Origin: a virus
Lineage: Duplodnaviria; Heunggongvirae; Uroviricota; Caudoviricetes
DNA length: 51,197 nt
Direction: 5' to 3' (one strand)
IMG/VR virus record: IMGVR_UViG_3300005323_000039
Coordinates: 64,001-115,197 of that record
In this document: positions 1 through 51,197 of the stretch, piece by piece
How the letters are laid out: the number at the start of each line of letters is the position of its first letter
Numbering within the stretch: position 1 is the first letter of the stretch
Position numbers and translations under genes: made by a program
The notes under the pieces: generated by a model
Told to the model about the DNA's origin: nothing
The model's database searches: none
What the model saw: the letters and a program-made list of their open reading frames with translations, nothing else

Positions 1-235
1 GTTCTATCCAATCCAAAACCTTGCCCGGATCTAAATATTCCCCATCAATATATAGATCGTGGCCAAAATATTTCATACAAAGGGCCAATTCTTCCTTCCT
101 GATCGTTGTAAAGGCTTCGTACCACTTGGTATAGCTTTCCTCATCACGAGGATCTGTACCTTTCCAAGCGACTTTGTAACGAGCGCGCAAGGGCGCGAAT
201 TGTTTTCGTATGGTTGAAATATCTTTTAGATTCAT
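1..235 (-). CDS. hypothetical protein, partial (runs off window)
   Basis: Open frame from ATG at 235 (MNLKDISTIRKQFAPLRARYK...) to the window edge; absent from the ORF track. Confidence 0.55.
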   Translation of the reverse strand, partial: MNLKDISTIRKQFAPLRARYKVAWKGTDPRDEESYTKWYEAFTTIRKEELALCMKYFGHDLYIDGEYLDPGKVLDWIE

Positions 236-258
236 ATACAAACCTTCTTCAGATTGTA

Positions 259-477
259 TCAATCTTGTTCGTACTTCTCGCAGAAATAATGCGGACTCAC
301 GTTTCTGTTCTGGATAGAGCAAAATCCATGGGCTGTTATCGTTATTCCCGAATCGTATAGTTCGCATCCATAACAACAGTCAGATCCCCAGGGTATTATC
401 AATATAGACATAGCGTCTATGATGCGACCTTCGGCCAATGCTTTTGCTCTCTCTTTTATAGCATCATTTGCTAGCAT
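259..477 (-). CDS. small Cys-rich hypothetical protein
   Basis: 72 aa ORF downstream of a minus-strand TATA at about 640-660. Confidence 0.5.
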   Translation of the reverse strand: MLANDAIKERAKALAEGRIIDAMSILIIPWGSDCCYGCELYDSGITITAHGFCSIQNRNVSPHYFCEKYEQD

Positions 478-670
478 TATATCACTTCAATTAATTTGAT
501 TAATTTGGTTGGAGGGGTGGCTCTAATCGCTCCGAGCCACACTTTAAACATTTGCAAGGCTTGGCTAAATACACGCGCGTATATCCGCACGTTTGACATT
601 CATGCTCTCTCAAATACATACTCACTCTAACGTACGCTTAATATAAGTAAATTGCGGTTCGCTCTATTCG

Positions 671-695
671 CTTTACGCCCCTCCGATTATATTGA
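671..695. repeat. 25-bp dispersed repeat, copy 1 (copy 2 at 6273-6297)
   Basis: ctttacgcccctccgattatattga vs ctttacgtccttccgattatattga, 23/25 identical. Confidence 0.85.
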
Positions 696-714
696 GTAGA
701 GTAGGTGCAATGTT

Positions 715-1254
715 ATGCCTGACCCAATTGACTACGTAGAAACAAAATTTCTTGTGCTTTATCGGTACGTGTCGTTACAAACTTCCGCTGAAGAAACTGC
801 CTCCGAACATATTGACGCAGATATTTTATACGCTTCGTTCGAATTATATTATGCTGACGCTGTCGACGAACTCGCAAATATACTAAACGCTCGTGGAATC
901 GAACTAACTGTTAATCAAGAGCGAACGGCTCTGACTCATCTGATTGCAGATTACTATGAAATGGGCAATCCTGATTGGAGTTATAAATCGGAATCAATGA
1001 GTCCTGGGGTCAGCTTTAGCAGAGGTGAAGACACTTCTGCAAGGCTCGCTCTGAATAAATTACTAGATCAGGTAGAGAAAGCCACCAAGCGCACAAGAGT
1101 TACAAGAATCAGTAAAACTCAAGACGATGTAAAGCAGGTCAGAGATAGTGAAATTTATCCTGACAGATTTAAACTTAGCGATATACCTGTTCCGAATGTT
1201 GTGACTGGCGACTATACCGGAAGCTCTTCGGATCTGAGCGGCTGGATGCCGTAA
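715..1254 (+). CDS. putative head-tail adaptor (SPP1 gp15/HK97 gp6-like)
   Basis: Helical N-terminus and YKSESMSPGVSFSRG resembling the adaptor (K)SE(S)IGDYSVSY motif; precedes neck genes. Confidence 0.55.
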   Translation: MPDPIDYVETKFLVLYRYVSLQTSAEETASEHIDADILYASFELYYADAVDELANILNARGIELTVNQERTALTHLIADYYEMGNPDWSYKSESMSPGVSFSRGEDTSARLALNKLLDQVEKATKRTRVTRISKTQDDVKQVRDSEIYPDRFKLSDIPVPNVVTGDYTGSSSDLSGWMP

Positions 1255-1445
1255 ACTCTAGCACGCTCCAATCAGTATTACAAACTTCGTTCAAAATATA
1301 ATCGATATGCGTTGAGTCATCGAGCTCAAAATTTAACAGTATAAACAGTAGATTTGGGCTTACTGTTTAGATACTATATAAATTCGATTAATTTTTATAA
1401 ATTAAAAAATTCATTCAAGACTTTATTTTTTGTGGTCACTTTGCC

Positions 1446-1483
1446 CTTACTTTACTTACTTTACTTACTTTACTTTACTTACT
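1446..1483. repeat. tandem T(T)TAC repeat (8 copies) in an AT-rich non-coding region
   Basis: cttactttacttactttacttactttactttacttact; followed by a purine tract and the 8-bp inverted repeat AGTTACTA-gaa-TAGTAACT (1498-1516). Confidence 0.9.
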
Positions 1484-1667
1484 CAGAGAGAAGAAAGAGT
1501 TACTAGAATAGTAACTAATGGTATAAGAGTAGAAATTGAAATTTGAACAGAATATTTGTGTATAAAACAGGGATAAGAAAAATTTGGAAATTCGAAATAT
1601 ACCATTAAATTGACTCAACCAATATCGATTATACATCATAGAGTACCTCCATCAATACAGAGAAGAA

Positions 1668-2324
1668 TTGGAAAAATTGGAAAAATCACAAATGGTCGTG
1701 AACAACATGCCGTCAAGACTCCGATACACTCACAAAATTCGCATTAGACAATTTACAGACCAAATATATAATGGTTCGATTGAACTTGTAATGACACCAA
1801 GTGTAGCTCAACCATCGCAAGAATTCATGTTATGCGTGGAGGCCACAGGCAAAGGAACGTTCGTTGTTGTGGGTTCGAGAGGTGGAGGTAGCATCACTGA
1901 GACTATTGAATTAGACGGGGCAGGCACAATCTTTGGTTCGAAATTATACGACCAAATAACAAGTATTAGTTGCAGTAGGTTTAATACAGCGCGTACGTGT
2001 GTTATACGAGCTGTAGACGAACTTTATCAGCCGGTACGTTGGTTTGTACTCAGTTCACCTTATAATGCTGTAGTGAGCACATTAGGAGGCTTAGGAACGG
2101 CTGTACAAGCTCAATCCCTAGGATTAAAGACTACGATTGTAAGGTACATACGATGCGAATGGAGGACTCCCGTTACGAAGGGTATGGAATTCACTATAAC
2201 CCCTGGTTATGACGACGTTGTGTTTGTTCCAATAACAGACTTTAACAATGTGACATTGCCAGGCGTGCCGTTGGCGCAGAGTGAATGGGAATTTAATGCT
2301 GTAGAGAAGGCACAAGAGGCGTAG
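1668..2324 (+). CDS. putative neck/head-closure virion protein
   Basis: 218 aa, beta-rich; lies between adaptor-like and terminator-like genes. Confidence 0.4.
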   Translation: MEKLEKSQMVVNNMPSRLRYTHKIRIRQFTDQIYNGSIELVMTPSVAQPSQEFMLCVEATGKGTFVVVGSRGGGSITETIELDGAGTIFGSKLYDQITSISCSRFNTARTCVIRAVDELYQPVRWFVLSSPYNAVVSTLGGLGTAVQAQSLGLKTTIVRYIRCEWRTPVTKGMEFTITPGYDDVVFVPITDFNNVTLPGVPLAQSEWEFNAVEKAQEA

Positions 2325-2329
2325 AGTAC

Positions 2330-2761
2330 ATGCAACAATCCCTCCAATTTATTATGCAAACTCTAGTGTCTAACGCAGAGCTATGGTCCCTCACAGACGG
2401 TAAATACGTTACAGGTATTCCCTCTGTGGATGTGCAGCTTGACGGCACTCATAAAACAATAGTTGGAGTACAAACTACGTCAGAAGGTTCGGAATCGAAG
2501 CTTTGGTCAGACGTACGAGATGCTTTGGAAACAAAACTCACGATACAAATTACAGTTCTGACAGCGTATGGCACAAACAACGCTCATTGTGACTCAATTG
2601 TACGTAAAATAGTATCAATATTTGGAGACACTCCGGGCGTTGTCGGTTCGAATTGGCGCGTATGGATAAACGATATTAAGTGGAATGTGAAGAGCGCAGA
2701 GTACCCAGGACGTTGGCTCGGAGAAATTACACTAAGTATGAGCCACTTTAAAAACTTGTAA
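2330..2761 (+). CDS. tail completion/terminator-like protein (DUF3168/SPP1 gp17-like)
   Basis: 143 aa; L..LTDGK...G.P, LTIQITV and I..I...F pattern; gene context. Confidence 0.5.
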   Translation: MQQSLQFIMQTLVSNAELWSLTDGKYVTGIPSVDVQLDGTHKTIVGVQTTSEGSESKLWSDVRDALETKLTIQITVLTAYGTNNAHCDSIVRKIVSIFGDTPGVVGSNWRVWINDIKWNVKSAEYPGRWLGEITLSMSHFKNL

Positions 2762-2784
2762 CTTTAAAAATTTATAAAATAAAT

Positions 2785-3093
2785 TCAAGTTTTTGGTGTG
2801 TAGTATTTACCATAGGCTTCACAAAAACCAAACATTGAGCGACTAACGTTGGTAAAGTTACCACACTTTCCACACATATCTACAGTCATGATTGTACCAT
2901 CTGATCTTTTGACAGGACTTCCACTATTGTAGACAACAGTTTTACATACAAAGTGCTTGCACTTATCACATGGATATTTTTTGCCTCTATACCATGCATA
3001 AATTGTGTCTCTCACAAGTATGTACACCATGTATGCAAGCGCGATGCTACTCAAAATGGCTACAAGTAACCAGAATATTGCAAGTTCGTTCAT
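2785..3093 (-). CDS. membrane-anchored Zn-finger hypothetical protein
   Basis: N-terminal hydrophobic helix; CDKC, CGKC motifs. Confidence 0.6.
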   Translation of the reverse strand: MNELAIFWLLVAILSSIALAYMVYILVRDTIYAWYRGKKYPCDKCKHFVCKTVVYNSGSPVKRSDGTIMTVDMCGKCGNFTNVSRSMFGFCEAYGKYYTPKT

Positions 3094-3371
3094 ACCAATC
3101 TCTCAAAAAAAAAATATTAGGTTCGTTTGTATGCCACTCCATTGCATGTCACTGCACCACATGCAATGGAGTCTGGATTACTTGCATTCTTCTCGCGCAG
3201 AATGAGCGTGCCACAATTCGCGCTGTACACATCGCACTCGTCGAGCAGAGTTGGTCCGTTGTTTGGCATAGTTCTTAGTACGTACAAAAGCTATATATAC
3301 TTAACGATACAATGTACGTTCAGAGCGAGTAAGCTCTAACAGAGCGAACAAACTCTAGAGGTATAAAAAAA

Positions 3372-3998
3372 ATGACAAAAAATATATTGGCTATCATGCT
3401 CGTAATGATAGCATCGATTGTTGGAATGGCTGTCGCACAGGACGGCTTTATCGAACAAAGTATATTTGATGGACCAACTGATTGGGGCATGAACAATCCT
3501 GATCTAGCTGTGGACACTGTGCCCGACATCACGGGAGATCTTTATGTGCCTGGCCCGGAAGGAGTCCCAACTGATACTGGATTTACTGGCGGAGAAGTTG
3601 CCTCAGTCGATGTAGATGTTGGATTTGATGCTTCAGATTCAAGCGAACAACTAGTCACTCTTGGCACAAACGATTACGGTATATACGCGGGTAGTTCTGC
3701 TGACTATGACAGTATCGATTATTGGGCTTCCGAAGACGAATCATACCAAACGTGGTTTGTAAAAGAGAATGGTGCAGAAGGTATGATTAACTACAATCAA
3801 GCAACTGATACAATCTATACGTCTCAATTGGATGGTAATGTTGCGGGCAGTGGAACGCCTGGATTTTATAATTCTGCAAGCTACACTCCATCGATTGGCT
3901 CGATCACAGGATGGCAAGGTTTCTCTTCTATGAGTTTCCCTACAATCGAAATATTTAGCAGTATGACTGGCTCGACTATTCTTGCGCCCAACATATAA
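3372..3998 (+). CDS. secreted acidic surface protein
   Basis: Signal peptide MTKNILAIMLVMIASIVGMAVA-QD; D/G/S/T-rich mature part; T-tract after stop. Confidence 0.75.
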   Translation: MTKNILAIMLVMIASIVGMAVAQDGFIEQSIFDGPTDWGMNNPDLAVDTVPDITGDLYVPGPEGVPTDTGFTGGEVASVDVDVGFDASDSSEQLVTLGTNDYGIYAGSSADYDSIDYWASEDESYQTWFVKENGAEGMINYNQATDTIYTSQLDGNVAGSGTPGFYNSASYTPSIGSITGWQGFSSMSFPTIEIFSSMTGSTILAPNI

Positions 3999-4020
3999 AG
4001 CACATATTTTTTAATTTTTT

Positions 4021-4296
4021 TTAATTTTTCCTGTTCTTTATCCCGATTACAGTGTATTTGCGGTCGGAGTCAGTCGAAATTGATAAAATATTTTCGTTGT
4101 TTATAAAGTATACTGACGTTATGCGTTGGTTCTGAAGCAACGCATGATCATTAAGGATCCAGTCAACTTTTCTAACGTCGCCCCAATACCCACTCGAATG
4201 ATAATTCAAGTATTCGAATGGACTCTTACCACACGTTTCTAATATTTTACATGCTCCGTTCGTTAGTATAATTTGACCCAATCTGAACAAGCACAT
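4021..4296 (-). CDS. small conserved mobile-element protein (LFxLGQI...H..G.WG family)
   Basis: LFRLGQIILTNGA...H SSGYWGDV...DW..ND.AL....RITSVY pattern common in phages and plasmids. Confidence 0.65.
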   Translation of the reverse strand: MCLFRLGQIILTNGACKILETCGKSPFEYLNYHSSGYWGDVRKVDWILNDHALLQNQRITSVYFINNENILSISTDSDRKYTVIGIKNRKN

Positions 4297-4380
4297 AAAC
4301 TCTACTATATACTTTACAAGGATATATAGTACGACTAATGTTTAGAGCGTACGTACAATAATTAAGATTAGTAAGAAGAG

Positions 4381-4530
4381 TGTCGTACATATCGTGGGTA
4401 GCAGCGTACTCGGCAAAGTTCGAATGTATGCCTTATGGGTGTTGTTGGTTAAATCTCCAACGCAAGGGCACTGACTCCATGATCCTACTGTTGCCCCTTA
4501 TTCGGTCCGTTCTAGATGGAATGTACGACA
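4381..4530 (-). ncRNA. candidate structured ncRNA directly 3' of tRNA-Gly
   Basis: Perfect 10-bp closing helix TGTCGTACAT/ATGTACGACA; internal 7-bp, 5-bp and 4-bp hairpins; a G-U pair favours the minus strand. Confidence 0.5.
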
Positions 4531-4603
4531 TGCGCTCGGAGAGATTCGAACTCTCGCCACCTGCTCGGCAAGCAGATATTCTACCAGACTATATTACGAG
4601 CGC
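4531..4603 (-). tRNA. tRNA-Gly(GCC)
   Basis: Acceptor GCGCTCG/CGAGCGC-A, anticodon arm TCTGC-TTGCCGA-GCAGG, T-arm GAGAG-TTCGAAT-CTCTC; CCA not encoded. Confidence 0.95.
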
Positions 4604-4627
4604 GCCAATTTACGCAAATTCTGTGAA

Positions 4628-4700
4628 TAGTCCTGCGAGGATTCGAACCTCGGTTGCTGAGTTCAAAGCCCAGTGTGATTGACCGCTACACTACAGGACT
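4628..4700 (-). tRNA. tRNA-Gln(TTG), archaeal type
   Basis: AGTCCTG/CAGGACT-A acceptor with A1-U72; anticodon arm CTGGG-CTTTGAA-CTCAG; T-arm CGAGG-TTCGAAT-CCTCG. Confidence 0.95.
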
Positions 4701-4713
4701 AATTGTTGTTAGT

Positions 4714-4929
4714 CTAATCATATAACACGATTGTTTCTACATTATATTTTGATACAAGGATTGTAAATGTCTCAATTGATTTAGTAATAGGATTTTCATA
4801 AGAACGTTCCACGATAAACATATCATGATCATCAATTGTTTTTGACCCTTTGTAAATTCCACATACTTCTTCACCAGATACCAATCCAAAGCAATATGAT
4901 TTTCCCCTTTCTAATTCATCTTTTGTCAT
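4714..4929 (-). CDS. hypothetical protein inside the tRNA cluster
   Basis: 71 aa, GAGGT ribosome-binding site upstream. Confidence 0.6.
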   Translation of the reverse strand: MTKDELERGKSYCFGLVSGEEVCGIYKGSKTIDDHDMFIVERSYENPITKSIETFTILVSKYNVETIVLYD

Positions 4930-4952
4930 GTCGTACCTCTTGTTAAGTTGAA

Positions 4953-5073
4953 AGAGTGGGCCAGATTTGCACTGGTCCGTGTACTTTGTTTTCTACCGTT
5001 TGTTTGAAACAAACGATCTATCACGCCCATGCTGCCTAGCTTTATGGGAATCGAACCCTGGACGCCACCACTC
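4953..5073 (-). ncRNA. tRNA-like RNA (acceptor-like stem and T-arm around a non-tRNA core)
   Basis: GAGTGG/CCACTC closing stem, T-arm CCAG-TGCAAAT-CTGG, internal CCCAT/ATGGG and CGTTTGTT/AACAAACG hairpins; no canonical anticodon arm. Confidence 0.5.
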
Positions 5074-5145
5074 AGCCTTCGTACCACCAGATACAGTCCA
5101 AAAGGGAGCGACCCTTTCATACCTTCGTATCCAATATGTGCGAAA

Positions 5146-5229
5146 TGCCAACAGCAGGGCTCGAACCTGCGACCCTCTACGGGACCAGATCTTGAGTCTG
5201 GCGCGTTCTTCCATCTTCGCTATGTTGGC
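5146..5229 (-). tRNA. tRNA-Leu(CAA)
   Basis: GCCAACA/TGTTGGC-A acceptor, CCAGA-CTCAAGA-TCTGG anticodon arm, long variable arm, T-arm GCAGG-TTCGAGC-CCTGC; BRE-TATA at about 5258-5275. Confidence 0.95.
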
Positions 5230-5239
5230 TTCACTCTAG

Positions 5240-5881
5240 TTATACATATAACGAATCTACTATATATACTTTGTTGTTTTCAATCATAGCGTATCTGAAT
5301 CGCGATTTGCTTACATCCAAAGGATTGTACGGATCTACCATGTACAGATTGCTCAAATCATGACTGGAGTATTTGAATAGGGGTGGAGTGTGGCCACAGA
5401 CTTGCAACAATTTGTCATACGGGGCAGCATGGTTCGGTCTATACCACAGAGGACTGTCGTCGTGCCAATGTTCTATCAGATCCATTCCATTCAGAGTTTT
5501 TACAATTTCTTCGATTGGAGTATCGCTTGGAACAAATGTTTCAGATAAACCAGCGTGCGTTATGAGGACTTGATCATGTATAGCGACTATTTTGAATTCA
5601 TTCTGGCGCTCCTCCAATTCATCGTACAGACTCCAGCTATATGGGTCCTGAGGCCCGATAAATTGTTTTAAGACTATAGCAGCTTCGTGATTGCCCCACA
5701 ACATTTCTGCTCCACTCTGACTCAATAGTTTCCAACACTCTATTGGGTTGCATCCAATATCGATAAAATCTCCAGCAAAAATCAATCTGTCGTTGTGTTT
5801 ATCGTAATGTGAATGTGATAGAACGTTCTGGATGAGGTGAGGTTGAGCGTGTGCATCAGCTAAAACAATACAACGTGCCAT
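5240..5881 (-). CDS. calcineurin-like metallophosphoesterase
   Basis: DAH, GDFID, GNHE, THAG and GHTP motifs. Confidence 0.9.
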   Translation of the reverse strand: MARCIVLADAHAQPHLIQNVLSHSHYDKHNDRLIFAGDFIDIGCNPIECWKLLSQSGAEMLWGNHEAAIVLKQFIGPQDPYSWSLYDELEERQNEFKIVAIHDQVLITHAGLSETFVPSDTPIEEIVKTLNGMDLIEHWHDDSPLWYRPNHAAPYDKLLQVCGHTPPLFKYSSHDLSNLYMVDPYNPLDVSKSRFRYAMIENNKVYIVDSLYV

Positions 5882-5887
5882 CTTAAC

Positions 5888-6136
5888 CTACTCTATAGAC
5901 GTATCGTTTATTGCCTTCAATATGAACGATTCAGGTGCATCTTCTCCGTAAAAATGGACCAATACTTCGTCATCTGCTAACATTTCATCAGATTCGTATA
6001 CGCGAGTGTATCCTCCGTCACGATTTGGTCCTATCAATCTATAGTTAAGATTCTTTCTACCAGTTCGTATTATTTCGACACCATCTGAATTATCAATAAC
6101 ATCTAATTGCTCATCTGTTATTATGTAACGTTCCAT
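5888..6136 (-). CDS. hypothetical protein
   Basis: 82 aa, GGTGA ribosome-binding site, co-oriented with neighbours. Confidence 0.6.
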   Translation of the reverse strand: MERYIITDEQLDVIDNSDGVEIIRTGRKNLNYRLIGPNRDGGYTRVYESDEMLADDEVLVHFYGEDAPESFILKAINDTSIE

Positions 6137-6272
6137 TATTTCACCATGTTATGAATATTTGTTTAAATTTTGATCAACGTTTAATTGGTTTTAACGCCGA
6201 GCCAACTGAACTATACTTAGTACGTTAAATTGATATATATACTTTACGCCACACTTTGAACAACGCTTTGTA

Positions 6273-6297
6273 CTTTACGTCCTTCCGATTATATTGA
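6273..6297. repeat. 25-bp dispersed repeat, copy 2
   Basis: Matches 671-695 at 23/25. Confidence 0.85.
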
Positions 6298-6321
6298 TAC
6301 TAAAAATAAATGGATAGGTTA

Positions 6322-6401
6322 GAACCTTGCCTCACCTCGCCATACCACACCGTATCGAACCTATCCGAACCGAACCCAAACAAACCCAGTCGAACCACAT
6401 C
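6322..6401 (-). ncRNA. stand-alone GGY-NN pentamer array (array A; candidate guide RNA)
   Basis: 16 in-phase 5-nt units, 11 with GGY: gatGT ggtTC gacTG ggtTT gttTG ggtTC ggtTC ggaTA ggtTC gatAC ggtGT ggtAT ggcGA ggtGA ggcAA ggtTC; own promoter and T-tract. Confidence 0.85.
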
Positions 6402-6450
6402 TAATGTGCGTTAAGATATACTCAACGCTAATTCGTAATGGTATTTTTTC

Positions 6451-6466
6451 TATTTATACTTTTCGG
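6451..6466 (-). promoter_or_regulatory. archaeal BRE-TATA promoter for array A
   Basis: CCGAAAAGTATAAATA; no sizeable minus-strand ORF between it and the array. Confidence 0.7.
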
Positions 6467-6476
6467 TGGCAACTAG

Positions 6477-7031
6477 ATGACTCTGATAAAATTGACTGCT
6501 TATAATGCATGGCGTCGTGGATTCATAACCGATGACCAATATGAAGTTTATCTTCAGCAAAATCCAGATCCAGAACAAGAAATTATAATAAATTACGATG
6601 AACATTTGCACGAAGTTTATCTTGCTGACGTACATGTGCTCAAACGAGATCCTAATGCTTATATCGACTTAGTTTTTTCACTTGACGGAGCTGGTGCAGA
6701 AATAGCTGACGCAAAGAAAGCATATGCCAGATGTAACGTTAGTGGTAGGATTATTAAAGCAACTGTTCTAGCGGATCAATCAGGTTCAATCGCAATTGAT
6801 GTCTGGAAGAAGACTACATATCCTCCAGCGGATGGCGAATCAATTACAGCAAGCGCCGTTCCAACAATCACAACCAACGTTAGTTCAGAGGATGCAACAT
6901 TGACAGGCTGGAACGTAATGGTCACAGCTGGAGATTACTTCATTGCTAACGTCGATTCTTGTACAACAATAACACATGCTGAACTCATTCTAACGATTGA
7001 ACCTGCTGTACAATATGTCCGGATCGTTTAG
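6477..7031 (+). CDS. virion protein (N-terminal RRGxIT module plus beta-sandwich)
   Basis: C-terminal domain paralogous to 7046-7864 (ADQSGSI..D.WK...YPP....SITA.AVPTI). Confidence 0.65.
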   Translation: MTLIKLTAYNAWRRGFITDDQYEVYLQQNPDPEQEIIINYDEHLHEVYLADVHVLKRDPNAYIDLVFSLDGAGAEIADAKKAYARCNVSGRIIKATVLADQSGSIAIDVWKKTTYPPADGESITASAVPTITTNVSSEDATLTGWNVMVTAGDYFIANVDSCTTITHAELILTIEPAVQYVRIV

Positions 7032-7045
7032 AGGGAGCGTACTTT

Positions 7046-7864
7046 ATGGCTAACATTAGCGCGATGAGCTTGAGTAGAGGTGACATCCTTACAACTTCTC
7101 ACATTGACTCAATTGCTAGAGGCTCCCAAGATATTGGTGTAAGGGACGGTTGTAATGTTGGAGCGCAAGCAGTTCCTGACATGACCGTCAAACTGGACGC
7201 AGGCAATGTACTAATTGGAGGCGTTCTAAAAGTTGTTGCAGGCAATAACGTTACAATTTCTGCTGCAGACCCTACAAACCCTCGTATCGATATAATCTAT
7301 GTAGATGTGAATGGAGTGGGGCAAGTGTATACTGGAGCAGCGGGAGTTATTGCACCTGTTGGAGAAACGGACTGGAAGAAATTTACTGTACCGTATCCTG
7401 GGGCGACAATACCCACAGGTGTCCCTCTTGCAGAAGTTCATGTTGGAGCGGGAGCAACTTCAATCACCGGAGCGAATGTTAGATCGCTTGCCACCTACGT
7501 TAGAACGTATCGGCGTCAAATCCAAGTCATAATTGACGGAGGTGGAGTTGCCATTGAGACGGGAGTGAAAGCGCGCCTCCACATGGGATACCCTTGTACG
7601 ATTAAGAGTGTGACTATGGGAGCGGACCAATCAGGCTCCATTGTAGTGGACATCTGGAAAGATACGTATGCGAATTACCCCCCAACGGACGCAGATTCGA
7701 TAACAGCAGCAGCAGTTCCAACGATATCCGCGACAAACAAATATCAGAATACTACGTTGGTTGGCTGGACAACGTCCATTACCGCAGACGACTGGCTATT
7801 CTTCAATGTAGATAGTTGTTCGTCGATTACTCAGTGCGTTGTAGACCTCATCGTGGAAACTTAA
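7046..7864 (+). CDS. virion/tail-associated protein
   Basis: AAD..NPRIDII motif and DGGG..I.TG.K...ADQSGSIVVDIWKD domain typical of phage virion proteins. Confidence 0.7.
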   Translation: MANISAMSLSRGDILTTSHIDSIARGSQDIGVRDGCNVGAQAVPDMTVKLDAGNVLIGGVLKVVAGNNVTISAADPTNPRIDIIYVDVNGVGQVYTGAAGVIAPVGETDWKKFTVPYPGATIPTGVPLAEVHVGAGATSITGANVRSLATYVRTYRRQIQVIIDGGGVAIETGVKARLHMGYPCTIKSVTMGADQSGSIVVDIWKDTYANYPPTDADSITAAAVPTISATNKYQNTTLVGWTTSITADDWLFFNVDSCSSITQCVVDLIVET

Positions 7865-8872
7865 ATGACCAATCTATACGTCCTCGGGAATGCCGGTAGT
7901 GCGCCATCGGGCTGGACCAAGATTACCACATACGACGGCTATTACCTAAGATTTGGTAATTCGTATGCGGGACATGGCACAACCGGAGGATCTGCTACTC
8001 ATACTCATGGTTCAAGTGGCGTGACAATTGGAAATTGTTCAGGATCCTCGTTTTATTTCAACCTAACTGGTACCAACATGATGAAAGTTCATAGTGGAAC
8101 TCTTAATATAACGTCTGGAACGTCCGGTTCAAACACGCCGCCATACTATGAACTGGAATTGTATAGAATTAACCTCACCACATGGGAAACATCACATAAA
8201 TATTTTCCAGTGGGTTCGATTCTTCTATCGGACAGTGTGCTTAGCGGATCAGAGATGTCTCGGTTCAGTTCGCCTGATGGTCGATTGTTGAAGTTCGGAA
8301 GTCCTGGATTGACTGGGGGCACAGCTGGTCACACCCATGCGGTAGCTGGTAATGTAAGTTGTACGTCTCTTAATCTGAGCGTGGGTTCCTACGACGATGG
8401 CGATGTTTCAAACCCCACTGATCATACGCATGCATGGAGTACAACCTCGAACAGTCAAGATGTAACACCGCTCAGACTTCAAACAAGATTCTACAGGGTA
8501 AACCAATTGGTAAATAGAGCTTTGACGGGTGCTATTTGCTTCGTAGATGATACACCATCAGCGAATTGGGACTTAATGTCTGGATGGAATGGATATTTCG
8601 CTGAGTCCTTAGACGGGTATACAACTACTGGCTCAAACGCACACGAGCATAATGGGTTGAGTACCACGTCAGCGAACTACACTGCTAGTGTCCTTAGGTA
8701 TAGGTCTGGCACGACAAGCAGAACGTTTGCTAATAGGCCTCATAATCACACTGTAGCATTCAATTTGGCATCTGCTGATCACACACCACAATACGTCACC
8801 TTGATTCCAGTCAAGCTGAATACAACACTATATCGCCCGATGGGACGTTCAATTTGCGTGTCGATGTGCTAA
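7865..8872 (+). CDS. tail fibre/collar-like protein
   Basis: Repeated GG...HxH motifs (GGSATHTH, GGTAGHTH, GSNAHEH, PHNH) as in metal-binding fibre needles. Confidence 0.65.
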   Translation: MTNLYVLGNAGSAPSGWTKITTYDGYYLRFGNSYAGHGTTGGSATHTHGSSGVTIGNCSGSSFYFNLTGTNMMKVHSGTLNITSGTSGSNTPPYYELELYRINLTTWETSHKYFPVGSILLSDSVLSGSEMSRFSSPDGRLLKFGSPGLTGGTAGHTHAVAGNVSCTSLNLSVGSYDDGDVSNPTDHTHAWSTTSNSQDVTPLRLQTRFYRVNQLVNRALTGAICFVDDTPSANWDLMSGWNGYFAESLDGYTTTGSNAHEHNGLSTTSANYTASVLRYRSGTTSRTFANRPHNHTVAFNLASADHTPQYVTLIPVKLNTTLYRPMGRSICVSMC

Positions 8873-8881
8873 GAGGCATCC

Positions 8882-9346
8882 ATGGACAAAGAACTCAAAA
8901 CCATCGTTAAAGAGAAGGGCGTTGAGCTACGTAACTTGATGGTTAAAAAAATCTACGATGGAGAAGGCATACCTCCGCCCAACGCACCTTCGACGATAAA
9001 ATCCAAAGGCTCTAGTCACACTCTAATCGATAATTCGACGCTCGTAACTTCAATTGATGTTTTCGAGGAGGACATCGGTACAGATTATATGGTACGCGTC
9101 GGAATAGAAGAAGAAGGAGTTGCTGAATATGCTGCGGCCAATGAATACGGTGTCGCTTGGGAAAATAGACCTAAAAAACGTATTAGATTTGAACCCAACG
9201 AACAATCTTCTGTAGAAGAGAACAAAGCGTGGTTTATTCCGCCCAGATCCTTTATGCGCAGTACGTATGATGAAAACATCGAACAAATTGTAATCGATGT
9301 TCAGAATGAATTTGATCAATGGGCGCAAAAGCGTTGGAAGAAATAA
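8882..9346 (+). CDS. neck/tail completion protein (Mu gpG/HK97 gp10-like)
   Basis: PPNAPSTIKSKGSSHTLIDN, YAAANEYG, IPPRSFMR motifs. Confidence 0.75.
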   Translation: MDKELKTIVKEKGVELRNLMVKKIYDGEGIPPPNAPSTIKSKGSSHTLIDNSTLVTSIDVFEEDIGTDYMVRVGIEEEGVAEYAAANEYGVAWENRPKKRIRFEPNEQSSVEENKAWFIPPRSFMRSTYDENIEQIVIDVQNEFDQWAQKRWKK

Positions 9347-9370
9347 ATTATATTTTTTTAATTGAAGCAT

Positions 9371-9470
9371 AATGTGACCGATGGTTTGAACCCTACTTGA
9401 CTCGGTCTACATCAAGTAGAGTACGTGTACACGGTCCTGACAGTTACCAAGCTGTCAGATACAACACACT
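9371..9470 (-). ncRNA. candidate structured ncRNA antisense to the tail operon
   Basis: 7-bp CTGACAG and 8-bp CTACTTGA hairpins, GACCG/CGGTC helix, T-loop-like GG-TTCAAA-CC; promoter CCACAAACTATAAATA at 9485-9500 is identical to one at about 37729-37744. Confidence 0.55.
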
Positions 9471-9563
9471 CTTGGTATACTTAGTATTTATAGTTTGTGG
9501 TTCGTGTGAGCCACTTTTACAAACAACTAACTAATTGACTAAATTTTAAAGGAGAATTTATAA

Positions 9564-10139
9564 ATGACTGCGACAGTTAACGTGGAAGAAGGGAATGGTG
9601 CAGGCCCGACCTGGACTGTAATAACGTCCGGCAGATATTGCACAAGAGATTCGTACAATCCTGGAGATAATGATCCTTGTGTTGTGCCAAGTGCAGGCAA
9701 CAATTATTCGTACTGGAAGAATCATCGAATCGCTTTTAGTGGAACCTTTACCAAAATTCTAAACATTAAATGGTATACTAGTGGGTCTGTAGCATCAAAT
9801 TGGGACCTTGGGACTGGCGGAGTTCTGTGCGTTGGCATAAGAGATTCTGGTGACAATGGATGTCCGACAGGATCTTATCAACAGGCTGCAGGAACGCAAG
9901 GCACTACAGGCAACTATATGGACCATGCGGTAAATGGCCACGCCTACTACAAAGATCAGACAGCCACCCCCGCAGATGCTGACTCTTACACATCTGCATC
10001 ACCTCTCACAATCGATAGTACTGAATATACTGTGGCCGGAAGCTCTAAACATGTCGTTACGCAGGTAAAGCTTGCAACTGATGCTGTTCAAGGCGATAAG
10101 GCCAACGAAACGATGACCTGGCTATATGATGAGATATGA
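9564..10139 (+). CDS. probable virion structural protein
   Basis: 191 aa, G/T/S/N-rich beta composition, strong AGGAG ribosome-binding site, inside the tail cluster. Confidence 0.55.
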   Translation: MTATVNVEEGNGAGPTWTVITSGRYCTRDSYNPGDNDPCVVPSAGNNYSYWKNHRIAFSGTFTKILNIKWYTSGSVASNWDLGTGGVLCVGIRDSGDNGCPTGSYQQAAGTQGTTGNYMDHAVNGHAYYKDQTATPADADSYTSASPLTIDSTEYTVAGSSKHVVTQVKLATDAVQGDKANETMTWLYDEI

Positions 10140-10209
10140 AGTAGCGGTAGGGTTATAAACTAGTAGCTATACCAAAAAGTATAAATACTAGAATGTCTAT
10201 TGTACGTTC

Positions 10210-11826
10210 ATGACAGAAAAGATTTTAAATATTTCTGGACACGACGTATCAATAGACGAAAATTTTTCTAAAATATTAAACGCGTATAATTGGCACGTGT
10301 ATTCTCTTGGTACAGGTAAGAGAAAAGAGTATGCAGTGACAAAAGTTTTTGGCGTTACTGTATATATGCATCGTGTCATAATGGAAGAACATCTTGGTCG
10401 AAAGTTAGATCGTTCCGAAGAAATTGATCATATCGATGGAAATAGTCTAAACAACACAATAAAAAATTTACGTGTGTGTTCGCATAAAGAAAATACTTGC
10501 AACAAAAGTAAATTTTCTACATCGTCGTCAGAATATATGGGTGTTTATTACAATGATGCTTATGATGACCCATATCGTGCAAAAATAATGAAAGATGGAG
10601 AAAACATACACATAGGTGGGTTCAAAACACCAAAAGAAGCTGCCGAAGCTCGCGACATAGCATGCCTTATTCATTTTGGACAATTTGCTTGCCTCAATTT
10701 TGAACATGCACGTTCCGAATATTTACAGAAAATTAACGATGGATACAACCCGATACAACCAGCACGTGAAACAACGAGTAAATATAGGGGAGTTAGTCTG
10801 CAGGAAGGCAAGTGGGTTGCACGTGCAAACAACATTTATTTGGGAGTGTTTGATTCAGAGGAGTCGGCAGCAGCCCAACACGATTTAGCATACTTATATA
10901 TTAATGGAGATGTTAAAGAAGGCTTAAATTTTCCAGATAAAACGCCGCAATACATAAAGATGCTGGCGTCTGGCGTGATTCCTGTTCCAGAAAAACAATT
11001 ACCATCCACTGAATATATTGGTGTATCGTATAATAAGGATGCGTGTAAATTTGCTGCTTATGTTGGTAGCGGCGAAAATCGTGTATATTTGGGAATGTTT
11101 AGCACGGCAAAAGACGCAGCTGAAACACGTGATATGGCTGTAATCAAGCTTGGGATTAAGTCTGTTCTAAATTTTGTATCCAAAGAACGTGAATATAGAG
11201 AGAAATTGCGCAACGGATACAATCCAATACCCATTAAAGTTCCTAAATCTAGTAAATATGTTGGAGTTTGTTATACAGAAGGTTCGGATAAATGGATTGC
11301 GTACACACCCTTACCTAACGGAAAGCGTTTCAATATTGGTGCATTTGAAACAGAAGATGCTGCATATGAAGCATTATGTGACACAGAGAGACGTTTGACA
11401 CAATGGGAATATATCACAGATATTAAGCCACGTTCGAATTATCGTGGCGTCAAGAATCAACCTAACGGAAAATTTAACGCAGGCATTTATCACAATGGCG
11501 TGGATTATTCGTTAGGTTCGTACGTAACACCTGAAGAAGCGGCTCAAACATACGATATAGCAGTAATATATTTAGGTGCTGAACACTGGAAGCTCAACTT
11601 TCCAAACCTCACGAACGAATATCGCGCAAAATTGCAATCAGGCTACGTTCCGATTAAAGAAAAACGCACCAAGTCAAGCAAACACAAAGGCGTATCATAC
11701 CGAAAGGATAAGAAACGGTGGCACGCCTACACTCAAGTCGATGGCAAGCGCAAAAACCTTGGGTACTTTGGAACTGAACAAGAAGCAATCCAAGCATATG
11801 ATAAATATATAACAAACCAAAGTTAA
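10210..11826 (+). CDS. HNH homing endonuclease with six tandem AP2 domains
   Basis: MHRVIM...IDHIDGNSLNN..KNLR HNH; six S.Y.GV...W/F.A...LG.F.T.EEAA..D repeats. Confidence 0.9.
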   Translation: MTEKILNISGHDVSIDENFSKILNAYNWHVYSLGTGKRKEYAVTKVFGVTVYMHRVIMEEHLGRKLDRSEEIDHIDGNSLNNTIKNLRVCSHKENTCNKSKFSTSSSEYMGVYYNDAYDDPYRAKIMKDGENIHIGGFKTPKEAAEARDIACLIHFGQFACLNFEHARSEYLQKINDGYNPIQPARETTSKYRGVSLQEGKWVARANNIYLGVFDSEESAAAQHDLAYLYINGDVKEGLNFPDKTPQYIKMLASGVIPVPEKQLPSTEYIGVSYNKDACKFAAYVGSGENRVYLGMFSTAKDAAETRDMAVIKLGIKSVLNFVSKEREYREKLRNGYNPIPIKVPKSSKYVGVCYTEGSDKWIAYTPLPNGKRFNIGAFETEDAAYEALCDTERRLTQWEYITDIKPRSNYRGVKNQPNGKFNAGIYHNGVDYSLGSYVTPEEAAQTYDIAVIYLGAEHWKLNFPNLTNEYRAKLQSGYVPIKEKRTKSSKHKGVSYRKDKKRWHAYTQVDGKRKNLGYFGTEQEAIQAYDKYITNQS

Positions 11827-11871
11827 TTTTTTATTCAAATCACTATTTTAATCAAACTTTAGAGGTCATTA

Positions 11872-12456
11872 ATGCTACAAATAATGTATGGATGGGTTAG
11901 ACACTTTTCAGATGGCACAGTCGAATACCAATATAATCGGGATACTGCGCAAGAACTTTTATGGGGCAATCCCTCCAAACCCATTACAAAGGTTGGCTAC
12001 GTTCCTTTCAGCAATGACCTCTCCCAGAAGTTACAATCTAAAGGAATAAATGCAATCGCTTCAAACCTTCCGCCGCACTTTGTAACCTCTGAAGATCAAT
12101 CCGACAAAATTTACGCGTACAGGGCACGCTCAACTTCTACCGGGGACCGAATGAAGTGCTCTATTTGTGGTTTCACTTGGAGTCATACAGGTAAGGGGTT
12201 TGCTGTATGTCCTCAATGTGGTTGTAAGGACGACTGGTATTGTGACAAATGCAAAGATTTTAAAGATAACCAAGTGAGGAACAAGCGAGGCGAAGTTAAT
12301 TGTCCTGACTGCAAAACTCCCCAAGGTCTCCGCAGAATTAAGAACATTCACCGCATAACGTTTGTTGATGAAACAATACAACACTACGGTATCCGCACGA
12401 GTAAATTCGATTTGCACGTTCTAAACGATGGAACAACCACAACAATTTTAATCTAA
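11872..12456 (+). CDS. Zn-ribbon protein
   Basis: CSIC, CPQC, CDKC, CPDC. Confidence 0.65.
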   Translation: MLQIMYGWVRHFSDGTVEYQYNRDTAQELLWGNPSKPITKVGYVPFSNDLSQKLQSKGINAIASNLPPHFVTSEDQSDKIYAYRARSTSTGDRMKCSICGFTWSHTGKGFAVCPQCGCKDDWYCDKCKDFKDNQVRNKRGEVNCPDCKTPQGLRRIKNIHRITFVDETIQHYGIRTSKFDLHVLNDGTTTTILI

Positions 12457-12468
12457 TTAAGAGGTTTC

Positions 12469-13047
12469 ATGAAGGTTCTTGTTGCTTGTGAATTTTCTGG
12501 TAGAGTACGCGACGCATTCATTCGACATGGTCACGATGCGTGGAGTTGTGATCTGCTGCCTACTGAAACCGAAGGTAATCATTATCAATGCGATATATTT
12601 GATGTTTTGAATAATGAACGTTGGGACATGATGATAGCATTTCCTCCATGCGAACATCTTACAGTTGCGTGCGGAAATCTATGGAAACAAAAACAAGCAG
12701 ATGGTAGACAGCAACAAGCAATAGAATTTTTCTTGCAATTGTATAATGCTCCAATTGATAAAATAGCAATGGAAAATCCAGTTGGAATTTTATCTACAGT
12801 GTGGAGAAAACCTGATCAAATAATTAACCCATGGCAATTTGGGGATCCATACAAAAAGCGAACATGCTTGTGGTTGAAAAATTTACCAAAACTCGAAGCA
12901 ACAAATGTGGTCGAACCAATCGGTCATTGGATTAGTAATGGTTCAAAGGGTAAAACAAATCATGGAGTTTGCAGTGACCCTCACACTAGATCCTTAACAT
13001 TTAATGGAATAGCCGAAGCAATGGCAACTCAATGGGGCGTACTCTAG
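12469..13047 (+). CDS. short C5 DNA cytosine methyltransferase
   Basis: VLVACEFSG SAM motif, FPPC catalytic motif, ENP motif VI, KKRT. Confidence 0.85.
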   Translation: MKVLVACEFSGRVRDAFIRHGHDAWSCDLLPTETEGNHYQCDIFDVLNNERWDMMIAFPPCEHLTVACGNLWKQKQADGRQQQAIEFFLQLYNAPIDKIAMENPVGILSTVWRKPDQIINPWQFGDPYKKRTCLWLKNLPKLEATNVVEPIGHWISNGSKGKTNHGVCSDPHTRSLTFNGIAEAMATQWGVL

Positions 13048-14196
13048 ATGATCGTTGGGGGAGGAGGAGTTGGCCTTGATCCTGGAGTTGGCACAGGCAT
13101 AGACAGACGTACAAAGGCTCTAACTTTAGACGTTATTATCGCATATCCAACATCTACAGTATTCTACTCCAATGACTTAATAATAAACTTAATTCAAAGC
13201 ATTACTCATACACAAGACGTAGTCCTACTCAATCGATATCACGACGCATATTTAATGAGCGTCAATCTGAGGGTCCCTTCCGTAACATATGACTGCTCTG
13301 TGCGCATTGTGCTTGCGCCAGACCAACGTTATCCTCAAGACAGTGTCATAAACGTTATGAGAGAGTCTTGGGCGGAGCAATTGGACGTGGTCTTCCAACG
13401 CATGCAAGGAATGGCTTGGGCCATGAAGCTCACAACTTCCACTGGTTCTGAATTGGACGAATGGTGGGGCGACGTTTACAATTTGAAAAGATTGTCGGGT
13501 GAGAGTGATTCTGACTACAGGGACCGTCTAATCAATTACTCGACTGTACTGACGGGCTGCGGTACAAAGGCCACATGCTCAACTGTAATTGATAATATTA
13601 CAGGAGAAGTTGGAACTTCTTCTGTTGTGACGTACTATCCGGCATTCGTTAGAATAAAGTTTACAACTGCGGATTCAATGCGCATAGCGAATACCAGATT
13701 GGCTTTGTTGAATTCAATTATTCCAAATATGCTCGCTGAAGGTATATCATACCAATTGTATATAACGTACAAAGACTATCTAATGGACATCAGAACAATT
13801 GGAACAATCGAACTACCCTACGTGATGGACATTCTACACCAAGTAACTGGATTAACTGAAACGTATGACATGGACTTGATGAACGTATTCACCAGGTCTT
13901 CAACTGTTGCATTAGACATTATAAGCAAAATTTATAGAACAAAAACATATGATATGTTTGGGCCTTACGTCCTATTTAATCGTTCTATACCGTACGTTAA
14001 TGACATTCTAACGTTGGAAACATTCAGTGTGCAATACACATTGGACACGCTAACTCTAAAGCACGTTTTGAAGCCTCACTTTATGGACGGCTTATTGCTA
14101 AAAACTGTACGTAGAACAAGTCTGATTGACATGATGTGTAGCAGGCCACGGAGATCGTACTATGGATTGGGTATTGGAATTCATGGGGTGGCTTAA
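13048..14196 (+). CDS. baseplate wedge-like protein with C-terminal 14-aa repeats (true start may be downstream)
   Basis: STGSELDEW.G.VY.L.RLSGESDSDYRDRL wedge motif. Confidence 0.7.
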   Translation: MIVGGGGVGLDPGVGTGIDRRTKALTLDVIIAYPTSTVFYSNDLIINLIQSITHTQDVVLLNRYHDAYLMSVNLRVPSVTYDCSVRIVLAPDQRYPQDSVINVMRESWAEQLDVVFQRMQGMAWAMKLTTSTGSELDEWWGDVYNLKRLSGESDSDYRDRLINYSTVLTGCGTKATCSTVIDNITGEVGTSSVVTYYPAFVRIKFTTADSMRIANTRLALLNSIIPNMLAEGISYQLYITYKDYLMDIRTIGTIELPYVMDILHQVTGLTETYDMDLMNVFTRSSTVALDIISKIYRTKTYDMFGPYVLFNRSIPYVNDILTLETFSVQYTLDTLTLKHVLKPHFMDGLLLKTVRRTSLIDMMCSRPRRSYYGLGIGIHGVA

Positions 14197-15846
14197 ATGA
14201 GGCCCGTCGCATTAACTCTGGTCGAAGATAAAACCTACATTCTAGGTACGTTTGATACAACGAGCTTCCAAGTGTGGTGGAAATCAGAACCGTTCCCAGG
14301 CGAAGTGAAAAAAATCTACCAACCGATCCACGTGTACGGACAATATCATTGTGCTATAGTGGAAATGCTAGATGGAACGTGGTCAATTTATCGAACCGGA
14401 GATTACGGAAAAACTTGGGCTTCCGTATATACATCCGCAGTCCGAATAAACGCTTTACAATTAATCGATCCTGGAAGAGTTGTTGCTGCTACATTGGATG
14501 GCTGGATTGAAACTCAAAACAGTGGTTTGAATTGGTCCGTAGTTTCTGTACAAGCTCCCAATTGCACTGCAATAGTTTCTATTGGCGACGATATATTAAT
14601 CGCACAAAATACAGACGCTGTATTCAGGTCTACAGACGTTGGACGCAACTGGACGCAGGTGCTCGACTGCCAATCAATCTATTGGAGACATTTTCATTCA
14701 GGCTACAGAACAACTTCATATTCAGGTACAGTTTATCCAACGCTTGCAGGCTCAATGGCAACTGTAGCGTGCGGTATAGGACCGTACTTTTTATATAGCA
14801 ATGATCAAGGTGTTACGTGGACCATGCCGTGGTTTTGGGCTGGAGACCCTGCGACCCTCGTTCCTGACTTGCCTCCACTCGACAACAAACGCATAATACA
14901 AATTGCTCTAACGGACGTTTCCGGTGCTCTAAACGAAAATTGCACCTTTATTACTAGGTGTTACAGACTAACGGATGGAATCGTTAGATATTATATAGGC
15001 AATGGAATCACTACATGTAACCCAATAATGGACAGACCGTACCATGGCGTCAATTCAGGCTGGATCTCCTCTTATGCGGTGCAGGAGCCAGGCTCAACTG
15101 ATATAGATTACCTTGTGACTCTAACAGACTACAACGCAGGCGGCCAACCTGTAGTTAAACGTTCAATCGACGGCGGATATGTTTGGCTCGACGTACCAAC
15201 TTCTGGTGTGACGGTTTATGAAGGTGACCCTTCACAAGAAATTTATTCGCCCAGTGGAGCGCAAACTTTCAGTGACGAATTTTACGGCTCCTCTAGTTGG
15301 GTAGGATCTCCATGCCACAACACAGGGTACTGGATGATCTCAGGCACAAGAAGGTGGAGTATCTCACACGATATGGACTTCAAGACCAGAGGAATAATGC
15401 CTGCTACAGTTGGTATGGATATTGTGAACATGTTGCGTCCGACCAAAACTTACACTCACGATATATTTAATAAGAAGACCATCATGAAGTCCACGCCATT
15501 TGATGTAGTGAATAAAAGAGTTCAAGTCACGAGCAGACTGTTGGATGTTTTGATGCAAAAATCAATAACTACACCTTATTCAATGGATGTTTACAGTGTG
15601 CAGCGTTACAATAAAGAATATACTCAAGATGTAGTGAGTTTACGCCACACTCCCCTTCATATTTATCATGATGTAGAGATACTAGATACTCTAAATGAAA
15701 CGTACTCTATGGGAATGTATGTTGTGGAGAGTGGCTTCGATGACATTCTAACGTCAATTGAGTACTATTTGCCCCAAGTATGGGACATTTCGGGTTTCAA
15801 GAATTCGTGTCCTGTGTTTGATAGTCGTAGGATCACGATAGAATAG
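14197..15846 (+). CDS. BNR/Asp-box beta-propeller tail protein, candidate receptor-binding protein
   Basis: RTGDYGKTW, RSTDVGRNW, SNDQGVTW, RSIDGGYVW Asp boxes; C-terminal 14-aa repeats. Confidence 0.75.
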   Translation: MRPVALTLVEDKTYILGTFDTTSFQVWWKSEPFPGEVKKIYQPIHVYGQYHCAIVEMLDGTWSIYRTGDYGKTWASVYTSAVRINALQLIDPGRVVAATLDGWIETQNSGLNWSVVSVQAPNCTAIVSIGDDILIAQNTDAVFRSTDVGRNWTQVLDCQSIYWRHFHSGYRTTSYSGTVYPTLAGSMATVACGIGPYFLYSNDQGVTWTMPWFWAGDPATLVPDLPPLDNKRIIQIALTDVSGALNENCTFITRCYRLTDGIVRYYIGNGITTCNPIMDRPYHGVNSGWISSYAVQEPGSTDIDYLVTLTDYNAGGQPVVKRSIDGGYVWLDVPTSGVTVYEGDPSQEIYSPSGAQTFSDEFYGSSSWVGSPCHNTGYWMISGTRRWSISHDMDFKTRGIMPATVGMDIVNMLRPTKTYTHDIFNKKTIMKSTPFDVVNKRVQVTSRLLDVLMQKSITTPYSMDVYSVQRYNKEYTQDVVSLRHTPLHIYHDVEILDTLNETYSMGMYVVESGFDDILTSIEYYLPQVWDISGFKNSCPVFDSRRITIE

Positions 15847-15855
15847 AAAAATAGT

Positions 15856-16125
15856 TTAATCATTCAGTATTGTGGATACACAGTATTTGGGTTGTATTAC
15901 CCCTGCACGAACCATAGTTGGGAGCAACCTGAATGCCAAGTCTTCTATTAAGCATTCACGGGTTTGTGTGCGCCACTCTGTTGGTTCATTTGGATAAGTC
16001 TTCGTATATGTCACCCAATTGCTGTATGTGTTATCACCCTCTTTGACAGGGCATCCTACTGGTTTTACATATACATCCCTTGACCCATAAAGTTCGTCCC
16101 TTATGTTTTCTAGCGTAATTCTCAT
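15856..16125 (-). CDS. hypothetical protein
   Basis: 89 aa with its own BRE-TATA (16163-16180). Confidence 0.6.
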   Translation of the reverse strand: MRITLENIRDELYGSRDVYVKPVGCPVKEGDNTYSNWVTYTKTYPNEPTEWRTQTRECLIEDLAFRLLPTMVRAGVIQPKYCVSTILND

Positions 16126-16186
16126 TTTGCTTCACCTGCAAATAGTATATAGTACGTATTAGTTTAAATAAGTTGCGGTCGATTCC

Positions 16187-16981
16187 ATGCTCACTCCTAC
16201 ACAACGTTTGTCTATAGTCGGCGGACTACCGTTAGTTCTGACTAGCGGCACATTGACCCCGCTCGAAGCGGATCAATACCCTGCGCCCAGAGACTATCCC
16301 GCACTCGTGTGGTCTATAACTTCTCAAAATGTCAAGAATCAATTTACAACGGCGGGTGCTTTGCGCGAAGTGAGAAACCCTCTAACGCTTGATTGGGATT
16401 TTTACGAGGGTGACTTGATGAAGGCTACCTTCTCGTGTCAGATCTTTACAAAATCCACTGACGTTACAACGGTTGCGACTGCCGCAGCAAAACTCCAACT
16501 TCAAACTCTACTGTATGAATTTTTGCAAGAGTTGCGGTTTGAAGGCCTCGGTTTATCATGGTTTGTAGACAGGGTCAAAATATTGCGAATAGAGCAGGCG
16601 AGCGAACTTAAACCAATGCGCGATACGTACAACAATTGTTGGGTATTCAGAGCCGTAGTTGACTTCAGCGTTGAATATGAGTTTAGCAGAATTGACGCAT
16701 TCGACGCGATTAAATCCTTCGAATATAACTATTCTTCGCCGCTCGCAACAACCAACTTAGGCGCGACTGTGCCTGAAGTCGAGTTGGAACCGCTTGAGCA
16801 ATATGGCCCACAAGTCTACGGCATGGACATAACCATTACAAACGATCGTATAGCTTTACGTTCGGACGTTATATTGATTACTCGACATACTAAGAATGTT
16901 GCTTTAGACGTGGCTATTGTTGGCGAAAGTTGCTCAACGGATGCAACATTCGATATATTGATTGTTGAAGCAGACGATTAA
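16187..16981 (+). CDS. putative tail/sheath terminator-like protein
   Basis: YPALVW...ATFSCQIF...FRAVVDFSVEY pattern; upstream of the sheath gene. Confidence 0.5.
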   Translation: MLTPTQRLSIVGGLPLVLTSGTLTPLEADQYPAPRDYPALVWSITSQNVKNQFTTAGALREVRNPLTLDWDFYEGDLMKATFSCQIFTKSTDVTTVATAAAKLQLQTLLYEFLQELRFEGLGLSWFVDRVKILRIEQASELKPMRDTYNNCWVFRAVVDFSVEYEFSRIDAFDAIKSFEYNYSSPLATTNLGATVPEVELEPLEQYGPQVYGMDITITNDRIALRSDVILITRHTKNVALDVAIVGESCSTDATFDILIVEADD

Positions 16982-17029
16982 CGTTTTACAATTTTTAATT
17001 TTGATTAATTCGAGGATTTGATTTACTTG

Positions 17030-17155
17030 ATGCAAAAAGTTACCGTGTACCAGGCGTATAGAAGGGGCCTGATAACGCACGAAAAATATTTAGATTACCT
17101 TAAACGGAAAGTAAAAAAAGACACATTTATTGAATTAGAGTTAATGGAGGATTAA
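17030..17155 (+). CDS. 41-aa paralog of the N-terminus of 6477-7031 (missed by ORF track)
   Basis: MQKVTVYQAYRRGLITHEKYLDYL vs KLTAYNAWRRGFITDDQYEVYL; GAGG upstream. Confidence 0.7.
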   Translation: MQKVTVYQAYRRGLITHEKYLDYLKRKVKKDTFIELELMED

Positions 17156-18162
17156 AGGGTTTCGGCACTTTGGCGTAACTCAGTGCAACAAGCTACAACT
17201 TTGTCTAATGGTTTCTCGTACATAGACCACTTGGCAAGGGATTTCTCAGAGTTTGTTATACAAAGGCGATACTTCATACAAACTTTCTCCTTTGGTATTA
17301 ACCATACATGCAAAGGATTTAAATTATCACGATCATCAAACGCGATACACAAGAAATAATCTGCAACATCGCTTTTGTTTATATCAAATGACCAATAATT
17401 ACCTCTATATAATGTAGAACTCTTCACGTCAATTTTAAATCCTTTAGAACATATAAAGTCAAAGCCGGGATTGCAAGGTGGCATTCTCGTTACATGTTCA
17501 AAATATCTAAAAAGAACTCTTTCTGCTATATGAACACCCAGATACATTGAACATTCTTTATTTACATGATGAGGAGTACCGCCATTTGCATAATATATTG
17601 AACGACTGCGTTGTCTGCGACGTTCTGGTGTATCAATACCACCCTTCCACTTCACAACAGGTATATCAAGTTTTGTAGTCCATTTACTTATAGTCCATTG
17701 ATCGACGCCAAGTTCTTCGGCAACTTGAGATGTTGATTTATGACGATTTATACACTGTTCATATAGCCATTCCTTGTCACGATATTTCTTAGAGGCATCG
17801 TTGGAAGTTTCTAACAAGGCGGATTCTGAGATAGTTCTGCGAGGTATGTTGTATTCGTTAAGCCTGTTGTAAACCATATCTATGCTACAATTGTTTTCGA
17901 ATGCAATTACAGAAGCGGATTTCTGTAAAGTTGTGTATTGTTCATATAACAATTCTTTGGTTGGGTTAAACGTAGTATAACTAGACGAATGTTGTATCAA
18001 GGTGGTTTCTGCAGGAGTACGTTTGACAATATCGAGCTGTTTCAACCTCCGATGTATTGGAGTTGCAGAACACTCTAAATCTTTTGCAATACTTTGAACT
18101 GACCGTTTCTGATTAATGTATTGATCAATCAACCAATCGTCGTTTAACAAAATTTTCTTCAT
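17152..18162 (-). CDS. putative homing endonuclease: three HTH repeats plus PD-(D/E)XK domain
   Basis: Three WL.EQY...KS...IA.EL.C repeats; AERVL...GFDFIC..GFKIDVKSS catalytic pattern. Confidence 0.75.
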   Translation of the reverse strand: MKKILLNDDWLIDQYINQKRSVQSIAKDLECSATPIHRRLKQLDIVKRTPAETTLIQHSSSYTTFNPTKELLYEQYTTLQKSASVIAFENNCSIDMVYNRLNEYNIPRRTISESALLETSNDASKKYRDKEWLYEQCINRHKSTSQVAEELGVDQWTISKWTTKLDIPVVKWKGGIDTPERRRQRSRSIYYANGGTPHHVNKECSMYLGVHIAERVLFRYFEHVTRMPPCNPGFDFICSKGFKIDVKSSTLYRGNYWSFDINKSDVADYFLCIAFDDRDNLNPLHVWLIPKEKVCMKYRLCITNSEKSLAKWSMYEKPLDKVVACCTELRQSAETL

Positions 18163-18255
18163 AAAAAAGAACCTACGTATCGTTATAATTACAAATATAT
18201 AAAGTTTTCGGGAAGATCAAAATGAAACAAATTAAAAGTTTAAAAATTTTCGGAG

Positions 18256-19917
18256 TTGAGTAACATGGTTACATATGGCAATCCGTCCGGACTGGTAGGG
18301 CTTACAATAGAACTTAGGACAGTTGGTCCCGTTCCTGTTATCGTTGGACAAGGCATACTTGGTCTCGTTGGAGAGAGTACGCGCGGACCTGTCGCAACAT
18401 GCATCGGTATGGGCAGTTGGGTAGATGCTACGCATTACTTCCATTCTGGAGATCTAAAAGAAGCAATAGAGTTGGCGTTTGGTCAAGGCGCACCTGTAGT
18501 CTATGCAGTAAGAGTACTAGGCACTGGTTACGCAACAGCTACACGCACTCTAACTGATGGTCTGACTCCAGCGAATAACGTTGTTGTAGTGAATGCAGCG
18601 AGCGAAGGCAATTGGGGCAACTCCGTTTGGATGACAATAGCGGACAGTTCGTACTATGCATATGAAACAGAAACCAATTTGGCTGGAGATGGCACAGTCG
18701 GTCCATACTACACGCAGATGGCCAACTTAGTACATCCGACTCCAGACACAAATTGGGTCAAAGTGAATGGAGTTGCTAAAGTTGTAGTGTATTCTGGTGG
18801 AGATTTGGCCGCAGGCAAAGTCCATATAGATATTGTTAATGGTTCGATCACATTTTACACAGGTGAGGAACCCACAACAACTGACGTCATAACGTACAGC
18901 ATCAAACACAAGACCAAACACGTCACTCTAACTGACAATGTTGTAGAGGAAACATACGACAGGATCAGAAGCTTGGATCATCTAGAAGCTGAATTATTGA
19001 ATAGTGCATTAGTTAGAGCTGTGCCTGAAGTTGGCGAAACGCACCTTCCGACTAATGGCACATTCATTCTTACAGGAGGATCGGATGGACTCGCTATAAC
19101 TGTACAAGATTGGGAAGACGCTCTGGCCGTTCTTGGTGAGGAAACAATAAAGTTAGTTGGCGCGCCAACTTGCGTTGCCATCACTTCAAACGAAGTTAAT
19201 TCTTCAACAAATGACTTGATACCTGCGCTGGATGCGTTCTTGACTTCAATGGCTAACGATTTCCACCCCTGCTTAGGGTTTGTTGGACTCGATCCAAACA
19301 CTTCACAGGATGCTGCATTGGAAATCGCTTCAGGTTACAATAATCGTCTGCTGAGTATTGTGCCCAATCCCTGGGACGATTCCGACGACGCCAAAAATAT
19401 TGCTGTTGCTAGAGCAGCTAAAGAATGTGCGATGGCATTAGGCGAATCTGCGGCAATGGCCGCTAACGCAATGAACGGCTTGAACGGCTTATTGAATCAA
19501 TTTACACAAACTCAAACCGACGTCCTAACGTATGGCGGACTTGACGTCATTATAAAGAAGCGTGGCATTCTACCCTACATTGGCATATCGACTGTCAAAT
19601 TGGATTCTGAATGGCAGTTCGCTCGTTGTGTCGATAATCGCACAATTAATTATATAATTGTCGCGACAGAATATATTACGCGCGCTTTTTACCACAAAAA
19701 GCGAACGAAGTCCGTTCTGAGTTCAATTAAAAGTTCGATTCAAACCATGCTAGAGGATCTCAAAAAGGACGAAAATATACGTGCGTATACTTTAGAAGTT
19801 TTGCCTCACGCAACCGACACAGGTAGAGTCAACATCTATATGTCTGTTGAAAATATTGGTCACATCGAACGATTCAGAACAATCTTGAGTGTAGGTATTC
19901 TAGAAGGAGTCGAGTGA
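18256..19917 (+). CDS. tail sheath protein (likely start ATG 18265)
   Basis: GLVGESTRGPV, YAVRV, AASEG.WGN, LTGGSDG, VDNRTINYI, FYHKKRT..V sheath motifs. Confidence 0.92.
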   Translation: MSNMVTYGNPSGLVGLTIELRTVGPVPVIVGQGILGLVGESTRGPVATCIGMGSWVDATHYFHSGDLKEAIELAFGQGAPVVYAVRVLGTGYATATRTLTDGLTPANNVVVVNAASEGNWGNSVWMTIADSSYYAYETETNLAGDGTVGPYYTQMANLVHPTPDTNWVKVNGVAKVVVYSGGDLAAGKVHIDIVNGSITFYTGEEPTTTDVITYSIKHKTKHVTLTDNVVEETYDRIRSLDHLEAELLNSALVRAVPEVGETHLPTNGTFILTGGSDGLAITVQDWEDALAVLGEETIKLVGAPTCVAITSNEVNSSTNDLIPALDAFLTSMANDFHPCLGFVGLDPNTSQDAALEIASGYNNRLLSIVPNPWDDSDDAKNIAVARAAKECAMALGESAAMAANAMNGLNGLLNQFTQTQTDVLTYGGLDVIIKKRGILPYIGISTVKLDSEWQFARCVDNRTINYIIVATEYITRAFYHKKRTKSVLSSIKSSIQTMLEDLKKDENIRAYTLEVLPHATDTGRVNIYMSVENIGHIERFRTILSVGILEGVE

Positions 19918-19964
19918 AACTCCTTCTGAACAATTTTTACTAATTTTATTGGAGGTTCAAATTT

Positions 19965-20513
19965 ATGGCCGAAGAATCATATACAGTGGTTGCATCTTCT
20001 CCGCATGACATTATATTGGAGTTTGTTATGAAGGACGCAAGCGGTCAAGATGCTGCTGTTGCAATTCCACTCAAAAATATAAGTTTTTCTCATACAATTG
20101 ATCACAATTTGGAGTATGGAACAGGAAGTCACCTACCTTATGCGGATACTGTCGGAAAAATCACACCAGGTGAGGGAAATTTTACAATAGGGACTTGGTG
20201 GGTATCGAGCGAATCTAACCCAAGTACATGGGATGCCTTAGTTCGTAATTATCTAACGTACAGTAATGACGAGGGCTTACCCAAGGAATTCGAAATTAGA
20301 GTTCACGCAAGACCAGGAGCATCCATGGTTTCTCAGGGCACTGGTACTTATGGAACAGGTTCAACCAGTTCTGGTGTTGACTCTATGTCCGACAAAATGG
20401 TCATACAAAAATATTTAAGATGTAAGCTTAAAGGAACGGGACTAGATATTCCTGAGGGATCTACAGTAACACGTAAATACGATTTCACATGTCTCAGAAC
20501 CGATCCACTCTAA
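19965..20513 (+). CDS. tail tube protein
   Basis: Directly after the sheath; EYGTGS...GKITPGEG..TI...W and K.L.CKL pattern. Confidence 0.8.
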   Translation: MAEESYTVVASSPHDIILEFVMKDASGQDAAVAIPLKNISFSHTIDHNLEYGTGSHLPYADTVGKITPGEGNFTIGTWWVSSESNPSTWDALVRNYLTYSNDEGLPKEFEIRVHARPGASMVSQGTGTYGTGSTSSGVDSMSDKMVIQKYLRCKLKGTGLDIPEGSTVTRKYDFTCLRTDPL

Positions 20514-20576
20514 CCACAAACTATTTATAGTTTAAAACGTAATAAATCCACAACTTTTTTTTTAAGGTGGATTTTT

Positions 20577-21443
20577 ATGTACAAAGGTTTTCGTCATTCT
20601 GAAGAATCTCGTCGTAAGATGTCAGAATCACACAAAGGTGTTCCCCTAAGTAAGGAAACATGTTCAAAAATTGCAGAAGCTCAACGTCGTAGGAAGGGTG
20701 AAAAACGATCACCTGAAGCGTGTGAAAATATTTCCAAATCAAAACGTGGAGAGAATAATCCAAACTATGGAAAGCATCTTAGTGAAGAATTGAAAAATAA
20801 AATACGTTCAACAAATATACGCACTTGGAGCGATCCTGAGCTCAGGAAAAGACAAAGTGAATTAGCCAAGTGTTATCCATTATCGGAATCAGCCCACGCA
20901 AACTTGGTGAAATCTCATCAAACCGATGAATTTAAGGCCAAAATATCACGTGCACAAAAAGGAATACCAGAAACACAAGAAGCTATATTGTCGTTAAGAG
21001 AATCGCACCAAACACCAGAATTCAGGAAGAAAATGTCGGATTCTTATACTCCAGAAAGGAAAGAAAAGCTATCTAAACAGATGCAAGGAGATAAAAATCA
21101 TAATTTTGGTAAAACAAGAGAGAAGTCTTCCATGTGGAAAGGTGGAATCAGTTTTGGCCCGTATTGTCCATTGTTCAATTATCAGTTTAAGGAACATATT
21201 CGCGACAAATTCAATAGGGTTTGTTTCATTTGTGATAAATTGGAAGAAGAGTGTGTCACGAAGCTTTGCGTTCATCATATCGACTATAACAAGAATAGTG
21301 TTTGTAATGGCAAAGAATGGGCATTCGTACCATTATGTAAATCTTGTCATAGCAAAACTAACAGTAACAGATGGTATTGGTTTAACTTGTTAATCAATTA
21401 TTGGGCAATGAACAAAGATATTATGTTTGAGGAATTTTCATGA
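20577..21443 (+). CDS. NUMOD3-repeat HNH homing endonuclease
   Basis: HSEESRRKMSESHKG NUMOD3 repeats; CFIC...VHHIDYNKN...LCKSCHSKTN HNH. Confidence 0.88.
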   Translation: MYKGFRHSEESRRKMSESHKGVPLSKETCSKIAEAQRRRKGEKRSPEACENISKSKRGENNPNYGKHLSEELKNKIRSTNIRTWSDPELRKRQSELAKCYPLSESAHANLVKSHQTDEFKAKISRAQKGIPETQEAILSLRESHQTPEFRKKMSDSYTPERKEKLSKQMQGDKNHNFGKTREKSSMWKGGISFGPYCPLFNYQFKEHIRDKFNRVCFICDKLEEECVTKLCVHHIDYNKNSVCNGKEWAFVPLCKSCHSKTNSNRWYWFNLLINYWAMNKDIMFEEFS

Positions 21444-21796
21444 AATTGACTAAAGAACAAATTATTAAAGGAAAAGAATTCAGGAAAGAAATAAAATTAA
21501 GTGCATATGGTGAAGATTGCACTGTAGATATACGCCCGCTCACATCGCTAGAATTGGAAAAAGTTTTCCAAGAGCTAGAAAAATCCGGCCAATATGTACG
21601 TAACGATGATACATTGGGTGGCAAGCTCGCGCTCATGCGCAAAGTGGCTGAAGTCGGAATAGTTGATGAAGAGTTGCGCAACCTTTTACCTGACTTACTG
21701 GGGTCAAGTGTACAAGAAATTGGCGCTGCAATCCTTGATTTGAGTTATTCTTCACCAGATGCGGTGAAAGATTTTTCTCAACAGACGAAGGCTTAA
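21440..21796 (+). CDS. tail assembly chaperone (G-like)
   Basis: 118 aa between tube and tape measure; V.IRPLT..E motif. Confidence 0.8.
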   Translation: MKLTKEQIIKGKEFRKEIKLSAYGEDCTVDIRPLTSLELEKVFQELEKSGQYVRNDDTLGGKLALMRKVAEVGIVDEELRNLLPDLLGSSVQEIGAAILDLSYSSPDAVKDFSQQTKA

Positions 21797-22053
21797 ATCT
21801 GGCCGTTCTTCACCACGCTGGATATCTGCTTGCTCCTACTTTGGCAGATCTTACACCTTTGCAAGAAAATAGCGCGTCGGAAATGGTCGCAATAATACTC
21901 GAAGCTAAGACTGGCAAGCCACGTTCTTCAGCGCGCGTATATACGCCAGAATCTTTTGCGCAGGAAAAGTTTGGTCAGAAGAATTATAAGACTGAGAAAG
22001 TGCCGGACGGATTCGTATGGCAGACCATCAAGCCCTTGAACAAAAAGCAATAA
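21770..22053 (+). CDS. -1 frameshift extension of the chaperone (GT-like)
   Basis: GAT TTT TCT at 21770-21778; the -1 frame is open to 22053 and reads FSTDEGLNLAVLHHAGYLLAPTLADLTPLQ. Confidence 0.75.
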
Positions 22054-22129
22054 AATATATCGAGTATATAGAACACATACAATAACTATATATTGCAGAA
22101 TGAGTATATAGTGGAGTTGGTGATAAGTT

Positions 22130-22384
22130 ATGTTCAAAAAGCTATCAGATGAAGCAATTGGTGGTGCTGAAAGGTTTGCCTATGTAATGACCGCGTTCAC
22201 CTGCTGGCTCGTAGCCGGAGTCCTAATGATTGTAGGCATTCCTCTATGTGCGATCATCATAGGGATATTTGTTGTCATGTTAGGTGGAGTTGTTGGCTTT
22301 ATCGGGTGTCAGTATATGTGGGCGGCAATAACTGGCAAAAAGATAACATCTGATACGAAGTCTTCAGATCCAATCGTTGCCTAA
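22130..22384 (+). CDS. small membrane protein
   Basis: 84 aa, two or more hydrophobic helices. Confidence 0.6.
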   Translation: MFKKLSDEAIGGAERFAYVMTAFTCWLVAGVLMIVGIPLCAIIIGIFVVMLGGVVGFIGCQYMWAAITGKKITSDTKSSDPIVA

Positions 22385-22400
22385 ATTTTTATAATTTTTA

Positions 22401-24725
22401 TTGTTATTTCTATTCTATTGTTTCTATTTGTTCCAATTTGAGGCGTCCATGAGTGACATTCGTACTTTAACTGTTTTATTTAATGCAATCGACAGCGTAT
22501 CTGAAACTTTCGACGATGTGGAGGAACGTTACGAAAAGTTAAATGAAGCGGAAGCTATCGTACACGTTATGGCTGAAGGCACGAACGCTGCTTATGGCGA
22601 TTTAGAAGAAGTACAATCTCTAGCCGACAATATTGATGGAAAGGTTGTATCGATTGAATCTATTGCAAACGGCCAGGCAGTACAAAACCTCAAGCAACAA
22701 ATAGATAGCGTTACGCAGGCTCAAGCTCAGTCAAATCAAACACATACACAATCTGTCAGTACGTGGGACAAGGTTTCGTCTGCAATAGGAAATGCTTCGC
22801 AAACCTTGGAACAATATAAAAACGATTTATTGATGGTGTCCGGAGTTTTGGCTGGATTCGTTGGCTTGACAGGAATGGCCGCAATCCAAACCGAAGAGCT
22901 AAAAGAAGCCACCCTATCTAAAGTTCCTGACGAACTACGTTCTGTCGTAGAGGAATGGATGGAAAACCCGATGCGTGGAATAGAAGATGAAGCACGCAAA
23001 CGTTCTTTTATTTCACTAAGCGCAATGCCTGGCATCGATACCAACGAAGCGATGAAATACACTGAGATGTTTGAAAAATATCAATTTGATCCTAAAAATT
23101 ATGCACGCTTAAAGCAAGAAATGGGTATCACTTCGCCTGATCAACTAGTTAAGTACATTCAGCAAGCATCGTATAGTTCAGGTGGTCGTTCAATCAATCG
23201 GTTGGGTGTTATGCTTGGAGCAAAAGGTCTCACAGGAGACGCTCTTACAGCAGAAATGGAAAGCGTTGGAGCTGACAAAAACGATATTGAAGCTAGGACA
23301 GCGGCCATATTTAGAATCCTTCAAAGGGAAATGAAAAATCTGTCGGGAGGTCCAGAAACTGTTGCCATGAAGTTCCAAATATTCTACGCAACAATGGACA
23401 ATCTGACTAAATTGATACAGTCCGCCACAATACCCTATTTTCAATCTATGGCCGACACAATGGTCATGTTAGGCGAAAAACTGAGCGTACTTGAAAAACA
23501 TCCCGGCCTGATGAAACTCATTGGTTTCACTCTAATGTTCATATCGATGTCAGCAGGTCTTGCCACTGTTGTTGCTAATTATGGCCGCATCAAGTCCGCT
23601 GTAATTGCGTTGAGTGCCGCATATAAAGCAATGGGTCTTGCCTTGATTGCAAATCCTTTGCTCACGGCAATCGTTTTGATTGTAGCAGCCGTCGGATTGT
23701 TACTTTACAAGACAGGATACCTTGAAAGAGCGTGGAATCGATTCTCTCAGTCTGCAATGGGACAGGATTTGTTCAAATTCCTATCGACAATTGCAACAAT
23801 GCTCGATGACATGCTCACAAAAACTGACGAGTGGTGGGCTTCATGGTCTCGCTCACCTGAAGGTCAGCAATTCTTTAAAATGTTAGAGGATGCGGCATAT
23901 TGGGCCGGAGTTCTATTCGATCAAGTAGACGCCCTATATAAATCGATGCCAGGAACTGGAACGCAGAAGGCTATAGTGATGTTGATTCCTGGAGCTGCCA
24001 TTGGATTTGCAGCAATGGCGCTTGTCGCAAAACTTGTGCAAACTCTAACCGAACAACTATATGATTTATACAAATCCGCATCAATAGTTGAAAGAGTAAC
24101 AACCCTAATTTATAGAATCCTCCAATGGATTAAAAACGTAGCAGATACGATTTATACGGCCTTGGTAGGATTGTGGCGTGCAATACTCGAACTTCCAACT
24201 AAACTCAACGACGCTATAGACAAAAAAGTAAAATCTGTTACAAATACTGCATCGGATGCCACCACAAATGCCATAAGTTATATTGCTCCAATAGCTGACG
24301 TTGCAGATAAAGTGATGCCTAACCAAGAGCAAAGGCAAAGTGGCCGCGAATTGTCACAAAATATCGAGAGTGACGCGGGCGGCCATTGGGCCTTTTACGG
24401 AGACGATTCCGTATGGGTCTCTGCTAATGGCCAAGAATATAGAAATCCATTAGATGATCCTGCATATAATGCAGCTTACGTTGAGAACGTGGAGAGTGCG
24501 GCAACAGGCGCACGCATTATTCGTGGCGGATTGTTACGCGTTCATGATAATGAGAGTGTAAAACCCGCTCGTATATCCCGCACACAGGACGCATCAAGCG
24601 ACTCAAACAAACGTGAGTATAATTTTTATGCAACCTTTAATGGGTGGGGCGGCGATAAAAACGCAATGCGTCGTGAAGTGGAAGGCTGGATCGCAAAAGG
24701 TCTGCGCCAGCAACACGGCTTCTAA
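22401..24725 (+). CDS. tape measure protein (likely start ATG 22449)
   Basis: Long helical Ala/Leu-rich protein with hydrophobic stretches, LRVHDNESV C-terminal motif; follows the chaperones. Confidence 0.88.
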   Translation: MLFLFYCFYLFQFEASMSDIRTLTVLFNAIDSVSETFDDVEERYEKLNEAEAIVHVMAEGTNAAYGDLEEVQSLADNIDGKVVSIESIANGQAVQNLKQQIDSVTQAQAQSNQTHTQSVSTWDKVSSAIGNASQTLEQYKNDLLMVSGVLAGFVGLTGMAAIQTEELKEATLSKVPDELRSVVEEWMENPMRGIEDEARKRSFISLSAMPGIDTNEAMKYTEMFEKYQFDPKNYARLKQEMGITSPDQLVKYIQQASYSSGGRSINRLGVMLGAKGLTGDALTAEMESVGADKNDIEARTAAIFRILQREMKNLSGGPETVAMKFQIFYATMDNLTKLIQSATIPYFQSMADTMVMLGEKLSVLEKHPGLMKLIGFTLMFISMSAGLATVVANYGRIKSAVIALSAAYKAMGLALIANPLLTAIVLIVAAVGLLLYKTGYLERAWNRFSQSAMGQDLFKFLSTIATMLDDMLTKTDEWWASWSRSPEGQQFFKMLEDAAYWAGVLFDQVDALYKSMPGTGTQKAIVMLIPGAAIGFAAMALVAKLVQTLTEQLYDLYKSASIVERVTTLIYRILQWIKNVADTIYTALVGLWRAILELPTKLNDAIDKKVKSVTNTASDATTNAISYIAPIADVADKVMPNQEQRQSGRELSQNIESDAGGHWAFYGDDSVWVSANGQEYRNPLDDPAYNAAYVENVESAATGARIIRGGLLRVHDNESVKPARISRTQDASSDSNKREYNFYATFNGWGGDKNAMRREVEGWIAKGLRQQHGF

Positions 24726-24743
24726 ACAAAAAACAATAGATCA

Positions 24744-24776
24744 TTGGAGCAAGTAACACTACGTTATTTGCCCCAA
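24744..24776 (-). terminator. 14-bp hairpin plus T-tract ending the GAT-array transcript
   Basis: TTGGGGCAAATAAC-gtagt-GTTACTTGCTCCAA followed by TATTGTTTTTTGTTT on the minus strand. Confidence 0.65.
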
Positions 24777-24781
24777 TATAT

Positions 24782-24841
24782 ATATCAAATTTCATCGTAT
24801 CCCGACGTATCTGATCCCATCTTATCTAATCAGAACGCATG
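24782..24841 (-). ncRNA. GAT-NN pentamer array C2
   Basis: 12 units, 8 GAT: catGC gttCT gatTA gatAA gatGG gatCA gatAC gtcGG gatAC gatGA aatTT gatAT. Confidence 0.8.
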
Positions 24842-24901
24842 ACTCCACTACTCGGAGTCTAAGTTGGATATGAGGTATGAATTCAATATCCAACACACTG
24901 C

Positions 24902-24966
24902 GCATCGCATCAAATTATATCCCATCTTATCTAATCAAATCACGTTTCATCTCATCTCGTCGCATA
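24902..24966 (-). ncRNA. GAT-NN pentamer array C1
   Basis: 13 units, 9 GAT: tatGC gacGA gatGA gatGA aacGT gatTT gatTA gatAA gatGG gatAT aatTT gatGC gatGC. Confidence 0.8.
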
Positions 24967-24983
24967 AATGTCAAATATTAAAT

Positions 24984-25253
24984 TTATTCCTCGATGATTT
25001 CTCCATACCATTCTTTGGGCGCTTTTGATCGTAACTCACTATAAAAGTTTGTAAGATCGGCACGAATTTGCTTTAATACAACAGATGTCAATTGTTCGAT
25101 AATGCCTGGTATATTATGATCATCTGTTACATGTTCTTCGTATATGTTGGTCAATTCTTCTATTTTGAGACCAATTTCACGCAATTTTGATAATTCATCT
25201 CGACTTATTTCAATACTGGATGTCATTGTAACACCTGAAATATGAGCAATCAA
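24984..25253 (-). CDS. small helical accessory protein of the RAMP operon
   Basis: 89 aa, translationally coupled to 25254-25757. Confidence 0.6.
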   Translation of the reverse strand: MIAHISGVTMTSSIEISRDELSKLREIGLKIEELTNIYEEHVTDDHNIPGIIEQLTSVVLKQIRADLTNFYSELRSKAPKEWYGEIIEE

Positions 25254-25757
25254 TCATTCGAATTTTGGTTTAATTGGTACTGAACTTACACCACTTTCAT
25301 GTCTACCAGACTTAGGAGATCGTAATGAATCGTACATTGTTTTTACAGTTCCAAGCATTCCACGTCTGACAGACAACTGTGCTCTGTCGGATTCCGGCAT
25401 CAAGTGTTCGATTCTGGACGCAATATTGCACGCTCTGAATCCTCTATCAGCGGCTCTGGCTGCCCTTGACCATTTGTTGTTTACGATGATTGTGGCATTT
25501 TTGCCACCAATCAATTCTATGCCATCTCCTTTGTAGCAATGATACTCGATTTCCATTTTGTACAATACACGACGCATTAAATCTTTTCCATCAGTATCCA
25601 TAACGATTTCAGTGTCGTTTTCGATTTGCTTGTACGATAGGAATTTGCCCATAGGCTTATCTGAAAAATATGTATGGAGTTTGACGTATTCCGCTGAAGG
25701 CATACGTCCTTTGCTCGTTTTTGATTTTTTAGATTTGGTCACTTTTTCACCAACCAA
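25254..25757 (-). CDS. basic accessory protein, possible winged-helix DNA binder
   Basis: Overlaps the RAMP gene stop; GKFLSYKQIENDT...LMRRVL..MEIEY.C..G.GIEL pattern. Confidence 0.55.
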   Translation of the reverse strand: MVGEKVTKSKKSKTSKGRMPSAEYVKLHTYFSDKPMGKFLSYKQIENDTEIVMDTDGKDLMRRVLYKMEIEYHCYKGDGIELIGGKNATIIVNNKWSRAARAADRGFRACNIASRIEHLMPESDRAQLSVRRGMLGTVKTMYDSLRSPKSGRHESGVSSVPIKPKFE

Positions 25758-26302
25758 TTAACGTTTTTGACAGAGAATCTTCCGAACCATCCACGTCTTT
25801 CTGGTCGAAACATTCCAATTCCAATAAACATACCACTAGTTTTGAGATGTTCGATGAAAACATCGCGTGTTATGACTTCATCGAATATGTTGTAGCGAAC
25901 TGTACCTTGCCATTTATCCACAACAGGAAAACATCTATATACTCGGGTGCTTCCACCGACCTTACCATCTGCAGGTACATAAAGCCAATTTGGACGCAAT
26001 CCATCCTTTTTCATGGGAAGTACCAGAGGATCTACGACCATTATTGCTGCATCGAACTTCTTCTTGAATGTTTTGTTTCGCTCACCGGGAACCTTCTTGC
26101 TCATGTATCCTGCAGCACCTTTGATCGAATTAGAAAACATTTCGGGTGGTATTATTACATTACCGTCGGAATCGTAGTGTGCACGATCTTGCCAATGAGT
26201 TTGTTCCCACTCTTCGAATGGCTTTGTTGCGTTCCCTGCATATTTTCCAAACTGCAAAGGTGTTGTACCTTCCAACAAACATTCAGCTATTATTTCTATC
26301 AT
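25739..26302 (-). CDS. Cas7/RAMP-like protein 2 (Vipr-like), linked to GAT-NN arrays
   Basis: N-terminal LEGTTPL strand, VIIPPEMFSNSIKGAA helix, C-terminal Gly loop GMFIGIGMFRPERRGWFGRFSV; alignable to 32831-33397. Confidence 0.75.
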   Translation of the reverse strand: MIEIIAECLLEGTTPLQFGKYAGNATKPFEEWEQTHWQDRAHYDSDGNVIIPPEMFSNSIKGAAGYMSKKVPGERNKTFKKKFDAAIMVVDPLVLPMKKDGLRPNWLYVPADGKVGGSTRVYRCFPVVDKWQGTVRYNIFDEVITRDVFIEHLKTSGMFIGIGMFRPERRGWFGRFSVKNVNWLVKK

Positions 26303-26313
26303 GTAAATACCTC

Positions 26314-26388
26314 ATGTCTTGACTCAAATGGTCGTATCGCATCCAATCAAATCCAATTCTATCATATCGCATTTTATATGATCGCATC
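26314..26388 (-). ncRNA. GAT-NN pentamer array D in the leader of RAMP gene 2
   Basis: 12 core units (8 GAT) gatGC gatCA tatAA aatGC gatAT gatAG aatTG gatTT gatTG gatGC gatAC gacCA plus 3 degenerate units ending at the GAGGT ribosome-binding site. Confidence 0.8.
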
Positions 26389-26444
26389 TTAATTGTATTT
26401 TGCACTACGTTTTGATTGTAGGCATTACGCTTTAACGTTATATT

Positions 26445-26463
26445 AATATATATAGGTTTTGGT
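26445..26463 (-). promoter_or_regulatory. BRE-TATA promoter of the array D/RAMP2 operon
   Basis: ACCAAAACCTATATATTAA on the minus strand. Confidence 0.65.
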
Positions 26464-26466
26464 TAC

Positions 26467-26919
26467 ATGGTACTCACAAGTTTGCAAGACATGATGAACG
26501 ATTCGGTCGGAGACTCTAATGTAAATTCTCCTCATCCAATTATTCGATTCAAGTTAGGATCGTTAGAGTTAGGAGAAAAGCCAGAATCCAGTCCGAATGC
26601 TAAAAACCCAAACCCTCTAAAGGTTCAGTGGAGAAAATCACACCGAATAACCCGACACGAGATACCGGGATGGAAGGATCGCACCCAACGGACTTCTGGC
26701 GTCACTTTATGGGAAGTTGATGTAGAATTCAGAACTCTAGACCAAGATCATACTGACAAAGCCTTTAAACTTTTGAATGATCCAGGGCCGTACGAAATTG
26801 TGGCCGCCCACCGCCAATGTACCTACGTTTATATAGAGGATGGGCAAGCTGAGCAAACTGCAGGCGAAGACGACGACACATGGTCATTTTCTATGAAGTT
26901 AGTTGAATGCAGGGATTGA
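26467..26919 (+). CDS. tail tube initiator (P2 gpU-like)
   Basis: FKLGSLEL...W.K..RITRHEIPG..D..Q..G...V.F pattern; precedes the hub. Confidence 0.65.
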   Translation: MVLTSLQDMMNDSVGDSNVNSPHPIIRFKLGSLELGEKPESSPNAKNPNPLKVQWRKSHRITRHEIPGWKDRTQRTSGVTLWEVDVEFRTLDQDHTDKAFKLLNDPGPYEIVAAHRQCTYVYIEDGQAEQTAGEDDDTWSFSMKLVECRD

Positions 26920-28726
26920 AGTGACCGATTATAGTTTGCAAGATCTGGTTGTCAATTGGGTCGTAACGTATTCAAAACAAGAATACCAACGTACTGGTAC
27001 GGGAAATGTTGTATCTCCAACAGATGCAATCATAGCGTACACTGGATCCGAAGATATATGGTACAGTGACACGCAAAAAGTTTATCGCACATCAGATCAA
27101 TTGACAGCAGATCAAAAAGCAAGTGGAAATTGGCGAAAAGTTATTTTGCAAATCGTTAATCCCAATGACATAATTATAGCTAAAAATTTAATTGCAAAAT
27201 ACTTAGGACCTACCGAAAAAGACAAACCAAAATCTCTTTCAGTTCCTGTTGTGATTCCACCTTCAAATGAACCTCCTGCAAATCCGAATAAAGGACAAGT
27301 TGGAGGCGTTGGTATTTGGACAGTCACAAAAATCGATGGTGTAGATGTGTCACAAGATGTAGAAGAAATAAGAACGTCAGAGCCAAACAAAAATTCGACT
27401 GAAGGCAGCGAAAAGGCCGCGTTCGAATTAGTCTTGTGCAATACGAACCAAAAATATTCAGGTGTGTTTACTCCAGACAAATCCTACATAATCGTAACGT
27501 ACATTGTCGACAAGAATGTCGTGGATAGTGGAAAACTTAAAATCGTACATACTGAGTACCCAGGATTTTATGGCGTTCTTAGCGCCATTTATCTAAATGA
27601 CAGTATATGTAAGCTTGACTTTGAAGATTCGGGCGCGAAGTTGGCCGCCTCTCCAAACAAAGACTACAGCTTTCCGTCGGATATGCCACTAGTTGAACGA
27701 ATACAACGAGTTGTCGACGATTCGAATTTAGCTTACAATGTTTCTGATGGTACATCGAGTTCGTTAACTATCATCGACGAAACACATGGCGTGAAGTTGC
27801 CCGTTCCAGAATATCATAATTCCGCACAAAGCTCTGACGAAATCATAGCTTCAATATGTGATATTCAAGGTATAGATTACTTCGTACCGTCAGATGAACC
27901 AATGAAACTTAAATTGGTTGACTATGACTATACGAATGGCCTGAGTATGCTTGATCCTTACGTAATTGAGCCATGGGACAACTATACGGTGAAAGGAGCC
28001 GCAAATCAGGTGGACGTTTCAGGGAGTTCAATTTACACTCCAGGCAGTACTGAAGAGAGCGTGCCAAGCAGTCAAACTCCAATGCAATTCTCAGACGATC
28101 CCGAAAGCATAAGCGATTATGGGATAATTCCTGCAAAGAATTATCGAAACCCTGTAATCAATACAGACAACTATCTAAAGGGTAAATCTGACAATTTGAT
28201 TAAATATTATGCACAGAATATTGATTCAAATATGAAGCCTAAAGTTTTAGGTATAGTGCCTCCACATCGCTCAATCATAATGTATACAATACCGGGATTG
28301 GGGCGCGAAGAGGGCGGCTCTTATGGCGTAATGGGTGTTGTGAACGAAAAAGTTATAGAGTACAACACGGCGGGCTTGATCGCAAACATAACGGCCACTC
28401 GATACTCTCAGCAACCTGCGGCACCAGCTCCAGAAGAAGGCGTGAAGCCTCCAAAACCAACAGAACCAATAGCTCCAACAGCAACTGGGGTTGTAACGTA
28501 CAACAAACAAAATTATTCAATGGAAAGAAATTCGGATGGAACGTGGCACTACGTTATAGATGACGGCAGTGGCGTAAATCCTCCATATGAAGCGCCTGAA
28601 AACTGGATACCCGAAAGTATACAGCCCACCTTGAACGATATGAGAAATTCTTTGGAGTCTACGTATCAATCACAGTATGCAACATACCAACAACAAATGA
28701 ATAGTTGGAGGTCTCGCTATGGCTAA
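26903..28726 (+). CDS. baseplate hub protein (gpD/Mu gp44-like)
   Basis: IDGVDV, AFELVL.N, ANQVDVSGS, SISDYGI motifs; context. Confidence 0.7.
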   Translation: MNAGIEVTDYSLQDLVVNWVVTYSKQEYQRTGTGNVVSPTDAIIAYTGSEDIWYSDTQKVYRTSDQLTADQKASGNWRKVILQIVNPNDIIIAKNLIAKYLGPTEKDKPKSLSVPVVIPPSNEPPANPNKGQVGGVGIWTVTKIDGVDVSQDVEEIRTSEPNKNSTEGSEKAAFELVLCNTNQKYSGVFTPDKSYIIVTYIVDKNVVDSGKLKIVHTEYPGFYGVLSAIYLNDSICKLDFEDSGAKLAASPNKDYSFPSDMPLVERIQRVVDDSNLAYNVSDGTSSSLTIIDETHGVKLPVPEYHNSAQSSDEIIASICDIQGIDYFVPSDEPMKLKLVDYDYTNGLSMLDPYVIEPWDNYTVKGAANQVDVSGSSIYTPGSTEESVPSSQTPMQFSDDPESISDYGIIPAKNYRNPVINTDNYLKGKSDNLIKYYAQNIDSNMKPKVLGIVPPHRSIIMYTIPGLGREEGGSYGVMGVVNEKVIEYNTAGLIANITATRYSQQPAAPAPEEGVKPPKPTEPIAPTATGVVTYNKQNYSMERNSDGTWHYVIDDGSGVNPPYEAPENWIPESIQPTLNDMRNSLESTYQSQYATYQQQMNSWRSRYG

Positions 28727-28973
28727 TCCCATCCAATCGCATAAATTGAAGCAACTATATACTCAATCGGAGGGAATTACTCGTTCAGACTTTATACAAA
28801 TCGTAACAAGAGATTATCCAACGTTCGAATACGAAAGGAACGCAGGTACTTTTCGGTATAGAGGGATTGGGCGTGATGGAAAGTTTCAGTGGCGCTTTAT
28901 CACTCCATCTGAACTAGAAATGCTAGCATTTCACTATAAGTATTTTGGGCCGTTGCCGTTACCCGTGGAGTGA
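28719..28973 (+). CDS. hypothetical protein
   Basis: 84 aa coupled between hub and spike. Confidence 0.55.
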   Translation: MANPIQSHKLKQLYTQSEGITRSDFIQIVTRDYPTFEYERNAGTFRYRGIGRDGKFQWRFITPSELEMLAFHYKYFGPLPLPVE

Positions 28974-30145
28974 TTCAATTGTTAATGAATTCGTTGGGTA
29001 ATACTGTATCAAGAATACTCGAACGTTTGATCAGAATTGAACCATGCACTGTGGTTGATTACGACGACGAAGGTCACTCAGGTGTTCTTGATAGAGAGTC
29101 GCCTGACTCCAAATACTGGAATACTGTGACCGTGTCGGTGCGTAACGTTAAACCAGATAATAAAGACAATCCGCCACTCCATCGGTACTGTATTGTTTTG
29201 CAACACGATCTTGTAGGTAATGGTTATGGCCATCCGTATATGCCGCGCGTTGGAGATCTAGTCCTCGTATTATTTTTGCTTAATCAGAAGCCAATCGTGT
29301 TAGGCACGTTGCATTCGAACAGTATGAAGCCTGTGTGCAGAGCGCCATTTAACCCAACATCAAATGTAACGGACGCTCGCTATGATGAAGTCCACAAACT
29401 TTGCCAACACGAACTTCCTTCATTCGATGAGTTCAAACAAGTGAGGGTTGGAGGCCATTGGATTGGAAAAAAGCCTACATGCTCCAAGTGGTTCCATAAG
29501 AGCAGGGACTTCATACAAATATTTGAGTGTGTTAAAGGGCACGAAAAGTTTTGTGACCTGTGTACGTCACTGGATCATATCGTACATACTGATGCTGTAA
29601 CGTTTTTTAAGCATTACGCCAGTGGAATCGCTCCCGGAGAAACCATTTCTACAGAAATGCCCGCTTGGACGGATTGGTACCATCACCACTGTGGTTCGCA
29701 ATATTGGTTTAAAGATGACGGTACGATTAAAATTGAAAATTGGACATCCAATGTAAATCAAAAGGGTCACATCTTTTACAACACCAAAGGCTCAATTGAT
29801 GCTCATTCAGAACCGTCCGACTTGGAAGGCTCAAGAGTTTGGGTTCTAGCCGAAGATGACGATTCTCATACTGACTCCCATGGTACGATTAAAGCCGAAC
29901 TGATCTATATTACACCTGATTCATATGTACGAATTTATGAGGATGGCTCAATTGTGATTAAGGGAACGAATTGTTCAGCTTCACTTAATTCGAACGGTAG
30001 TTGCTCAATATCCAACGATGATGTATCTAGTTCGGTTTCGATTAGTGCTTTGGGAGATATTGACGTAACTAGTCCGACCATTGTTACAATCACCGCTCCA
30101 GTATGTACGTTCAATTGCGACACAATAAATATACCTGAATCATGA
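28970..30145 (+). CDS. baseplate central spike (gpV/gp45-like)
   Basis: GYGHPYMPRVGDLVLVLF OB-fold signature; C-terminal beta-helix-like repeats. Confidence 0.85.
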   Translation: MIQLLMNSLGNTVSRILERLIRIEPCTVVDYDDEGHSGVLDRESPDSKYWNTVTVSVRNVKPDNKDNPPLHRYCIVLQHDLVGNGYGHPYMPRVGDLVLVLFLLNQKPIVLGTLHSNSMKPVCRAPFNPTSNVTDARYDEVHKLCQHELPSFDEFKQVRVGGHWIGKKPTCSKWFHKSRDFIQIFECVKGHEKFCDLCTSLDHIVHTDAVTFFKHYASGIAPGETISTEMPAWTDWYHHHCGSQYWFKDDGTIKIENWTSNVNQKGHIFYNTKGSIDAHSEPSDLEGSRVWVLAEDDDSHTDSHGTIKAELIYITPDSYVRIYEDGSIVIKGTNCSASLNSNGSCSISNDDVSSSVSISALGDIDVTSPTIVTITAPVCTFNCDTINIPES

Positions 30146-30155
30146 GGACAATTAT

Positions 30156-31142
30156 ATGCGAGATCTTGCAGCAACAGTAAATCAGATGCTAACGGACATC
30201 GGGAACGTTCAATCAGATTATGCTAAACTTGGAGGCGTGACTGGAGGTCAAACTCTATGTGGTGACACTGCAATCGACGGCGAACTCACTCTCCAAGGTA
30301 CATCAGATGCGTCAAAAGGACAAGTTGTTGTGGACGCAGACCTAGAGTGTACAGGCCTGCCAAACTTTGAACTCCCGAATTTCGATCCTGGTCAATTCGG
30401 TAATGACTTCTCAGGATGCTTTAGCAATCACGGACTCTTTGCAGGCTGGAATCGAACCGCTGGAATCGGTGAGACTGACTTCGTGAACGTTCGTTCTGGT
30501 GGTATCACGGGAGGCTTCCAGTTTTATGAATACAATCCAACGTCGCATAATATTGACCCAATATTCATCATATATGGATGGGGTGGTATATATGTTCCCG
30601 GTACGTATACTCAGAAAATTGGTACCAATGCAGACTCTACCGGACAGCCTGCTGGAGATTGGGCCAGCATTATATATCATGCTGTCAATAGTTCTGGGAA
30701 GAATGGTCTTCTTGTCAAGAATAATTATCAGGCAGCCGGATCAACTATTTTTGAGACAGGAGTTGATTTCGTTGGCGGAGCGTACATGCCAGCCTTTAAA
30801 GTAACGGGCGATTTGAATGTATGGATGGCCTCCGATTGCTCCGCTCTAACTTTTACTGATCGAACAGAAGCCTTCGTTGGGGACGCTCTAGAGGCAGTAA
30901 AAACAATATCATCTGATGTGGATGGCAATATTGATCACGACACTCTACCGAAGTTTGTACAATCCACGTATCGAGATGAGGAAGGAGTGGAGCGACCTGG
31001 CCGCAACATCGGGAATATGGTGTCAATTTTAACAACAGCAGTGCAACAACTCCACGCAACTTTATCTGAAAAAGAAGGAACGATTGAACGCCTCGAACAA
31101 CGTGTAATTCTGCTAGAACAAAGCTTGCTTAGTGCGAAGTGA
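30156..31142 (+). CDS. tail fibre/spike with C-terminal chaperone (peptidase S74-like)
   Basis: ...DALEAVK...IDHDTLP..V...GRNIGNMVSILT.AVQQL then coiled coil. Confidence 0.65.
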   Translation: MRDLAATVNQMLTDIGNVQSDYAKLGGVTGGQTLCGDTAIDGELTLQGTSDASKGQVVVDADLECTGLPNFELPNFDPGQFGNDFSGCFSNHGLFAGWNRTAGIGETDFVNVRSGGITGGFQFYEYNPTSHNIDPIFIIYGWGGIYVPGTYTQKIGTNADSTGQPAGDWASIIYHAVNSSGKNGLLVKNNYQAAGSTIFETGVDFVGGAYMPAFKVTGDLNVWMASDCSALTFTDRTEAFVGDALEAVKTISSDVDGNIDHDTLPKFVQSTYRDEEGVERPGRNIGNMVSILTTAVQQLHATLSEKEGTIERLEQRVILLEQSLLSAK

Positions 31143-31146
31143 TTAA

Positions 31147-31620
31147 ATGTACGTTTATAGTATTTCTAGTGGAGAGGGTGGAGACCTCCTCACAAATATG
31201 TCAATGGGAGCGGGCAGAGTTAGGTGTCACAGCAACTTGGACTTAGTAACCACCCTTACCGGAGATATTGCCATTACTCCAGATGATGTTACAAACTATC
31301 GTCAACGGTTGTTTATGTGGCTAGCGACGCCCAAAGGCGAACGAATTGACCCTTCAGTAGGTTGTTGTTTATACGATTTTTTACATAACAAAGCAACGTC
31401 AACTACAGCGAGAACATTGGAATTGTATCTAGCATCAGACCTAGCAGTTGCATTTCCTGAATTGGATGTTAAGAGTGTACGTTGCAAGCTCTCCAGTGAC
31501 AATAGGACTTTTAGCGTGGACGTCAAATTAGGTGACGAATCATTAACGTTCCTTTTTAGTGATAACGATTTGCTTAATATTAGCTCACAGTTGGCCGAAG
31601 TTTACTCGATTACAGGGTAA
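31147..31620 (+). CDS. baseplate wedge gp25/gpW-like protein
   Basis: RQRLFMWLATPKGERIDPSVGC.L motif. Confidence 0.85.
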   Translation: MYVYSISSGEGGDLLTNMSMGAGRVRCHSNLDLVTTLTGDIAITPDDVTNYRQRLFMWLATPKGERIDPSVGCCLYDFLHNKATSTTARTLELYLASDLAVAFPELDVKSVRCKLSSDNRTFSVDVKLGDESLTFLFSDNDLLNISSQLAEVYSITG

Positions 31621-31637
31621 AAAGTGGAAAAATGGAG

Positions 31638-32015
31638 TTAGTGAGCAACTTGAGCCGCAGCTGCTAATATTTTGTTGATAACAACGTATTCGGGAGCGAG
31701 TATGGCAAGCATTGGGTCGTGTAAAGTTGACCATACAATTGATGCTATAATGGCATATGCAAAAAACGATCCAATGATACCAATGAATATTGCAATTATT
31801 GCAAAATCTCCATCATTTTCGCCTTCTTTCCACAGCCATTGCCACAAATATTTAACGGCAATTAACGTTATGACTAAAGACAAAGCGTTACAAGCAAGAC
31901 TAGCTGCTCCGTCCATTGCTGTGCCTCGAACGGCCACCTCATACGAATAGAGGGAGGCGTTCTGAGCTCCATTCAACAATCCGTTGAGTAATTCTAACTC
32001 CTGAGGATTCAACAT
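31638..32015 (-). CDS. membrane protein
   Basis: Two hydrophobic helices, LLAPEY-like end. Confidence 0.6.
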   Translation of the reverse strand: MLNPQELELLNGLLNGAQNASLYSYEVAVRGTAMDGAASLACNALSLVITLIAVKYLWQWLWKEGENDGDFAIIAIFIGIIGSFFAYAIIASIVWSTLHDPMLAILAPEYVVINKILAAAAQVAH

Positions 32016-32043
32016 ACAATCTACTCCATACTTTGTTTAACAT

Positions 32044-32724
32044 CTAACGATGGCAGTCAACCACGACTAATATGTCATCTGGTCTGCACGTCATGACTAA
32101 CTGGTAAAATTCTGACTGCCATTGTTCTTCTGGCTTGTACTCACCATGATGCCAGTTCTCGTGCCATACTCCACCCTTCAATACAGCGTATGTTGGATGC
32201 ACTTTGGCAGTTCTTTGTGCATACGATTCGCATGTGTCACCTTCCTGAATTCCAGACATGTCGCGAATTGATTGTACGGCTTCGTCAGAGTCGCCATGTC
32301 GTTCGATCATTTCACACCACATATCGTACGATTTGAGACAATCTTCATAGGATCTCTGGAGCATGGAATCCCAATCGATTAGGTCGAATGGAGCAAATGA
32401 ACTCTCTACAACAACCTTTGAAGGTAACTGGTCAATAGCTACTTCATCTGAGCCATTAGACGTCAATTGGAGGTTGCGTAACACTACAACCTTCGTTATA
32501 AAGTATCCACGATATCTGCCGCCTACTTCATACTCTGCCCACTTTCCGTTCGGATTATCGTAATAGATTTCACCATCATCATCCACAATTTTGCAACTTC
32601 TGGAGTCAAGTTTTGCTTCCTCGTTGTCCATGTTTGCTCCAAGTATCTCGAAAGGATGCATAACGTCTTCCAGAGTTTGTGTGCTGCTAGCTGGAATTAT
32701 TACAAGCACTGACGTATGAGTCAT
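32044..32724 (-). CDS. conserved phage protein of unknown function
   Basis: MTH.SVLVI, NPNGKW..Y.VGGR, YAVL..G.W.E, VVVDCH motifs. Confidence 0.75.
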   Translation of the reverse strand: MTHTSVLVIIPASSTQTLEDVMHPFEILGANMDNEEAKLDSRSCKIVDDDGEIYYDNPNGKWAEYEVGGRYRGYFITKVVVLRNLQLTSNGSDEVAIDQLPSKVVVESSFAPFDLIDWDSMLQRSYEDCLKSYDMWCEMIERHGDSDEAVQSIRDMSGIQEGDTCESYAQRTAKVHPTYAVLKGGVWHENWHHGEYKPEEQWQSEFYQLVMTCRPDDILVVVDCHR

Positions 32725-32830
32725 CTGAACACCTACTGCCTCTAATACGTATTAATGCTATTTATAGTTTGTTAAAGTCATAAACAGTTTGACCAAAAGT
32801 TATAAATAATAGAACTACGTTTCAAGTACG

Positions 32831-33397
32831 GTGATTTTGTTGAACACCCTTTCGAAACGTTTTAATGTAGGAATTCGCGGCACGCGCCCTCTTGTCATGC
32901 ATTCAACTCGCGTTATGATGCAAGAGAAATCTGGTCGCGGCGACAGAATGACTGCAGAACAAGAAGTTGAATTATCCTTGTATAAGGATTCATCTGGTAG
33001 TATAGTTGTTCCATCTGAATGCATATTGGCGTGTATGAAAGCTGCAGCAAGTGACTACAAAGTTCCTGGCAAAGGCAAAAAGACATTCAAACAATACACT
33101 GATTCAGGACTCGATATCGAACCAACGATGCCAATTCTTCAATCAGACGGATACGTAACGGATTTGCGTCCTGTTGTCGTACAGAAATCCAGAATTATAA
33201 GAGCTCGCCCCAAATTCGAAAATTGGTCTGTGGAATTTACAATCGTTGTAAATGATTCACTTTGGTTAGACAGCAGTGGTGGTGGCAGAGTTATACGCGA
33301 AATACTGGAATCTGCCGGAAAGTACAAAGGCTTGTTAGAAATGAGACCAAGATTTGGTCGTTTTGAAGTCACAAAATTCGAAGAATCTCCCGACTAA
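32831..33397 (+). CDS. Cas7/RAMP-like protein 1 (Vipr-like), linked to GGY-NN arrays
   Basis: IRGTRPLVMH, LYKDSSG.IVVPSECILACMKAAA, VPGKGKKTFK, RIIRARPKF.NW, AGKYKGLLEMRPRFGRFEV Gly loop; BRE-TATA at about 32792-32808. Confidence 0.8.
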   Translation: MILLNTLSKRFNVGIRGTRPLVMHSTRVMMQEKSGRGDRMTAEQEVELSLYKDSSGSIVVPSECILACMKAAASDYKVPGKGKKTFKQYTDSGLDIEPTMPILQSDGYVTDLRPVVVQKSRIIRARPKFENWSVEFTIVVNDSLWLDSSGGGRVIREILESAGKYKGLLEMRPRFGRFEVTKFEESPD

Positions 33398-33415
33398 AGG
33401 AGATCTAATCATTCT

Positions 33416-33440
33416 GGTTCGGTTTGGTAAGGTATGGCTT
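33416..33440 (+). repeat. short GGY-NN array B0 (5 units)
   Basis: ggtTC ggtTT ggtAA ggtAT ggcTT, 18 nt after the RAMP stop; contains the ATG of the next ORF. Confidence 0.8.
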
Positions 33441-33748
33441 CATTAGTCAGATGTTGTGAACCGACATCTCTAGAATTGATTGTTCGCGAGGCATTGAAGT
33501 CTCGCAACATTCAATTTTTGGAGCAAGTTCCCACGAGGTCTGGATTTGTGTTAGATTTTCTTGTTGGAGAACATCTAGTGATTGAAGTTGACGGTCCTTG
33601 CCATGACAGTAGCAAGAGTCGAAAAAGGGATCGTTTTAGAGATAGAATTTTGCGAAACGAAGGATATAAAGTATACAGAATGAATTATTCCACCATAAAC
33701 AATACTCAAAACTTTAATTCAACGTTAGATTTTATCCTCTCTGCATAA
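33434..33748 (+). CDS. DUF559/Vsr-like (EDxHD-type) endonuclease
   Basis: LE.IV..AL....I.F.EQ...GF.LDFL....LVIEVDGPCH...RD..RD..L...GY.V.R. Confidence 0.85.
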   Translation: MASLVRCCEPTSLELIVREALKSRNIQFLEQVPTRSGFVLDFLVGEHLVIEVDGPCHDSSKSRKRDRFRDRILRNEGYKVYRMNYSTINNTQNFNSTLDFILSA

Positions 33749-33759
33749 GAGAGATATCC

Positions 33760-33846
33760 GGTACGTTGCGGCGTGGTAGGTTGGGGTTTGGTATGGTGAG
33801 GTTCGGTGTGTTTCGGTTCGGTGTGGTAGGGTTTTAATATAACCTT
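33760..33846 (+). ncRNA. GGY-NN pentamer array B with terminal hairpin (candidate guide RNA)
   Basis: 15 units, 12 GGY: ggtAC gttGC ggcGT ggtAG gttGG ggtTT ggtAT ggtGA ggtTC ggtGT gttTC ggtTC ggtGT ggtAG ggtTT; hairpin AGGGTT/AACCTT then T-tract. Confidence 0.88.
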
Positions 33847-33901
33847 CGTTTTCCTTTTTTCTCATATTTATTTCATTCAAATTCATTTAGGAGGATTATT
33901 T

Positions 33902-35320
33902 TTGGACATAAGATCCATCGAAACGATAAAAAATGAATTAAAAAGTTATCAAATGAGTCATCATATACGGCTGAGAGATTACAACCCTCTGAGTGTTTTG
34001 TCAGTTCTCAATGAAACGCTGGCAATACAGATTCAACTACTCGAAGAGTCCATCGATTCTGAAGTTCAATCGATAAATCCGTTGACGGCGACCGGCGAGA
34101 ATCTTGACGCCGTGATAATTGACAGACTACCCGCAGGCAGACAAGCAGGCACTCAAGCGGTCGGAACAATTACCTTCCGACGGAATTTGCCCGCAGCCGC
34201 TGTCGTGACTATTCCTACAGGTACGCAGGCCATCGCACTAGCAGACAACGGAGATTATTTGTGGTTCGAAACAACTGCTGTAGGCTCTATAGGAATAGGC
34301 GATAGTAGTGTTGTAGTGGCTGCACGCTCAATGCGTACAGGATTGAATGGCAACATTCCCGCATATTCTATCACTAGATTACCAGTGAGTATTGATGGCG
34401 TGGATTTTGTGGAAAATATTGCCAGCTATACAGGAGGCACAGATGAAGAATCCGATGATGATTTACGTGCAAGATATATATACGCTGTGCTTGTGCCTGG
34501 CCGAGCCACCCAACAACTGATCGAACAACATCTAACGGATTTGGAAACTGTACTTGAAGCCCACACATATACGCGAGCTCCAGGGGACGTTGAAATTGTT
34601 GTAGACACGACTACAGGCATTGGTTCAACTGATACGGATGTTGCTGCATGTATTGAAGAAAATATTGCGGCGGGAGTAGTTGCACGTGGTGTATTGGGCG
34701 CAAGTATATCTGGCGGAATTAATGTAGAATTGTCCGTATGTGCCGGAGGATTTTTATACGTTAGGCCAACCGTTCATATTCTAGCCGAAGAATCAATGAC
34801 AATAACTTATACAGATCACCTAGCACGGTCGCGTACAGGAACGTGTACTATTCCAGCGGGAACGATTGCAGGAAGTGCTGTAATCGCTACACTACAAGAC
34901 CCGAATGATAGAGTTGTCGAAATAAATGGAATATCCTACGTCGGGACTTCAACATACGATTTGCTCATGGGCATGGGAACATATCCTTGCTTGTACGTCA
35001 CTCCACGCATGGTATCAACAAATGTTACTGTTGCAATTGTTGATACTGCAACGCCAGAAGTTGGTCTTGCTGCTAACATAGAATCCTCTCTAACAGATTT
35101 TCTAGATGCTTATACCATTGGCGAAGATTTAGAGTATAGTGACCTCGTAAAATATATTTTTGTCGATTATGCTACAGGCAGAGCATTTGATGGCATTGAT
35201 CAGATAACTTCATGCGTCGTGACAGGCAACAGCACAACGATAAGTTCGTTCGGCCAGATTATCAATTTGGACGAAGATCAGCGCATCGAGCCTGGCAGCA
35301 TCACGATAACAATAACATAG
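33902..35320 (+). CDS. baseplate J/gp47-like protein
   Basis: ATGENLD, AGTQAVG.ITF, TG..GNIPA, GG.DEESDDDLRARY motifs. Confidence 0.92.
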   Translation: MDIRSIETIKNELKSYQMSHHIRLRDYNPLSVLSVLNETLAIQIQLLEESIDSEVQSINPLTATGENLDAVIIDRLPAGRQAGTQAVGTITFRRNLPAAAVVTIPTGTQAIALADNGDYLWFETTAVGSIGIGDSSVVVAARSMRTGLNGNIPAYSITRLPVSIDGVDFVENIASYTGGTDEESDDDLRARYIYAVLVPGRATQQLIEQHLTDLETVLEAHTYTRAPGDVEIVVDTTTGIGSTDTDVAACIEENIAAGVVARGVLGASISGGINVELSVCAGGFLYVRPTVHILAEESMTITYTDHLARSRTGTCTIPAGTIAGSAVIATLQDPNDRVVEINGISYVGTSTYDLLMGMGTYPCLYVTPRMVSTNVTVAIVDTATPEVGLAANIESSLTDFLDAYTIGEDLEYSDLVKYIFVDYATGRAFDGIDQITSCVVTGNSTTISSFGQIINLDEDQRIEPGSITITIT

Positions 35321-35341
35321 AATAAAGAATAAAATTAGTGA

Positions 35342-35572
35342 TTAGGTCGAATTGAAGCAATCTACGAATCCCGAAATGTAGCTCAACGCATGAGATATTT
35401 CGGCTTTCGTGGGCTTCTTTTCAGACATAATATAAAGCATGCCGTCCTCGTCACAACCTAACTTTAGTGGTCTGTTTTCTACGTTTACCAGAGCGTGGCC
35501 TAACTTTTGACCAACCTTTATTCCCAATGCGTATGGAACAGGCATTTTTGTATCACACGACATCATATTCAA
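35342..35572 (-). CDS. hypothetical protein
   Basis: 76 aa with its own BRE-TATA at 35601-35618. Confidence 0.55.
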   Translation of the reverse strand: MNMMSCDTKMPVPYALGIKVGQKLGHALVNVENRPLKLGCDEDGMLYIMSEKKPTKAEISHALSYISGFVDCFNST

Positions 35573-35586
35573 CCTCTAGTGCTCTA

Positions 35587-35598
35587 TAGTACGTACTA
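35587..35598. promoter_or_regulatory. palindromic operator-like motif TAGTACGTACTA (ACGTACTA half-site also at 3276, 6218, 16150, 45190)
   Basis: Exact ACGTACTA 5-8 nt downstream of a TATA box at five promoters. Confidence 0.65.
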
Positions 35599-35625
35599 GG
35601 TTAAATAAGTTGTGGTCCGATTTAA

Positions 35626-35922
35626 TCATAACTCGTCGTTTGTATCCAAATAGATTAATACTGAGTTCAGAATGTCTCCTACGTCTTTTGGAATTGTTTC
35701 TCTTTTTGCTGGGTCATCAATTGAAGGTATAAATAAAAATCCACCATCTTTACCTCTCCAGCACGTTATGCGTCCCATGGGCTCAGGTGTATAGCCTAAC
35801 TCTTGTAGCATGTATACTATTTCTTGAATGTCTTGTAGCGTGATATTTTTTAGCTTTTCGTGATACCTAGCTTTGGCTCTCCTTTGTTCATCAAATAACC
35901 TGATTATTTCTGGTTGTGACAT
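35626..35922 (-). CDS. hypothetical protein
   Basis: 98 aa in a tightly packed minus-strand block. Confidence 0.6.
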   Translation of the reverse strand: MSQPEIIRLFDEQRRAKARYHEKLKNITLQDIQEIVYMLQELGYTPEPMGRITCWRGKDGGFLFIPSIDDPAKRETIPKDVGDILNSVLIYLDTNDEL

Positions 35923-36182
35923 ACTTTAATCTCCTTTAAATCTTTCGGCAATTCATCTTTAGGTGATGTAAAATATTCAACACCATCGGATGGAATATCC
36001 TTTGCTACGTGCAATCCAACTCCAACCCAAATTAACGATATCAAGTCATACATATGGAATTGGTACGTTCCATTAATCAACCCTTCTATGATCATACCAC
36101 ATAGCAGGATTGATATGAACCATCCTATGCCAAATGCAACGATTGTAAATATCGCGCCTACGTCAACTAGATCATCTAACAT
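35904..36182 (-). CDS. small membrane protein
   Basis: Two hydrophobic segments. Confidence 0.55.
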   Translation of the reverse strand: MLDDLVDVGAIFTIVAFGIGWFISILLCGMIIEGLINGTYQFHMYDLISLIWVGVGLHVAKDIPSDGVEYFTSPKDELPKDLKEIKVCHNQK

Positions 36183-36488
36183 ATGTCCAATTCACCACCT
36201 CTTACAGGGAACACTACATACTCGACGTTATCCTTAGTGACAATACGGAGTTGTTTTATGTTTCCATCATGTGTAAATTCAACACAAGATACTGTTGATC
36301 CGATCAAAGATTTACTTGAAGCATTCATTGTTATTACACTTCCTTGCGATTACAATATATTGAGTGAATTCCCATCACAACGTATCCAGCAAACATTATA
36401 GCTATGCTCCACATAACGCAATTTGCGAGCAAAAAGTATATGCAAGCTCCAGACCATCCCATGTACAGGAGTAATTCGATTAATGTTT

Positions 36489-36689
36489 TTAAGATTTTGT
36501 TGGACATATACGTACAGCACCTGACTTGAAGTTAACGATTATCTTTTCGGGCCACTGAAGGTCTGGATCAGTTTCATCGAGCCCATGAAGGAAGAGTTCA
36601 CCACGATAGACATCATGGTCGAAGCCACAGTGCTCCAAATCCACTAGGTCCATTGTCACAGTCTTAGTTTCTTTATCATACCGTATCAT
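36489..36689 (-). CDS. hypothetical protein
   Basis: 66 aa, coupled to neighbours. Confidence 0.55.
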   Translation of the reverse strand: MIRYDKETKTVTMDLVDLEHCGFDHDVYRGELFLHGLDETDPDLQWPEKIIVNFKSGAVRICPTKS

Positions 36690-36693
36690 GCAA

Positions 36694-36891
36694 TCACTTT
36701 TTCATATCGCTGTTGTTTATTCGCTCAAGGCATACTTCTAACCATCTAATGATTGTGTTTTCCAGAAGGCTCGGATGCATTTCAGGTTGAGTTTGCCTAA
36801 TTTCTTGTATTCTTTGGCGTACTGCTTTGCGCAATGATTCTTTCATCCGTTCCCTTTGTTTGGGAGTAATTGTTATTACAGGTGGCGTCAT
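36694..36891 (-). CDS. hypothetical protein
   Basis: 65 aa, ATGA overlap. Confidence 0.55.
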   Translation of the reverse strand: MTPPVITITPKQRERMKESLRKAVRQRIQEIRQTQPEMHPSLLENTIIRWLEVCLERINNSDMKK

Positions 36892-37316
36892 GCGAATGGC
36901 CTCCCTAAGATTCTGTGCATAGTTTCCTCCAGAATTTGATCTGCTTCGTGAGGCGCGCGACGAGCATATTCTTTTTTGAGTTCCCTCTTCAATTGATCGA
37001 TTGTTCTGTCTTTTGATTCGACCTCGTCAGTTAGAAGTTGTATTTTGTAGCGCAGATTTGCGGTTGTTGTGGGTGGAATGCGTGCCATTACGTCGGGTGT
37101 TCCATTGGCCACAAGATTCCAATACTTAGTTTGAATGGGTTCGGGCCACGTACGAGATTCAGCGTGTAGCTTTTCCCATAGCTCTGCATCAACTGTTCGA
37201 TGGTAGTCTAGACTCAACTGGAGGTGTCCGATGCGCTGGCTCAAGATATCTAGTTGAGCAAACTGTCGTTCGATCATTTTTAACGCTTCTTGTAAGGTAG
37301 TCGGTCCGATTGACAT
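36888..37316 (-). CDS. coiled-coil hypothetical protein
   Basis: 142 aa with heptad patterns. Confidence 0.6.
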   Translation of the reverse strand: MSIGPTTLQEALKMIERQFAQLDILSQRIGHLQLSLDYHRTVDAELWEKLHAESRTWPEPIQTKYWNLVANGTPDVMARIPPTTTANLRYKIQLLTDEVESKDRTIDQLKRELKKEYARRAPHEADQILEETMHRILGRPFA

Positions 37317-37877
37317 GAGATTAAATCACTCCGAGGAAGTTCAATGTTTCGAATATCAGTACGATGATACAAAATGCTGCATATGGAATATTTTCGTTCT
37401 GTGCATAAATAGCCAACATGAATGCAGCAACTACAGTCAAAACAAACGATATTGTAGTGAATGCCACCTAAATCACACTCATATGCGAACTAAGGTATGC
37501 CCCATTTGATCAATATTGTGACAACGTTGAGCAAAGCACATCCACACATTACCGCGCACATAACGTATCCTTTGCGCTTGTATTCAAAGTATGCCAATGC
37601 GAGGCTCGCCACAAGCAATGGATATGGCAACCAGTCGTATAGATTTTCTAACATACCACGTACAACGTAGTATTGTTATTTATACTTTATTGTTTGAATG
37701 GAGTTGACCAACGTTTGAACAGACGGACCACAAACTATAAATATGACTTAAACCTACTAGAGGATGTCAAGTGCGTAAGGCATTAGAATGACTGTTTTGG
37801 ACGCTTCGTTTAATGACTCACTCCAAGGGCTCATTTCCGAACGTTCTTTGTGCTCTTACAATATTTGACTAAATTAT

Positions 37878-38651
37878 ATGGAGTATTTACACATGAGCGT
37901 AAGTATGTGGGAAGAGCCGATCGTCGTAGGAGGCTCAAAATTTGAGGAAGGCAAACGATATACAATCGAACTAACGGACGTTAAGCGTGAGAAGGCAGTC
38001 GTCCAGTGGCTCAAGAACATGCCTAAAGAGGTTGCAGGCAAAGAGTACGCTTCCCTTACATCCGAACAAAAGGCTGTAGTTGATGGTTACGAGTATGTAC
38101 CGGAAGATTACTTCCAAGCAAGAGACGGCAAGGACGCCCAAAAAAAGCCTCTAAAACAGGATCGTGTGGCCTTCCAGTTCAGAGAAGTTGAAACAGGCGC
38201 GCCGTTTTTGTACGATACCCAGTTTTGGATGACGCAGAGCGGCGGCGCTTCGAACAAACTCTTAGCGTTCCTTGAGCAAGCTGTTGGTTATGTCCCAGGG
38301 GAATCCGACTCCTTCAGACTAATCGATATAATGAAGCCTGGCGACAAATTCTCTGCGTTCATCACTAAGGGCAAGAACAACTTTAGCAAGCTTGACGTCG
38401 ATTCGATTGTTCGCGCGGATATGGCTCCTAAGGGCGTATCCGAACGGAAAGAACTAAGCGAAGGCGCTCAAAAGTTAGTCGCTTATCTGAAGGCTAACTC
38501 TACAGGACAATCTGTCAGTTCGATTATCAAGATAATGAACAGCGGGGAGCTTGGCGTTGAGTACAATGTCGCACAGACCTGGTGGAATGAGGTTCGCACC
38601 TCCGGTACAGTCTACTCCAAGGACGGCGGCAAGACTTTCGGGTTTGAATAA
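37878..38651 (+). CDS. putative single-stranded DNA-binding protein (OB-fold, DUF669-like)
   Basis: FEEG.RY.IEL.DV, VAFQF, SNKL..FL.Q.VG, KFSAFI...NFSKLD; upstream of the Sak4-like gene. Confidence 0.55.
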   Translation: MEYLHMSVSMWEEPIVVGGSKFEEGKRYTIELTDVKREKAVVQWLKNMPKEVAGKEYASLTSEQKAVVDGYEYVPEDYFQARDGKDAQKKPLKQDRVAFQFREVETGAPFLYDTQFWMTQSGGASNKLLAFLEQAVGYVPGESDSFRLIDIMKPGDKFSAFITKGKNNFSKLDVDSIVRADMAPKGVSERKELSEGAQKLVAYLKANSTGQSVSSIIKIMNSGELGVEYNVAQTWWNEVRTSGTVYSKDGGKTFGFE

Positions 38652-38696
38652 ATTGAATTGGTGGCGTAGAGCCACCCAACCATTATATTTTAGGAG

Positions 38697-38990
38697 TTGA
38701 ATCATATGTGTGATAAACAACCAGAAACAATAGGCCCAATACTTGCTTATGCAGAAGCACTTACCTCAACATCGAATGAAGCAATCGAATCGAGACTAGA
38801 TCGAATAGCAGATGCACTCGACACTCTAATCGATATCGAATGTGCTAAGGCTGGTATTGATTGCGATTGTTGTGACTGTAATACTATCACAATTGAAGGG
38901 CCGGACGGGATTCGCGCGGAGTTTGTAGTGTCTCCCGAAAAAGCCGACGCAATAATCGAGCTTCTGATGGTTCCTGAAGACATAGAGTGA
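38697..38990 (+). CDS. acidic hypothetical protein
   Basis: 97 aa, GGAG ribosome-binding site. Confidence 0.6.
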   Translation: MNHMCDKQPETIGPILAYAEALTSTSNEAIESRLDRIADALDTLIDIECAKAGIDCDCCDCNTITIEGPDGIRAEFVVSPEKADAIIELLMVPEDIE

Positions 38991-39076
38991 ACTGAAGTTT
39001 GCATAGAATGCGCGTTCGAACAAGTGACGTGGCACTATACCCACGGTATTTTTGATTAAATGGACGGTATGATTAC

Positions 39077-39382
39077 ATGATATTTGAAGCAGTTGCTGGA
39101 CACTCTTTAAGAGTTTTGGCAGAGACTCTCGGACTCGATATAGACAAAGTATCAGATGAAATGGACCACTACAAATTAAGCGACCCTTCAAATGAAGCAG
39201 AAGTTGTTGCTATAGTCAAAACAAGACTATCAGAAACAGGACTAAATGATAAGGACTTAATGTTGCGTACTTCAACGGCTCTTATCGCACTCGAAACGAT
39301 GACTTGGGCCGAACTCCAAACCGAATTAAAGGACGCCCCTGATAGTCATACTGTGCCTGTCGGTGACGAATTTTCAGTATAA
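39077..39382 (+). CDS. hypothetical protein
   Basis: 101 aa, co-oriented. Confidence 0.6.
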   Translation: MIFEAVAGHSLRVLAETLGLDIDKVSDEMDHYKLSDPSNEAEVVAIVKTRLSETGLNDKDLMLRTSTALIALETMTWAELQTELKDAPDSHTVPVGDEFSV

Positions 39383-39403
39383 TTAATTTTTTTTGGAGAT
39401 TTT

Positions 39404-40135
39404 ATGAGTTCGAGTATACAATACCCATTGTTGGGGTCGATCTGGGGCATGACGAAAACTGGCAAGTCAACGTTAGCAGCGACTTTCCCAAACGCTTTTG
39501 TAATCGATTTTGCACAAGTTGCCATGAGCTATGGGCACGCGGAAATTTTACCACAACGTTCTGTTGGGGAAGCATATTTTAGTGTTCGCAAGGTCACAGG
39601 GTTCGACATCCAACAGCAGTATAGGTATGTCAAAACGTGGGACGAATTTAAGCTCGCTCTACAAGACGCCCAAATGTACGCTGAAAGCTTGAAGTCTGAA
39701 CCTGCAAAGGCTGGCAAATGTTGGCTTGTTTTGGACGACTCATATAGATGGAGAGTATTTGCCTTGTTGGAGTACATTCGTCAAAATAAGAGGAAGTGGC
39801 CAATTCAGCAAGAGTGGGGCAGAATCACACAAGCGATGCAATCTGACGTAAATGAAATTCAAAACTTCGCGAACCTCTTAATCGTCCATCGTATGGTAAA
39901 AGATTTCGACACAGGACAACCAGTGGCTCAGATAATGCCAAGCGGAATTGATTTCGTTGGAGATTTTGCTGGAGAGTTAGCTCTGTGTGAAAAGGACGGC
40001 AAACGACAAAGAGTATTTAGAGTTGTTGGTAACAGACACGACGACGAATGCAGCGATACCTATTGTAGAGAAGTTGTTTCACCGGACGGCTTGAACGTGT
40101 TGATGAGTCTTCGTGTACCACCCGAATTGTGGTGA
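39404..40135 (+). CDS. Sak4-like (AAA_24) P-loop single-strand annealing ATPase
   Basis: Walker A GMTKTGKSTLAATFP, Walker B LVLDD, WGRI, LLIVH. Confidence 0.75.
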   Translation: MSSSIQYPLLGSIWGMTKTGKSTLAATFPNAFVIDFAQVAMSYGHAEILPQRSVGEAYFSVRKVTGFDIQQQYRYVKTWDEFKLALQDAQMYAESLKSEPAKAGKCWLVLDDSYRWRVFALLEYIRQNKRKWPIQQEWGRITQAMQSDVNEIQNFANLLIVHRMVKDFDTGQPVAQIMPSGIDFVGDFAGELALCEKDGKRQRVFRVVGNRHDDECSDTYCREVVSPDGLNVLMSLRVPPELW

Positions 40136-40159
40136 CACTAAAAGAGAAAATTTAATTTT

Positions 40160-40618
40160 TTATCTGTTGCATAACACTTGTAACGCTTTTTTATATTTTT
40201 CAGTCATTCGTAGTGCGTCTTCTAGAGGGAGTCCTTCCATTCTCTCTGGTGATGTATTGTGTTTTATGTCCGCAATTTTGACTTTCTTCGCGACACCTGT
40301 TGGGTCAGACAACACACGCTCCCAGTACTCGATGTTGGGCTCGCCCTTGCCATGCGTTAGGCATTTAATCGAATGGATTTGGCTTGGAGTCATTCCAATA
40401 TACTCAAAGTATGACTCCGGCATATCTGTATCTTCTAGAACGTCGTGTAGAACGGCCACAACACGCTCTTCGTCGGTTGTGAGACTCGAATCAAACATAA
40501 CACTCAACGGGTGCAATATATACGGCCTGCCGACTTTGTCTTTTTGGCCTTCATGCGCTTCAAGGGCAAGCTTTATGGCCCACTCAAGTAACGTTACCTC
40601 TCCTTTGCTTGATGTCAT
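40160..40618 (-). CDS. HD-domain hydrolase of the RelA/SpoT (Mesh1/small alarmone hydrolase) type
   Basis: A..AH.GQKDK.GRPYILHP, AVLHDVLEDT, VKIADIKHN. Confidence 0.85.
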   Translation of the reverse strand: MTSSKGEVTLLEWAIKLALEAHEGQKDKVGRPYILHPLSVMFDSSLTTDEERVVAVLHDVLEDTDMPESYFEYIGMTPSQIHSIKCLTHGKGEPNIEYWERVLSDPTGVAKKVKIADIKHNTSPERMEGLPLEDALRMTEKYKKALQVLCNR

Positions 40619-40694
40619 ATGTACCTCGCATAAGCATACTCCAATTTATACTTTACGCTAGTGCGTTCGATAAAAAAATAAGGGAAGGCTCTGA

Positions 40695-41078
40695 TTATAA
40701 GCCTTCTACCATCTTTGTGAGTTCTTCTATTGACTTGCCTTCTAAGTCAGTATCTTGCTTCTTCGCGATGGTCTCCATTATCTTTTGCTTCTTTAATTTC
40801 TTTTCAGCTTCTTGTTCTTTCGAAGCCATTTCCGCAAGTTTGACACCCACGATGTACTTCACAATGGCTACTTGGAATGCAAGTTCCTCAGAGGGACCAT
40901 TCTTCGTATCCAAAAGACTGTCCTCTTTGCATGTTCGGAGCTTTGCACTCAGTACTTTGTATATTTTGTCAAGTTCTTGAACGGACAGATCCCACAAATC
41001 TTCTACAGACAGTAACCCTTTGTAAGGGAATCTAGTCTTTTCACGTGTCGCCTTTTCGAACATTCTTTCAATCTCCAT
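40695..41078 (-). CDS. conserved phage coiled-coil protein
   Basis: MFEKATREK.RFPYKG.LSVEDLWDL motif; partner of 41102-43168. Confidence 0.7.
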   Translation of the reverse strand: MEIERMFEKATREKTRFPYKGLLSVEDLWDLSVQELDKIYKVLSAKLRTCKEDSLLDTKNGPSEELAFQVAIVKYIVGVKLAEMASKEQEAEKKLKKQKIMETIAKKQDTDLEGKSIEELTKMVEGL

Positions 41079-41101
41079 ACTACATGTCTCCTTTAAATTC
41101 T

Positions 41102-43168
41102 CTAAATGATAACCTTTATTACTCTGCTCACATGGCCAATTACTCTGACCAATACTTCATTTCGCTGAGTCGTACTAAATCCAATACCAGATAATTGATC
41201 ATCTGACTCAATTACGCGCATTTTTGTGCCCAACGCTTCAAACACTCGCTTGTGCTTGAGTAGATCTTCCTTAATGAATTCGTTGAAAAATCCATTAGGT
41301 TGTTCAGGATTCTTGCATCCATCGAGCATAAAGAACACATGTTTGTTACCGATACCTTCTTGTTTGCCCCAATAGTTTGGACTCATCATCACAACTGATA
41401 CAGGGTGCCATTGATTCGTGTCAAGATTCCACAGTTTACGGGATGCTAAACTCGACGATATCAATTCCTTTATGCTGAATCCTGTCTTGTGATTGAATGT
41501 TACTTCAGCCACACATACTTTTTCGTCTAGTCTGAGAGGTTGGTTGTATGCGAAAGAGTAAATCTGACCATTGAATTCAATTTCGGCAGTGAATCCAGAC
41601 TTCCCTCCACGATGATTGTAGCAATGCACAAAGAATTTATATGTGCCTTCGAACATTCGGTCAATCTGACTCCACGTTATGTTTTCAACGGCCACTCCAC
41701 CAGGTGCTTGTTGTGATGGTCGTATTATATCCACGTCCAGTATACCAGACGATGGATGTCTGTACGGAGCCTTGTTTCTAAAGTATATTTCATTTCCGGT
41801 TGGCTCGATACAATGCGCGTCGAGGTCATCTTCGTTGTCTTTGACATCATTCCACTGGATTGAAAATCGTAGGGCTCCCTCTACATTACCTCCAAGAGCT
41901 TTAACTCTTTGTTTCATCGAATCAGTCATGTTGCCTGAATAAGACCAAGAGAAGCCATTGGGCCATTTGAACATCGTGGGGGCATCTTTATCAATTGGAG
42001 CAATTAAGCTTACTAAGTTTGGAGCGTGCTTATTCTCCAACAATATTTCTATAGTTTGGGCCGTTGGCAAAATTTCTGATATGAACTTCTCGATTGGTAC
42101 TTCTTCAACTTTACCGAAACTCTTCGGAGACACTCGGATGTCTTTTGCCATTTCAGAAAATACACTGCCCGTCGTTAATTTGGTAATACTTCTGTTAGCG
42201 AATAGTATATTGTTCACAGTGATGTCATCCAAGACAGCATGTCTGCGGCCTAACGACTTGATATAACCAAGTTCTGTTATAGTTTGTTCGGCCTCCTCTA
42301 ACATCTTTTTTGTGAATACAGGCTTCGGGCGTTTGTAATGAGAAGGCGCAACAATGGCTTCATATTTACGAACTGCCTGATCCAGATCCTCTCCTTTAGA
42401 AATATCTACAAGCAATACTCCAATCGAGTGATTGCGGATTTTTCCAACAACTGGGCCTGCTATTTGCGACTGTTCCCAGGCATAGAGGTCCTTGACATCC
42501 GCTGGTAAGGTTGCATAAACTTTCTTGTGCTTTAGGAATGCTTCTAATGGACCTTTCCATTCCTCACCTTTATAAAGGCTATTCTGAACGATCAACTCCA
42601 GAACGGATTGTACTGAATCTTCCGAAATTTCTTCTAAGGACCGCTTGAATACGTCCTTTGTTGCATGCGCTTGAGATCGTAAAGTTCCTAATGTTTCTCT
42701 CGAATGACTTTTTACGAAGCGACTTGGCAACTCCACGTGAAAATGTTCCCAAGCAAGCACGCTGGATTCGGTCTTTTCGAAGTTCTCCTCCACGCCAATA
42801 TGGGCAGTGTCCGAAAAGAACACGTCAGACACAAGGCAAGACTTGACATATTTAGACAAAGCTTTTACAACAGGTTCGTACCGTGTACCTAGCATGTCAA
42901 CGTCCCATATTGTTGTTACATCATTGTTCTTGATGGTTACAACGTTTCCAAAGGACTTCACGAAGTGGCGGCACGTCGAACAATCATGCTCAGTTCTTGT
43001 TCTGAACATCGGGTTGCCACCTTCGGGAAAACTATCAAGATATAGTTTCCATAGTTTGTCTTTGTCAATGTCCACAACGAACAGACTTGACGATGGATCT
43101 TGCGTCATTCGTTTGATGTGGGATTGCATTTTGCTCCTGAATTCCACAAACTTACACATAAACTCCAC
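41102..43168 (-). CDS. conserved 688-aa phage protein with YfaP/DUF2135-like domain
   Basis: RTEHDCSTCRHF, LRFSIQWN...DLDAHCIEP, LDVDI, AVENITW, SPNYW. Confidence 0.7.
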   Translation of the reverse strand: MEFMCKFVEFRSKMQSHIKRMTQDPSSSLFVVDIDKDKLWKLYLDSFPEGGNPMFRTRTEHDCSTCRHFVKSFGNVVTIKNNDVTTIWDVDMLGTRYEPVVKALSKYVKSCLVSDVFFSDTAHIGVEENFEKTESSVLAWEHFHVELPSRFVKSHSRETLGTLRSQAHATKDVFKRSLEEISEDSVQSVLELIVQNSLYKGEEWKGPLEAFLKHKKVYATLPADVKDLYAWEQSQIAGPVVGKIRNHSIGVLLVDISKGEDLDQAVRKYEAIVAPSHYKRPKPVFTKKMLEEAEQTITELGYIKSLGRRHAVLDDITVNNILFANRSITKLTTGSVFSEMAKDIRVSPKSFGKVEEVPIEKFISEILPTAQTIEILLENKHAPNLVSLIAPIDKDAPTMFKWPNGFSWSYSGNMTDSMKQRVKALGGNVEGALRFSIQWNDVKDNEDDLDAHCIEPTGNEIYFRNKAPYRHPSSGILDVDIIRPSQQAPGGVAVENITWSQIDRMFEGTYKFFVHCYNHRGGKSGFTAEIEFNGQIYSFAYNQPLRLDEKVCVAEVTFNHKTGFSIKELISSSLASRKLWNLDTNQWHPVSVVMMSPNYWGKQEGIGNKHVFFMLDGCKNPEQPNGFFNEFIKEDLLKHKRVFEALGTKMRVIESDDQLSGIGFSTTQRNEVLVRVIGHVSRVIKVII

Positions 43169-43256
43169 ATTAGAGTATATTGCTATTTATACTTTGCGCA
43201 ACGATTGTTCGAATCGACCGTAAACTATAAATACAACGTAACGCAACGTAGAGTGT

Positions 43257-43724
43257 ATGAAGTTAAGTGAGGCGCTGGCAGAAAGCAAACGCATTGAAGG
43301 CGAAATGATGCGCCTGATGGCGCAAAGGGACAGTGTTGTTCAACAGGAATTCAATTTGCCTGATGGAACGGATGTAGCAGTTGCGGCAAAACTTCGCGCA
43401 GATTTTGTTCATCATAAAGCAGAAAAAATGATCGAACTGACTGGCCAGATAAAATATTTAATGGTCAATTTAATTGATTATAAAGTTCGTTTGAATAAAC
43501 GCAACGTCGAGCTCGGTATAGATGTTAAGCTCCAACAAATGAAGTTGCTTCGATTGGAACTATCTAAATTGATGGGCATGCTCAAAGGCAAAAGATATCA
43601 TGATGCTTTGAGCCAAGATACTATTGAAGCGTTGGATTTGAACAATCGCATAAAGGAATTGGAGCGAGACAAAGGTAAGTTGGACGCGGAAATCCAATCG
43701 CTCAATTGGTCCAACGATTTATAA
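43257..43724 (+). CDS. coiled-coil protein (DIP1984-like)
   Basis: MKLSEAL N-terminus and LDAEIQ..NW C-terminus. Confidence 0.55.
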   Translation: MKLSEALAESKRIEGEMMRLMAQRDSVVQQEFNLPDGTDVAVAAKLRADFVHHKAEKMIELTGQIKYLMVNLIDYKVRLNKRNVELGIDVKLQQMKLLRLELSKLMGMLKGKRYHDALSQDTIEALDLNNRIKELERDKGKLDAEIQSLNWSNDL

Positions 43725-43763
43725 ATCATAGTCATTGTGGTTCTGAATAAAGGACTACATGAT

Positions 43764-43944
43764 AGTGCAAAGTGTGTGAGACAAAATTTGTGGCACAGGT
43801 TGACCCCACCTAAGATCGTTTCGAGCGTTGTGTAGTGTTGAACGTTCTCACGAACATTGGATAAGACACTACGTGGAGTTTACCAGATCAATGGATTCAA
43901 ACCAGCCCTTGGTATAATTTGATCGTTGTCGCATGCTTTGCACT
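43764..43944 (+). ncRNA. candidate multi-helix ncRNA in the 3' region of 43257-43724
   Basis: AGTGCAAAG/CTTTGCACT closing helix, GACAA/TTGTC, GTAGTGT/ACACTAC, GATCAA/TTGATC, T-loop-like TGG-ATTCAAA-CCA; T-tract follows. Confidence 0.6.
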
Positions 43945-43980
43945 TAATTTTTAATCAATTCAATTTATTTAGTTCGACTT

Positions 43981-44241
43981 TTGCGAGGTACTTTAATGGA
44001 AAATAATTGTGCAAATATTACAACGTGCGGTATGCAACCGCCTGAACTATCCGATTCAGCAATCATTCGATCGGAGGAACTCCCTCTAAGCGACGCTTTA
44101 TACATCGCTATAATGTTTATTGAAGCGTTTTCAAAGCATTCTGAATGTTATAGACCCAGCGATTGCTTGAAGGCTGCTAAGATGTTGCGCAAATTGTACG
44201 ATTGTTTGTACGGCAAAAAGAACTTCAGTGTTGTTCTGTAA
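43981..44241 (+). CDS. hypothetical protein
   Basis: 86 aa, GAGGT upstream of the internal ATG. Confidence 0.5.
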   Translation: MRGTLMENNCANITTCGMQPPELSDSAIIRSEELPLSDALYIAIMFIEAFSKHSECYRPSDCLKAAKMLRKLYDCLYGKKNFSVVL

Positions 44242-44864
44242 AGGTACTCACTCCAATGGTCATCGTTATCGATACGCGGGAGAGACTGCGAGACCAAATT
44301 TACTCAATTTTGGCCATGCTACCAGATGTGCCGGAGGTTCGCGAAGAGGCCTTAGATTATGGAGACTACCATCTAAGCAATGGTTCATATGATATGCGAA
44401 TAGAGCGAAAAAGTATAGCAGATTTTTGTGCTTCGTATCGAGAATTGAAGCCGCGACTCCATCATATGCGTACCTCGTGGGATCGGACGTCACTTCTACT
44501 GGAGGGACACTACATCGTACGAGATAGTGTAATTTACCTCCCAAGAGGAACAAGTTTAGTTCCTTCTATGTCGTATAAAACATTCAGTAATTTTTTAATG
44601 CATCAGCAGGAGCTTGGAACTTGTGTGTACTACACGATGGGGTTAGAAGAATCAGTTCAGCGATTAGTTTTGTTGCACAATTATTTGCCTAGCCTTGGTG
44701 AACCGAGGCCCGCTCTGAAGTGCAAAACTCCCACAGAATTGTTCGTACAATTACCATACGTCGGAAGCAAAGGTGTGAAAAAATTACAAGAACAATATGC
44801 TACTCCTCAAGATGCTCTGGTCAATTTGCCTACGAAAACGAAAAAATTTTTAGAACGATGGTAA
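44202..44864 (+). CDS. ERCC4/XPF-family nuclease (likely start ATG 44256)
   Basis: VIVIDTRE, LDYGDY, IERKS..DF..S, LLLEG motifs. Confidence 0.88.
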   Translation: MFVRQKELQCCSVKVLTPMVIVIDTRERLRDQIYSILAMLPDVPEVREEALDYGDYHLSNGSYDMRIERKSIADFCASYRELKPRLHHMRTSWDRTSLLLEGHYIVRDSVIYLPRGTSLVPSMSYKTFSNFLMHQQELGTCVYYTMGLEESVQRLVLLHNYLPSLGEPRPALKCKTPTELFVQLPYVGSKGVKKLQEQYATPQDALVNLPTKTKKFLERW

Positions 44865-45104
44865 CCTCGAATTATTTTTCTTGTAGTTGAACGCAGCGAC
44901 TTCACTCCACTCTACAAGACATTCTGGATCAACGTATAGTGGGCAAGGTGCTGAGTCAAAATGTACCATGAGATCAGGATCTGGTTTTGTTATTGTTCCA
45001 GCTTCACCTACATAATCTCTTAAAGATCCCCATGTTTTTCCTTTGTTGTTTAGAGTTGTGGCAAGAATTACACGCGTTCTTATAGTGCATTCTTCAGGTT
45101 TCAT
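44850..45104 (-). CDS. SH3/KOW-like hypothetical protein
   Basis: 84 aa; YVGEAGTI...LMVHF pattern. Confidence 0.5.
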   Translation of the reverse strand: MKPEECTIRTRVILATTLNNKGKTWGSLRDYVGEAGTITKPDPDLMVHFDSAPCPLYVDPECLVEWSEVAAFNYKKNNSRLPSF

Positions 45105-45231
45105 ACGTTATGCTTTGTACCTCTCCACAATATATACGTTACGCTTAAGAGCTAGTTCAAATGTAGCGTAAACTATAAATACATCTCTAACGTACTAAAG
45201 GATGCCGTTTTTATAACCTAAACTTGGGGAC

Positions 45232-45399
45232 GTGATTTATATATTACATTGTGTGCATTGTGGCGAAGCTTTAATCGATTCGTACTTCGAAAAGACCGTG
45301 AGTTTTTGTCAGAAGGGAGCAAAACGCGTCGTGAAAGTCCTTCACAGGGAACGTTGGTGTCGCGCATGCTATAACGGAGACGCGGAGTTGGTAGAATGA
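45232..45399 (+). CDS. small Zn-finger protein (missed by ORF track)
   Basis: GTG start; MIYILHCVHCGEAL...RWCRACYNG; TGA overlaps the next ATG. Confidence 0.6.
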   Translation: MIYILHCVHCGEALIDSYFEKTVSFCQKGAKRVVKVLHRERWCRACYNGDAELVE

Positions 45400-45590
45400 A
45401 TAAATCCCTCAATATTAATGTAACGAACAAGACTAAATTTCCTGAAGTTGACGTTCAAATAATCGGAACAGATACGCGACTATATATAACAGGTACTGAT
45501 GACCAAATTAAAACGCTTGTGGCAAAGATATGGCGTCAAATGGAAAAAGATGGGCCACACGAAGTCGGGTTAAGTGAATGGTACGATTAA
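45396..45590 (+). CDS. hypothetical protein
   Basis: 64 aa. Confidence 0.5.
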   Translation: MNKSLNINVTNKTKFPEVDVQIIGTDTRLYITGTDDQIKTLVAKIWRQMEKDGPHEVGLSEWYD

Positions 45591-45696
45591 GATTGAGTAG
45601 AGTTATTGGAGGACTAGATTGATATGAATAGGTCAGAAACTAGAGCTAAGGTCAGAAAGCCCAAAGGCAAACGTTCGAGCAAGCCAACTACAAAAG

Positions 45697-45951
45697 TTGT
45701 TGGTAGTGAAACAACAGTTGAACGGAGTGCATAGTATGCCCGAAGCCAAAGTCTGGAAATGTGATGGCTGCGGAAAGCTTATCGAAAAAGAACGCGATGT
45801 TTACAAGATCAATATGAGAGGTGCTGAATGGTATGAAGGGCCTCCACACAGCGTGTGTCAGCTCGTGAAAAAGTTAGGTTTTTGTGATGTGTGTGCTGTG
45901 CGGATTAAATGGGCACTTGAAACAATAGCGGACAGATTGAAAATTGAGTGA
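45697..45951 (+). CDS. small Zn-finger protein
   Basis: CDGC and CDVC pairs. Confidence 0.6.
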   Translation: MLVVKQQLNGVHSMPEAKVWKCDGCGKLIEKERDVYKINMRGAEWYEGPPHSVCQLVKKLGFCDVCAVRIKWALETIADRLKIE

Positions 45952-46288
45952 ACTGATTGTAATGAAACATATAGAAATAATAGAAAAATCGTTGCTACAA
46001 GCAATATATTTGTACGGAGACGACACTCAAACCGATATTCTTATAGAAGAAATGAGCGAACTTACAAAAGCAATAATCAAATCCAGAAGAAGTCATACGC
46101 ATTACAAGTCCGCTAATATAATCGAAGAATTGGCGGACGTCATAATATGTATTGAACAACTTCGATTAATAGCGCGCAAAGATTTTATGGGAGACTTCGA
46201 TAAACATTTACAAAATCTTGTGAATGATAAAATGATTCGGTTAGAGCGTCGCATGATGGAGGATACGAAATCTAGAGGTTCTGGATGA
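45944..46288 (+). CDS. MazG-like nucleotide pyrophosphohydrolase
   Basis: EEMSEL...EELADV acidic motifs. Confidence 0.8.
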   Translation: MSELIVMKHIEIIEKSLLQAIYLYGDDTQTDILIEEMSELTKAIIKSRRSHTHYKSANIIEELADVIICIEQLRLIARKDFMGDFDKHLQNLVNDKMIRLERRMMEDTKSRGSG

Positions 46289-46764
46289 CTAAATTTCTGT
46301 TCGATATTGATGGAGTGGTTCGTCATTTGTCGATTGGAGCGTTAGGACGAGAAGCTCTCTGTTGGAATGATGCAGACTCGTCAGGGTGCACTGTATTCGA
46401 AATAGTTGATAGTGAGCCAGAATTGTGTTGTACATCGCCTCCAACCGATCTAATGCATGTTGTGAATACTCGAATGAACGAGGTAGAATTTTTATCCGCT
46501 CAACCGGAAAAGTGGAGACCTCATACTGACGTATGGCTCAGATCGAACGTTCGAATACCCTTTACTGTACGTTATGTTAATGCTCCAAACGAAAAGCTAC
46601 AATATCTTTCGGATGAGGTCGTTCTACTGGACGACTACCCAAAATTTGATTCATATGAGCATGTGGTGTTGGTTGAGCGTCCGTACAATATAGATTGTGC
46701 AGCTATTCACCGTATAAAGAATGCACAAGACTTGATTGAATTATTGGAGGTCACTGATGGTTGA
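46285..46764 (+). CDS. HAD-superfamily 5'(3')-nucleotidase-like phosphatase
   Basis: FLFDIDGVV motif I, LSA motif II, K, LLDD motif IV, RPYN. Confidence 0.75.
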   Translation: MTKFLFDIDGVVRHLSIGALGREALCWNDADSSGCTVFEIVDSEPELCCTSPPTDLMHVVNTRMNEVEFLSAQPEKWRPHTDVWLRSNVRIPFTVRYVNAPNEKLQYLSDEVVLLDDYPKFDSYEHVVLVERPYNIDCAAIHRIKNAQDLIELLEVTDG

Positions 46765-47047
46765 AGATGATATTGACGTGGAGTCATGGGAAATCACTAA
46801 ACATTCTGACCCTGACCCGTACTCGATGAGTGCGTTTCGCGAGCAAGTTGATGGCAAATTCACTGTAAAAACTCCACTTGATGATTTACTTTTGTACAAT
46901 GTGAATTCAGATTGCCATCATAATTCGCTTATACTACGTGCATATCAAAAGGGCAAACCATTTAGATTGAAGTTCAGACGAATAATTGTTAGGAAACAAA
47001 GTTGCCTTATATACAAACTTGTAGCACAAGATATGGAGTGGCTTTAA
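46736..47047 (+). CDS. hypothetical protein
   Basis: Coupled ORF, likely start at MVEDD. Confidence 0.55.
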   Translation: MNYWRSLMVEDDIDVESWEITKHSDPDPYSMSAFREQVDGKFTVKTPLDDLLLYNVNSDCHHNSLILRAYQKGKPFRLKFRRIIVRKQSCLIYKLVAQDMEWL

Positions 47048-47365
47048 ATGACAAATGATAAAGAACAACTTGGCAAAGAACTAACTGAGGAAGAATTGAA
47101 CAAAGCACTAGAGCAGTTCGCTCCACTTGACGAAGAAGAACTGCATGCAATGGACGCATTCATGACGCGTCATGACAGAGATTGTATGGATTTAGTGTGT
47201 CCTAAGTGCAGTTGCAAATACTTAATAATTAGGGCGGACGCAACCTACCACAACCATCCTCCAATGGGTGTTTGCTTGGAAGAAATATACGAATGTGAAG
47301 AATGCGGCGCATACGTACAAGTAATCTATAGAATGTCGGATGTACGATTACTGGAGGCAATGTGA
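47048..47365 (+). CDS. Zn-ribbon protein
   Basis: CPKC and CEEC. Confidence 0.6.
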   Translation: MTNDKEQLGKELTEEELNKALEQFAPLDEEELHAMDAFMTRHDRDCMDLVCPKCSCKYLIIRADATYHNHPPMGVCLEEIYECEECGAYVQVIYRMSDVRLLEAM

Positions 47366-47661
47366 TGGCTCAAATCGAATGGTACGACTTCTATGAAGAC
47401 CAACTAATGACTGTACTCGATTTTGACGCAATGGTTAAAAAACTTAAAACTGATAATCAACTGATTGCTCTAACTGACTACATCGAAGAGAGTACATCAC
47501 AAGCAGAAGCTCTAAACGAACTTACACGAGACGGCTTGATTTTAGTCCATATTGACGGTGTTTTGCTCGAAGGCGAAGCTCTAGCACAACACCTATGCGA
47601 CATGGACGCGATGGTCGTGAAGAATCGGGCCTTCGTGGAACTTTTGCGTAACGAAGAATAA
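47362..47661 (+). CDS. hypothetical protein
   Basis: 99 aa, coupled. Confidence 0.55.
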   Translation: MMAQIEWYDFYEDQLMTVLDFDAMVKKLKTDNQLIALTDYIEESTSQAEALNELTRDGLILVHIDGVLLEGEALAQHLCDMDAMVVKNRAFVELLRNEE

Positions 47662-47709
47662 ACTTTTAAAACTTTACTAAATTGACTGTATATTACCCAC
47701 GTTTTAATT

Positions 47710-49998
47710 TTGGCGTGGGCACGATTTTTTAGGAGAAAACATTACATGACTTTGCCTTACGTTAAAACCTCTGACGAACATACGTTGCCATGGGATCGAA
47801 ACGCAATTATATCAGAACTCATGAAAGATGTAGATTTTGCGCGTCATTTTTATCCTGCGATCAATTTCACACTAGAGGACGCGAAAAACGTTGCGAAACG
47901 TGCAGAACACCAAGTGATCAAGCTTGGAGAAGATCCAATTAGCTCTGACACAATACGAGGAATTGTCACTTCGATCCTTGTAAAGGACGGCCAATGTGAA
48001 TTGGCTAAAGCTGCGTCACGCGTTGGGATGCCTGCAAGGGAATTTTACGATGTAATAAAAGGAGGTTCTGATTATGACAACGCAAACTTAACACCATCTC
48101 CAGAGACATCCCATAAGATTGTAGCAGACAAGACCTCGAAAAATTGGTACAATCGAATGCTACCAAAAGAGTTAATTGAGAAACATTTATCAGGCGACCT
48201 TCATATTCACGACGAAGAGTACTTTGGGACTAGACCATTCTGTAAATCATGGGACCTTCGATACACTTTTTACTATGGGTTTAAGCCAGACGGCACAGGA
48301 CTTCAAGCGGTGGCAGCTGGCCCTGCCCAACATGCAACCGTTGCTATTTTGCAAGCAACAAAAGTAATGGGAATGGGACAAACTCAGAATTCCGGAGGAC
48401 AAGGATTGCTCCATGGCACAGTTTTCCTCGCTCCTTATATGGAAGGTAAATCTTACGAGGAAATTCATCAATTGTGCCAAATGATGGTGTACGAACTCAA
48501 CCAAATGTATGTATCGAGGGGAGGACAACCCTGCTTCAGCTCGATTAATCTGAATCCTGGAGTTCCTAAAATTCTAGAAAACGCTCCGATAGTATTTAAA
48601 GGCAAAGTGTGGGATGGAACGCATGGTACATCGCGTCGTACATACTCTGAATTTGAACGAGAAGTCCGATTAATGTTTAAAGCTTTTATGGAACTTTCCT
48701 TAAAGGGTGACTACCATGGTAGGTTGTTTCCGTTTCCGAAGGTAGAAGTAGCAATTGAAAAAAAGTTTGTTGACGAAGAAACTTGGAGTATTCCTTTAAT
48801 CGATTCCGAGATGACAAAAACTGCCCCTAGCTACAGAGAACTGTATGAAATGGCATTCGAAGTCGTATCTAAATACGGTACACTCTACTTCGATAATATG
48901 TTACCAGAATATCGTAAGGCAGAGGAGTCGGTGGCGTGCATGCAATGCTGTAGTTTTTCGTTTTCAACTTCACGCGACGAGGACTCATTGTTTGAAGATC
49001 GATTAAACTTTCGCAATGGAGAACATTTTGATTTGGGAGGCATGCAAGCTATCAGTATAAATCTCCCACGTCACGCGTACAAATCCGATCATAACGATGA
49101 ACAATTGATTCGGAACATTCTAAAAACAATGGATATCGCTACTGAAATATTCAAAATCAAGCGTCAAATGATAATCAATAATTCTGACAGACTCCAATTC
49201 CTAACGCAAACTCCAATAGACCCCAATACAGGAAAACTTGGATCTAAATACGTTGATTTCGATAACCTTGTGTATGAGATTGGAATTGTTGGACTAAACG
49301 AAATGGTACAATATCACGTAGGCAAAGAGTTACATGAGAGTCGAGATGCGGTTGAATTAGGTAAAAAGGTGCTCCAAGCAATGAGTATATATTGCAAAAC
49401 GTTAAGTAAAGAACACGGTATGAAAATCGTGCTTGCGCGTACACCTGCCGAAACTGTTAGCCAAAGGTTCGCTGTTTCTGACATGTTCCATACTGTGTAT
49501 GATAAAATGGCTACAAACATTGTTAAGGGTGACTATGTCACAGCGATTGGAAATGCTCACTCTACCCGAAATCTTCCAGTGTTCTACTCCAATGGATTTG
49601 CTCCATCAGTTGGAGCAGATATCAGTTTGTTTGAAAGGCTTGCATTGGAAAATGAATTTTGGCCTTTAATTGATGGTGGAGCAATCACCCACATATGGCT
49701 AGGAGAAGAGTCACCAAATCCAGTCGGATTAATGGACTTCGCCATGAACGTATTCAAGCACACGAACATTGGGTATGTGGCCTTCACTAAAGACATGACA
49801 CAGTGTTCCAACTGCAAAAAAATGCTAAATGGCATTCATACTCATTGTGAATCGTGTGGTTCAAACGACTTAGTAATATACTCCAGAATTACAGGATATT
49901 ATTCGGTTGTAGGCACTGTAAAGGATGGAGTAGTTCATGATAAATGGAATGCTGGCAAGATGGCAGAATTGAAGTCCAGAAAAAGGGTTAACCTTTAA
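47710..49998 (+). CDS. nrdD: anaerobic (class III) ribonucleoside-triphosphate reductase, archaeal type (likely start ATG 47746)
   Basis: ATP-cone-like N-terminus, HLSGDLHIHD, MQCC, INLPR, GIVGLNE, TPAE, Zn ribbon, glycyl-radical YSRITGYY. Confidence 0.97.
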   Translation: MAWARFFRRKHYMTLPYVKTSDEHTLPWDRNAIISELMKDVDFARHFYPAINFTLEDAKNVAKRAEHQVIKLGEDPISSDTIRGIVTSILVKDGQCELAKAASRVGMPAREFYDVIKGGSDYDNANLTPSPETSHKIVADKTSKNWYNRMLPKELIEKHLSGDLHIHDEEYFGTRPFCKSWDLRYTFYYGFKPDGTGLQAVAAGPAQHATVAILQATKVMGMGQTQNSGGQGLLHGTVFLAPYMEGKSYEEIHQLCQMMVYELNQMYVSRGGQPCFSSINLNPGVPKILENAPIVFKGKVWDGTHGTSRRTYSEFEREVRLMFKAFMELSLKGDYHGRLFPFPKVEVAIEKKFVDEETWSIPLIDSEMTKTAPSYRELYEMAFEVVSKYGTLYFDNMLPEYRKAEESVACMQCCSFSFSTSRDEDSLFEDRLNFRNGEHFDLGGMQAISINLPRHAYKSDHNDEQLIRNILKTMDIATEIFKIKRQMIINNSDRLQFLTQTPIDPNTGKLGSKYVDFDNLVYEIGIVGLNEMVQYHVGKELHESRDAVELGKKVLQAMSIYCKTLSKEHGMKIVLARTPAETVSQRFAVSDMFHTVYDKMATNIVKGDYVTAIGNAHSTRNLPVFYSNGFAPSVGADISLFERLALENEFWPLIDGGAITHIWLGEESPNPVGLMDFAMNVFKHTNIGYVAFTKDMTQCSNCKKMLNGIHTHCESCGSNDLVIYSRITGYYSVVGTVKDGVVHDKWNAGKMAELKSRKRVNL

Positions 49999-50079
49999 AG
50001 AGTGGATGTTGTTTGCCCCACTCTAACCGTAACATATTTATAGTGGTCGTACTTACTGAGGGCTGTTAAAAACATAGGA

Positions 50080-50811
50080 TTGAAGGTAAGGACGGTCAGA
50101 ACAATGGCTACAAAAATAAATGGTTGGAATCTCTTTGGTAAGGTCGCTAAGGCAGGCGCTGTTCACAGGTCAATTTTGTACGGCAAACCGGGCACAGGCA
50201 AAACCTACAACGCTTGCAAACTTGCCACAGACAAAGGCGAGGAGTACTATTCAGTCACTCTTAATGAAGAGTCCTCAGTCTCAGAGATATTGGGAATGTG
50301 GGTTCCCAAGGGCAAGGAGTTCGTATTTCAGCCTGGAGTTGCTATCAGAGCGTGGCTTGAAGGCAAGCTCCTTGTAATAAATGAAATTGACAAAGCATCT
50401 GGCTCAGTACTGACTGTTCTGTACGCTATACTCGACGATAAAGCTATTGCGGGATTAACAATACCCGACAACAAAGGCAGCTTCGTCAATGTTAAACCCG
50501 CAGAAGGGTTCAGAGCAATAGCAACAATGAACGGCACTCTTGATGATCTGCCACTCGCTCTCGCCGATCGTTTCGATATGCGTATCAATATAACTGAACC
50601 TCATCCGGACGCGATTGCACTCCTTCCAGCAGACCTCCAACAGATCGCTAGGAACGCGTACAGTGCAAAGGACACTGTAGTCTCAATGCGGGACTTCATA
50701 GCGTTTGCGAAGCTCAGAGAGGCTGTAGGAAGTGACGACGCTCTTGCGGCTGTATTCGGTGACAAGGCAGCAGAGATGGGCGCGATCTTAAAGGTCGGCT
50801 TTCGGAAGTAA
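50080..50811 (+). CDS. MoxR-type AAA+ ATPase (likely start ATG 50104)
   Basis: LYGKPGTGKT Walker A, LVINEID Walker B, IATMN, ALADRF. Confidence 0.92.
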   Translation: MKVRTVRTMATKINGWNLFGKVAKAGAVHRSILYGKPGTGKTYNACKLATDKGEEYYSVTLNEESSVSEILGMWVPKGKEFVFQPGVAIRAWLEGKLLVINEIDKASGSVLTVLYAILDDKAIAGLTIPDNKGSFVNVKPAEGFRAIATMNGTLDDLPLALADRFDMRINITEPHPDAIALLPADLQQIARNAYSAKDTVVSMRDFIAFAKLREAVGSDDALAAVFGDKAAEMGAILKVGFRK

Positions 50812-51196
50812 GGGAGCGGGAAGCTCCGCCACTTCTTCAACAAGTGGCCACACTGTAGCGCATGGTACAGCAGACCCATCGGATCCAGCAACGTGGGTTG
50901 GGCATAGAGTAAAGGTTACTCCAAAATATGAAGAAGAAGTTCGCGAAGGTATCGGTACAGTCTTATCATACGATGCATCAAGTGACCTAGTGAAAATTGG
51001 TGACTATGATGGCGGCTCTTTGGGTACATGGTGTGGTGTACAAACAATCAAATCAGACAGAGTAAATCTTCTACCAGAGGTTTCACATGTTGCATCGAGT
51101 GTTCGAATTACTGGACGGGAACGACCTGAAGCTGAATGGTGGATTGGCAAGAGGGTAACTGTTGCGGCCAATTCGTACGGCTGCCCAACTGACGCG
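50792..51196 (+). CDS. start-less +1 frame overlapping the MoxR 3' end (candidate frameshift extension, partial)
   Basis: 135 codons open to the window end; G/S/T linker then SH3/KOW-like repeats; no ATG/GTG/TTG in the first 66 codons. Confidence 0.55.
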
Positions 51197-51197
51197 A

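What the first reader, a model, noticed from the sequence alone, without database searches (positions are those of the whole stretch)
6305..6466. Orphan guide-like array with its own promoter, 26 kb from its RAMP gene
Seen: BRE-TATA CCGAAAAGTATAAATA (6451-6466, minus), about 25 nt of leader, 16 units, an AGGT-TCTA-ACCT mini-hairpin echoing the AGGGTT/AACCTT end of array B, then ATTTATTTTT. No RAMP gene is nearby. Inference: a trans-acting, independently mobile guide gene, analogous to viral mini-CRISPR arrays. The shared GGTT...AACC 3' end may be a loading or capping signal.
Basis: partly seen in the sequence, partly recalled or inferred. Interest (0 to 1): 0.75.

Follow-up and report, generated by a model that had tools for sequence, protein, structure and literature searches.

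The report
Lone VIPR guide-RNA gene in a virus
This short run of five-base repeats is a stand-alone gene for a guide RNA of the virus's own VIPR system, a CRISPR-like, RNA-guided DNA-binding system described in 2026 preprints. It appears to be aimed at rival viruses' versions of the virion gene next door, so it is a good new example of a known kind, not a new kind.

Summary
On the minus strand, window 6322-6396 carries 15 in-register 5-nt units, 11 of them canonical GGY-NN. Upstream lie an archaeal-type BRE-TATA motif (6451-6465) and a 31-nt leader. Downstream lie a weak 3' cap hairpin and a T-run.

Only one other GGY array exists in the 115-kb genome. It lies beside a 188-aa gene (32831-33397) that matches the solved SUSP1 Vipr protein: E 6e-10 alone, 1.5e-22 as a clade profile.

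The array is therefore a solo vrRNA of a VIPR system, 26.4 kb from its likely protein partner. VIPR systems are described in bioRxiv 10.64898/2026.04.26.720920 and .720927, and solo vrRNAs in 10.64898/2026.10.15.759431.

Decoded by the published one-base-skip rule, the guide matches nothing in its own genome above chance. It matches the homologous site of the neighbouring virion gene (6477-7031) in a 60%-identical relative at 22/30. No shuffle out of 2000 reached that, and the skipped bases fall on codon position 3. The virus's own copy scores 17/30. No target at the published 80% level or above was found.

"Trans-acting guide with its own promoter" is supported. "Independently mobile" is not shown.

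This scan has already noted lone VIPR guides beside their near-targets on other DNA. Novelty: new member of a known kind.

The parts
6451..6465 (-). BRE-TATA-type promoter CGAAAAGTATAAATA of the guide gene
   Evidence: the motif class is found about 10 times in 115 kb, nearly all in intergenic DNA. It sits 23 nt upstream of the ATG of vipr1 (32794-32808) and of gene 10210-11826. L014 has GCAAAGTATAAATA before its vipr gene.
6408..6428 (-). Predicted transcript start (about 6428) and 5' leader hairpin GCGTTGAG-TATAT-CTTAACGC (8 bp), followed by an 11-nt linker (6407-6397)
   Evidence: Fold. The start is inferred from the 23-nt spacing. Hairpin plus short linker also precede arrays in relatives L006, L010 and L014, and array B. 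The role is unknown.
6322..6396 (-). vrRNA repeat tract: 15 units of 5 nt, 11 of them GGY-NN. Guide dinucleotides are TC TG TT TG TC TC TA TC AC GT AT GA GA AA TC
   Evidence: The format matches the published vrRNA definition of 9-16 GGY/NN repeats with frequent internal degeneracy.
6312..6327 (-). 3' cap or tail. Mini-hairpin AGGT-TCTA-ACCT (6327-6316). The tail TAACCTATCC (6321-6312) can instead pair with units 7-8 (GGATAGGTT)
   Evidence: inverted repeat I5. The same position and sequence type are seen in array B, L014 v1 and L015. The energy is weak in this copy.
6302..6311 (-). T-run ATTTATTTTT, the likely archaeal-type terminator
   Evidence: Array B and the arrays of relatives also end in T-runs. 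The next promoter copy lies at 6234-6248 (repeat D2).
6570..6613 (-). Site in the neighbouring virion gene (6477-7031, + strand; residues 32-46) homologous to the guide's best target. The virus's own copy matches only 17/30
   Evidence: The skipped bases fall on codon position 3. The match is not above chance within the virus's own genome. The site was identified through the homologue L003 (22/30).
32831..33397 (+). vipr1, the likely protein partner (GGY type), with promoter at 32794-32808
   Evidence: phmmer against PDB 36pp 'SUSP1 Vipr protein' gives E 6e-10. The clade profile gives E 1.5e-22 over the full length. R126 aligns with SUSP1 R138, the contact to G2.
33434..33748 (+). vap: DUF559/Vsr-like nuclease, the candidate effector
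   Evidence: Pfam DUF559 E 6e-10. Every fetched relative pairs vipr with this nuclease.
33770..33834 (+). Array B, the only other GGY array, with the same type of 3' end

Best explanation
Window 6302-6465 (minus strand) is a self-contained gene for a solo VIPR guide RNA (vrRNA).

How it most likely works (all steps inferred from sequence):
1. An archaeal-type BRE-TATA promoter drives a transcript of about 125 nt: a 5' hairpin leader, 15 GGY-NN units and a small 3' cap hairpin, ending at a T-run.
2. Vipr1, made 26 kb away from a near-identical promoter, polymerises on the repeat tract, one protomer per unit. It hides each GGY and presents the NN pairs.
3. The filament reads double-stranded DNA by the published rule of two bases read and one skipped.
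4. The guide is aimed at residues 32-46 of the virion-protein gene that lies next to the array, in the form carried by related rival viruses. The virus's own allele differs at 13 of the 30 read positions and so escapes.
5. Binding would silence the rival gene or, through the Vsr/DUF559 nuclease that always accompanies this Vipr clade, cut it.

What is shown: the sequence architecture, the Vipr homology and the above-chance match to a homologue. What is inferred: expression, loading by Vipr1, and the outcome at the target.
For: - Array statistics and uniqueness.
- The format fits the published vrRNA definition.
- Vipr homology.
- Only two vipr genes in the genome, none nearby.
- Vipr1 keeps the Arg that contacts G2 in SUSP1 Vipr. 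Vipr2, whose arrays are GAY, has Phe there. This points to Vipr1 as the partner.
- The promoter motif is shared with vipr1 and a leaderless gene, and a second copy downstream delimits the unit.
- The 3' cap and T-run are shared with array B and with relatives.
- Guide against homologue L003: 22/30 at the homologous site, next best 17, 0 of 2000 shuffles reach 22. Skip lengths 0, 2 and 3 give only 16-18.
- Among 120 homologous proteins, only the two closest relatives exceed background, both at residues 32-46 (22 and 20, against 18 or less).
- Across a further 95 kb of loci and the 115-kb genome, nothing exceeds 19.
- The skipped base falls on codon position 3, as the papers report for natural targets.
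- Published solo vrRNAs have lower self-match than rival-match.
Against: - No target reaches the published threshold of 80% NN match. The best is 73%.
- Exact searches for the 30-position pattern (viral contigs) and the 22-position pattern (viral, metagenome and genome collections) found nothing.
- Units 12-14 match no known allele. In SUSP1, pairing spreads from the 3' end, so these may be the most important units.
- The self-match of 17/30 is at chance level. The link to the neighbouring gene rests on one DNA homologue plus one protein-level upper bound.
- 4 of 15 units are degenerate.
- The host is unknown. Two Vipr1-clade hits lie in bacterial MAG bins, so the archaeal reading rests on the promoter motif and on the best baseplate hit, a Methanosarcinales virus.
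Confidence: 0.6

Rival explanations
1. Relic guide. The array is left over from an earlier VIPR insertion or an old conflict. It may still be transcribed but no longer has a living target or a function.
For: 4 of 15 units depart from GGY. No target at 80% or above was found in any collection. The 3' units match nothing known. VIPR-null phages are known to keep solo vrRNAs after a vipr-vap deletion.
Against: The promoter is intact and nearly identical to that of vipr1. The T-run and cap are intact. The level of degeneracy is like that of arrays next to vipr genes in relatives, 71-87%, and the paper notes frequent degeneracy. No trace of vipr or vap lies nearby. Public sampling of this virus group is very thin, with only 3 full-length homologues of the target gene.
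Confidence: 0.13
2. Decoy or anti-VIPR guide. The RNA soaks up or redirects a rival virus's Vipr, as satellite solo vrRNAs do, and does not arm the virus's own Vipr1.
For: There is a published precedent for solo vrRNAs acting as decoys. The RNA is made from its own strong promoter.
Against: The genome encodes a likely partner Vipr of the same GGY type with the same kind of tail. The guide tracks a single-copy viral structural gene, not a repeated host element.
Confidence: 0.08
3. Self-regulation. Vipr1 loaded with this RNA binds the virus's own gene 6477-7031 weakly and tunes its expression.
For: The best local match lies 174 nt away, inside the adjacent gene. Six of the first seven units pair perfectly with it.
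Against: Overall 17/30 is at chance level. The papers found no natural self-targets at 80% or above. The relatives' alleles match better than the virus's own.
Confidence: 0.06
4. Not a guide RNA. The tract is instead a DNA-level or protein-binding repeat, for example a two-tetrad G-quadruplex tract or a TRAP-like wrap-around RNA site for another protein.
For: A GG every 5 nt could form weak G-quadruplexes. This was my first reading, before the Vipr homology was checked.
Against: The only other such array sits beside a true Vipr gene. The variable dinucleotides carry a codon-phased match to a homologue, which none of these models predicts.
Confidence: 0.03

Closest known systems
Solo (orphan) vrRNAs of VIPR systems on F5 satellites and SUSP1-family phages (bioRxiv 10.64898/2026.10.15.759431)
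   Same: A GGY-NN repeat tract plus a 3' element, encoded away from any vipr gene. It is wobble-phased to a coding target, and its self-match is lower than its match to relatives. The published definition counts an array as solo if the nearest Vipr lies more than 20 kb away. The likely partner here is 26.4 kb away.
   Different: The genome here is VIPR-positive and carries two systems. The nearest vipr of any type is the GAY-type paralogue, 19.3 kb away. The virus is probably archaeal and the promoter is of BRE-TATA type. The tail is a tiny hairpin, not a roughly 40-nt pseudoknot. The partner cassette carries a Vsr/DUF559 nuclease instead of the DNA-binding vap1. The guide sits next to the gene family it matches, a layout I did not find described in the sections I read or in word searches of that paper.
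Type II VIPR of Escherichia phage SUSP1 (bioRxiv 10.64898/2026.04.26.720920 and .720927; PDB 36pp)
   Same: A Vipr homologue (E 1.5e-22 for the clade profile), vrRNAs of 9-16 GGY-NN units, and the one-base-skip reading that alone gives a signal here.
   Different: About 25% sequence identity. The accessory gene is a nuclease, which the paper reports for types III-V. I could not assign the type because the classification tables were not available to me. Tail structure and promoter type also differ.
Free-standing homing endonucleases of phages (T4 Seg/Mob, HNH-AP2 type) with intronless homing or marker exclusion
   Same: A selfish element sits next to the gene whose foreign alleles it recognises, while the resident allele is protected by sequence differences. 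This genome also carries an HNH-AP2 endonuclease gene under the same promoter motif.
   Different: Recognition here would be RNA-guided and supplied in trans from 26 kb away. Cutting and gene conversion are not shown. This is an analogy only.
Viral mini-CRISPR arrays
   Same: A virus-borne guide gene without adjacent effector genes, probably aimed at related viruses.
   Different: There is no repeat-spacer-repeat structure and no Cas6-type repeat. The guide is read discontinuously. It is not a CRISPR array.

Membership tests
VIPR vrRNA | Tandem 5-nt units with conserved GGY and variable NN, 9-16 units, internal degeneracy allowed | tested here: met
   15 units, 11 of them GGY. The run is far beyond Markov surrogates.
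VIPR vrRNA | A Vipr (minimal RAMP) protein encoded by the same element | tested here: met
   Gene 32831-33397 against PDB 36pp SUSP1 Vipr gives E 6e-10. The clade profile gives E 1.5e-22 over the full length. The gene lies 26.4 kb away, in the same genome.
VIPR vrRNA | A conserved structured 3' tail after the repeat tract | tested here: inconclusive
   A small hairpin that pairs the last pseudo-unit, followed by a T-run, recurs in array B, L014 and L015. In this copy it is only 4 bp and no more stable than shuffles. No pseudoknot is seen.
VIPR vrRNA | NN dinucleotides spell a natural target by the one-base-skip rule, with the skips on wobble positions (published cut-off 80% NN match or above) | tested here: inconclusive
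   The best natural match is 22/30 (73%), in the homologue of the adjacent gene, with skips on codon position 3 and 0 of 2000 shuffles reaching it. Only skip 1 gives a signal. Nothing reaches 80%.
VIPR vrRNA | Expressed as an RNA of about 100 nt that co-purifies with Vipr | not testable with these tools
Only promoter and terminator motifs support expression.
Solo vrRNA (published definition) | [quoted passage not shown] | tested here: inconclusive
   The likely GGY-type partner vipr1 is 26.4 kb away, but the GAY-type paralogue vipr2 is 19.3 kb away.
CRISPR array / viral mini-array | Direct repeats of 20-50 nt that alternate with unique spacers | tested here: not met
   Only 5-nt periodicity is present. 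No longer repeats were found, and there was no Rfam hit.
Homing element (RNA-guided) | Cleavage of the element-free or foreign allele, followed by copying of the element by repair | not testable with these tools
   Only the layout fits: the guide lies beside a mismatched resident allele, and a nuclease partner is in the cassette.

The most novel reading that the evidence does not exclude
The solo guide is one half of an RNA-guided, homing-like drive. Vipr1 and the Vsr/DUF559 nuclease, supplied in trans, would cut the rival allele of the virion gene during co-infection. Repair from this genome would then copy the resistant allele together with the adjacent guide gene, and perhaps the accessory block of tRNA and phosphoesterase genes. 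On this reading a guide kept next to its immune allele spreads as a selfish marker without carrying its own protein genes. Two arrays in relatives (L010 and L015) show the same partial match to genes flanking their cassette, and this scan has noted the 'guide beside its near-target' layout on other DNA.
Probability: 0.2. Interest if true: 0.8.

Novelty: new member of a known kind. Interest (0 to 1): 0.42.

Why it matters
VIPR systems were described only in 2026, and almost all functional work is on one Escherichia phage clade. This locus adds several things:
- a clean case, probably from an archaeal virus, in which a guide gene is separated by 26 kb from its protein and has its own promoter;
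- a Vipr clade that always travels with a small Vsr-type nuclease;
- a genome in which two Vipr paralogues with different fixed triplets (GGY and GAY) coexist, which gives a natural test of guide-protein specificity;
- a guide placed beside a mismatched copy of its apparent target gene, which bears on how such guides avoid self-targeting and on whether they can spread in a homing-like way.

None of this changes the known mechanism. It widens its range and gives testable constructs.

Tried and rejected
- Rfam at gathering thresholds found only three tRNAs.
- blastn of the region against 50,697 phage records found no match.
- The sigma-70 promoter and intrinsic-terminator scan found nothing convincing.
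- My first reading, a TRAP-like wrap-around RNA or a G-quadruplex tract, was dropped once the Vipr homology and the codon-phased match were seen.
- Self-targeting: the best hit in the virus's own genome is 19/30, equal to the shuffled-guide null. The 17/30 hit in the neighbouring gene is not significant on its own.
- Exact target searches found nothing: the 30-position pattern in viral contigs, and the 22-position pattern in viral, metagenome and genome contigs.
- Homologues of the target gene: none in viral contigs and one distant hit in metagenome contigs. For two of the three full-length homologues no DNA could be fetched.
- Array B's guide against the virus's own genome and against L001 and L004 gave no significant hit in my parse. 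This is the subject of other reports.
- Guides of relative L004 against this genome gave only weak hits of 19/30.
- Mobile-element signs around the array: only weak AT-rich inverted repeats.
- Host assignment through Vipr1-clade hits in genomes gave two short or MAG contigs binned as bacteria, which is not decisive.
- The near-identical contig L002 is 100% identical and so uninformative.

Full report
**1. The observation**

The minus strand of window 6302-6465 reads, in order:
- CGAAAAGTATAAATA (6465-6451);
- a 22-nt spacer;
- an 8-bp hairpin GCGTTGAG-TATAT-CTTAACGC (6428-6408);
- an 11-nt linker;
- 15 in-register 5-nt units (6396-6322);
- TAACCTATCC;
- ATTTATTTTT (6311-6302).

Eleven units are GGY-NN and four are degenerate (GAC, GTT, GGA, GAT).

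The periodicity is not chance. The genome's best run is 12 GGY in 15 consecutive units, against at most 7 in 100 first-order Markov surrogates of the 115,197-bp genome. A scan of every dinucleotide at period 5 finds only five arrays in the whole genome. Two are GGY type: this one, and array B at 33770-33834. Three are GAT type, at 24777-26388. No ORF of 40 aa or more covers the tract, and Rfam has no family for it.

**2. What kind of thing it is**

My first reading was a wrap-around RNA site for a ring protein. A look-up of earlier notes from this scan pointed to VIPR systems. I then read the three preprints and tested their defining features here.

According to bioRxiv 10.64898/2026.04.26.720920:
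- vrRNAs carry 9-16 GGY/NN repeats with frequent internal degeneracy, followed by a structured 3' tail;
- a minimal RAMP protein, Vipr, binds one unit per protomer;
- the NN pairs read double-stranded DNA with one base skipped per unit, and the skips usually fall on wobble positions.

The 188-aa gene next to array B (32831-33397) matches the solved SUSP1 Vipr chain (PDB 36pp) at E 6e-10. A profile of 30 relatives matches it at E 1.5e-22 over the full length. A second 187-aa paralogue (25739-26302, minus strand) sits among the GAT arrays. tblastn finds no third copy.

The array in question is therefore a vrRNA-type gene 26.4 kb from vipr1 and 19.3 kb from vipr2.

**3. Which protein loads it**

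- The array is GGY type and shares its 3' end with array B.
- In SUSP1 Vipr, R138 makes the salt bridge to G2.
- That residue aligns with R126 of Vipr1, which is invariant in the clade.
- It aligns with Phe in Vipr2, whose arrays have A at the second position.

This points to Vipr1 as the partner. It is an inference from alignments.

**4. Transcription unit**

A search for the BRE-TATA-like pattern gives about ten sites in 115 kb, nearly all in the 12% of the genome that is intergenic. Those that bear on this unit:

| Site | Motif | Position relative to gene |
|---|---|---|
| Before vipr1 | CAAAAGTTATAAATA | ends 23 nt before the ATG |
| Before gene 10210-11826 | CAAAAAGTATAAATA | ends 23 nt before the ATG |
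| Before the GAT array in front of vipr2 | similar motif | upstream of the array |
| Relative L014, before its vipr | GCAAAGTATAAATA | upstream of vipr |

The 23-nt spacing to leaderless start codons fits archaeal promoters. That reading rests on established knowledge of the archaeal TATA box at about -26. The best baseplate hit is a Methanosarcinales virus.

Applied here, transcription would start near 6428, the first base of the leader hairpin. It would end at the T5 run 6306-6302, giving an RNA of about 125 nt. A second copy of the motif at 6234-6248 (repeat D2) probably starts the next gene (5888-6136). The guide would then be a unit of its own.

None of this is direct evidence of expression.

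**5. The 3' end**

- L014's first vrRNA ends in AAGGGTTCTAAACCTT followed by a T-run.
- L015's terminal array ends in an 8-bp hairpin that also pairs its last repeat unit (-16.8 kcal/mol against -7.0 +/- 2.4 for shuffles).
- Relative L010's terminal array ends in a sequence much like this one.

In this copy the hairpin is only 4 bp and no better than shuffles (-5.1 against -4.3 +/- 2.0). The tail can instead pair with units 7-8. A capping role is plausible but unproven.

**6. Target**

I concatenated the 15 NN pairs with one wildcard between them and scanned both strands.

| Sequence scanned | Best score | Note |
|---|---|---|
| Own genome | 19/30 | equals the shuffled-guide null, mean 19.6 |
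| Own neighbouring gene, 6570-6613 | 17/30 | best local hit; not significant in a 9-kb neighbourhood, p = 1.0 |
| L003 (P0002, 60% identical), homologous site | 22/30 | next best in locus 17; 0 of 2000 shuffles reach 22; skips 0, 2, 3 give 16-18 |
| P0003 (58% identical), protein-level upper bound | 20/30 | same site, residues 32-46 |
| The other homologous proteins among the 120 | 18 or less | background |
| A further 95 kb of fetched loci | 19 or less | apart from L003 |

The local hit at 6570-6613 lies inside the neighbouring gene 6477-7031. That gene is a 184-aa protein with a virion-structural-type C-terminal domain. The skipped bases fall on codon position 3.

The gene has only three full-length homologues in 5.8 billion proteins.

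Read as codons, the guide spells [DE][FL]SS[IM]TV[DE]Y[DE][DE][HQ][KN][HQ][DE]. The known alleles at this site are:
- the virus's own allele: PEQEIIINYDEHLHE;
- P0002: DGRIITIDYDEHKYE;
- P0003: EDQIVTVDYDAHKYK.

The guide is thus a mosaic of this family's variants and is nearer to the relatives than to the virus's own allele.

No allele at the papers' cut-off of 80% or above was found. Exact searches for the 30-position and 22-position patterns found nothing in viral, metagenome or genome collections. The four 3' units fall in the most variable part of the protein and match no known allele. That matters, because in SUSP1 pairing spreads from the 3' end.

**7. Mechanism and rivals**

The best-supported reading (about 0.6) is a solo guide that arms Vipr1 in trans against rival alleles of the adjacent virion gene, with the resident allele protected by mismatches.

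Every fetched relative of Vipr1 is paired with a DUF559/Vsr-type nuclease. The cassettes sit in different genomic contexts: before a portal gene, a peptidase gene and a very large gene. The outcome may therefore be cutting, not silencing, but this is untested.

Two arrays in relatives also match genes flanking their cassette above chance: L010 at 22/34 (p = 0.007) and L015 at 27/40 (p < 0.003). Most arrays do not.

The rivals are a relic guide (0.13), a decoy for foreign Vipr as in satellites (0.08), self-regulation (0.06) and a non-guide repeat (0.03).

**8. Comparison with what is known**

Solo vrRNAs are already published, in F5 satellites and in 346 VIPR-null Enterobacteriaceae phages. Their self-match is lower than their match to rivals, and their targets are wobble-aligned. 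The published caller counts an array as solo if the nearest Vipr is more than 20 kb away.

What differs here:
- the virus is VIPR-positive and probably archaeal, with two orthogonal systems;
- the accessory gene is a nuclease;
- the tail is a minimal hairpin;
- the guide is placed beside the gene family it matches.

I did not find 'homing', 'distal' or 'archaea' in the October preprint.

This scan's own earlier notes report lone VIPR guides beside their near-targets on several other genomes. I did not check those.

**9. Verdict**

The class is a new member of a known kind. Interest is moderate. The most novel reading still open is RNA-guided, homing-like spread of a guide kept beside its immune allele, at about 0.2.

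Noticed in passing
window 10210-11826 (+), promoter motif ending at 10187: A 538-aa HNH_3 + AP2-domain protein, of the free-standing homing-endonuclease type, sits among virion genes. Its promoter motif is nearly the same as that of the guide gene and of vipr1. The gene order on a relative's contig (191 aa, then 196 aa) has no gene of this size at that place.
   Followed up: partly
window 25739-26302 (-) versus 32831-33397 (+): The Arg that contacts G2 of the GGY motif in SUSP1 Vipr (R138) is kept in Vipr1 (R126) but is Phe in Vipr2, whose arrays use GAT/GAC. This is a candidate specificity switch between two coexisting systems.
   Followed up: partly
window 33416-33440 (+): A five-unit GGY mini-array lies between vipr1 and the nuclease gene and overlaps the nuclease start codon (ATG at 33434). 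L006 and L014 show the same layout.
   Followed up: no
window 6312-6323 and 6355-6366: The tail TCTAACCTATCC is complementary (11 of 12) to units 7-8 of the same array. This gives an alternative long-range helix that would loop out units 9-15.
   Followed up: partly
L014 3024-3440; L006 4560-5060; L010 1680-2450: In relatives, successive vrRNAs are separated by a repeated hairpin (for example AAATCTCY-loop-GGGAGATTAAA in L014). This is reminiscent of CRISPR repeats or of per-unit promoters. Array A and array B each have an unrelated hairpin at the same relative position.
   Followed up: partly
L006, L007, L010/L011, L012, L014, L015: The vipr-DUF559 cassette lies in different genomic contexts in different viruses: before a portal gene, before a PKD/peptidase S8 gene, and before a 1490-aa gene. 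That suggests the cassette itself moves.
   Followed up: partly
window 4531-5229 (-) and 5240-5881 (-): The guide gene lies at the edge of a minus-strand accessory block with three tRNA genes (Gly-GCC, Gln-TTG, Leu-CAA), a calcineurin-like phosphoesterase and small ORFs. The relative's contig appears to lack this block: its 184-aa gene follows a co-directional gene after 38 nt.
   Followed up: partly
window 47710-49998 (+): An anaerobic ribonucleotide reductase (NrdD, E 7e-135) with an ATP-cone domain, consistent with an anaerobic host.
   Followed up: no
L004 1477-1551 versus window 33194-33237: The first array after vipr in relative L004 has its best hits inside vipr genes: 18/30 in its own and 19/30 in this virus's. 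This is weak, but it recalls the published vipr-targeting guides.
   Followed up: partly

What the first reader, a model, noticed from the sequence alone, without database searches (positions are those of the whole stretch)
6322..6613. Array A independently decodes to its neighbouring virion gene
Seen: the reverse-complemented NN string of array A (…AT AC GT GA TA GA GA CA AA CA GA…) against codon positions 1-2 of 6582-6613 in gene 6477-7031 (AT AT AT AA TA GA GA CA TT CA GA) gives 17/22 matches. The peptide implied by the guide, [IM]TV[DE]Y[DE][DE][HQ][KN][HQ][DE]T, compares with the self sequence IIINYDEHLHEV. As with array B, the guide is complementary to the coding strand and skips wobble positions. 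Two independent neighbour hits are much harder to explain by chance than one. Inference: guides are placed beside the gene whose competitor allele they attack (marker-exclusion or homing behaviour).
Basis: partly seen in the sequence, partly recalled or inferred. Interest (0 to 1): 0.88.

Follow-up and report, generated by a model that had tools for sequence, protein, structure and literature searches.

The report
Solo VIPR guide RNA beside its target gene
The five-base repeat array is a guide RNA of a phage VIPR system, a CRISPR-like kind of system described in 2026 preprints, and its variable bases match rival versions of the virion gene next to it better than the phage's own copy, which hints that such guides may spread like homing elements.

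Summary
Array A (6322-6401, minus strand) has 16 GGYNN-type units. Its NN dinucleotides match codon positions 1-2 of 6582-6614 at 17/22, in frame.

This is the only 11-unit hit of 17 or more in the 115-kb genome. Shuffling the units gives a local p of about 0.008.

The kind of element is already published. VIPR systems pair a small Cas7-like Vipr protein with GGY/NN vrRNAs that read DNA with a one-base skip at the wobble position (bioRxiv 10.64898/2026.04.26.720920). Solo vrRNAs are also published (10.64898/2026.10.15.759431). This scan has met VIPR arrays in at least eight other genomes.

The window encodes the matching protein at 32831-33397. Its model has pLDDT 93.5, its best fold matches are Csm3/Cas7, and it is homologous to Felixounavirus vipr genes.

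A 60%-identical homologue from a metagenome matches the guide at 22/24 over 12 units, against 17/24 for self. That score was never reached in 20,000 shuffles.

What may be new:
- The vipr cassette carries a bare EDxHD (I-Bth0305I-like) nuclease domain.
- It is a discrete insertion that relatives lack.
- In two phages its last guide part-matches the gene beside the insertion.

This suggests RNA-guided homing or marker exclusion, which remains untested.

The parts
6322..6401 (-). Array A: repeat tract of a solo vrRNA, 16 units of GGYNN type. The 12 units at the 5' end carry the match to the neighbouring gene family.
   Evidence: period-5 GG scan finds only this array and array B in the 115-kb genome
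6408..6428 (-). 8-bp stem-loop a few bases upstream of the repeat tract. The same kind of stem-loop precedes nearly every array of this clade.
   Evidence: -10.7 kcal/mol, z -4.2, 0 of 200 shuffles as stable; for the other arrays
6443..6472 (-). Promoter-like site (weak sigma-70 match; an A/T-rich TATAAATA box lies inside it) that could drive the vrRNA. This is consensus evidence only.
   Evidence: sequence
6300..6321 (-). 3' tail: a TAACC motif that pairs with the last repeat units, then a U-rich run. It resembles the tail of the last vrRNA of locus L005.
6477..7031 (+). 184-aa virion-type gene (C-terminal domain phrog_35197 / virion structural protein). The guide is directed at alleles of this gene.
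6570..6617 (+). Self site aligned to the 16 guide units: 17/32 overall, 17/24 in 6582-6617. It is in frame, with skips at the wobble base.
32831..33397 (+). vipr gene (188 aa, Cas7/Csm3-like RAMP), the presumed reader of GGY-type vrRNAs. It lies 26 kb from array A.
33434..33748 (+). Accessory gene: 104-aa bare DUF559 / EDxHD (Vsr-like) nuclease domain. It is a conserved neighbour of vipr in four loci.
33760..33834 (+). Array B: the cassette's own 15-unit vrRNA, just upstream of baseplate J.
34061..34090 (+). Self site of array B in baseplate J (gene 33902-35320): 16/20, in frame. It is the best-scoring segment for this guide in the whole genome.

Best explanation
Array A is a solo guide-RNA gene (vrRNA) of the phage's GGY-type VIPR system.

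Proposed mechanism:
- It is transcribed from the minus strand.
- The 188-aa Cas7-like Vipr protein encoded at 32831-33397 coats the RNA. Each protomer holds one GGY triplet and exposes the next two bases.
- The exposed dinucleotides read double-stranded DNA with one base skipped per unit.

The guide is written against the coding strand of the gene family next door (6477-7031), with the skips on wobble positions. It fits alleles carried by related phages far better than the phage's own allele. So it most likely acts on co-infecting relatives while sparing self.

Shown here: the array, the protein fold and homology, the period-3 match, the better match in a homologue, and the absence of a self target at 80% or more. 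Taken from the preprints: the filament, the skip rule and the silencing outcome. Inferred: that this RNA is made and loaded, and what happens to the target (silencing or cutting).
For: - Array anatomy.
- Only two GGY arrays occur in the genome.
- The 188-aa protein model has pLDDT 93.5. Its top 50 PDB fold matches are Csm3/Cas7 of type III and type VII complexes (E down to 6e-7, TM 0.5-0.6).
- tblastn links it to 129 phage records, mostly Felixounavirus, the genus of SUSP1 (28% identity, E 3e-9). In phage VpaE1 that homologue is flanked by five GGYNN arrays.
- Homologues in metagenomic phages sit beside GGYNN arrays and a DUF559 gene.
- The published rule (NN read with a 1-nt skip at the wobble base, either strand, no PAM) is quoted. 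Solo vrRNAs with self scores below non-self scores are quoted.
- Period-3 neighbour match statistics.
- Homologue L006 scores 22/24 at the homologous site. In 20,000 unit shuffles the best 12-unit score was 20, and full-length 24 or more occurred once.
- The best 12-unit match in the phage's own genome is 17/24 and the best full-length match is 21/32. Both are below the preprint's 80% line.
Against: - No allele matches all 16 units. The four units next to the 3' tail match none of the three known alleles, so L006 reaches 75% overall, under the preprint's 80% criterion.
- Only two informative homologues exist, and one (P0033) was scored from its protein sequence, not DNA.
- Five of the 16 triplets are not GGY.
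- Expression and loading of the RNA are not shown. Promoter evidence is weak.
- Array B's available J homologues (44-49% identical) match worse than self, so the allele argument is demonstrated for array A only.
Confidence: 0.72

Rival explanations
1. Array A is a vrRNA, but the match to the neighbouring gene is chance. The true target is an unsampled satellite, prophage or unrelated phage, as for most published vrRNAs.
For: In size, 17/22 is not significant genome-wide: two other segments score slightly higher under a length-free score. Seeded scans of IMG/VR give unrelated 22/24 cores by chance once 16 positions are forced. Published targets are mostly satellites and prophages.
Against: L006 was chosen by protein homology alone, yet scores 22/24 at the homologous codons, never reached in 20,000 shuffles. 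Six of seven self mismatches change to the guide base in L006. Array B and L005's fourth vrRNA show the same adjacency, all three in frame.
Confidence: 0.12
2. The guide acts on the phage's own neighbouring gene. A deliberately imperfect match gives weak, tunable repression (timing of a virion gene) rather than an attack on rivals.
For: Arrays A, B and L005_4 all part-match the adjacent self gene near its 5' end. Array B matches self better than the two distant J homologues. VIPR represses transcription when bound.
Against: A self-regulator has no reason to be mismatched, yet self is the worst of three alleles for array A. The preprints report that disturbing NN pairing abolishes silencing and found no self hits at 80% or more. 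An associated nuclease would make self-binding dangerous.
Confidence: 0.1
3. The array is not a guide RNA. It is a structural or regulatory DNA repeat, such as a protein-binding site in the divergent promoter region or a recombination hotspot.
For: It lies in a divergent intergenic region. No transcript data are available, and several triplets are degenerate.
Against: It has the same unit, length, 5' stem-loop and 3' tail as arrays inside bona fide vipr cassettes. A cognate Vipr gene lies in the same genome. NN register is kept across degenerate triplets and reads a homologous gene in frame.
Confidence: 0.04

Closest known systems
VIPR systems (Vipr protein plus vrRNA), type II of Escherichia phage SUSP1 and a Pseudomonas fulva prophage; bioRxiv 10.64898/2026.04.26.720920 and 10.64898/2026.04.26.720927
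   Same: A small Cas7-like RAMP of about 20 kDa. 9-16 pentanucleotide units with fixed GGY and variable NN. Target read with a one-base skip falling on codon wobble positions. Phage-borne and aimed at competing mobile elements. No self target at 80% or more.
   Different: The accessory gene here is a bare EDxHD/DUF559 nuclease domain, not the DNA-binding vap1. The preprint assigns predicted nucleases to types found in host defence islands, whereas this one is in a virus. A short stem-loop precedes each array, and no pseudoknot tail was seen. The predicted target is an allele of the gene next to the guide, not a satellite or prophage regulator.
Solo (orphan) vrRNAs of SUSP1-family phages and F5 satellites; bioRxiv 10.64898/2026.10.15.759431
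   Same: A vrRNA gene far from any vipr gene (26 kb here). The self match is lower than the match to relatives, which avoids autoimmunity.
   Different: Published solo vrRNAs sit in vipr-null phages or satellites and target vipr genes, other vrRNAs, satellites or host repeats. This one sits in a vipr-positive phage, beside its own copy of the targeted virion gene.
Free-standing EDxHD (Vsr-like) homing endonucleases, prototype I-Bth0305I (PDB 3R3P)
   Same: The cassette's 104-aa protein matches the I-Bth0305I catalytic domain end to end (E 1.9e-11). The cassette is a discrete insertion next to conserved essential phage genes and is absent from relatives. The recognised site lies in the adjacent gene, and the host allele differs at it.
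   Different: No DNA-binding domain is present. Recognition would be supplied by an RNA-protein filament. No cleavage or homing is shown.
Class 1 CRISPR backbones (Cas7/Csm3 filaments on crRNA)
   Same: The fold of the protein. One protomer per repeat of the guide, with periodic interruption of pairing.
   Different: The period is 5, not 6. Only 2 bases per unit are read. There is no CRISPR array, no Cas1/Cas2, and no Cas5/Cas6 partners.

Membership tests
VIPR system (vrRNA + Vipr) | A small stand-alone RAMP (Cas7-like) protein is encoded in the same genome | tested here: met
   188-aa protein, AF2 pLDDT 93.5. Top Foldseek PDB hits are all Csm3/Cas7. No Pfam family; phrog_4652.
VIPR system (vrRNA + Vipr) | The protein is homologous to the vipr genes of characterised clades (SUSP1-like Felixounavirus) | tested here: met
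   tblastn gives 129 phage records, mostly Felixounavirus, at 28% identity over 97% of the length, E 3e-9. The VpaE1 homologue is flanked by five GGYNN arrays. SUSP1 itself was not inspected.
VIPR system (vrRNA + Vipr) | 9-16 tandem pentanucleotide units with conserved GGY and variable NN | tested here: met
   16 units, 11 strict GGY, NN varied. The preprint notes frequent internal degeneracy.
VIPR system (vrRNA + Vipr) | A conserved structured 3' tail after the repeats | tested here: inconclusive
   There is a short TAACC pairing plus a U-run, similar to L005's last vrRNA. Folding is not better than shuffles. A conserved stem-loop lies on the 5' side instead.
VIPR system (vrRNA + Vipr) | The NN string matches a natural target under the 1-nt skip rule, with skips on wobble positions | tested here: met
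   Only period 3 gives neighbour hits. The match is in frame. Homologue L006 scores 22/24 over 12 units, p < 5e-5 by shuffling.
VIPR system (vrRNA + Vipr) | A natural target with at least 80% of all NN positions matched (the preprint's working criterion) | tested here: inconclusive
   L006 reaches 75% over 16 units, 79% over 14 and 92% over 12. No perfect target was found in IMG/VR or the GTDB genomes.
VIPR system (vrRNA + Vipr) | No self target at or above 80% | tested here: met
   The best own-genome scores are 21/32 full length and 17/24 for 12 units.
VIPR system (vrRNA + Vipr) | The vrRNA is expressed and co-purifies with Vipr | not testable with these tools
   This needs small-RNA sequencing and a pull-down.
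EDxHD / Vsr-like homing endonuclease (considered for the cassette) | A catalytic domain homologous to I-Bth0305I | tested here: met
   The profile of four cassette proteins hits 3R3P at E 1.9e-11 over residues 10-99. Pfam DUF559, 6e-10. The E-x-D-G ... H and DRFRD motifs are conserved.
EDxHD / Vsr-like homing endonuclease (considered for the cassette) | Presence/absence polymorphism as a discrete insertion between conserved neighbours | tested here: met
   In L005 a 1.65-kb cassette lies between a 90-aa ORF and the portal gene; four relatives join these genes within about 60 nt. The window has an insertion between the 157-aa baseplate gene and J; relatives L009 and L011 join them directly.
EDxHD / Vsr-like homing endonuclease (considered for the cassette) | Cuts the cassette-free allele near the insertion site and is copied in by repair | not testable with these tools
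   This needs nuclease assays and co-infection crosses.

The most novel reading that the evidence does not exclude
The vipr + EDxHD-nuclease + vrRNA cassette is an RNA-guided homing or marker-exclusion element. The Vipr-vrRNA filament supplies the DNA recognition that the bare nuclease domain lacks. It directs a cut into cassette-free alleles of the gene beside the insertion: baseplate J here, the portal gene in L005. Recombinational repair then copies the cassette, or a solo guide such as array A, together with the resistant flanking allele into the rival phage. Guides therefore sit next to the genes they police.
Probability: 0.3. Interest if true: 0.8.

Novelty: new member of a known kind. 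Interest (0 to 1): 0.55.

Why it matters
VIPR is a months-old discovery, and its natural biology is known mainly from one coliphage family and its satellite.

This locus adds a case where a guide's likely target can be named from its position. The target is the rival allele of the adjacent virion gene, and the phage's own allele carries the escape changes.

It also links vipr to a homing-endonuclease catalytic domain in mobile cassettes that sit next to essential phage genes. If these cassettes do home, they would be the first RNA-programmed homing endonucleases. They would also show nuclease-coupled VIPR acting inside viruses, not only in host defence islands as the preprint proposes. That bears on the proposed route from VIPR to CRISPR.

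Tried and rejected
- blastn of both loci against 50,697 phage records: no match.
- Rfam at gathering thresholds: only three tRNAs.
- TRAP-like or CsrA-like RNA-binding site, G-quadruplex tract, iterons: considered at the start. Dropped once the cognate Cas7-like protein and the preprints were found.
- Other read-out periods (2, 4, 5, 6) for arrays A and B: no local signal. The period-5 signal for array C1 is its partial duplicate, C2.
- GAT-type arrays D, C1 and C2: no period-3 neighbour or genome hit above chance.
- The four vrRNAs of L001 and three of the four in L005: no significant match on their own contigs.
- Perfect-target scans for array A, using the 12-unit pattern and a version degenerate at two positions: none in IMG/VR or the GTDB genomes. 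An 8-unit seed gave 19 unrelated chance loci.
- Relatives of the 184-aa gene's N-terminal part: none in IMG/VR and one distant in JGI metagenomes. DNA for the P0033 and P0034 contigs could not be fetched.
- Co-folding of Vipr with the DUF559 protein gave no verdict. It is not used as evidence either way.

Full report
**What is there.** The window is bases 64001-115197 of a 115-kb phage contig. It carries virion genes and three tRNAs.

At 6322-6401 there are 16 five-base units which, read on the minus strand, have the form GGY-NN. Eleven are strict GGY; the others are GAT, GAC, GTT or GGA. A period-5 GG scan of the whole contig finds only this array and array B at 33760-33834.

Array A lies between two divergent genes: an 82-aa ORF (minus strand) and a 184-aa virion-type gene at 6477-7031 (plus strand). 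On its own strand it has three flanking features:
- a weak promoter-like site at 6443-6472;
- an 8-bp stem-loop at 6408-6428, more stable than all 200 shuffles;
- a following TAACC motif and a U-rich run.

Against codon positions 1-2 of 6582-6614 it gives 17/22. The site is in frame, so the unread base is the wobble base.

- In about 1.4 million placements across the genome, this is the only 11-unit match of 17 or more.
- Shuffling unit order gives such a match within 300 bp in 0.76% of trials.
- With a score that does not fix the length, local p is 0.029 for array A and 0.007 for array B at target period 3. Periods 2, 4, 5 and 6 show nothing for these arrays.
- Genome-wide, array B's hit in baseplate J is the best segment for its guide, and array A's is among the best three.

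So the size of each match is unremarkable. What is unlikely is that both lie within 300 bp of their arrays. Over all 16 units the self match is only 17/32.

**What it is.**

The 188-aa protein at 32831-33397 has no Pfam family and falls in phrog_4652, of unknown function. Its AlphaFold model is confident (pLDDT 93.5). Its 50 best PDB fold matches are all Csm3/Cas7 subunits of type III and type VII CRISPR complexes (E down to 6e-7, TM 0.5-0.6).

Thirty metagenomic homologues were found. Their loci carry a DUF559 nuclease gene and GGYNN arrays next to the gene.

A literature search then showed that this kind of system is published. VIPR systems consist of a Vipr protein, described as an ancestral RAMP, and vrRNAs of 9-16 GGY/NN repeats. 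The NN dinucleotides read double-stranded DNA with one skipped base per unit. The skipped base mostly falls on codon wobble positions. Either strand can be read, and there is no PAM.

A structural preprint describes the filament and a triplex intermediate. A third preprint describes solo vrRNAs whose self-match is lower than their match to rival phages.

Sequence homology ties this protein to that family. tblastn finds 129 phage records, mostly Felixounavirus, the genus of SUSP1. In phage VpaE1 the homologous gene is flanked by five GGYNN arrays.

Array A is therefore a solo vrRNA of a VIPR-positive phage, 26 kb from its vipr gene. This scan has already met VIPR arrays in at least eight other genomes.

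Three full-length homologues of the 184-aa protein exist in 5.8 billion proteins. They are P0032 (60% identical), P0033 (58%) and P0034 (42%).

DNA was available for P0032 (locus L006). The best placement of the guide anywhere in L006 is at the homologous codons. It scores 24/32 overall and 22/24 over the 12 units at the 5' end of the vrRNA, against 17/24 for self. In 20,000 unit shuffles the best 12-unit score on L006 was 20, and a full-length score of 24 or more occurred once.

Of the seven self mismatches in this core, six are the guide's base in L006. The seventh is the guide's base in P0033, judged from its protein sequence, which scores about 20/24.

P0033's contig has only 38 nt between the upstream gene and the homologue, so it has no array A.

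The phage's own genome has no site above 17/24 or 21/32. That is below the 80% line the preprint uses.

Weak points:
- The four units nearest the 3' tail match no known allele, so L006 reaches only 75% overall.
- No fully matching target was found in IMG/VR or in the GTDB genomes.
- P0034 does not match.

**Array B and an independent replicate.** Array B's self site in J scores 16/20 and is in frame. However, the only J homologues found (44-49% identical) match worse than self. For array B, then, only the adjacency is supported.

Locus L005 comes from IMG/VR and its Vipr is 55% identical. It has the order vipr, two vrRNAs, DUF559, two vrRNAs, then the portal gene. Its last vrRNA matches portal codons 11-27. 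The site is about 120 nt from the array and in frame, at 22/34 overall and 20/24 in the core. The contig-wide shuffle p is 0.002.

In four cassette-free relatives the best placement is at the same codons, at 21-23/34. They carry the guide's base at two positions where L005 differs: CGN against AGG for arginine, and Glu against Gln.

Seven other vrRNAs in L001 and L005 show no match on their own contigs.

**The cassette as a mobile unit.** The DUF559 gene is a conserved neighbour of vipr in four loci. A profile of these proteins matches the catalytic domain of the EDxHD homing endonuclease I-Bth0305I end to end (3R3P, E 1.9e-11; the lead came). It has no DNA-binding domain.

The cassette sits beside a different gene in each phage:
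- baseplate J in this window;
- the portal gene in L005;
- an intein-bearing DNA polymerase III alpha in L001;
- a PKD/peptidase gene in L002.

Relatives lack it precisely. Four portal relatives join the upstream ORF to the portal gene within about 60 nt, where L005 has 1.65 kb. L009 and L011 join the baseplate gene directly to J.

This is the layout of free-standing homing endonuclease genes, with recognition apparently handed to an RNA-protein filament. None of the three preprint texts searched mentions homing, DUF559 or targeting of an adjacent allele. The first preprint places predicted nucleases in host defence-island types. I could not check its supplementary type tables.

**Verdict.** The decoding idea is correct and already published. 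The claim that the guide aims at rival alleles of the neighbouring gene is supported for array A by an independent homologue.

Homing or marker exclusion is a reasonable but untested extension, which I put at about 0.3. The element itself is a new member of a known kind.

Noticed in passing
window 24782-26388 (minus strand): A second, paralogous VIPR-like locus. A 187-aa Vipr paralogue lies at 25739-26302 (29% identical to the first, same phrog). It has three arrays whose fixed triplet is GAT, not GGY: 26329-26388, 24902-24961 and 24782-24831. Two accessory ORFs (167 and 89 aa) have no family. So one phage carries two Vipr proteins with different triplet specificities. The preprint text mentions only NNNGG, YNNNG and NNNNG variants.
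   Followed up: partly
window 33416-33440: A five-unit GGYNN mini-array lies between vipr and the DUF559 gene, preceded by its own stem-loop. The DUF559 start codon lies at its edge.
   Followed up: no
window 31620-33902: About 2.3 kb separates the 157-aa baseplate gene from baseplate J. It holds two minus-strand ORFs, vipr, DUF559 and array B. Relatives L009 and L011 lack it and join the two genes directly.
   Followed up: partly
L001 6001-11830: A related cassette has four vrRNAs packed between vipr and DUF559. It lies directly upstream of a DNA polymerase III alpha gene that carries a UDG domain and an intein with a LAGLIDADG domain. Two kinds of selfish element sit at one gene.
   Followed up: no
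L009 5222-6136: A relative of this phage (J protein 44% identical) encodes an eRF1/aRF1-type release factor. That hints at an archaeal host or at stop-codon recoding in this phage group.
   Followed up: no
window 6408-6428, 33737-33753; L005 and L001 arrays: A 6-8-bp stem-loop lies 6-10 nt upstream of nearly every array of this clade. The characterised type II vrRNAs instead have their conserved structure in the 3' tail. It may be a processing site or a 5' handle.
   Followed up: partly
window 6477-7864: The 184-aa gene and the next gene (272 aa) share a C-terminal domain (phrog_35197). This domain is very widespread in metagenomic phages (more than 250 hits). Only the N-terminal part, where the guide site lies, is restricted to a few relatives.
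   Followed up: partly
window 4531-5229: A tRNA cluster (Gly-GCC, Gln-TTG, Leu-CAA) and a metallophosphatase gene lie on the minus strand just beyond array A. The gene order differs from that of the P0033 relative upstream of the 184-aa gene.
   Followed up: no

What the first reader, a model, noticed from the sequence alone, without database searches (positions are those of the whole stretch)
6322..6613. Array A independently decodes to its neighbouring virion gene
Seen: the reverse-complemented NN string of array A (…AT AC GT GA TA GA GA CA AA CA GA…) against codon positions 1-2 of 6582-6613 in gene 6477-7031 (AT AT AT AA TA GA GA CA TT CA GA) gives 17/22 matches. The peptide implied by the guide, [IM]TV[DE]Y[DE][DE][HQ][KN][HQ][DE]T, compares with the self sequence IIINYDEHLHEV. 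As with array B, the guide is complementary to the coding strand and skips wobble positions. Two independent neighbour hits are much harder to explain by chance than one. Inference: guides are placed beside the gene whose competitor allele they attack (marker-exclusion or homing behaviour).
Basis: partly seen in the sequence, partly recalled or inferred. Interest (0 to 1): 0.88.

Follow-up and report, generated by a model that had tools for sequence, protein, structure and literature searches.

The report
Solo VIPR guide RNA beside its target gene
The 5-base repeat at 6322-6401 is a guide-RNA gene of a recently described phage RNA-guided DNA-binding system (VIPR), and its variable bases match a related phage's version of the neighbouring virion gene much better than the phage's own copy.

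Summary
Array A (6322-6401, minus strand) is 16 units of GGY+NN. Its NN dinucleotides, read against codon positions 1-2 of 6582-6613, match 17 of 22.

The array is not a new kind of element. It is a vrRNA of a VIPR system, described in three 2026 bioRxiv preprints: GGY/NN repeats bound by a small Cas7-like protein, with NN pairing to DNA while every third base is skipped. The window encodes that protein at 32831-33397 (Csm3-like fold, Z 11.9). Its homologues in other phages are flanked by the same arrays.

Array A lies 26 kb from vipr, so it is a solo vrRNA. The phage's own gene is a sub-threshold match (17/32). A 60%-identical homologue from another metagenome matches 22/24 over the twelve 5' units at the same codons (0 of 20,000 shuffles reach this).

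Array B shows the same neighbour pattern with the baseplate J gene. In a sample of 118 arrays from other viral contigs, 8 have a significant near-match within 500 nt, and only under the 1-nt-skip rule.

So [quoted passage not shown] is supported. Homing or marker exclusion remains inference. No perfect target was found.

The parts
6322..6401 (-). Array A: solo vrRNA repeat tract of 16 units of GGY+NN. The twelve 5' units (6401 down to 6342) behave as the guide. The four 3' units (6341-6322) match neither self nor the homologue.
   Evidence: Searches give the unit parsing. Searches show which units match.
6285..6321 (-). Putative 3' tail of vrRNA A: TAACCTATCC followed by a T-run. The tail can pair with the last repeat units. 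Array B has a similar tail (TAA..AACCT..T-run).
   Evidence: Alignment of A(-) with B(+). Fold: hairpin of -9 kcal/mol, no better than shuffles, so this part is weak.
6443..6472 (-). Sigma-70-like promoter match upstream of array A (TTGCCA, 18 nt, AAAAAT; 9 of 12).
   Evidence: This is a consensus match only.
6582..6617 (+). Near-cognate self site in the neighbouring gene: codons 36-47, 17/24 NN matches, skipped base at the wobble position.
6477..7031 (+). Neighbouring gene: 184-aa virion structural protein (phrog_35197; phrog_10330). It shares a C-terminal domain with the next gene, 7046-7864.
32831..33397 (+). vipr1: a 188-aa Cas7/Csm3-like RAMP, the protein partner expected for GGY/NN vrRNAs.
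   Evidence: tblastn homologues in 129 phages. The homologues in VpaE1 and MakoManhole are flanked by GGYNN arrays. AF2 pLDDT 94. Foldseek to Csm3, E 4e-7. VIA Z 11.9 to 6ae2_B.
33415..33439 (+). Array piece B0: five GGY+NN units directly after vipr1, running into the start codon of the DUF559 gene.
33434..33748 (+). 104-aa DUF559 (Vsr-like) endonuclease gene lying between B0 and array B. It is either an accessory nuclease or an invading homing-type gene.
   Evidence: Pfam PF04480, E 6e-10. Single copy in the genome. The closest Vipr relative, L138, has the array directly after vipr with no such gene.
33760..33834 (+). Array B: vrRNA repeat tract of 13-15 GGY+NN units.
34049..34092 (+). Near-cognate self site of array B in the baseplate J gene (33902-35320), codons 50-64, 14/16 over eight units. 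It is the single best local match in the 115-kb genome.

Best explanation
Array A is a solo vrRNA gene of a VIPR system.

Inferred from the published mechanism:
- The array is transcribed from the minus strand.
- Each GGY is held by one protomer of the Cas7-like Vipr1 protein (32831-33397), and the protomers form a filament.
- The exposed NN dinucleotides pair with one DNA strand while every third base is skipped. This reads codon positions 1-2 and ignores the wobble position.

Shown here:
- The guide matches non-self alleles of the adjacent virion gene far better than the resident allele.
- The resident allele differs from the guide-encoded codons by non-synonymous changes (I, I, N, L, V where the guide specifies T, V, D/E, K/N, T). 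Its match stays below the 80% level that the preprints use for calling targets.

I therefore read array A as a weapon against related phages that carry the sensitive allele. It is kept physically linked to the resistant allele. That linkage would stop recombination from creating self-targeting genomes, and it would let guide and resistant allele be inherited together. Array B and its VIPR cassette do the same at the baseplate J gene.

Whether binding only silences the rival allele, or also causes breakage and gene conversion (homing), is not shown.
For: Identity as a vrRNA:
- GGY/NN units, 16 copies.
- The published description is 9-16 GGY/NN repeats, a small ~20 kDa RAMP protein, and a 1-nt skip aligned to the wobble position.
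- The window encodes a 188-aa homologue whose relatives in Felixounavirus VpaE1 and Gordonia phage MakoManhole are flanked by such arrays. Of the loci recovered by the array-pattern scan of viral contigs, 30 also carry a Vipr homologue.
- Csm3/Cas7 fold.
- Solo vrRNAs away from vipr are documented (10.64898/2026.10.15.759431).

Target:
- The L134 allele scores 24/32, and 22/24 over 12 units, at the homologous codons. The next best site in that contig scores 17. 0 of 20,000 shuffles reach it.
- Self scores 17/32.
- The P0003 allele is compatible at 8 of 12 guide codons and P0002 at 10 of 12, against 7 of 12 for self.
- The P0003 contig has no room for an array upstream of the gene.

Neighbour rule:
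- The best, or tied-best, local matches of both A and B in the whole genome lie in the adjacent gene.
- 8 of 118 arrays from other contigs have p <= 0.01 for a near-match within 500 nt under skip 1, against 0 under skip 0, 2 or 3.
- Five of the seven top cases inspected lie in frame in an adjacent open frame.

Cassette mobility:
- The gp25-like gene and the baseplate J gene abut in relatives L135 and L136. In the window they are separated by 2.3 kb holding vipr1, DUF559 and the arrays.
Against: - No allele with a perfect or full-length >=80% match was found. L134 is 75% over all 16 units.
- The claim that only the twelve 5' units guide rests on where the matches stop, and on a weak predicted hairpin.
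- The structural preprint reports that DNA engagement starts near the 3' tail. That is where A matches nothing, so either those units are not guide or the L134 allele would also escape.
- Five of the 16 units depart from GGY, so the array could be decaying.
- On its own, A's self match is only borderline significant (p = 0.07).
- For array B, the two distant homologues do not match better than self overall (13-15/30 against 18/30).
- In a mixed infection virion proteins are shared, so simply silencing a rival's virion gene has no obvious benefit.
Confidence: 0.6

Rival explanations
1. Cis-autoregulation. The vrRNA-Vipr complex binds the resident neighbouring gene through the partial match and tunes or times its expression. 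The neighbour relation would then reflect self-regulation, not conflict.
For: The near-cognate site is always in the adjacent gene and in frame. In some other contigs the self match over the first 11 units is high, for example 19/22 for L023 array 2. VIPR is shown to act as a transcriptional repressor on either strand.
Against: For array A a foreign allele matches much better than self (22/24 against 17/24). A self-regulator should match self best. The self match of 53-71% is below the 80% level used for targets, and the preprints report that disturbing NN pairing abolishes silencing and that no self hits pass 80%.
Confidence: 0.12
2. Chance plus shared codon composition. Array A would be a real but possibly decayed solo vrRNA whose true target lies elsewhere (a satellite, a prophage, or another VIPR locus), and the neighbour match would be coincidental.
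For: The full-length self match is unremarkable (17/32; genome best 21/32). p = 0.07 in the +-500 nt test. Five of 16 units are degenerate. No perfect target was found in any collection. Published solo vrRNAs target vipr genes, other vrRNAs and satellites.
Against: The match of the homologous allele at exactly the homologous codons cannot be explained by composition (0 of 20,000 shuffles). Array B repeats the pattern on its own. The excess of neighbour matches in other contigs appears only under the correct skip rule.
Confidence: 0.15
3. RNA-guided homing. Binding of the rival allele leads to a break or a stalled fork, for example through the DUF559 nuclease. Repair from the VIPR-bearing genome then copies the guide and the resistant allele into the rival, as with freestanding homing endonucleases.
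For: The guide lies 180-250 nt from the site. The resident allele is resistant through polymorphism. The VIPR1 cassette is an insertion next to the gene it near-matches. A small endonuclease gene sits inside the array. The genome carries other HNH endonuclease genes inside its structural module.
Against: No evidence of cleavage exists. The characterised phage VIPRs repress transcription, and the preprint finds nucleases only in the cellular types III and V. DUF559 is absent from the closest Vipr relative, so it may be an unrelated invader. Array A has no nuclease next to it.
Confidence: 0.2
4. Not a guide at all. The period-5 GG repeat would be a DNA or RNA binding array for some other protein (a TRAP-like ring, Rho loading on the C-rich strand, G-quadruplexes, or a packaging or partition site).
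For: These were my first readings of the repeat before any search (from the sequence alone).
Against: A Vipr homologue is present, and such arrays flank its homologues in many phages. The NN string carries sequence information that matches a homologous gene under one specific skip rule.
Confidence: 0.02

Closest known systems
VIPR systems (Vipr protein + vrRNA), bioRxiv 10.64898/2026.04.26.720920, 10.64898/2026.04.26.720927
   Same: GGY/NN pentanucleotide repeats within the 9-16 unit range. A small Cas7-like RAMP protein in the same genome. NN pairing with one base skipped, aligned to the wobble position. Either strand can be targeted. No self match reaches 80%. Phage-encoded and aimed at related mobile elements.
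   Different: Array A lies 26 kb from vipr, beside a virion gene. The 3' tail is short, and no pseudoknot could be shown. A DUF559 nuclease gene sits inside the array of a phage-borne system. I could not assign a VIPR type, because Vipr1 is only 28-33% identical to the phage homologues I could compare.
Solo (orphan) vrRNAs of satellites and VIPR-null phages, bioRxiv 10.64898/2026.10.15.759431
   Same: A stand-alone vrRNA gene away from vipr. The self match is lower than the match to the rival's homologous sequence, which avoids autoimmunity.
   Different: The published solos sit at the former vipr locus or in satellites, and they target vipr genes, other vrRNAs, satellites or host decoy repeats. 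This one is in a VIPR-positive phage, and its best match is a structural-gene allele next door. I found no mention of a guide-beside-target-homologue layout. The first preprint has no occurrence of 'homing' or 'orphan'. In the October preprint I read the abstract and sections 8, 9, 17 and 26. In the structural preprint I read the abstract and a term search for other words.
Freestanding homing endonucleases and marker exclusion in T-even phages (seg and mob genes; from my own knowledge, not tested here)
   Same: A small element sits in an intergenic region. Its target lies a few hundred bases away in the adjacent gene of relatives that lack the element. The resident allele is protected by sequence differences.
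   Different: Recognition here would be by RNA, not by a protein. No cleavage or gene conversion is shown.
CRISPR-Cas class 1 (Cas7 backbone with crRNA)
   Same: RAMP fold. One protomer per repeat of the guide, with periodic unpaired bases.
   Different: No CRISPR repeats, spacers, Cas1/Cas2 or other cas genes. The period is 5 with 2 paired bases, rather than 6 with 5 paired.

Membership tests
VIPR vrRNA | Tandem 5-nt units with conserved GGY and hypervariable NN, 9-16 units | tested here: met
   16 units at 6322-6401 on the minus strand: 11 perfect GGY and 5 with one departure. The preprint notes frequent internal degeneracy.
VIPR vrRNA | A Vipr protein (small RAMP with an RRM core) encoded in the same genome | tested here: met
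   32831-33397, 188 aa. 1,693 relatives of about 180-190 aa. Homologues in VpaE1 and MakoManhole are flanked by arrays. Csm3 fold: Z 11.9, rmsd 2.5 over 146 residues; Foldseek E 4e-7. I did not inspect the G-loop or thumb residue by residue.
VIPR vrRNA | vrRNA lies in the intergenic DNA flanking vipr | tested here: not met
   Array A is 26 kb from vipr1 and on the other strand. Arrays B0 and B do flank vipr1. A is therefore a solo vrRNA, a documented sub-class.
VIPR vrRNA | Conserved structured 3' tail after the repeats | tested here: inconclusive
   A and B share GGTTY-TAA..AACCT..T-run. The predicted hairpins are no more stable than shuffles. Only two copies are available, so covariation cannot be tested.
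VIPR vrRNA | A natural target matching >=80% of NN under the 1-nt-skip rule | tested here: inconclusive
   L134 allele: 22/24 (92%) over the twelve 5' units but 24/32 (75%) over all 16. No better target in viral contigs or metagenome contigs.
VIPR vrRNA | No self target at >=80% | tested here: met
   Best full-length match in the 115-kb genome is 21/32. The neighbour site is 17/32.
VIPR vrRNA | Transcribed as a ~100-nt RNA that co-purifies with Vipr and directs DNA binding | not testable with these tools
   Only a weak promoter-like match at 6472-6443 on the minus strand.
Homing-type selfish element (functional analogy only) | Element inserted next to its target gene and absent from relatives | tested here: inconclusive
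   Met for the VIPR1 cassette with array B: the gp25-like and J genes abut in L135 and L136. For array A, the P0003 contig has a 38-nt gap and other genes upstream. Synteny breaks there and the DNA was not retrievable.
Homing-type selfish element (functional analogy only) | Cleavage of the sensitive allele and co-conversion of flanking markers | not testable with these tools
   A DUF559 endonuclease gene lies at 33434-33748. Its role is unknown.

The most novel reading that the evidence does not exclude
vrRNA genes can act as RNA-guided homing or allele-exclusion cassettes. A guide of about 100 bp would be inserted beside the gene it attacks in relatives and held in linkage with a resistant allele. 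It would spread by gene conversion after the rival allele is bound or cut, here possibly with the DUF559 nuclease embedded in the array. That would be a selfish-element lifestyle for guide RNAs, distinct from the repression of satellites and prophages described so far.
Probability: 0.2. Interest if true: 0.85.

Novelty: new variant of a known kind. Interest (0 to 1): 0.6.

Why it matters
The repeat code itself is already published, so the find is not new as a kind. The layout adds something. Here and in several unrelated viral contigs, a vrRNA sits within a few hundred bases of a sub-threshold, in-frame match in the adjacent gene. For array A, a foreign allele of that gene is the better match.

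If this is general, it would have three consequences:
- It says what many unassigned phage vrRNAs target, namely rival alleles of the neighbouring gene.
- It explains how self-targeting is avoided, by linkage to a resistant allele.
- It raises a testable idea that guide RNAs can behave like homing elements.

It also offers a practical shortcut for target prediction: look next door, then search homologues of that gene.

Tried and rejected
Other readings of the repeat:
- Before finding the VIPR preprints I considered a TRAP-like RNA-binding array, a Rho loading site on the C-rich strand, G-quadruplex tracts, iterons or partition sites, and TIGR-Tas. I dropped all of them once the Vipr homologue and the array-flanked homologues were seen.
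- Rfam finds only three tRNAs in the window.

Relatives of the window:
- blastn of 5800-7200 against the phage collection found nothing.
- The search for related loci with the 184-aa protein in viral contigs found no relative.

Searches for a perfect target, all empty or chance:
- Array A, nine units in viral contigs: four hits, and none extends beyond the forced bases.
- Array A, twelve units with two degenerate positions in viral contigs: 0 hits.
- Array A, twelve units with five degenerate positions in metagenome contigs: 0 hits. That collection did not return L134 either, so it evidently lacks those samples.
- Array B, eleven units in viral contigs: 0 hits.
- L023 guide, nine units in viral contigs: 0 hits.

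Data that could not be retrieved:
- DNA of the P0003 and P0004 contigs.
- The rest of the L136 and L137 records.

Other checks:
- Homologues of the L023 neighbour gene show that the guide covers an invariant ECKNQEK motif. This does not separate self from non-self targeting.
- The 82-aa ORF downstream of array A has no family or look-alike.
- The GAT/NN arrays of the second locus show no neighbour match.

Full report
**What is in the sequence**

Window 6322-6401 holds 16 head-to-tail five-base units. On the minus strand they read GGY followed by two variable bases. Eleven units are perfect GGY and five depart by one base.

A second array of the same kind lies on the plus strand at 33760-33834. 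A five-unit piece lies at 33415-33439. No other GGY/NN arrays occur in the 115,197-bp virus record that contains the window at 64001-115197.

Array A sits between a leftward block of genes and the start of a rightward virion-gene block. The leftward block holds an 82-aa ORF, a metallophosphoesterase and three tRNAs. The first rightward gene, 6477-7031, encodes a 184-aa virion structural protein of phrog_35197/phrog_10330.

Laid on codon positions 1-2 from 6582, it matches 17 of 22 bases, in frame and with the wobble base skipped.

- This 11-unit substring has no other site at 16/22 or more on either strand of the window. Only 0.6% of dinucleotide-order shuffles reach 17/22 anywhere in 6402-7031, counting all six substrings and both orientations.
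- Over all 16 units the self match is only 17/32, below several unrelated sites (best 21/32).
- With a local score (match +1, mismatch -1) over the whole genome, the neighbour site ties for first with two other sites.
- For array B, the single best site in the whole genome is 34049-34092, in the adjacent baseplate J gene. It is again in frame, wobble-skipping and complementary to the coding strand.
- The rough chance of both neighbour hits together is about 4e-4.
- In a stricter test (+-500 nt, full-guide shuffles), A gives p = 0.07 and B gives p = 0.01.

**What it is**

A pattern scan of viral contigs showed that GGTNN arrays with variable NN are common in phages. Many occur as several arrays in a row with shared 3' units.

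A literature search then found that these are vrRNAs of VIPR systems. The preprint describes 9-16 GGY/NN repeats plus a 3' tail, bound by a small Cas7-like protein called Vipr. The NN bases pair with double-stranded DNA under a '1-nt skip' rule that usually falls on the wobble position. Targets lie in competing phages and satellites.

The window encodes the protein partner.

- ORF 32831-33397 (188 aa, phrog_4652) has tblastn homologues in 129 phage records.
- In Escherichia phage VpaE1 and Gordonia phage MakoManhole, that homologue and the next gene are flanked by GGYNN arrays.
- Of the loci recovered by the array-pattern scan of viral contigs, 30 also carry a Vipr homologue.
- Its AlphaFold model (pLDDT 94) matches Csm3/Cas7 backbone subunits. 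Foldseek gives E 4e-7. VIA gives Z 11.9 with rmsd 2.5 over 146 residues to 6ae2_B.

Array A is 26 kb from this gene, so it is a solo vrRNA. Solo vrRNAs are described in a later preprint.

**The target**

Only three full-length homologues of the 184-aa protein exist among 5.8 billion proteins. Over the guide footprint they read as follows.

| Sequence | Residues over the 12 guide codons | Compatible with guide |
|---|---|---|
| Guide-encoded | [IM]TV[DE]Y[DE][DE][HQ][KN][HQ][DE]T | – |
| Self | IIINYDEHLHEV | 7 of 12 |
| P0002 (60% identity) | IITIDYDEHKYET, footprint ITIDYDEHKYET | 10 of 12 |
| P0003 (58% identity) | IVTVDYDAHKYKT, footprint VTVDYDAHKYKT | 8 of 12 |

At every position where self disagrees with the guide, at least one homologue agrees with it.

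At the DNA level, the P0002 contig (L134) matches 24/32 at exactly the homologous codons, and 22/24 over the twelve 5' units. The next best site in that contig scores 17. None of 20,000 shuffled guides reach that local score.

The P0003 contig has only 38 nt between the upstream gene and this gene, so it carries no array there.

The four 3' units of the array match neither allele. They can pair with the tail, though only weakly, so they may be handle rather than guide. This is uncertain. It matters because the structural preprint reports that DNA engagement starts at the 3' end.

No perfect target was found.

**Array B and the cassette**

In relatives L135 and L136, the gp25-like gene and the baseplate J gene abut. 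In the window they are separated by 2.3 kb that holds two leftward genes, vipr1, B0, a DUF559 endonuclease gene and array B. The VIPR1 locus is therefore an insertion directly upstream of the gene it near-matches.

The two available J homologues (44-49% identity) do not match guide B better overall. They do agree with it at three units where self does not.

In the closest Vipr relative (L138, 55% identity), the array follows vipr directly and there is no DUF559 gene. The nuclease gene may therefore be a later invader.

**Is the neighbour rule general?**

I took 118 arrays of 9-25 units from the fetched viral contigs plus the window. For each I asked whether the best local match within +-500 nt beats shuffled guides.

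- Under the 1-nt skip, 8 arrays have p <= 0.01, where about 1 is expected.
- Under skips of 0, 2 or 3, none do.

I inspected the seven top cases. Five (L023, L028, L030, L076, L020) lie in frame in an adjacent open frame, 66-114 nt from the array. Their 3' few units are unmatched.

L023 has two solo arrays. Each lies directly after the stop codon of the gene that carries its near-match. In that case the guide covers an invariant catalytic-looking motif, so self and non-self cannot be told apart.

**Mechanism**

Shown:
- The repeat architecture.
- The protein partner and its fold.
- The coding-frame register.
- The better match to a foreign allele.
- The insertion of the VIPR1 cassette.

Inferred from the preprints:
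- Filament assembly on GGY.
- Gapped pairing with the DNA.
- Repression.

Inferred by me:
- The guide is kept beside a resistant allele of its own target.
- This linkage prevents recombinants that would target themselves, and it couples inheritance of guide and resistance.

Homing in the strict sense is possible. The genome is rich in endonuclease genes (DUF559 at 33434-33748; HNH at 10210-11826 and 17152-18162). It is untested, however, and simple silencing of a shared virion protein has no clear benefit in mixed infection.

The main rivals are cis-regulation of the resident gene and coincidence.

**Novelty**

The code, the protein, solo vrRNAs and lower self than non-self matching are all in the 2026 preprints. 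What I did not find there is a guide placed next to the resident homologue of its target in a structural gene. I also did not find a second VIPR locus using GAT/NN repeats in the same phage. This is a new variant of a known kind, of moderate to good interest.

Noticed in passing
window 24782-26388, minus strand: A second VIPR-like locus. It contains vipr2 at 25739-26302 (29-31% identity to Vipr1; phrog_4652) and a 167-aa gene of no known family at 25254-25757. Three period-5 arrays surround them, with units that read GAT+NN rather than GGY+NN: 26388-26329 upstream, and 24961-24902 and 24831-24782 downstream. The phage may therefore run two VIPR systems with different repeat motifs. The preprint text I read lists NNNGG, YNNNG and NNNNG variants, not this one.
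   Followed up: partly
window 33415-33835: A 104-aa DUF559 (Vsr-like) endonuclease gene starts inside a five-unit GGY/NN piece and is followed by array B. The closest Vipr relative (L138) has the array directly after vipr with no such gene. The nuclease gene therefore seems to have been inserted into the vrRNA region.
   Followed up: partly
window 31620-33902: The whole VIPR1 cassette is a 2.3-kb insertion between the gp25-like gene and the baseplate J gene, which abut in related contigs L135, L136 and L137. The cassette holds a membrane protein gene and a phrog_10079 gene on the minus strand, then vipr1, DUF559 and the arrays.
   Followed up: yes
L023:380-1330 (IMGVR_UViG_3300028840_000... 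contig of 105 kb): Two solo vrRNA arrays each begin right after the stop codon of a gene. Each has its best in-frame near-match 66-114 nt upstream in that same gene. Both arrays end in the same four units. The second gene is a PF24608 protein, and the guide covers its invariant ECKNQEK motif.
   Followed up: partly
L028, L030, L076, L020, L050, L054 (viral contigs): Further arrays have significant near-matches within 500 nt under the 1-nt-skip rule only. In L054 the near-match lies inside the vipr gene itself.
   Followed up: partly
L044:2217-3406; also L032, L053, L059, L030: Long runs of 8-13 consecutive vrRNA arrays, each ending in the same few units (for example GGTAA GGAAT GGTTT). They lie next to a Vipr homologue.
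   Followed up: no
window 10210-11826 (+) and 17152-18162 (-): Two HNH endonuclease genes lie inside the virion and tail gene block. The 538-aa one has no counterpart in the gene order of the related P0003 contig. This suggests active homing-endonuclease traffic in this phage lineage.
   Followed up: no
window 6322-6401: Three of the five degenerate units of array A read GAY (GATGT, GACTG, GATAC). That is the motif of the second VIPR locus. Whether this means cross-use by Vipr2 or just decay is unknown.
   Followed up: no
L136:5222-6136 and L137:5157-6071: The related phage contig encodes a 304-aa protein with all three eRF1 domains just downstream of baseplate J. The window has only small minus-strand ORFs at that place (35342-36891).
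   Followed up: no
window 4531-5229, minus strand: Three tRNA genes: Gly-GCC, Gln-TTG and Leu-CAA.
   Followed up: yes

Follow-up and report, generated by a model that had tools for sequence, protein, structure and literature searches.

The minus-strand operon built around the 187-residue gene product RAMP2 is very probably a VIPR system with a non-canonical GAY/NN code; the tailed virus that carries it has a complete genome of 115 kb and probably an archaeal host. The window (51,197 nucleotides) comprises positions 64,001 to 115,197 of IMG/VR record IMGVR_UViG_3300005323_000039, and all coordinates given here refer to it. Known for only months (described in April 2026; 10.64898/2026.04.26.720920, 10.64898/2026.04.26.720927), VIPR is a class of RNA-guided DNA-binding systems that has been proposed to be older than CRISPR. 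A VIPR system combines a RAMP protein (Vipr) with an accessory gene and with vrRNAs built from 9-16 GGY/NN units. Its NN positions make the base pairs with double-stranded DNA, passing over one target base, and the complex acts as a transcriptional repressor of rival phages and satellites (10.64898/2026.04.26.720920). Cryo-EM reveals one Vipr protomer per repeat (10.64898/2026.04.26.720927). Satellites carry solo vrRNAs, which redirect the phage Vipr to decoy sites (10.64898/2026.10.15.759431). A language-model survey from October 2026 reports 21 clusters of Vipr-associated non-canonical arrays, among which it names GAC/NN, CAC/NN, WGT/NN, and TGH/NN (10.64898/2026.10.21.760802). The GAY code has therefore been published before, at a minimum in its GAC form, and the system presented here is a clean example of a variant on record rather than a system of a new kind. 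Its value lies in a residue-to-triplet map, in the evolutionary lability of the switch, and in being a natural case of two Viprs with different fixed triplets in one complete, probably archaeal, virus genome.

The vipr gene (RAMP2; 25739-26302, minus strand) encodes a Cas7-like RAMP protein of the Vipr family. Like RAMP1, the other such protein of this virus, it belongs to phrog_4652 (E 6.7e-12 for RAMP2), a family of unknown function for which a profile search over 1.8 billion representatives recovered 6644 relatives. A family profile of 139 sequences matches PDB entry 36pp chain D, annotated as "SUSP1 Vipr protein," with an E-value of 1.3e-27, and also, weakly, the N-terminus of Cas7-11, which is its first Cas7 domain. 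With single sequences the match to 36pp_D is 1.1e-3 for RAMP2 and 6e-10 for RAMP1. The AlphaFold2 model of RAMP2 (pLDDT 93.4) possesses a beta-hairpin at residues 103-128 and a G-loop, GIGMFRPERRGWFGRF; the predicted structure therefore contains the parts of a minimal RAMP fold, that is, one RRM core, a thumb hairpin, and a C-terminal glycine-rich loop. Among solved structures, Foldseek indicated type VII Cas7 and Csm3/Cmr4 of type III as the best look-alikes of this model (E 2e-09 to 1e-06, TM 0.5-0.6). The locus is assigned to VIPR because the profile matches SUSP1 Vipr and the model matches Cas7/Csm3. The earlier proposal of a RAMP/Cas7-like protein served by guide RNAs of fixed triplets and variable dinucleotides is congruent with the published VIPR biology as well as with the profile and fold matches; the earlier note had in effect arrived at VIPR a second time, working from the bare letters. 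Neither a tandem-repeat scan nor an Rfam scan revealed a CRISPR repeat-spacer array, and apart from the two Vipr genes the genome has no Cas-like gene.

The two proteins can be aligned, as the earlier note had it, at 29% identity (E 3e-11). The extra insertion ascribed to RAMP2 was overstated: its thumb is about five residues longer than that of RAMP1 and two to three residues longer than the family mode, and WLxVPADGKxGG is a thumb motif conserved in the RAMP2 subclade, not a 12-residue insert.

The operon is compact, running on the minus strand through 24728-26456 as an AT-rich stretch, array D, three ORFs, and arrays C1 and C2. The three arrays have a 5-nt period, keep to a single register, and lie on the minus strand within 24728-26388 around the 187-residue gene and two small ORFs. 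Array D (26329-26388) supplies 12 core GAY/NN units in the leader 5′ of vipr and stays in register as far as 26309, by way of GACAT and GAGGT, the latter being the Shine-Dalgarno sequence of vipr. Array C1 (24902-24966; 13 units, nine of them GAT) is followed by a tail (24842-24894) with two hairpins, at 24894-24863 and 24858-24842 (fold -16.3 kcal/mol, z -1.6). Array C2 (24782-24831) has 10 units, eight of which are GAT, and its first three dinucleotides (TA, AA, and GG) repeat those of C1 units 7-9. Its tail (24728-24776) forms a 13-bp bulged hairpin at 24776-24744 with a folding energy of -14.4 kcal/mol (z -4.1; 0/200 shuffles as good), followed by a T6 run at 24733-24728. The hairpin described previously, given as 14 bp, is therefore confirmed in substance; the T-tract accompanying it begins about 10 nt further on, and a simple terminator scan did not call this tail as a terminator. 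The hairpins after C1 and C2 are unlike each other, array D is predicted to have no structured tail, and the repeat tracts themselves are predicted to be unstructured (z about 0 for array D). Upstream of array D, the AT-rich, TATA-like stretch (26440-26456, minus strand) is a putative archaeal-type promoter, read from the sequence; a promoter scan found no sigma-70-like site upstream of array D on the same strand. The order set out in the earlier note (array D, RAMP2, two ORFs, C1, C2, and hairpin) stands, with this TATA-like stretch in place of a recognized promoter.

The 35 core units of D, C1, and C2 comprise 25 GAT, four AAT, two TAT, two GAC, one AAC, and one GTC; the 25 GAT triplets had been counted correctly, out of a total previously put at 37. 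By position, G occupies the first base in 28/35 units, A the second in 34/35, and a pyrimidine the third in all 35. Positions 1-3 are thus 80-100% fixed, and positions 4 and 5 vary, all four bases being used. The arrays that flank vipr and share its orientation accordingly have 12, 13, and 10 pentamers, which lies within the 9-16 units of a fixed triplet plus hypervariable dinucleotide known from VIPR, and their triplet is GAY in place of the canonical GGY. Ten windows with at least five of six phased GAT triplets were observed, and none when the window was simulated 100 times under a first-order Markov model. Throughout the 115-kb genome D, C1, and C2 are the only GAY arrays, and three GGY arrays are also present.

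In the cryo-EM structures G1 is read by H17 and D177, G2 lies between R138 and W178, and Y3 sits in a pocket with R179 (10.64898/2026.04.26.720927). The equivalents in RAMP2 are G19 (H17), F125 (R138), M164 (D177), F165 (W178), and R166 (R179), such that the Y3 arginine is the only contact residue retained. The protein fits a GAY code because the residues reading G1 and G2 are replaced and the arginine stacking on the pyrimidine is kept; such a loss is expected if RAMP2 reads position 2 differently. The alignment of GAY to G1-G2-Y3 is itself presumed from the retained pyrimidine and the mostly retained first G. The outcome is a testable map of triplet-setting residues, in which RAMP2 positions 19, 125, 164, and 165 stand against SUSP1 H17, R138, D177, and W178, and which is supported by a survey of 80 loci.

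This survey scanned for arrays beside five database relatives of RAMP2 (37-44% identity) and at another 80 viral loci from its subclade. The triplets of the subclade are diverse and include GGC, GGT, GTT, GAC, GAT, CGC, CTC, CAC, and AGC; arrays of the GGC/NN type were found beside homologs of either RAMP gene in Pseudomonas phage LESphi2 and in three IMG/VR contigs. In the RAMP2 subclade Phe or Tyr replaces the family thumb arginine (SUSP1 R138). Most of its members possess a G-loop arginine at the position equivalent to SUSP1 D177, and it is absent from every GAY locus (RAMP2, L007, L009, L010, L020, L032, L039, L040, L044, and L051), where Met, Val, Ser, Phe, or Ile is found instead; just two non-GAY loci also lack it. 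Homologs sharing the RAMP2 residue signature and accompanied by GAT or GAC arrays are L007, L009, L020, L032, L039, L040, L044, and L051, so that the check suggested earlier, whether homologs of RAMP2 have GAT-periodic neighbors, has now been run with a positive result. L009 (signature G-F-V-F-R) resembles the RAMP2 locus in layout: a 167-residue ORF lies downstream of vipr, and GAT/NN arrays precede, separate, and follow the genes. The five-residue signature was rejected as a sole predictor of the triplet, since xFRFR occurs with GGC, GGT, GTT, CGC, CTC, CAC, and AGC.

When the triplet labels were placed on a maximum-likelihood tree of Vipr, 18 changes were required against 39.7 for shuffled labels, and 0/200 shuffles gave a number as low. 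GAY is polyphyletic, well-supported branches forcing at least two origins; how many origins there were is uncertain, given the poor resolution of the tree's backbone and the long branch that leads to RAMP2. The nearest relative and sister of RAMP2, L005 (44% identity), uses GGT, from which it follows that the triplet switch is labile and needs few changes. The clustering of labels on the tree, the disappearance of the G-loop arginine from all GAY loci, and the replacement of the G1 and G2 readers in RAMP2 bear out the suggestion that the triplet code co-evolves with the protein, and this co-evolution is not simple inheritance by clade.

The best-characterized relatives are the Type II VIPR systems of Escherichia phage SUSP1 and of the Pseudomonas fulva prophage clade, whose Vipr is, like RAMP2, a protein of about 190 residues with an RRM core, thumb, and G-loop. 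They are likewise virus-borne and have 10-13 pentamers per guide. In SUSP1, as here, one vrRNA lies upstream and several lie downstream of vipr and a small accessory gene, and phage VpaE1 shows the same layout (array upstream, vipr, small ORF, arrays downstream). The differences are that the fixed triplet is GAY here and GGY in SUSP1 and P. fulva; that H17, R138, D177, and W178 of SUSP1 are Gly, Phe, Met, and Phe in RAMP2; that the accessory ORFs show no sequence similarity to vap1; that the tails are simple hairpins without a recognizable conserved pseudoknot; and that the host is probably archaeal, with no target identified in our searches. The arrays of the COMPASS/Evo-PIN survey (10.64898/2026.10.21.760802) come closest in code: its GAC/NN type likewise has A as the second base and a pyrimidine as the third, comprises about 10 repeats, and occurs beside a Vipr-like fold. 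T dominates position 3 in the present arrays (31 T, 4 C), whereas the available part of the survey names GAC and not GAT, and describes neither a residue-level rationale nor two codes in one genome. Class 1 CRISPR Cas7 filaments (Csm3/Cmr4 and type VII Cas7) share the fold, the binding of one protomer per RNA repeat, and a thumb that flips bases at a fixed period. They differ in that the present locus lacks a repeat-spacer array, Cas6/Cas5, and adaptation genes, and in that the period here is 5 nt with three bases sequestered, in contrast to 6 nt with one base flipped; by analogy with solved VIPR systems, the guide here would also be read discontinuously.

The genome contains exactly two Vipr genes, whereas five other GAY-type viral records contain one each. 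Guides are probably not exchanged between GAY and GGY Viprs because the residues reading G1 and G2 have been replaced, and it is plausible that RAMP1 and RAMP2 do not share guides. The one line of outside support for orthogonality comes from SUSP1, in which GGY>GAY guide mutants are among the GGY-motif perturbations that abolished Vipr silencing (10.64898/2026.04.26.720920, fig. S12B legend and main text). We tentatively suggest, as a possibility somewhat short of an even case, that GAY and GGY Viprs are truly orthogonal loading channels, and that the switch between them, which appears to need few substitutions (G-loop Arg/Asp to a hydrophobic residue, thumb Arg to Phe, and beta-sheet His/Ser to Gly), may represent a recurrent escape from rivals that hijack a Vipr with solo decoy vrRNAs. 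The last part, in which a changed triplet would evade decoys, extrapolates from the satellite study (10.64898/2026.10.15.759431). No mention of orthogonal or multiple VIPR systems was found in the three VIPR papers.

An uninsulated pair is unlikely, although not without points in its favor. Here the locus would still be VIPR, RAMP1 and RAMP2 would each load both GGY and GAY guides, and the triplets would simply record the ancestry of two acquired cassettes. G1 and Y3 are common to both codes, the arrays of RAMP1 already tolerate GTY units, and at the related loci L010 and L017 a few GGC units are found in GAY-type arrays and a few GAC units in GGY-type arrays, which hints that some Viprs read position 2 less strictly and argues for caution on orthogonality. 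Against this, A occupies position 2 in all but one of the core units, all four G1- and G2-reading residues are replaced in RAMP2, and SUSP1 silencing did not survive the guide mutants mentioned above. Should the GAY and GGY channels prove orthogonal, they could be multiplexed as programmable repressors, and the locus would offer ready-made orthogonal VIPR pairs together with a short list of specificity-determining residues; it would also be relevant to the arms race reported for satellites, which turn a phage's Vipr to other sites by means of vrRNAs of their own.

Judging from the solved systems of SUSP1 and P. fulva, transcription of the three arrays would yield vrRNAs, each 5-nt unit of which would be bound by one Vipr protomer to give a helical filament along the RNA. 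The fixed triplet G1-A2-Y3 would be buried by two neighboring protomers and the two variable bases presented, which would then pair with double-stranded DNA with one target base skipped between pairs. Such a complex would be expected to silence transcription of a competing mobile element, with the small winged-helix-like ORF acting as helper (vap). The longer thumb of RAMP2 could alter the skip rule, which has been demonstrated for GGY systems only.

A quite different function of the arrays, as regulatory sites, deserves mention since TRAP is a protein oligomer that reads a triplet every 5 nt in RNA, at (G/U)AG-NN sites. In such a scheme RAMP2 would coat its own leader and the 3′ arrays and thereby control translation or mRNA stability; the spacing of the fixed triplet resembles that of TRAP sites, and array D lies in the 5′ leader with its register running into the GAGGT ribosome-binding site. 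TRAP has an unrelated fold, uninformative spacers, and no known part in DNA targeting, whereas the protein encoded here is a Vipr/Cas7 homolog, the dinucleotides are hypervariable, as guides should be, both inside single loci and from locus to locus, and homologous systems have been shown experimentally to be programmable DNA-targeting complexes. The TRAP-like or CsrA-like reading was dropped on the profile match to a solved Vipr and the Cas7 fold, and we regard it as very improbable, although autoregulation could coexist with a guide function. Highly improbable too, to the point of being barely credible, is the idea that the GAT arrays act as repeats at the level of DNA, as iterons or as a centromere-like or packaging site to which the winged-helix-like accessory protein binds. 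The operon does include a small, possibly DNA-binding ORF, but every array is strand-specific and points the same way as the gene, hairpins follow C1 and C2 though not D, and the same architecture occurs beside Vipr genes at about 90 loci with unrelated accessory genes.

Returning to the VIPR assignment, the two small ORFs occupy the vap position downstream of vipr. The larger, of 167 residues (25254-25757, minus strand), probably begins at M19 (25703) and then encodes 149 residues, with a Lys-rich N-terminus and a weakly winged-helix-like character. It has no Pfam, PHROG, or PADLOC match, and no homologs were found outside its own cluster; its structural neighbors in the Atlas are viral hypothetical proteins (TM 0.68-0.75) and, at a TM of about 0.45, HTH_11/MarR domains. 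The second ORF (24984-25253, minus strand; 89 residues) gave no significant family match. Neither shows similarity to VpaE1 vap1 nor to the neighbors of other GAY-type vipr genes.

Targets were sought with gapped searches. The earlier note had reported, by eye, no convincing codon-phased match of the GAT arrays; a search of the entire 115-kb genome with D, C1, C2, and the GGY arrays A and B, at skip lengths of 0-3 and with 100 shuffled-guide controls, agrees, no target scoring above the shuffled guides (p 0.44-0.98 at skip 1). Only skip 3 scored, and there the match was the array itself. The absence of self-targeting fits guides aimed at other elements. The neighboring genes gave nothing above the null for the five arrays (p 0.37-0.94), and 220 guides from about 90 Vipr loci, searched against those loci, were not enriched at skip 1; the single 20/22 match from this cross-search is AT-rich and not wobble-phased, and was rejected. 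Exact NNx scans (1-nt skip) returned no matches for array D in viral, metagenome, and genome contigs, for C1 in viral and metagenome contigs, and for C2 in viral contigs. For C2, with its 20 specified bases, the genome contigs yielded four matches where about one is expected by chance, and these were not counted as targets. Three of them, from Lachnospiraceae/Clostridiales MAGs, represent a single homologous site that lies upstream of a bicupin gene. In the fourth, the HxGxD motif of an M23 peptidase from Myxococcota is matched in frame, and C2 read as codons spells Y-N/K-G-H/Q-T-G-T-D/E-F/L-I/M; this match is a lead only, and no M23 domain was found in the virus itself.

The operon is embedded among tail genes, its neighbors being a tape-measure-like gene (PHROG E 0.006-0.01), a baseplate V-like gene, and baseplate J. 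It had been placed between the tape measure and gpU-like genes; the former label survives at the weak E-values just given, and no HMM match was found for the latter. Relatives of the downstream tail gene, sought as a test of cassette insertion, were not found. The virus genome (115,197 bp, 41% GC) has terminal repeats and is rated complete. The best relative of its baseplate J is from a virus assigned to Methanosarcinales, the next being from haloarchaeal tailed viruses, and the genome encodes an anaerobic ribonucleotide reductase; because of these two features an archaeal host is likely. Such a host would fit TATA-like promoters and oligo-T termination, of which the AT-rich stretch upstream of array D and the T6 run beyond C2 are the putative examples at this locus.

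The two arrays downstream of the vipr gene in the minus-strand GAY-type VIPR locus, C1 (24902-24966) and C2 (24782-24831), have three successive pentamer units in common (GATTA GATAA GATGG GAT). The sharing suggests that one of the arrays was derived from the other via partial duplication. The register of array D, in turn, extends over 26309-26328, passing through GACAT and GAGGT, the latter being the vipr ribosome-binding site; speculatively, 3′-ward extension of a filament on array D could mask this site and lead to autoregulation.

Fixed triplets are diverse in the Vipr subclade whose residue at the thumb-Arg position is F or Y, where at least nine were found among the IMG/VR contigs compared (L015-L094): GGC, GGT, GTT, GAC, GAT, CGC, CTC, CAC, and AGC. 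The CAC loci form a single well-supported clade (100/100), and individual arrays of the subclade mix CGC and CTC units. In metagenome contig L006 (465-1046) a called “gene” of 193 amino acids, directly upstream of vipr, contains GGC/NN arrays; this call is probably a spurious ORF covering vrRNA arrays.

Read by the NNx rule, in which the guide dinucleotide pairs with two target bases and one is skipped, guide C2 gives the codons YNGHTGTDF(I/M), similar to the M23-peptidase motif HxGxD. A Myxococcota M23 peptidase gene contains an exact in-frame match (20/20; L014:405-433), and three further matches (L011-L013) occur in Lachnospiraceae/Clostridiales MAGs, upstream of a bicupin gene. Together, the peptidase and bicupin-upstream sites amount to a chance-level number of C2 matches.

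The GGY-type VIPR locus (32831-33834, plus strand) encodes a Vipr of 188 amino acids with the residue signature H-R-E-M-R. On the same strand, the first array 3′ of this gene (33416-33445; five units) overlaps the start of a 104-residue DUF559/Vsr-like endonuclease ORF (33434-33748; Pfam E-value 6e-10), which is followed by array B (33760-33834; 15 units). Reports of nuclease-type accessory genes mainly concern host-borne VIPR types. A further GGY/NN array of approximately 16 units, array A (6317-6396, minus strand), is solitary, the closest Vipr gene being 26 kb away, and resembles the “solo vrRNAs” (10.64898/2026.10.15.759431).

The earlier note had proposed that array B (33760-34089 region) “decodes” the adjoining baseplate J gene and array A (6322-6613 region) a virion gene. 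Neither proposal survives the shuffled-guide control: the top full-length NNx matches in neighbouring genes are 17/30 for array B (p = 0.94) and 18/32 for array A (p = 0.83), and genome-wide scoring against shuffled guides gave p-values of 0.44 and 0.53, respectively. Array A thus has no self-target above chance in its own genome.

The baseplate J protein itself (33902-35320) exhibits 41% identity to its counterpart in the Methanosarcinales-assigned virus BK063673. Elsewhere, the window carries three tRNA genes (Gly, Gln, and Leu; 4531-5229), an HNH-AP2 homing-endonuclease-like ORF (10210-11826), and the anaerobic ribonucleotide reductase NrdD (47710-49998).

Follow-up and report, generated by a model that had tools for sequence, protein, structure and literature searches.

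A predicted virus-borne VIPR system with a DUF559 nuclease gene and guides that resemble adjoining genes

Layout of the cassette and its arrays

The DNA considered here is a window of 51,197 nucleotides, positions 64001-115197 of a 115,197-bp IMG/VR virus genome that has direct terminal repeats and 42% G+C and is probably that of an archaeal virus. At 32831-33846 of the window a gene for a small RAMP-type protein, a short array of pentamers, a nuclease gene and a long array follow one another on the same strand, and a second long array lies 27 kb from this operon. A preliminary description, made from the letters alone, had named the RAMP gene, a 5-unit array, a nuclease ORF and a 15-unit array, and all four lie where it placed them. 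The features, in window positions, are:

32801-32808, plus strand: promoter box TATAAATA, preceded by AAAAGT, 22 nt before the vipr GTG
32831-33397, plus strand: vipr, 188 aa, GTG start, a minimal Cas7/Csm3-like RAMP protein
33382-33406, plus strand: hairpin ATCTCC/GGAGAT, -8 kcal/mol, its loop containing the stop codon of vipr
33416-33440, plus strand: short array of five units, GGTTC GGTTT GGTAA GGTAT GGCTT, overlapping the ATG (33434) of the DUF559 ORF
33434-33748, plus strand: candidate vap, a DUF559/Vsr-like PD-(D/E)xK nuclease of 104 aa (PF04480, E 6e-10; PF18741, E 5e-9)
33760-33834, plus strand: vrRNA B, 15 GGYNN units found by array scan
33828-33860, plus strand: 3' end of vrRNA B, with AGGGTT (33828-33833)/AACCTT (33841-33846), a TAACC motif and a T-tract (33849-33860)
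6396-6322, minus strand: vrRNA A, an orphan array of 15 GGYNN units; it has a TATAAATA box to itself (6451-6458, minus strand) and ends in a TAACCT mini-hairpin followed by a T-tract

The pattern (GGTNN)x3+GGT, with at most one mismatch allowed, has 15 matches against 0.09 expected, and the whole genome holds three arrays only, where shuffled genomes give 0-1. Across the 35 units of the window the first G is constant (35/35), the second is present in 29/35 and a pyrimidine occupies position 3 in 34/35; positions 4 and 5 have entropies of 1.5 and 1.9 bits, and 12 of the 16 dinucleotides are used there. The two NN positions therefore behave as had been described, varying freely both within the locus and between relatives while the other positions are nearly fixed. 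No plus-strand ORF of at least 30 aa runs across the long array, and a period of five makes a coding constraint impossible as the cause of the arrays. The short array is a candidate truncated or minimal vrRNA, and relatives carry 2-5 full arrays at its position.

The arrays might be no guides at all, but a decaying G-rich microsatellite, a protein sponge or a structural RNA beside an unrelated RAMP-like gene, an account that could appeal to the lack of any stable fold beyond that of shuffles. We regard it as extremely improbable, as GGY is fixed and NN free across 35 local and 253 related units, and as arrays occur together with Vipr homologues in every locus examined, those of cultured Felixounavirus and Gordonia phages included. 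A TRAP-like or CsrA-like RNA sponge, G-quadruplex DNA, telomere-like repeats and Chi-like sites were each considered and dropped, given the protein fold and the literature.

The hairpin around the vipr stop codon has equivalents in related cassettes, both at the vipr stop and between arrays, built from other paired bases (AATCTCC/GGAGATT in contig L011, CGCTCC/GGAGCG in contig L012). The between-array hairpin of the relatives is stronger than the ends of arrays A and B and carries compensating base changes between loci. The terminal AGGGTT/AACCTT hairpin and T-tract that had been proposed for vrRNA B are present, but the hairpin is weak (-5.7 kcal/mol, z -0.34) and folds no better than shuffles. 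A similar end stands before the T-tract of array A (TAACCT), where the fold is likewise no better than that of shuffles, and of the last array of L012 (CTAACCC). Searched at gathering thresholds, Rfam returned three tRNAs only and nothing at the arrays.

The TATA-like TATAAATA box that had been noted in front of vipr proves to be one of 13 in the window, against 3.1 expected (about 4-fold), mostly with AAAG or AAAC in front. In five cases it stands 22-24 nt ahead of the start of a long ORF (vipr and those at 10180, 37684, 43191 and 43226), without a Shine-Dalgarno sequence, and in L012 the box TTATATAT lies 21 nt before the vipr ATG. This fixed spacing and the absent Shine-Dalgarno sequence fit archaeal BRE/TATA promoters and leaderless mRNAs, and a T4-type late promoter was dropped since an archaeal TATA fits them better. 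A single promoter for the operon and a leaderless vipr mRNA are plausible from the spacing of the motif.

Vipr and its nuclease partner

The 188-aa protein has no match in a Pfam search and matches phrog_4652 of PHROGs over its full length (E 1e-21). Thirty metagenomic homologues were found, and an AlphaFold (AF2) model built from an alignment of 26 sequences, the query included, has a pLDDT of 91.8. The best PDB matches of this model are Csm3 of type III-A and Cas7 of type VII (Foldseek E ~4e-7, TM 0.5-0.6). A search of the AlphaFold DB clusters puts X1U2U4 first (E 8e-21, TM 0.87/0.92, rmsd 1.9 Å, 30% identity), ahead of Cmr6/Csm3-type RAMPs. X1U2U4 has been named as the reference Vipr in a study that also describes non-canonical repeats such as GAC/NN (10.64898/2026.10.21.760802), and this match of the RAMP fold is one of the grounds on which the protein is assigned to VIPR. 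The original RAMP call thus holds at the level of the predicted Csm3/Cas7 fold and of homology to published Vipr proteins. With tblastn the protein retrieves 129 phage records (E 3e-9), mostly Felixounavirus; pairwise alignment with the protein of the Felixounavirus VpaE1 gives 28% identity (E 1e-16), and VpaE1 carries GGYNN arrays on both sides of its Vipr homologue, the layout published for Escherichia phage SUSP1.

Cryo-EM has revealed a mechanism in which one protomer covers each unit and G1, G2 and Y3 are held by H17, R138, D177, W178 and R179 (10.64898/2026.04.26.720927). For the G1, G2 and Y3 contacts, the SUSP1 residues H17, R138, D177, W178, R179 and E71 were compared with the protein of the window. 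In the VpaE1 pairwise alignment H24, E63, R126 and R172 align with the published His, Glu, Arg and Arg contact positions, and E170 and M171 stand at the positions of SUSP1 D177 and W178, where the family consensus is D-F-R; these are conservative substitutions at predicted contacts.

VIPR, for Viral Interference Programmable Repeat, is an already known kind of system, described in four 2026 bioRxiv preprints. Its parts are a Vipr RAMP protein of ~20 kDa, an accessory vap gene, and vrRNAs of 9-16 GGY/NN pentamers with a 3' tail (10.64898/2026.04.26.720920). Judged by sequence and structural model, the locus at 32831-33846 is a virus-borne system of this kind, with Vipr, vap and vrRNA. The compact effector-plus-guide operon that had been proposed from the letters alone is well supported in these terms, its predicted architecture being that of published VIPR (10.64898/2026.04.26.720920), and its recognition amounts to a rediscovery of a system published in 2026. 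What the locus adds is a viral VIPR that is consistently paired with a nuclease consisting of no more than a Vsr/DUF559 domain.

The closest published counterpart is VIPR type II of Escherichia phage SUSP1 (Felixounavirus). The likeness extends to a single-RRM RAMP of ~20 kDa with 28% identity, in which the predicted GGY-contact His, Arg and G-loop positions align, to GGY/NN pentamer arrays flanking a two-gene core on both sides, and to the skip at the wobble position, the lack of a strong self target and carriage by a virus. The two nevertheless differ in several respects. The accessory protein of type II is the DNA-binding vap1, whereas here it is a DUF559/Vsr-type nuclease; the helical-bundle insert is ~15 residues shorter here; the pseudoknot tail of SUSP1 is replaced by a simple hairpin or by TAACC and a T-tract; and the promoters of the window look archaeal. 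SUSP1 targets are a satellite or prophage regulators, whereas here they appear to be structural genes of relatives that adjoin the guide.

With VIPR types III and V, which bear nucleases, the locus shares the pairing of Vipr with a predicted DNA nuclease, suggesting destruction of the target over repression. Those types are enriched in host defence islands and have been placed mainly there, not in viruses (10.64898/2026.04.26.720920), and their nuclease example is an HNH protein, whereas here a DUF559 protein is encoded among the virion genes of a virus. Solo vrRNAs (10.64898/2026.10.15.759431) resemble vrRNA A, which forms a guide gene by itself, at a distance from vipr and under a separate promoter; the published ones occur in vipr-null phages or satellites and use the Vipr of another element, whereas vrRNA A shares its genome with its presumed Vipr. 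In class 1 CRISPR-Cas (types III-A and VII) the Cas7/Csm3 backbone shares its RRM core, G-loop and thumb with Vipr, a relationship of fold alone. Those systems possess a repeat-spacer array, Cas10, Cas5, Cas6 and adaptation genes, none of which is present here, a tandem-repeat scan having found no CRISPR-like array; their period is 6 nt with 5 informative bases, against 5 nt with 2 in the VIPR arrays of the window.

The candidate vap encodes a DUF559/MTES_1575 Vsr-like domain without a DNA-binding domain. Six orthologues of 95-109 aa share invariant D41, E51, D53, D66 and R69, and the earlier nuclease call is sustained by the acidic residues among them together with the PF04480 match. There is also weak similarity (E 0.05) to I-Bth0305I (3r3p), a homing endonuclease of the Vsr-like kind. 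The gene lies directly downstream of vipr in six distinct viral contexts, sometimes overlapping vipr or embedded between arrays, and vipr, DUF559 gene and arrays are kept together over all six at 40-58% protein identity, the GGYNN arrays standing both between the two genes and after them.

The activity published for VIPR is transcriptional repression, and silencing is lost if NN pairing is disturbed (10.64898/2026.04.26.720920). The locus could accordingly be a silencing-only VIPR like that of SUSP1, with the DUF559 protein an unrelated homing endonuclease, free-standing and carried along by the cassette, that selects its target through its own protein; DUF559/Vsr-like domains do occur as homing endonucleases (3r3p), and the presence/absence polymorphism described below would suit such an element. 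We nevertheless consider this unlikely, as a nuclease of 95-109 aa has no DNA-binding domain to confer specificity and as its place beside vipr in six contexts, at the identities given above, is unlike that of a chance hitch-hiker. We prefer to think of the nuclease as part of the VIPR system, and infer that the DUF559 domain cuts DNA held by the Vipr filament, which is the weakest step of the mechanism. A complex prediction for Vipr with the DUF559 protein yielded no answer (score 0.00), which speaks neither for nor against binding.

Guide matches in adjoining genes

Published VIPR reads dsDNA by its NN pairs with one base skipped per unit, the skipped base usually being the wobble position of a codon, and its natural targets are rival phages and satellites; no self target at an NN match of >=80% was found (10.64898/2026.04.26.720920). 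Targets were sought here for the two 15-unit arrays with this 1-nt skip rule (NNxNNx); the 10 informative positions of the 5-unit array are too few for such a search. No full-length self target exists in the genome, the best score of 20/30 being the same as that of guides with permuted NN, which agrees with the finding of the preprint. Both long guides have partial matches in genes that adjoin them:

34049-34093, plus strand: near-cognate site of vrRNA B, baseplate J aa 50-64, SIDSEVQSINPLTAT, skip at codon position 3
6570-6614, plus strand: near-cognate site of vrRNA A, gene 6477-7031 aa 32-46, skip at codon position 3

Units 2-11 of guide B score 16/20 at 34061-34090 in J, the unique best 10-unit match in the genome (17/30 over the whole guide), and units 1-11 of guide A score 17/22 at 6582-6614 in gene 6477-7031, a 184-aa virion gene, the unique best 11-unit match in the genome. 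Taken alone these self matches are not significant genome-wide (permutation p 0.4-0.7), and their weight comes from position, phase and the relatives, not from the score alone.

The relatives fit the guides better. On the allele of a related 1.4-kb contig (L042), guide A scores 20/22 at the homologous site (137-181 of that contig), against 17/22 on self and 13/22 for the next best site in that contig, a match with a chance of ~3e-7 there. For guide B, the J site of a second relative, L035, raises the score from the 16/20 and 17/30 of self to 17/20 and 21/30. The decoded peptides point the same way. Guide A implies [DE][FL]SS[IM]TV[DE]Y[DE][DE][HQ][KN][HQ][DE], where self reads PEQEIIINYDEHLHE and the two closest homologues read DGRIITIDYDEHKYE and EDQIVTVDYDAHKYK; the residues at which guide A departs from self (T, V, D and K) are those of the relatives. 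Guide B implies a peptide that joins SIN of self to EETE of a relative. In three related cassettes, moreover, the outer guides match the adjoining portal, 436-aa and 214-aa genes at 16-17/20 (permutation p 0-0.03). All of the flanking-gene matches, those of the two window guides and of the three related cassettes, are in wobble phase (5/5). One of the related-cassette guides runs in the same sense as the mRNA, as would suit the targeting of DNA rather than RNA.

Searches beyond these sites gave little. No database sequence matches a whole guide at the preprint's threshold of >=80% NN, and exact IMG/VR scans for the decoded cores of B units 2-14, B units 2-11 and A units 1-11 returned nothing. 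A relaxed guide-A core had 5 matches in the metagenome collection, as many as chance would give with 20 fixed bases, and no homologue of the 184-aa gene contained any of them. Among J relatives from IMG/VR, at most 45% identical, none rose above background except L035, which came from the protein look-up. The absence of a full-length database target is what one would expect if the arrays were not guides, a view from which the in-phase 20/22 match to a homologous gene further detracts.

It is also conceivable that the real targets are two genes of the virus itself, J and the 184-aa gene, which the complex would bind with imperfect pairing and whose expression it would time or damp. The best genome-wide partial matches do fall in adjacent genes and in wobble phase, and the cassette apparently shares its promoter type with several other genes of the window. 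Such self-regulation is nonetheless distinctly improbable: the self match of guide B is only 17/30 overall where disturbed NN pairing abolishes silencing, the preprint found no self target of at least 80% (10.64898/2026.04.26.720920), and the relatives fit better exactly where self differs, the opposite of what it predicts. By sequence comparison, both long guides are directed at adjoining genes and fit the alleles of relatives better than self. This arrangement suggests that competitors are what the guides are aimed at, the guides themselves being linked to an immune allele. Taking the evidence jointly, we assign a probability of about 0.8 to the reading that this is a viral VIPR locus with guides against co-infecting relatives, a linked self allele that is immune and a nuclease that cuts rival DNA.

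Mobility of the cassette and its proposed working

The cassette had been placed between baseplate genes, a gp25-like gene and J. This stands, with the correction that the insertion also contains two minus-strand ORFs:

31621-33901, no strand assigned: insertion of 2.28 kb relative to contigs L014 and L035, holding two minus-strand ORFs and the VIPR cassette
31638-32015 and 32044-32724, minus strand: the two ORFs of the insertion, from the ORF table

As judged by tblastn synteny and gene tables, L014 and L035 lack the cassette and have J immediately next to the gp25-like gene; identity to the corresponding proteins of the window is 42-44% for J and 42-46% for the gp25-like protein. The comparison of synteny around J that had been suggested at the outset therefore yields two relatives without the cassette and identifies it as a variable insertion, polymorphic for presence and absence at one fixed position with conserved genes on either side. 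A blastn search of the region against cultured phage genomes found no match. The neighbours of the vipr-DUF559-array cassettes differ completely between contexts:

Window: baseplate genes
L011: RNA ligase and a 1490-aa protein
L012/L013: portal gene
L036/L037: RNase H and PKD-peptidase genes
L038/L039: unannotated ORFs
L040/L041: unannotated ORFs

In the working that we propose, transcription from the TATAAATA box at 32801 would run through vipr, the 5-unit array, the DUF559 vap and the 15-unit vrRNA B to the T-tract, and vrRNA A would supply a second guide from an orphan gene with its own promoter. As in published systems, Vipr would polymerize along the GGYNN array with one protomer per unit, burying GGY and presenting the NN pairs, which would read dsDNA as NNxNNx with the skip on the codon wobble position. 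The system would attack co-infecting relatives, the linked self allele being immune, and the conserved nuclease would cut the bound rival DNA rather than the complex silencing it alone. Since the guide would stay linked to the immune allele, recombinants would avoid self-targeting. The placing of guides beside near-cognate, in-phase copies of their targets may thus explain how suicide is avoided after recombination between co-infecting relatives.

More tentatively, and as a possibility that we rate below an even chance, VIPR with DUF559 in this clade may be an RNA-guided counterpart of a free-standing homing endonuclease, or a poison-antidote drive. Outer guides would lie beside immune alleles, the sensitive alleles of rivals would be cut during co-infection, and repair from the carrier would transfer the immune allele along with the guide or the cassette. 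The free-standing homing endonucleases of phages (T4 Seg/Mob; the EDxHD/Vsr-like I-Bth0305I, 3r3p) are likewise mobile cassettes between conserved genes that are absent from relatives, and they combine a Vsr-like nuclease with a recognition site in the gene next to them, to which the cassette-free allele conforms better than the carrier's own. They recognize that site by their own DNA-binding domain, whereas here an RNA-protein filament would do so, and cleavage and gene conversion are hypothetical in the present case. The near-cognate copies may help to show whether VIPR cassettes spread in the manner of homing elements.

A further observation concerns the number of systems: two different VIPR systems, GGY/NN and GAY/NN, occur in one genome, the only RAMP-type genes seen being two Vipr genes.

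A second VIPR-like system, and VIPR loci in other viruses

A second VIPR-like system lies on the minus strand of the window at 24744-26463, where a Vipr paralogue with 29% identity to the first Vipr (E 3e-11) is followed by two accessory ORFs.

25739-26302, minus: Vipr paralogue, 187 aa
25254-25757, minus: accessory ORF 1
24984-25253, minus: accessory ORF 2

The arrays of this system have a period of 5 with the fixed triplets GAT/GAC, not GGY, and in this they are like the non-canonical GAC/NN repeat class reported previously (10.64898/2026.10.21.760802).

An unannotated VIPR locus is also present in a cultured actinophage, Gordonia phage MakoManhole (PQ184807.1; L034 1694-2968). There gp78 is homologous to Vipr (33% identity), GGC/GGT-NN arrays lie on both sides of it, and gp77, which comes next, carries the annotation “DNA binding protein”. 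At 4057-4344 of L036, a vipr-carrying locus from another virus, the DUF559 gene and the 3' end of vipr share 59 nt, and every array is downstream; the layout in the window, with an array overlapping the DUF559 start codon, is therefore not universal.

Genes sharing the first cassette's insertion

The 2.28-kb insertion that holds the first VIPR cassette also contains two further ORFs, both missing between the gp25-like gene and baseplate J in the relatives L014 and L035.

31638-32015, minus: 125-aa membrane protein (phrog_1486)
32044-32724, minus: 226-aa protein (phrog_10079)

Putative promoter motif and possible host

The motif (A)AA(G/C)TATAAATA is enriched in the window, with 13 occurrences against 3.1 expected, and is positioned 22-24 nt upstream of start codons that have no Shine-Dalgarno sequence (for example at 10180, 32801, 37684, 43191, and 43226). 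This enrichment and spacing suggest archaeal-type promoters generating leaderless mRNAs, which in turn would point to an archaeal host for the virus.

Surroundings of the orphan vrRNA and another repeat

An intergenic CTTAC/TTTAC tandem repeat at 1446-1483 (TRF periods 5, 9, and 14), succeeded by an A/G-rich run, is not a GGY array, and no obvious partner gene was seen for it. Three tRNA genes lie close to the orphan vrRNA region.

4531-4603, minus: tRNA gene
4628-4700, minus: tRNA gene
5146-5229, minus: tRNA gene

P0060, the product of the virion gene at 6477-7031, is also listed on a 173-kb contig, longer than the 115-kb genome studied here; that contig may represent either a concatemeric assembly or a relative with a larger genome.

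Follow-up and report, generated by a model that had tools for sequence, protein, structure and literature searches.

The closest described relatives of the locus analyzed here are the VIPR systems, which combine the RAMP protein Vipr with vrRNAs of 9–16 YNNGG repeats and an accessory vap gene, and which read DNA in an NN-skip-NN code; the main text of the preprint describes seven types and six vap genes (10.64898/2026.04.26.720920). Nucleases are stated in that main text only for types III and V, which are cell-borne and located in defence islands (10.64898/2026.04.26.720920). Related VIPR work is available in two further preprints (10.64898/2026.04.26.720927 and 10.64898/2026.10.15.759431). 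According to the main texts of the 2026 VIPR preprints, target destruction is proposed for the nuclease-bearing types, and the function of SUSP1 VIPR needs vap1; DUF559 and Vsr are not named in these main texts. The second relevant group is the EDxHD homing endonucleases, represented by I-Bth0305I with the catalytic residues E170, D196, H213, and D222 (PMC3239194).

We analyzed a window of 51,197 nt, i.e., the whole stretch of viral DNA under study. The carrier virus has a complete genome of 115,197 bp with terminal repeats, in which one DUF559 protein and two Viprs are encoded, the second Vipr having different neighbours. The vipr gene of the main locus (Vipr1) was recognized by its PHROG match (Table 1), and the profile of its clade matched the solved SUSP1 Vipr (36pp_D) over the full length with an E-value of 1.1e-16. 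The protein was 45–57% identical to the Viprs encoded in the cassettes of its relatives; further homologues, flanked by GGTNN arrays, were revealed by tblastn in Felixounavirus and Gordonia phages. With a Vipr RAMP homologue and GGY/NN arrays, the locus is a VIPR system. A pattern of five consecutive YNNGG units (25 nt) occurred four times in the window, always within GGY arrays, and in none of 100 shuffled sequences. Array A, being solitary, would need Vipr1 (and DUF559) in trans. The tail of the operon was not called by a consensus terminator scan, and scanning for promoters and terminators was generally uninformative.

Table 1. Features of the VIPR locus and related elements in the window (positions refer to the window).
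Feature	Position	Strand	Basis
Solo GGY array A	6322–6401	−	Array pattern
Segment of 2.28 kb with two minus-strand ORFs and the VIPR cassette, between the gp25-like gene and the baseplate J gene	31621–33901		Comparison with L123
vipr (Vipr1), 188-aa RAMP protein	32831–33397	+	phrog_4652, E 1.4e-21
Leader hairpin of array B0; its loop contains the vipr stop codon (33395–33397), and TCTAATC follows the hairpin	33382–33406	+	Fold
Array B0, five YNNGG units, the last holding the DUF559 start codon	33413–33437	+	Pattern count against shuffles
DUF559 gene, predicted Vsr-like EDxHD endonuclease of 104 aa, accessory gene of the cassette	33434–33748	+	Pfam PF04480, AF2 model
Leader hairpin of array B; its loop contains the DUF559 stop codon (33746–33748)	33737–33753	+	Fold
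Array B, 15 YNNGG units, vrRNA gene	33757–33831	+	Sequence
Tail: small hairpin (AGGGTT/AACCTT), then T-rich run; likely operon end	33828–33861	+	Sequence, fold
Baseplate J gene, core gene flanking the cassette	33902–35320	+	Pfam Baseplate_J, E 3.7e-20; phrog_6
Imperfect target-like site of array B in baseplate J, matching at 19/30 NN positions, with codon position 3 as the skipped base	34049–34092	−	Decoding

Several other genes of the window were inspected. The second Vipr homologue (25739–26302, minus strand) is distant from the clade, with 42.5 bits to the clade profile; the adjoining ORF of 167 aa (25254–25757, minus strand) had no Pfam match and is not a DUF559 gene. GAT/NN arrays were noted at this second locus in the first reading of the sequence, and non-canonical repeat triplets have been described (bioRxiv 10.64898/2026.10.21.760802). 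A 538-aa protein with an HNH_3 and two AP2 domains (10210–11826, plus strand) has the domain combination typical of free-standing homing endonucleases of phages; the virus is thus predicted to carry a conventional enzyme of this kind as well. The window further encodes an anaerobic ribonucleotide reductase NrdD with an ATP-cone (47710–49998, plus strand) and a calcineurin-like metallophosphoesterase (5240–5881, minus strand); such auxiliary genes are nothing unusual in a large virus whose habitat is anoxic.

An earlier note, made from the sequence alone, had described a 104-aa nuclease ORF starting inside array B0 and ending 11 nt before array B, and both statements proved accurate. The ATG lies within the fifth of the five YNNGG units, and the stop codon ends at 33748, while the GGYNN register of array B begins at 33760 (the first base of the array is 33757 in the YNNGG register and 33760 in the GGYNN register). 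Since an in-frame TAA is located upstream at 33428–33430, the ATG at 33434 is the sole start that retains the conserved DUF559 N-terminus.

The ORF matched Pfam PF04480 with an E-value of 6e-10 and 39.4 bits (cut-off 20.6) and the Pfam RAP family with 33.2 bits (cut-off 24.2); it also touched MTES_1575 and DUF2726, which, like RAP, are Vsr-like. In a search of the PDB, the family profile hit the catalytic domain of I-Bth0305I (3r3p) with an E-value of 3.6e-6 and also NGO0050 (3hrl). The AF2 model of the protein had a pLDDT of 87.8; the same catalytic domain (3r3p) was its top Foldseek match with TM values of 0.73–0.79, followed by RAP-domain proteins (mitoribosomes, FASTKD4), 3hrl, and Vsr (1cw0). 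Among the DUF559 proteins of 43 cassettes, pairwise identity between which falls to only about 25% in some cases, residues E14, D41, E51, D53, G54, and H57 were invariant, and D66 was retained in all but one (42/43). The equivalents of the EDxHD residues are E14, D41, H57, and D66, as mapped by alignment rather than by side-chain superposition. Judged by its sequence, the ORF encodes a catalytically intact, minimal DNA endonuclease of the Vsr/EDxHD type.

A separate DNA-binding domain is missing from this ORF, as the earlier note had claimed: it consists of the catalytic domain of about 100 aa alone, whereas I-Bth0305I carries an N-terminal NUMOD/HTH region. The same was true of all 43 cassette proteins, each about 90–150 aa long. 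A search for longer DUF559 forms or Vipr–DUF559 fusions found none, which is weak evidence. The gene of the window is a free-standing ORF of an operon, lying outside any group I intron or intein, and no intron family of Rfam matched its locus.

The co-occurrence of DUF559 genes with RAMP-pentamer loci, which the earlier note had put forward as a check, was strongly positive: in both directions of search, DUF559 was a near-obligate partner of this Vipr clade. On the Vipr side, metagenomes, IMG/VR, and GTDB genomes yielded 107 loci, which were searched for DUF559 with local HMMs. Loci were assigned to the clade if Vipr scored at least 179 bits and enough downstream DNA was available; distant Viprs scored 100 bits or less. 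DUF559 was encoded just 3′ of vipr and on the same strand in 43 of the 44 assessable non-redundant loci of the clade, and in 0 of about 43 loci with distant Viprs, which belong to other VIPR clades. The sole exception within the clade, L114, retains vipr and arrays, indicating that Vipr can stand alone. This locus (3465–4140 in the Thermoproteota MAG contig JAPDJY010000010.1) contains vipr, two arrays, and a tyrosine integrase gene on the opposite strand, and looks like an integrated archaeal element; its leader, GGAGATCTAATAC, is identical to that of the window.

On the DUF559 side, the search gave 32 homologues with 44–63% identity, all of about 100 aa. In each of the 11 homologue clusters examined, the gene came directly after vipr or what remains of it, and GGYNN arrays were present in its surroundings; one of these clusters was without DNA and was judged by a 195-aa gene upstream, and one (L158) had an internally deleted vipr. 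In L158 (2785–3000), the N- and C-terminal pieces of vipr are fused, and DUF559 and the arrays are intact. In L149 (4400–4991), located just 3′ of a baseplate J gene, vipr lacks the first 45 codons or so, and DUF559 and the arrays are likewise intact. Pairwise identities of Vipr and DUF559 were correlated, with r = 0.86 overall and 0.81 in the close group, and none of 2000 permutations reached values as high. A tblastn search with DUF559 found no match in 50,697 GenBank phage records, nor did blastn of the window locus against GenBank phages; the clade is known almost only from metagenomes. The 43/44 pairing together with the co-divergence indicates that DUF559 is a fixed accessory of this Vipr clade.

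For such a pair, the reading that we prefer, with a probability of about 0.55, is a division of labour in which the Vipr–vrRNA complex would give the address and DUF559 would cut; both the binding and the cutting are our inference. The system would exclude rivals and possibly support homing.

The position of the cassette was compared with that of its relatives. In the nearest relative, L123, whose J protein is 45% identical, the gp25-like gene (4513–4998) overlaps the start of J (4995) with no insert, while in the window a segment of 2.28 kb separates the two genes. The genes flanking the cassettes vary from locus to locus and include those for baseplate J, portal, Mu-F, DNA polymerase III alpha, PrimPol, clamp loader, radical SAM, gyrase B, thymidylate synthase, and capsid proteins. 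The filled and empty sites of L024 and L153 provide a stronger case than the comparison of the window with L123. Upstream, 941 nt of the two loci aligned with 91% identity; then L024 has an insert of 1424 nt (zinc-ribbon ORF, vipr, array, DUF559, array) in place of 94 nt in L153, and the alignment resumes 140 nt into the neighbouring gene, with 73% identity downstream. These comparisons show that the whole cassette is the mobile unit. The first 140 nt or so of the neighbouring gene of L024 (2226–2365) have diverged from L153 past detection by blastn, and this diverged tract reaches the start of the site of the guide (2337–2395). It looks like a co-conversion tract or an immunity tract.

An alternative to guided cutting is that DUF559 works autonomously, without guide RNA, either as a structure-specific or low-specificity nickase or as a homing endonuclease with a site of its own, and is merely linked to VIPR. 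Its task would be to mobilise the cassette, to maintain it, or to attack the DNA of the host or of rivals. The nearest solved relative is indeed part of a genuine homing endonuclease, namely its catalytic domain, which dimerises unaided when isolated, the homing-endonuclease model of PADLOC matches weakly, and the cassette is clearly mobile. The distribution of the family speaks for another role: 0 of the 43 members have a DNA-binding domain (the failure to find longer or fused forms adds weakly to this), DUF559 never occurred outside the vipr context in the 11 clusters and co-diverges with Vipr, and the 50,697 phage records of GenBank gave no match. We consider an autonomous nuclease unlikely.

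The arrangement of arrays and genes bears on two further alternatives. Each array has its own leader hairpin, with the stop codon of the preceding gene in the hairpin loop, and a hairpin of the B0 type with an A/T-rich motif also precedes arrays in L003, L011, L024, and L114. The separate leader hairpins imply that B0 and B are separate guide genes and not one array split by insertion. Among the 43 cassettes, arrays were placed in the gap between vipr and DUF559 in 20, 3′ of DUF559 in 25, and at both sites in 10; vipr and DUF559 abut or overlap in 15. In 12 of the 43 cassettes, the ATG of DUF559 is part of an in-phase Y-AT-GG unit at the end of an array, which suggests that the coating of the final guide unit by Vipr could mask the start codon of the nuclease. 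A small ORF (about 45 aa) encoding a zinc ribbon, CxxC-GY-W-YKGKS-YYATCPxC, was found directly 5′ of vipr in at least 13 cassettes (L024 (995–1132), L009, L016, L017, L021, L025, L030, L031, L036, L113, L114, L150, and L158) and may be a third gene of the cassette; it is absent from the window.

If DUF559 acted on RNA, it would process the vipr–vrRNA–DUF559–vrRNA transcript to guides, e.g., at the leader hairpins, in a Cas6-like manner. Such processing would be in line with a hairpin before each array, with arrays that abut or overlap the DUF559 ORF, and with the result of an Rfam search of 10 cassettes and of the window locus, in which neither a ribozyme nor any other family that could do the processing was detected. 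The Pfam RAP match above the cut-off and the structural similarity to RNA-binding RAP proteins (mitoribosomes, FASTKD4) also leave room for a role on RNA; however, the full EDxHD catalytic set of a DNA nuclease is invariant, VIPR clades free of DUF559 have arrays of the same kind, flanked by hairpins and with several guides, which mature without it, and the gene is retained even in cassettes that have only one array. An RNA-processing role is therefore distinctly unlikely in our opinion. The earlier note had offered the alternative that DUF559 is a parasite inserted into the array, in which case a selfish gene would recently have divided an older array in two. GGYNN units on both sides of the ORF and the ATG within a unit speak for this proposal. 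It can nevertheless be dismissed as highly improbable, since the hairpins of B0 and B are separate and each encloses the stop codon of the gene before it, an ATG in the last unit is also seen in about a quarter of the diverged cassettes (12/43), DUF559 is present in 43/44 members of the clade and co-diverges with Vipr, and the mobile unit is the whole cassette.

Guided cutting by a Vipr–DUF559 pair was further considered in the light of the guide targets. After decoding by the NN-x-NN rule, 67 arrays from 29 cassettes were each scored for matches in the locus to which they belong, all arrays being masked out. Matches with p ≤ 0.05 inside the locus were obtained for 8 of the 67 arrays (3.4 expected), three of them with p = 0.005. 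The skipped base fell on codon position 3 in all eight significant matches, compared with 27 of the 53 non-significant hits that served as the control; as the control itself amounts to 51%, this signal is weaker than a 1-in-3 null would imply. Six of the eight matches were located outside the cassette and within 650 nt of the array, against 18 of 59 in the control (binomial P 0.012). The target genes of the significant matches are neighbours of the cassettes and encode baseplate J (in the window), portal, DNA polymerase III alpha, clamp loader, and a 444-aa protein.

The site of array B in the baseplate J gene had p = 0.015 in the 9-kb neighbourhood. In the whole window it was the best local match on the minus strand, and 31 of 300 shuffles equalled it (about 0.1). 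For a Leu codon, the site has TTG where the guide expects CTN, one of the mismatches that may spare the carrier's own gene; the window also encodes a tRNA-Leu(CAA) (5146–5229, minus strand), which reads UUG, and a link between the two may be a coincidence. We failed to find a rival J allele for array B: the nearest J relatives are 45% identical or less, which is too distant for a test of them as targets. Seven exact matches to the 16-base core of array B in IMG/VR were rejected as chance hits because none was in a J-like gene and their frames were mixed. Array B0, with its five units, carries too little information to be decoded. For array A, the best match within 4 kb on either side (6573–6616, in the adjacent gene 6477–7031) was equalled in 43 of 100 shuffles.

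The 444-aa target gene has six relatives in IMG/VR with 58–72% identity, and vipr, DUF559, and arrays were absent from all six. The guide of L024 matched these cassette-free relatives at 28–30 of 40 positions and its own allele at 23 of 40. Similarly, the guide of L032 matched cassette-free relatives at 29–34 of 40 positions and its own allele at 27 of 40; in most of the relatives 12 consecutive units matched without a break, and in the own allele this run is broken. This comparison of self and non-self covers one lineage (L024 and L032), distinct from the window. A better match to non-self than to self has also been reported for type II VIPR, which is free of a nuclease (10.64898/2026.10.15.759431), and such an asymmetry therefore does not require a cutter.

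The earlier note had regarded the nuclease as a possible effector or an RNA-guided homing endonuclease. The co-occurrence, the co-divergence, and the guides favouring the neighbouring gene of cassette-free relatives all fit this suggestion; the targeting system itself, in turn, is not new but already known as VIPR. The locus without DUF559 (L114) and the only modestly significant match of array B in the window count against guided cutting.

The mechanism that we propose is as follows. The operon vipr–(vrRNA)–DUF559–(vrRNA) forms a compact mobile cassette beside a conserved core gene, in this case baseplate J. Vipr would polymerise on the GGYNN guide and find DNA by the NN-skip-NN code, as is known for VIPR. 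The outer guide would address the flanking gene in the form in which it occurs in related viruses, the carrier's allele being mismatched. DUF559, lacking a DNA-binding domain, would be brought to the site bound by Vipr or be activated there, and would nick or cut the target, so that co-infecting relatives would be crippled. As the cut would adjoin the cassette, its repair by recombination could leave the rival with a copy of the cassette, which amounts to homing.

The last step leads to a more far-reaching interpretation, which we put forward only tentatively, namely that the cassette is an RNA-guided homing element. Its filament would read the neighbouring core gene of cassette-free relatives while ignoring the wobble position, the nuclease would cut, and repair would copy the cassette; a few non-wobble changes would make the carrier immune. 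On this view, a solitary guide, e.g., array A, would amount to a minimal rider (about 150 bp) and home in trans by means of the same machinery.

VIPR was introduced in 2026 as an RNA-guided silencer carried by viruses. The locus defines a virus-borne Vipr clade with a Vsr-type nuclease of about 100 aa as a fixed partner. Provided that this nuclease is guided, the targets of viral VIPR can be destroyed in addition to being repressed, and the cassette would be the first homing-type element addressed by RNA. It would also be a very small programmable DNA cutter of two proteins (about 190 aa and about 100 aa) without a PAM. The asymmetry between self and non-self and the pair of filled and empty sites make the idea of guided cutting directly testable.

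Seg and Mob proteins are free-standing homing endonucleases of T4-like phages. The cassette resembles them in that it is inserted between conserved genes and has its site in the neighbouring core gene of insert-free relatives, with a diverged allele in the carrier. They differ from it in having a protein DNA-binding domain, in place of which a guide RNA–protein filament is proposed here, cleavage and homing by the cassette being inferred.

I-Bth0305I and the EDxHD homing endonucleases (PMC3239194; 3r3p) provide the best sequence and fold match to DUF559 and share with it the E, D, H, and D residues and the phage-borne location. I-Bth0305I, however, is about 266 aa long, has the N-terminal NUMOD/HTH region, and is encoded inside a group I intron, whereas the DUF559 protein of the window is a bare catalytic domain that is free-standing and always paired with an RNA-guided DNA binder. 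Vsr (1cw0, 1vsr) and the stand-alone DUF559 protein 3hrl share the fold and the catalytic motif; the protein of the window is 18–22% identical to them, lacks the N-terminal DNA-intercalating segment of Vsr, and lies outside a repair context.

The described VIPR systems (10.64898/2026.04.26.720920, 10.64898/2026.04.26.720927, 10.64898/2026.10.15.759431) have in common with the locus the Vipr RAMP homologue, the GGY/NN pentamer guides, the viral carrier, and a small accessory gene directly 3′ of vipr, which is the position of vap; in both, the guides are directed against relatives and the skipped base coincides with the wobble position. The accessory protein is different: here it is a predicted Vsr/EDxHD nuclease, while HNH is the nuclease domain given in the preprint legends, and the nuclease of type V is unnamed in the main text. 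Types III and V lie in cellular defence islands, in contrast to the complete virus analyzed here, in which the neighbours are virion and replication genes. The guides also differ in location, being placed here between vipr and the accessory gene and running into the start codon of the latter. Thus, VIPR as such is known, and what is new, when set against the main-text descriptions of the seven types (one of which the clade may overlap), is a virus-borne clade with an accessory protein of the Vsr/EDxHD type, with guides around and into its gene, and with a homing-like target logic.
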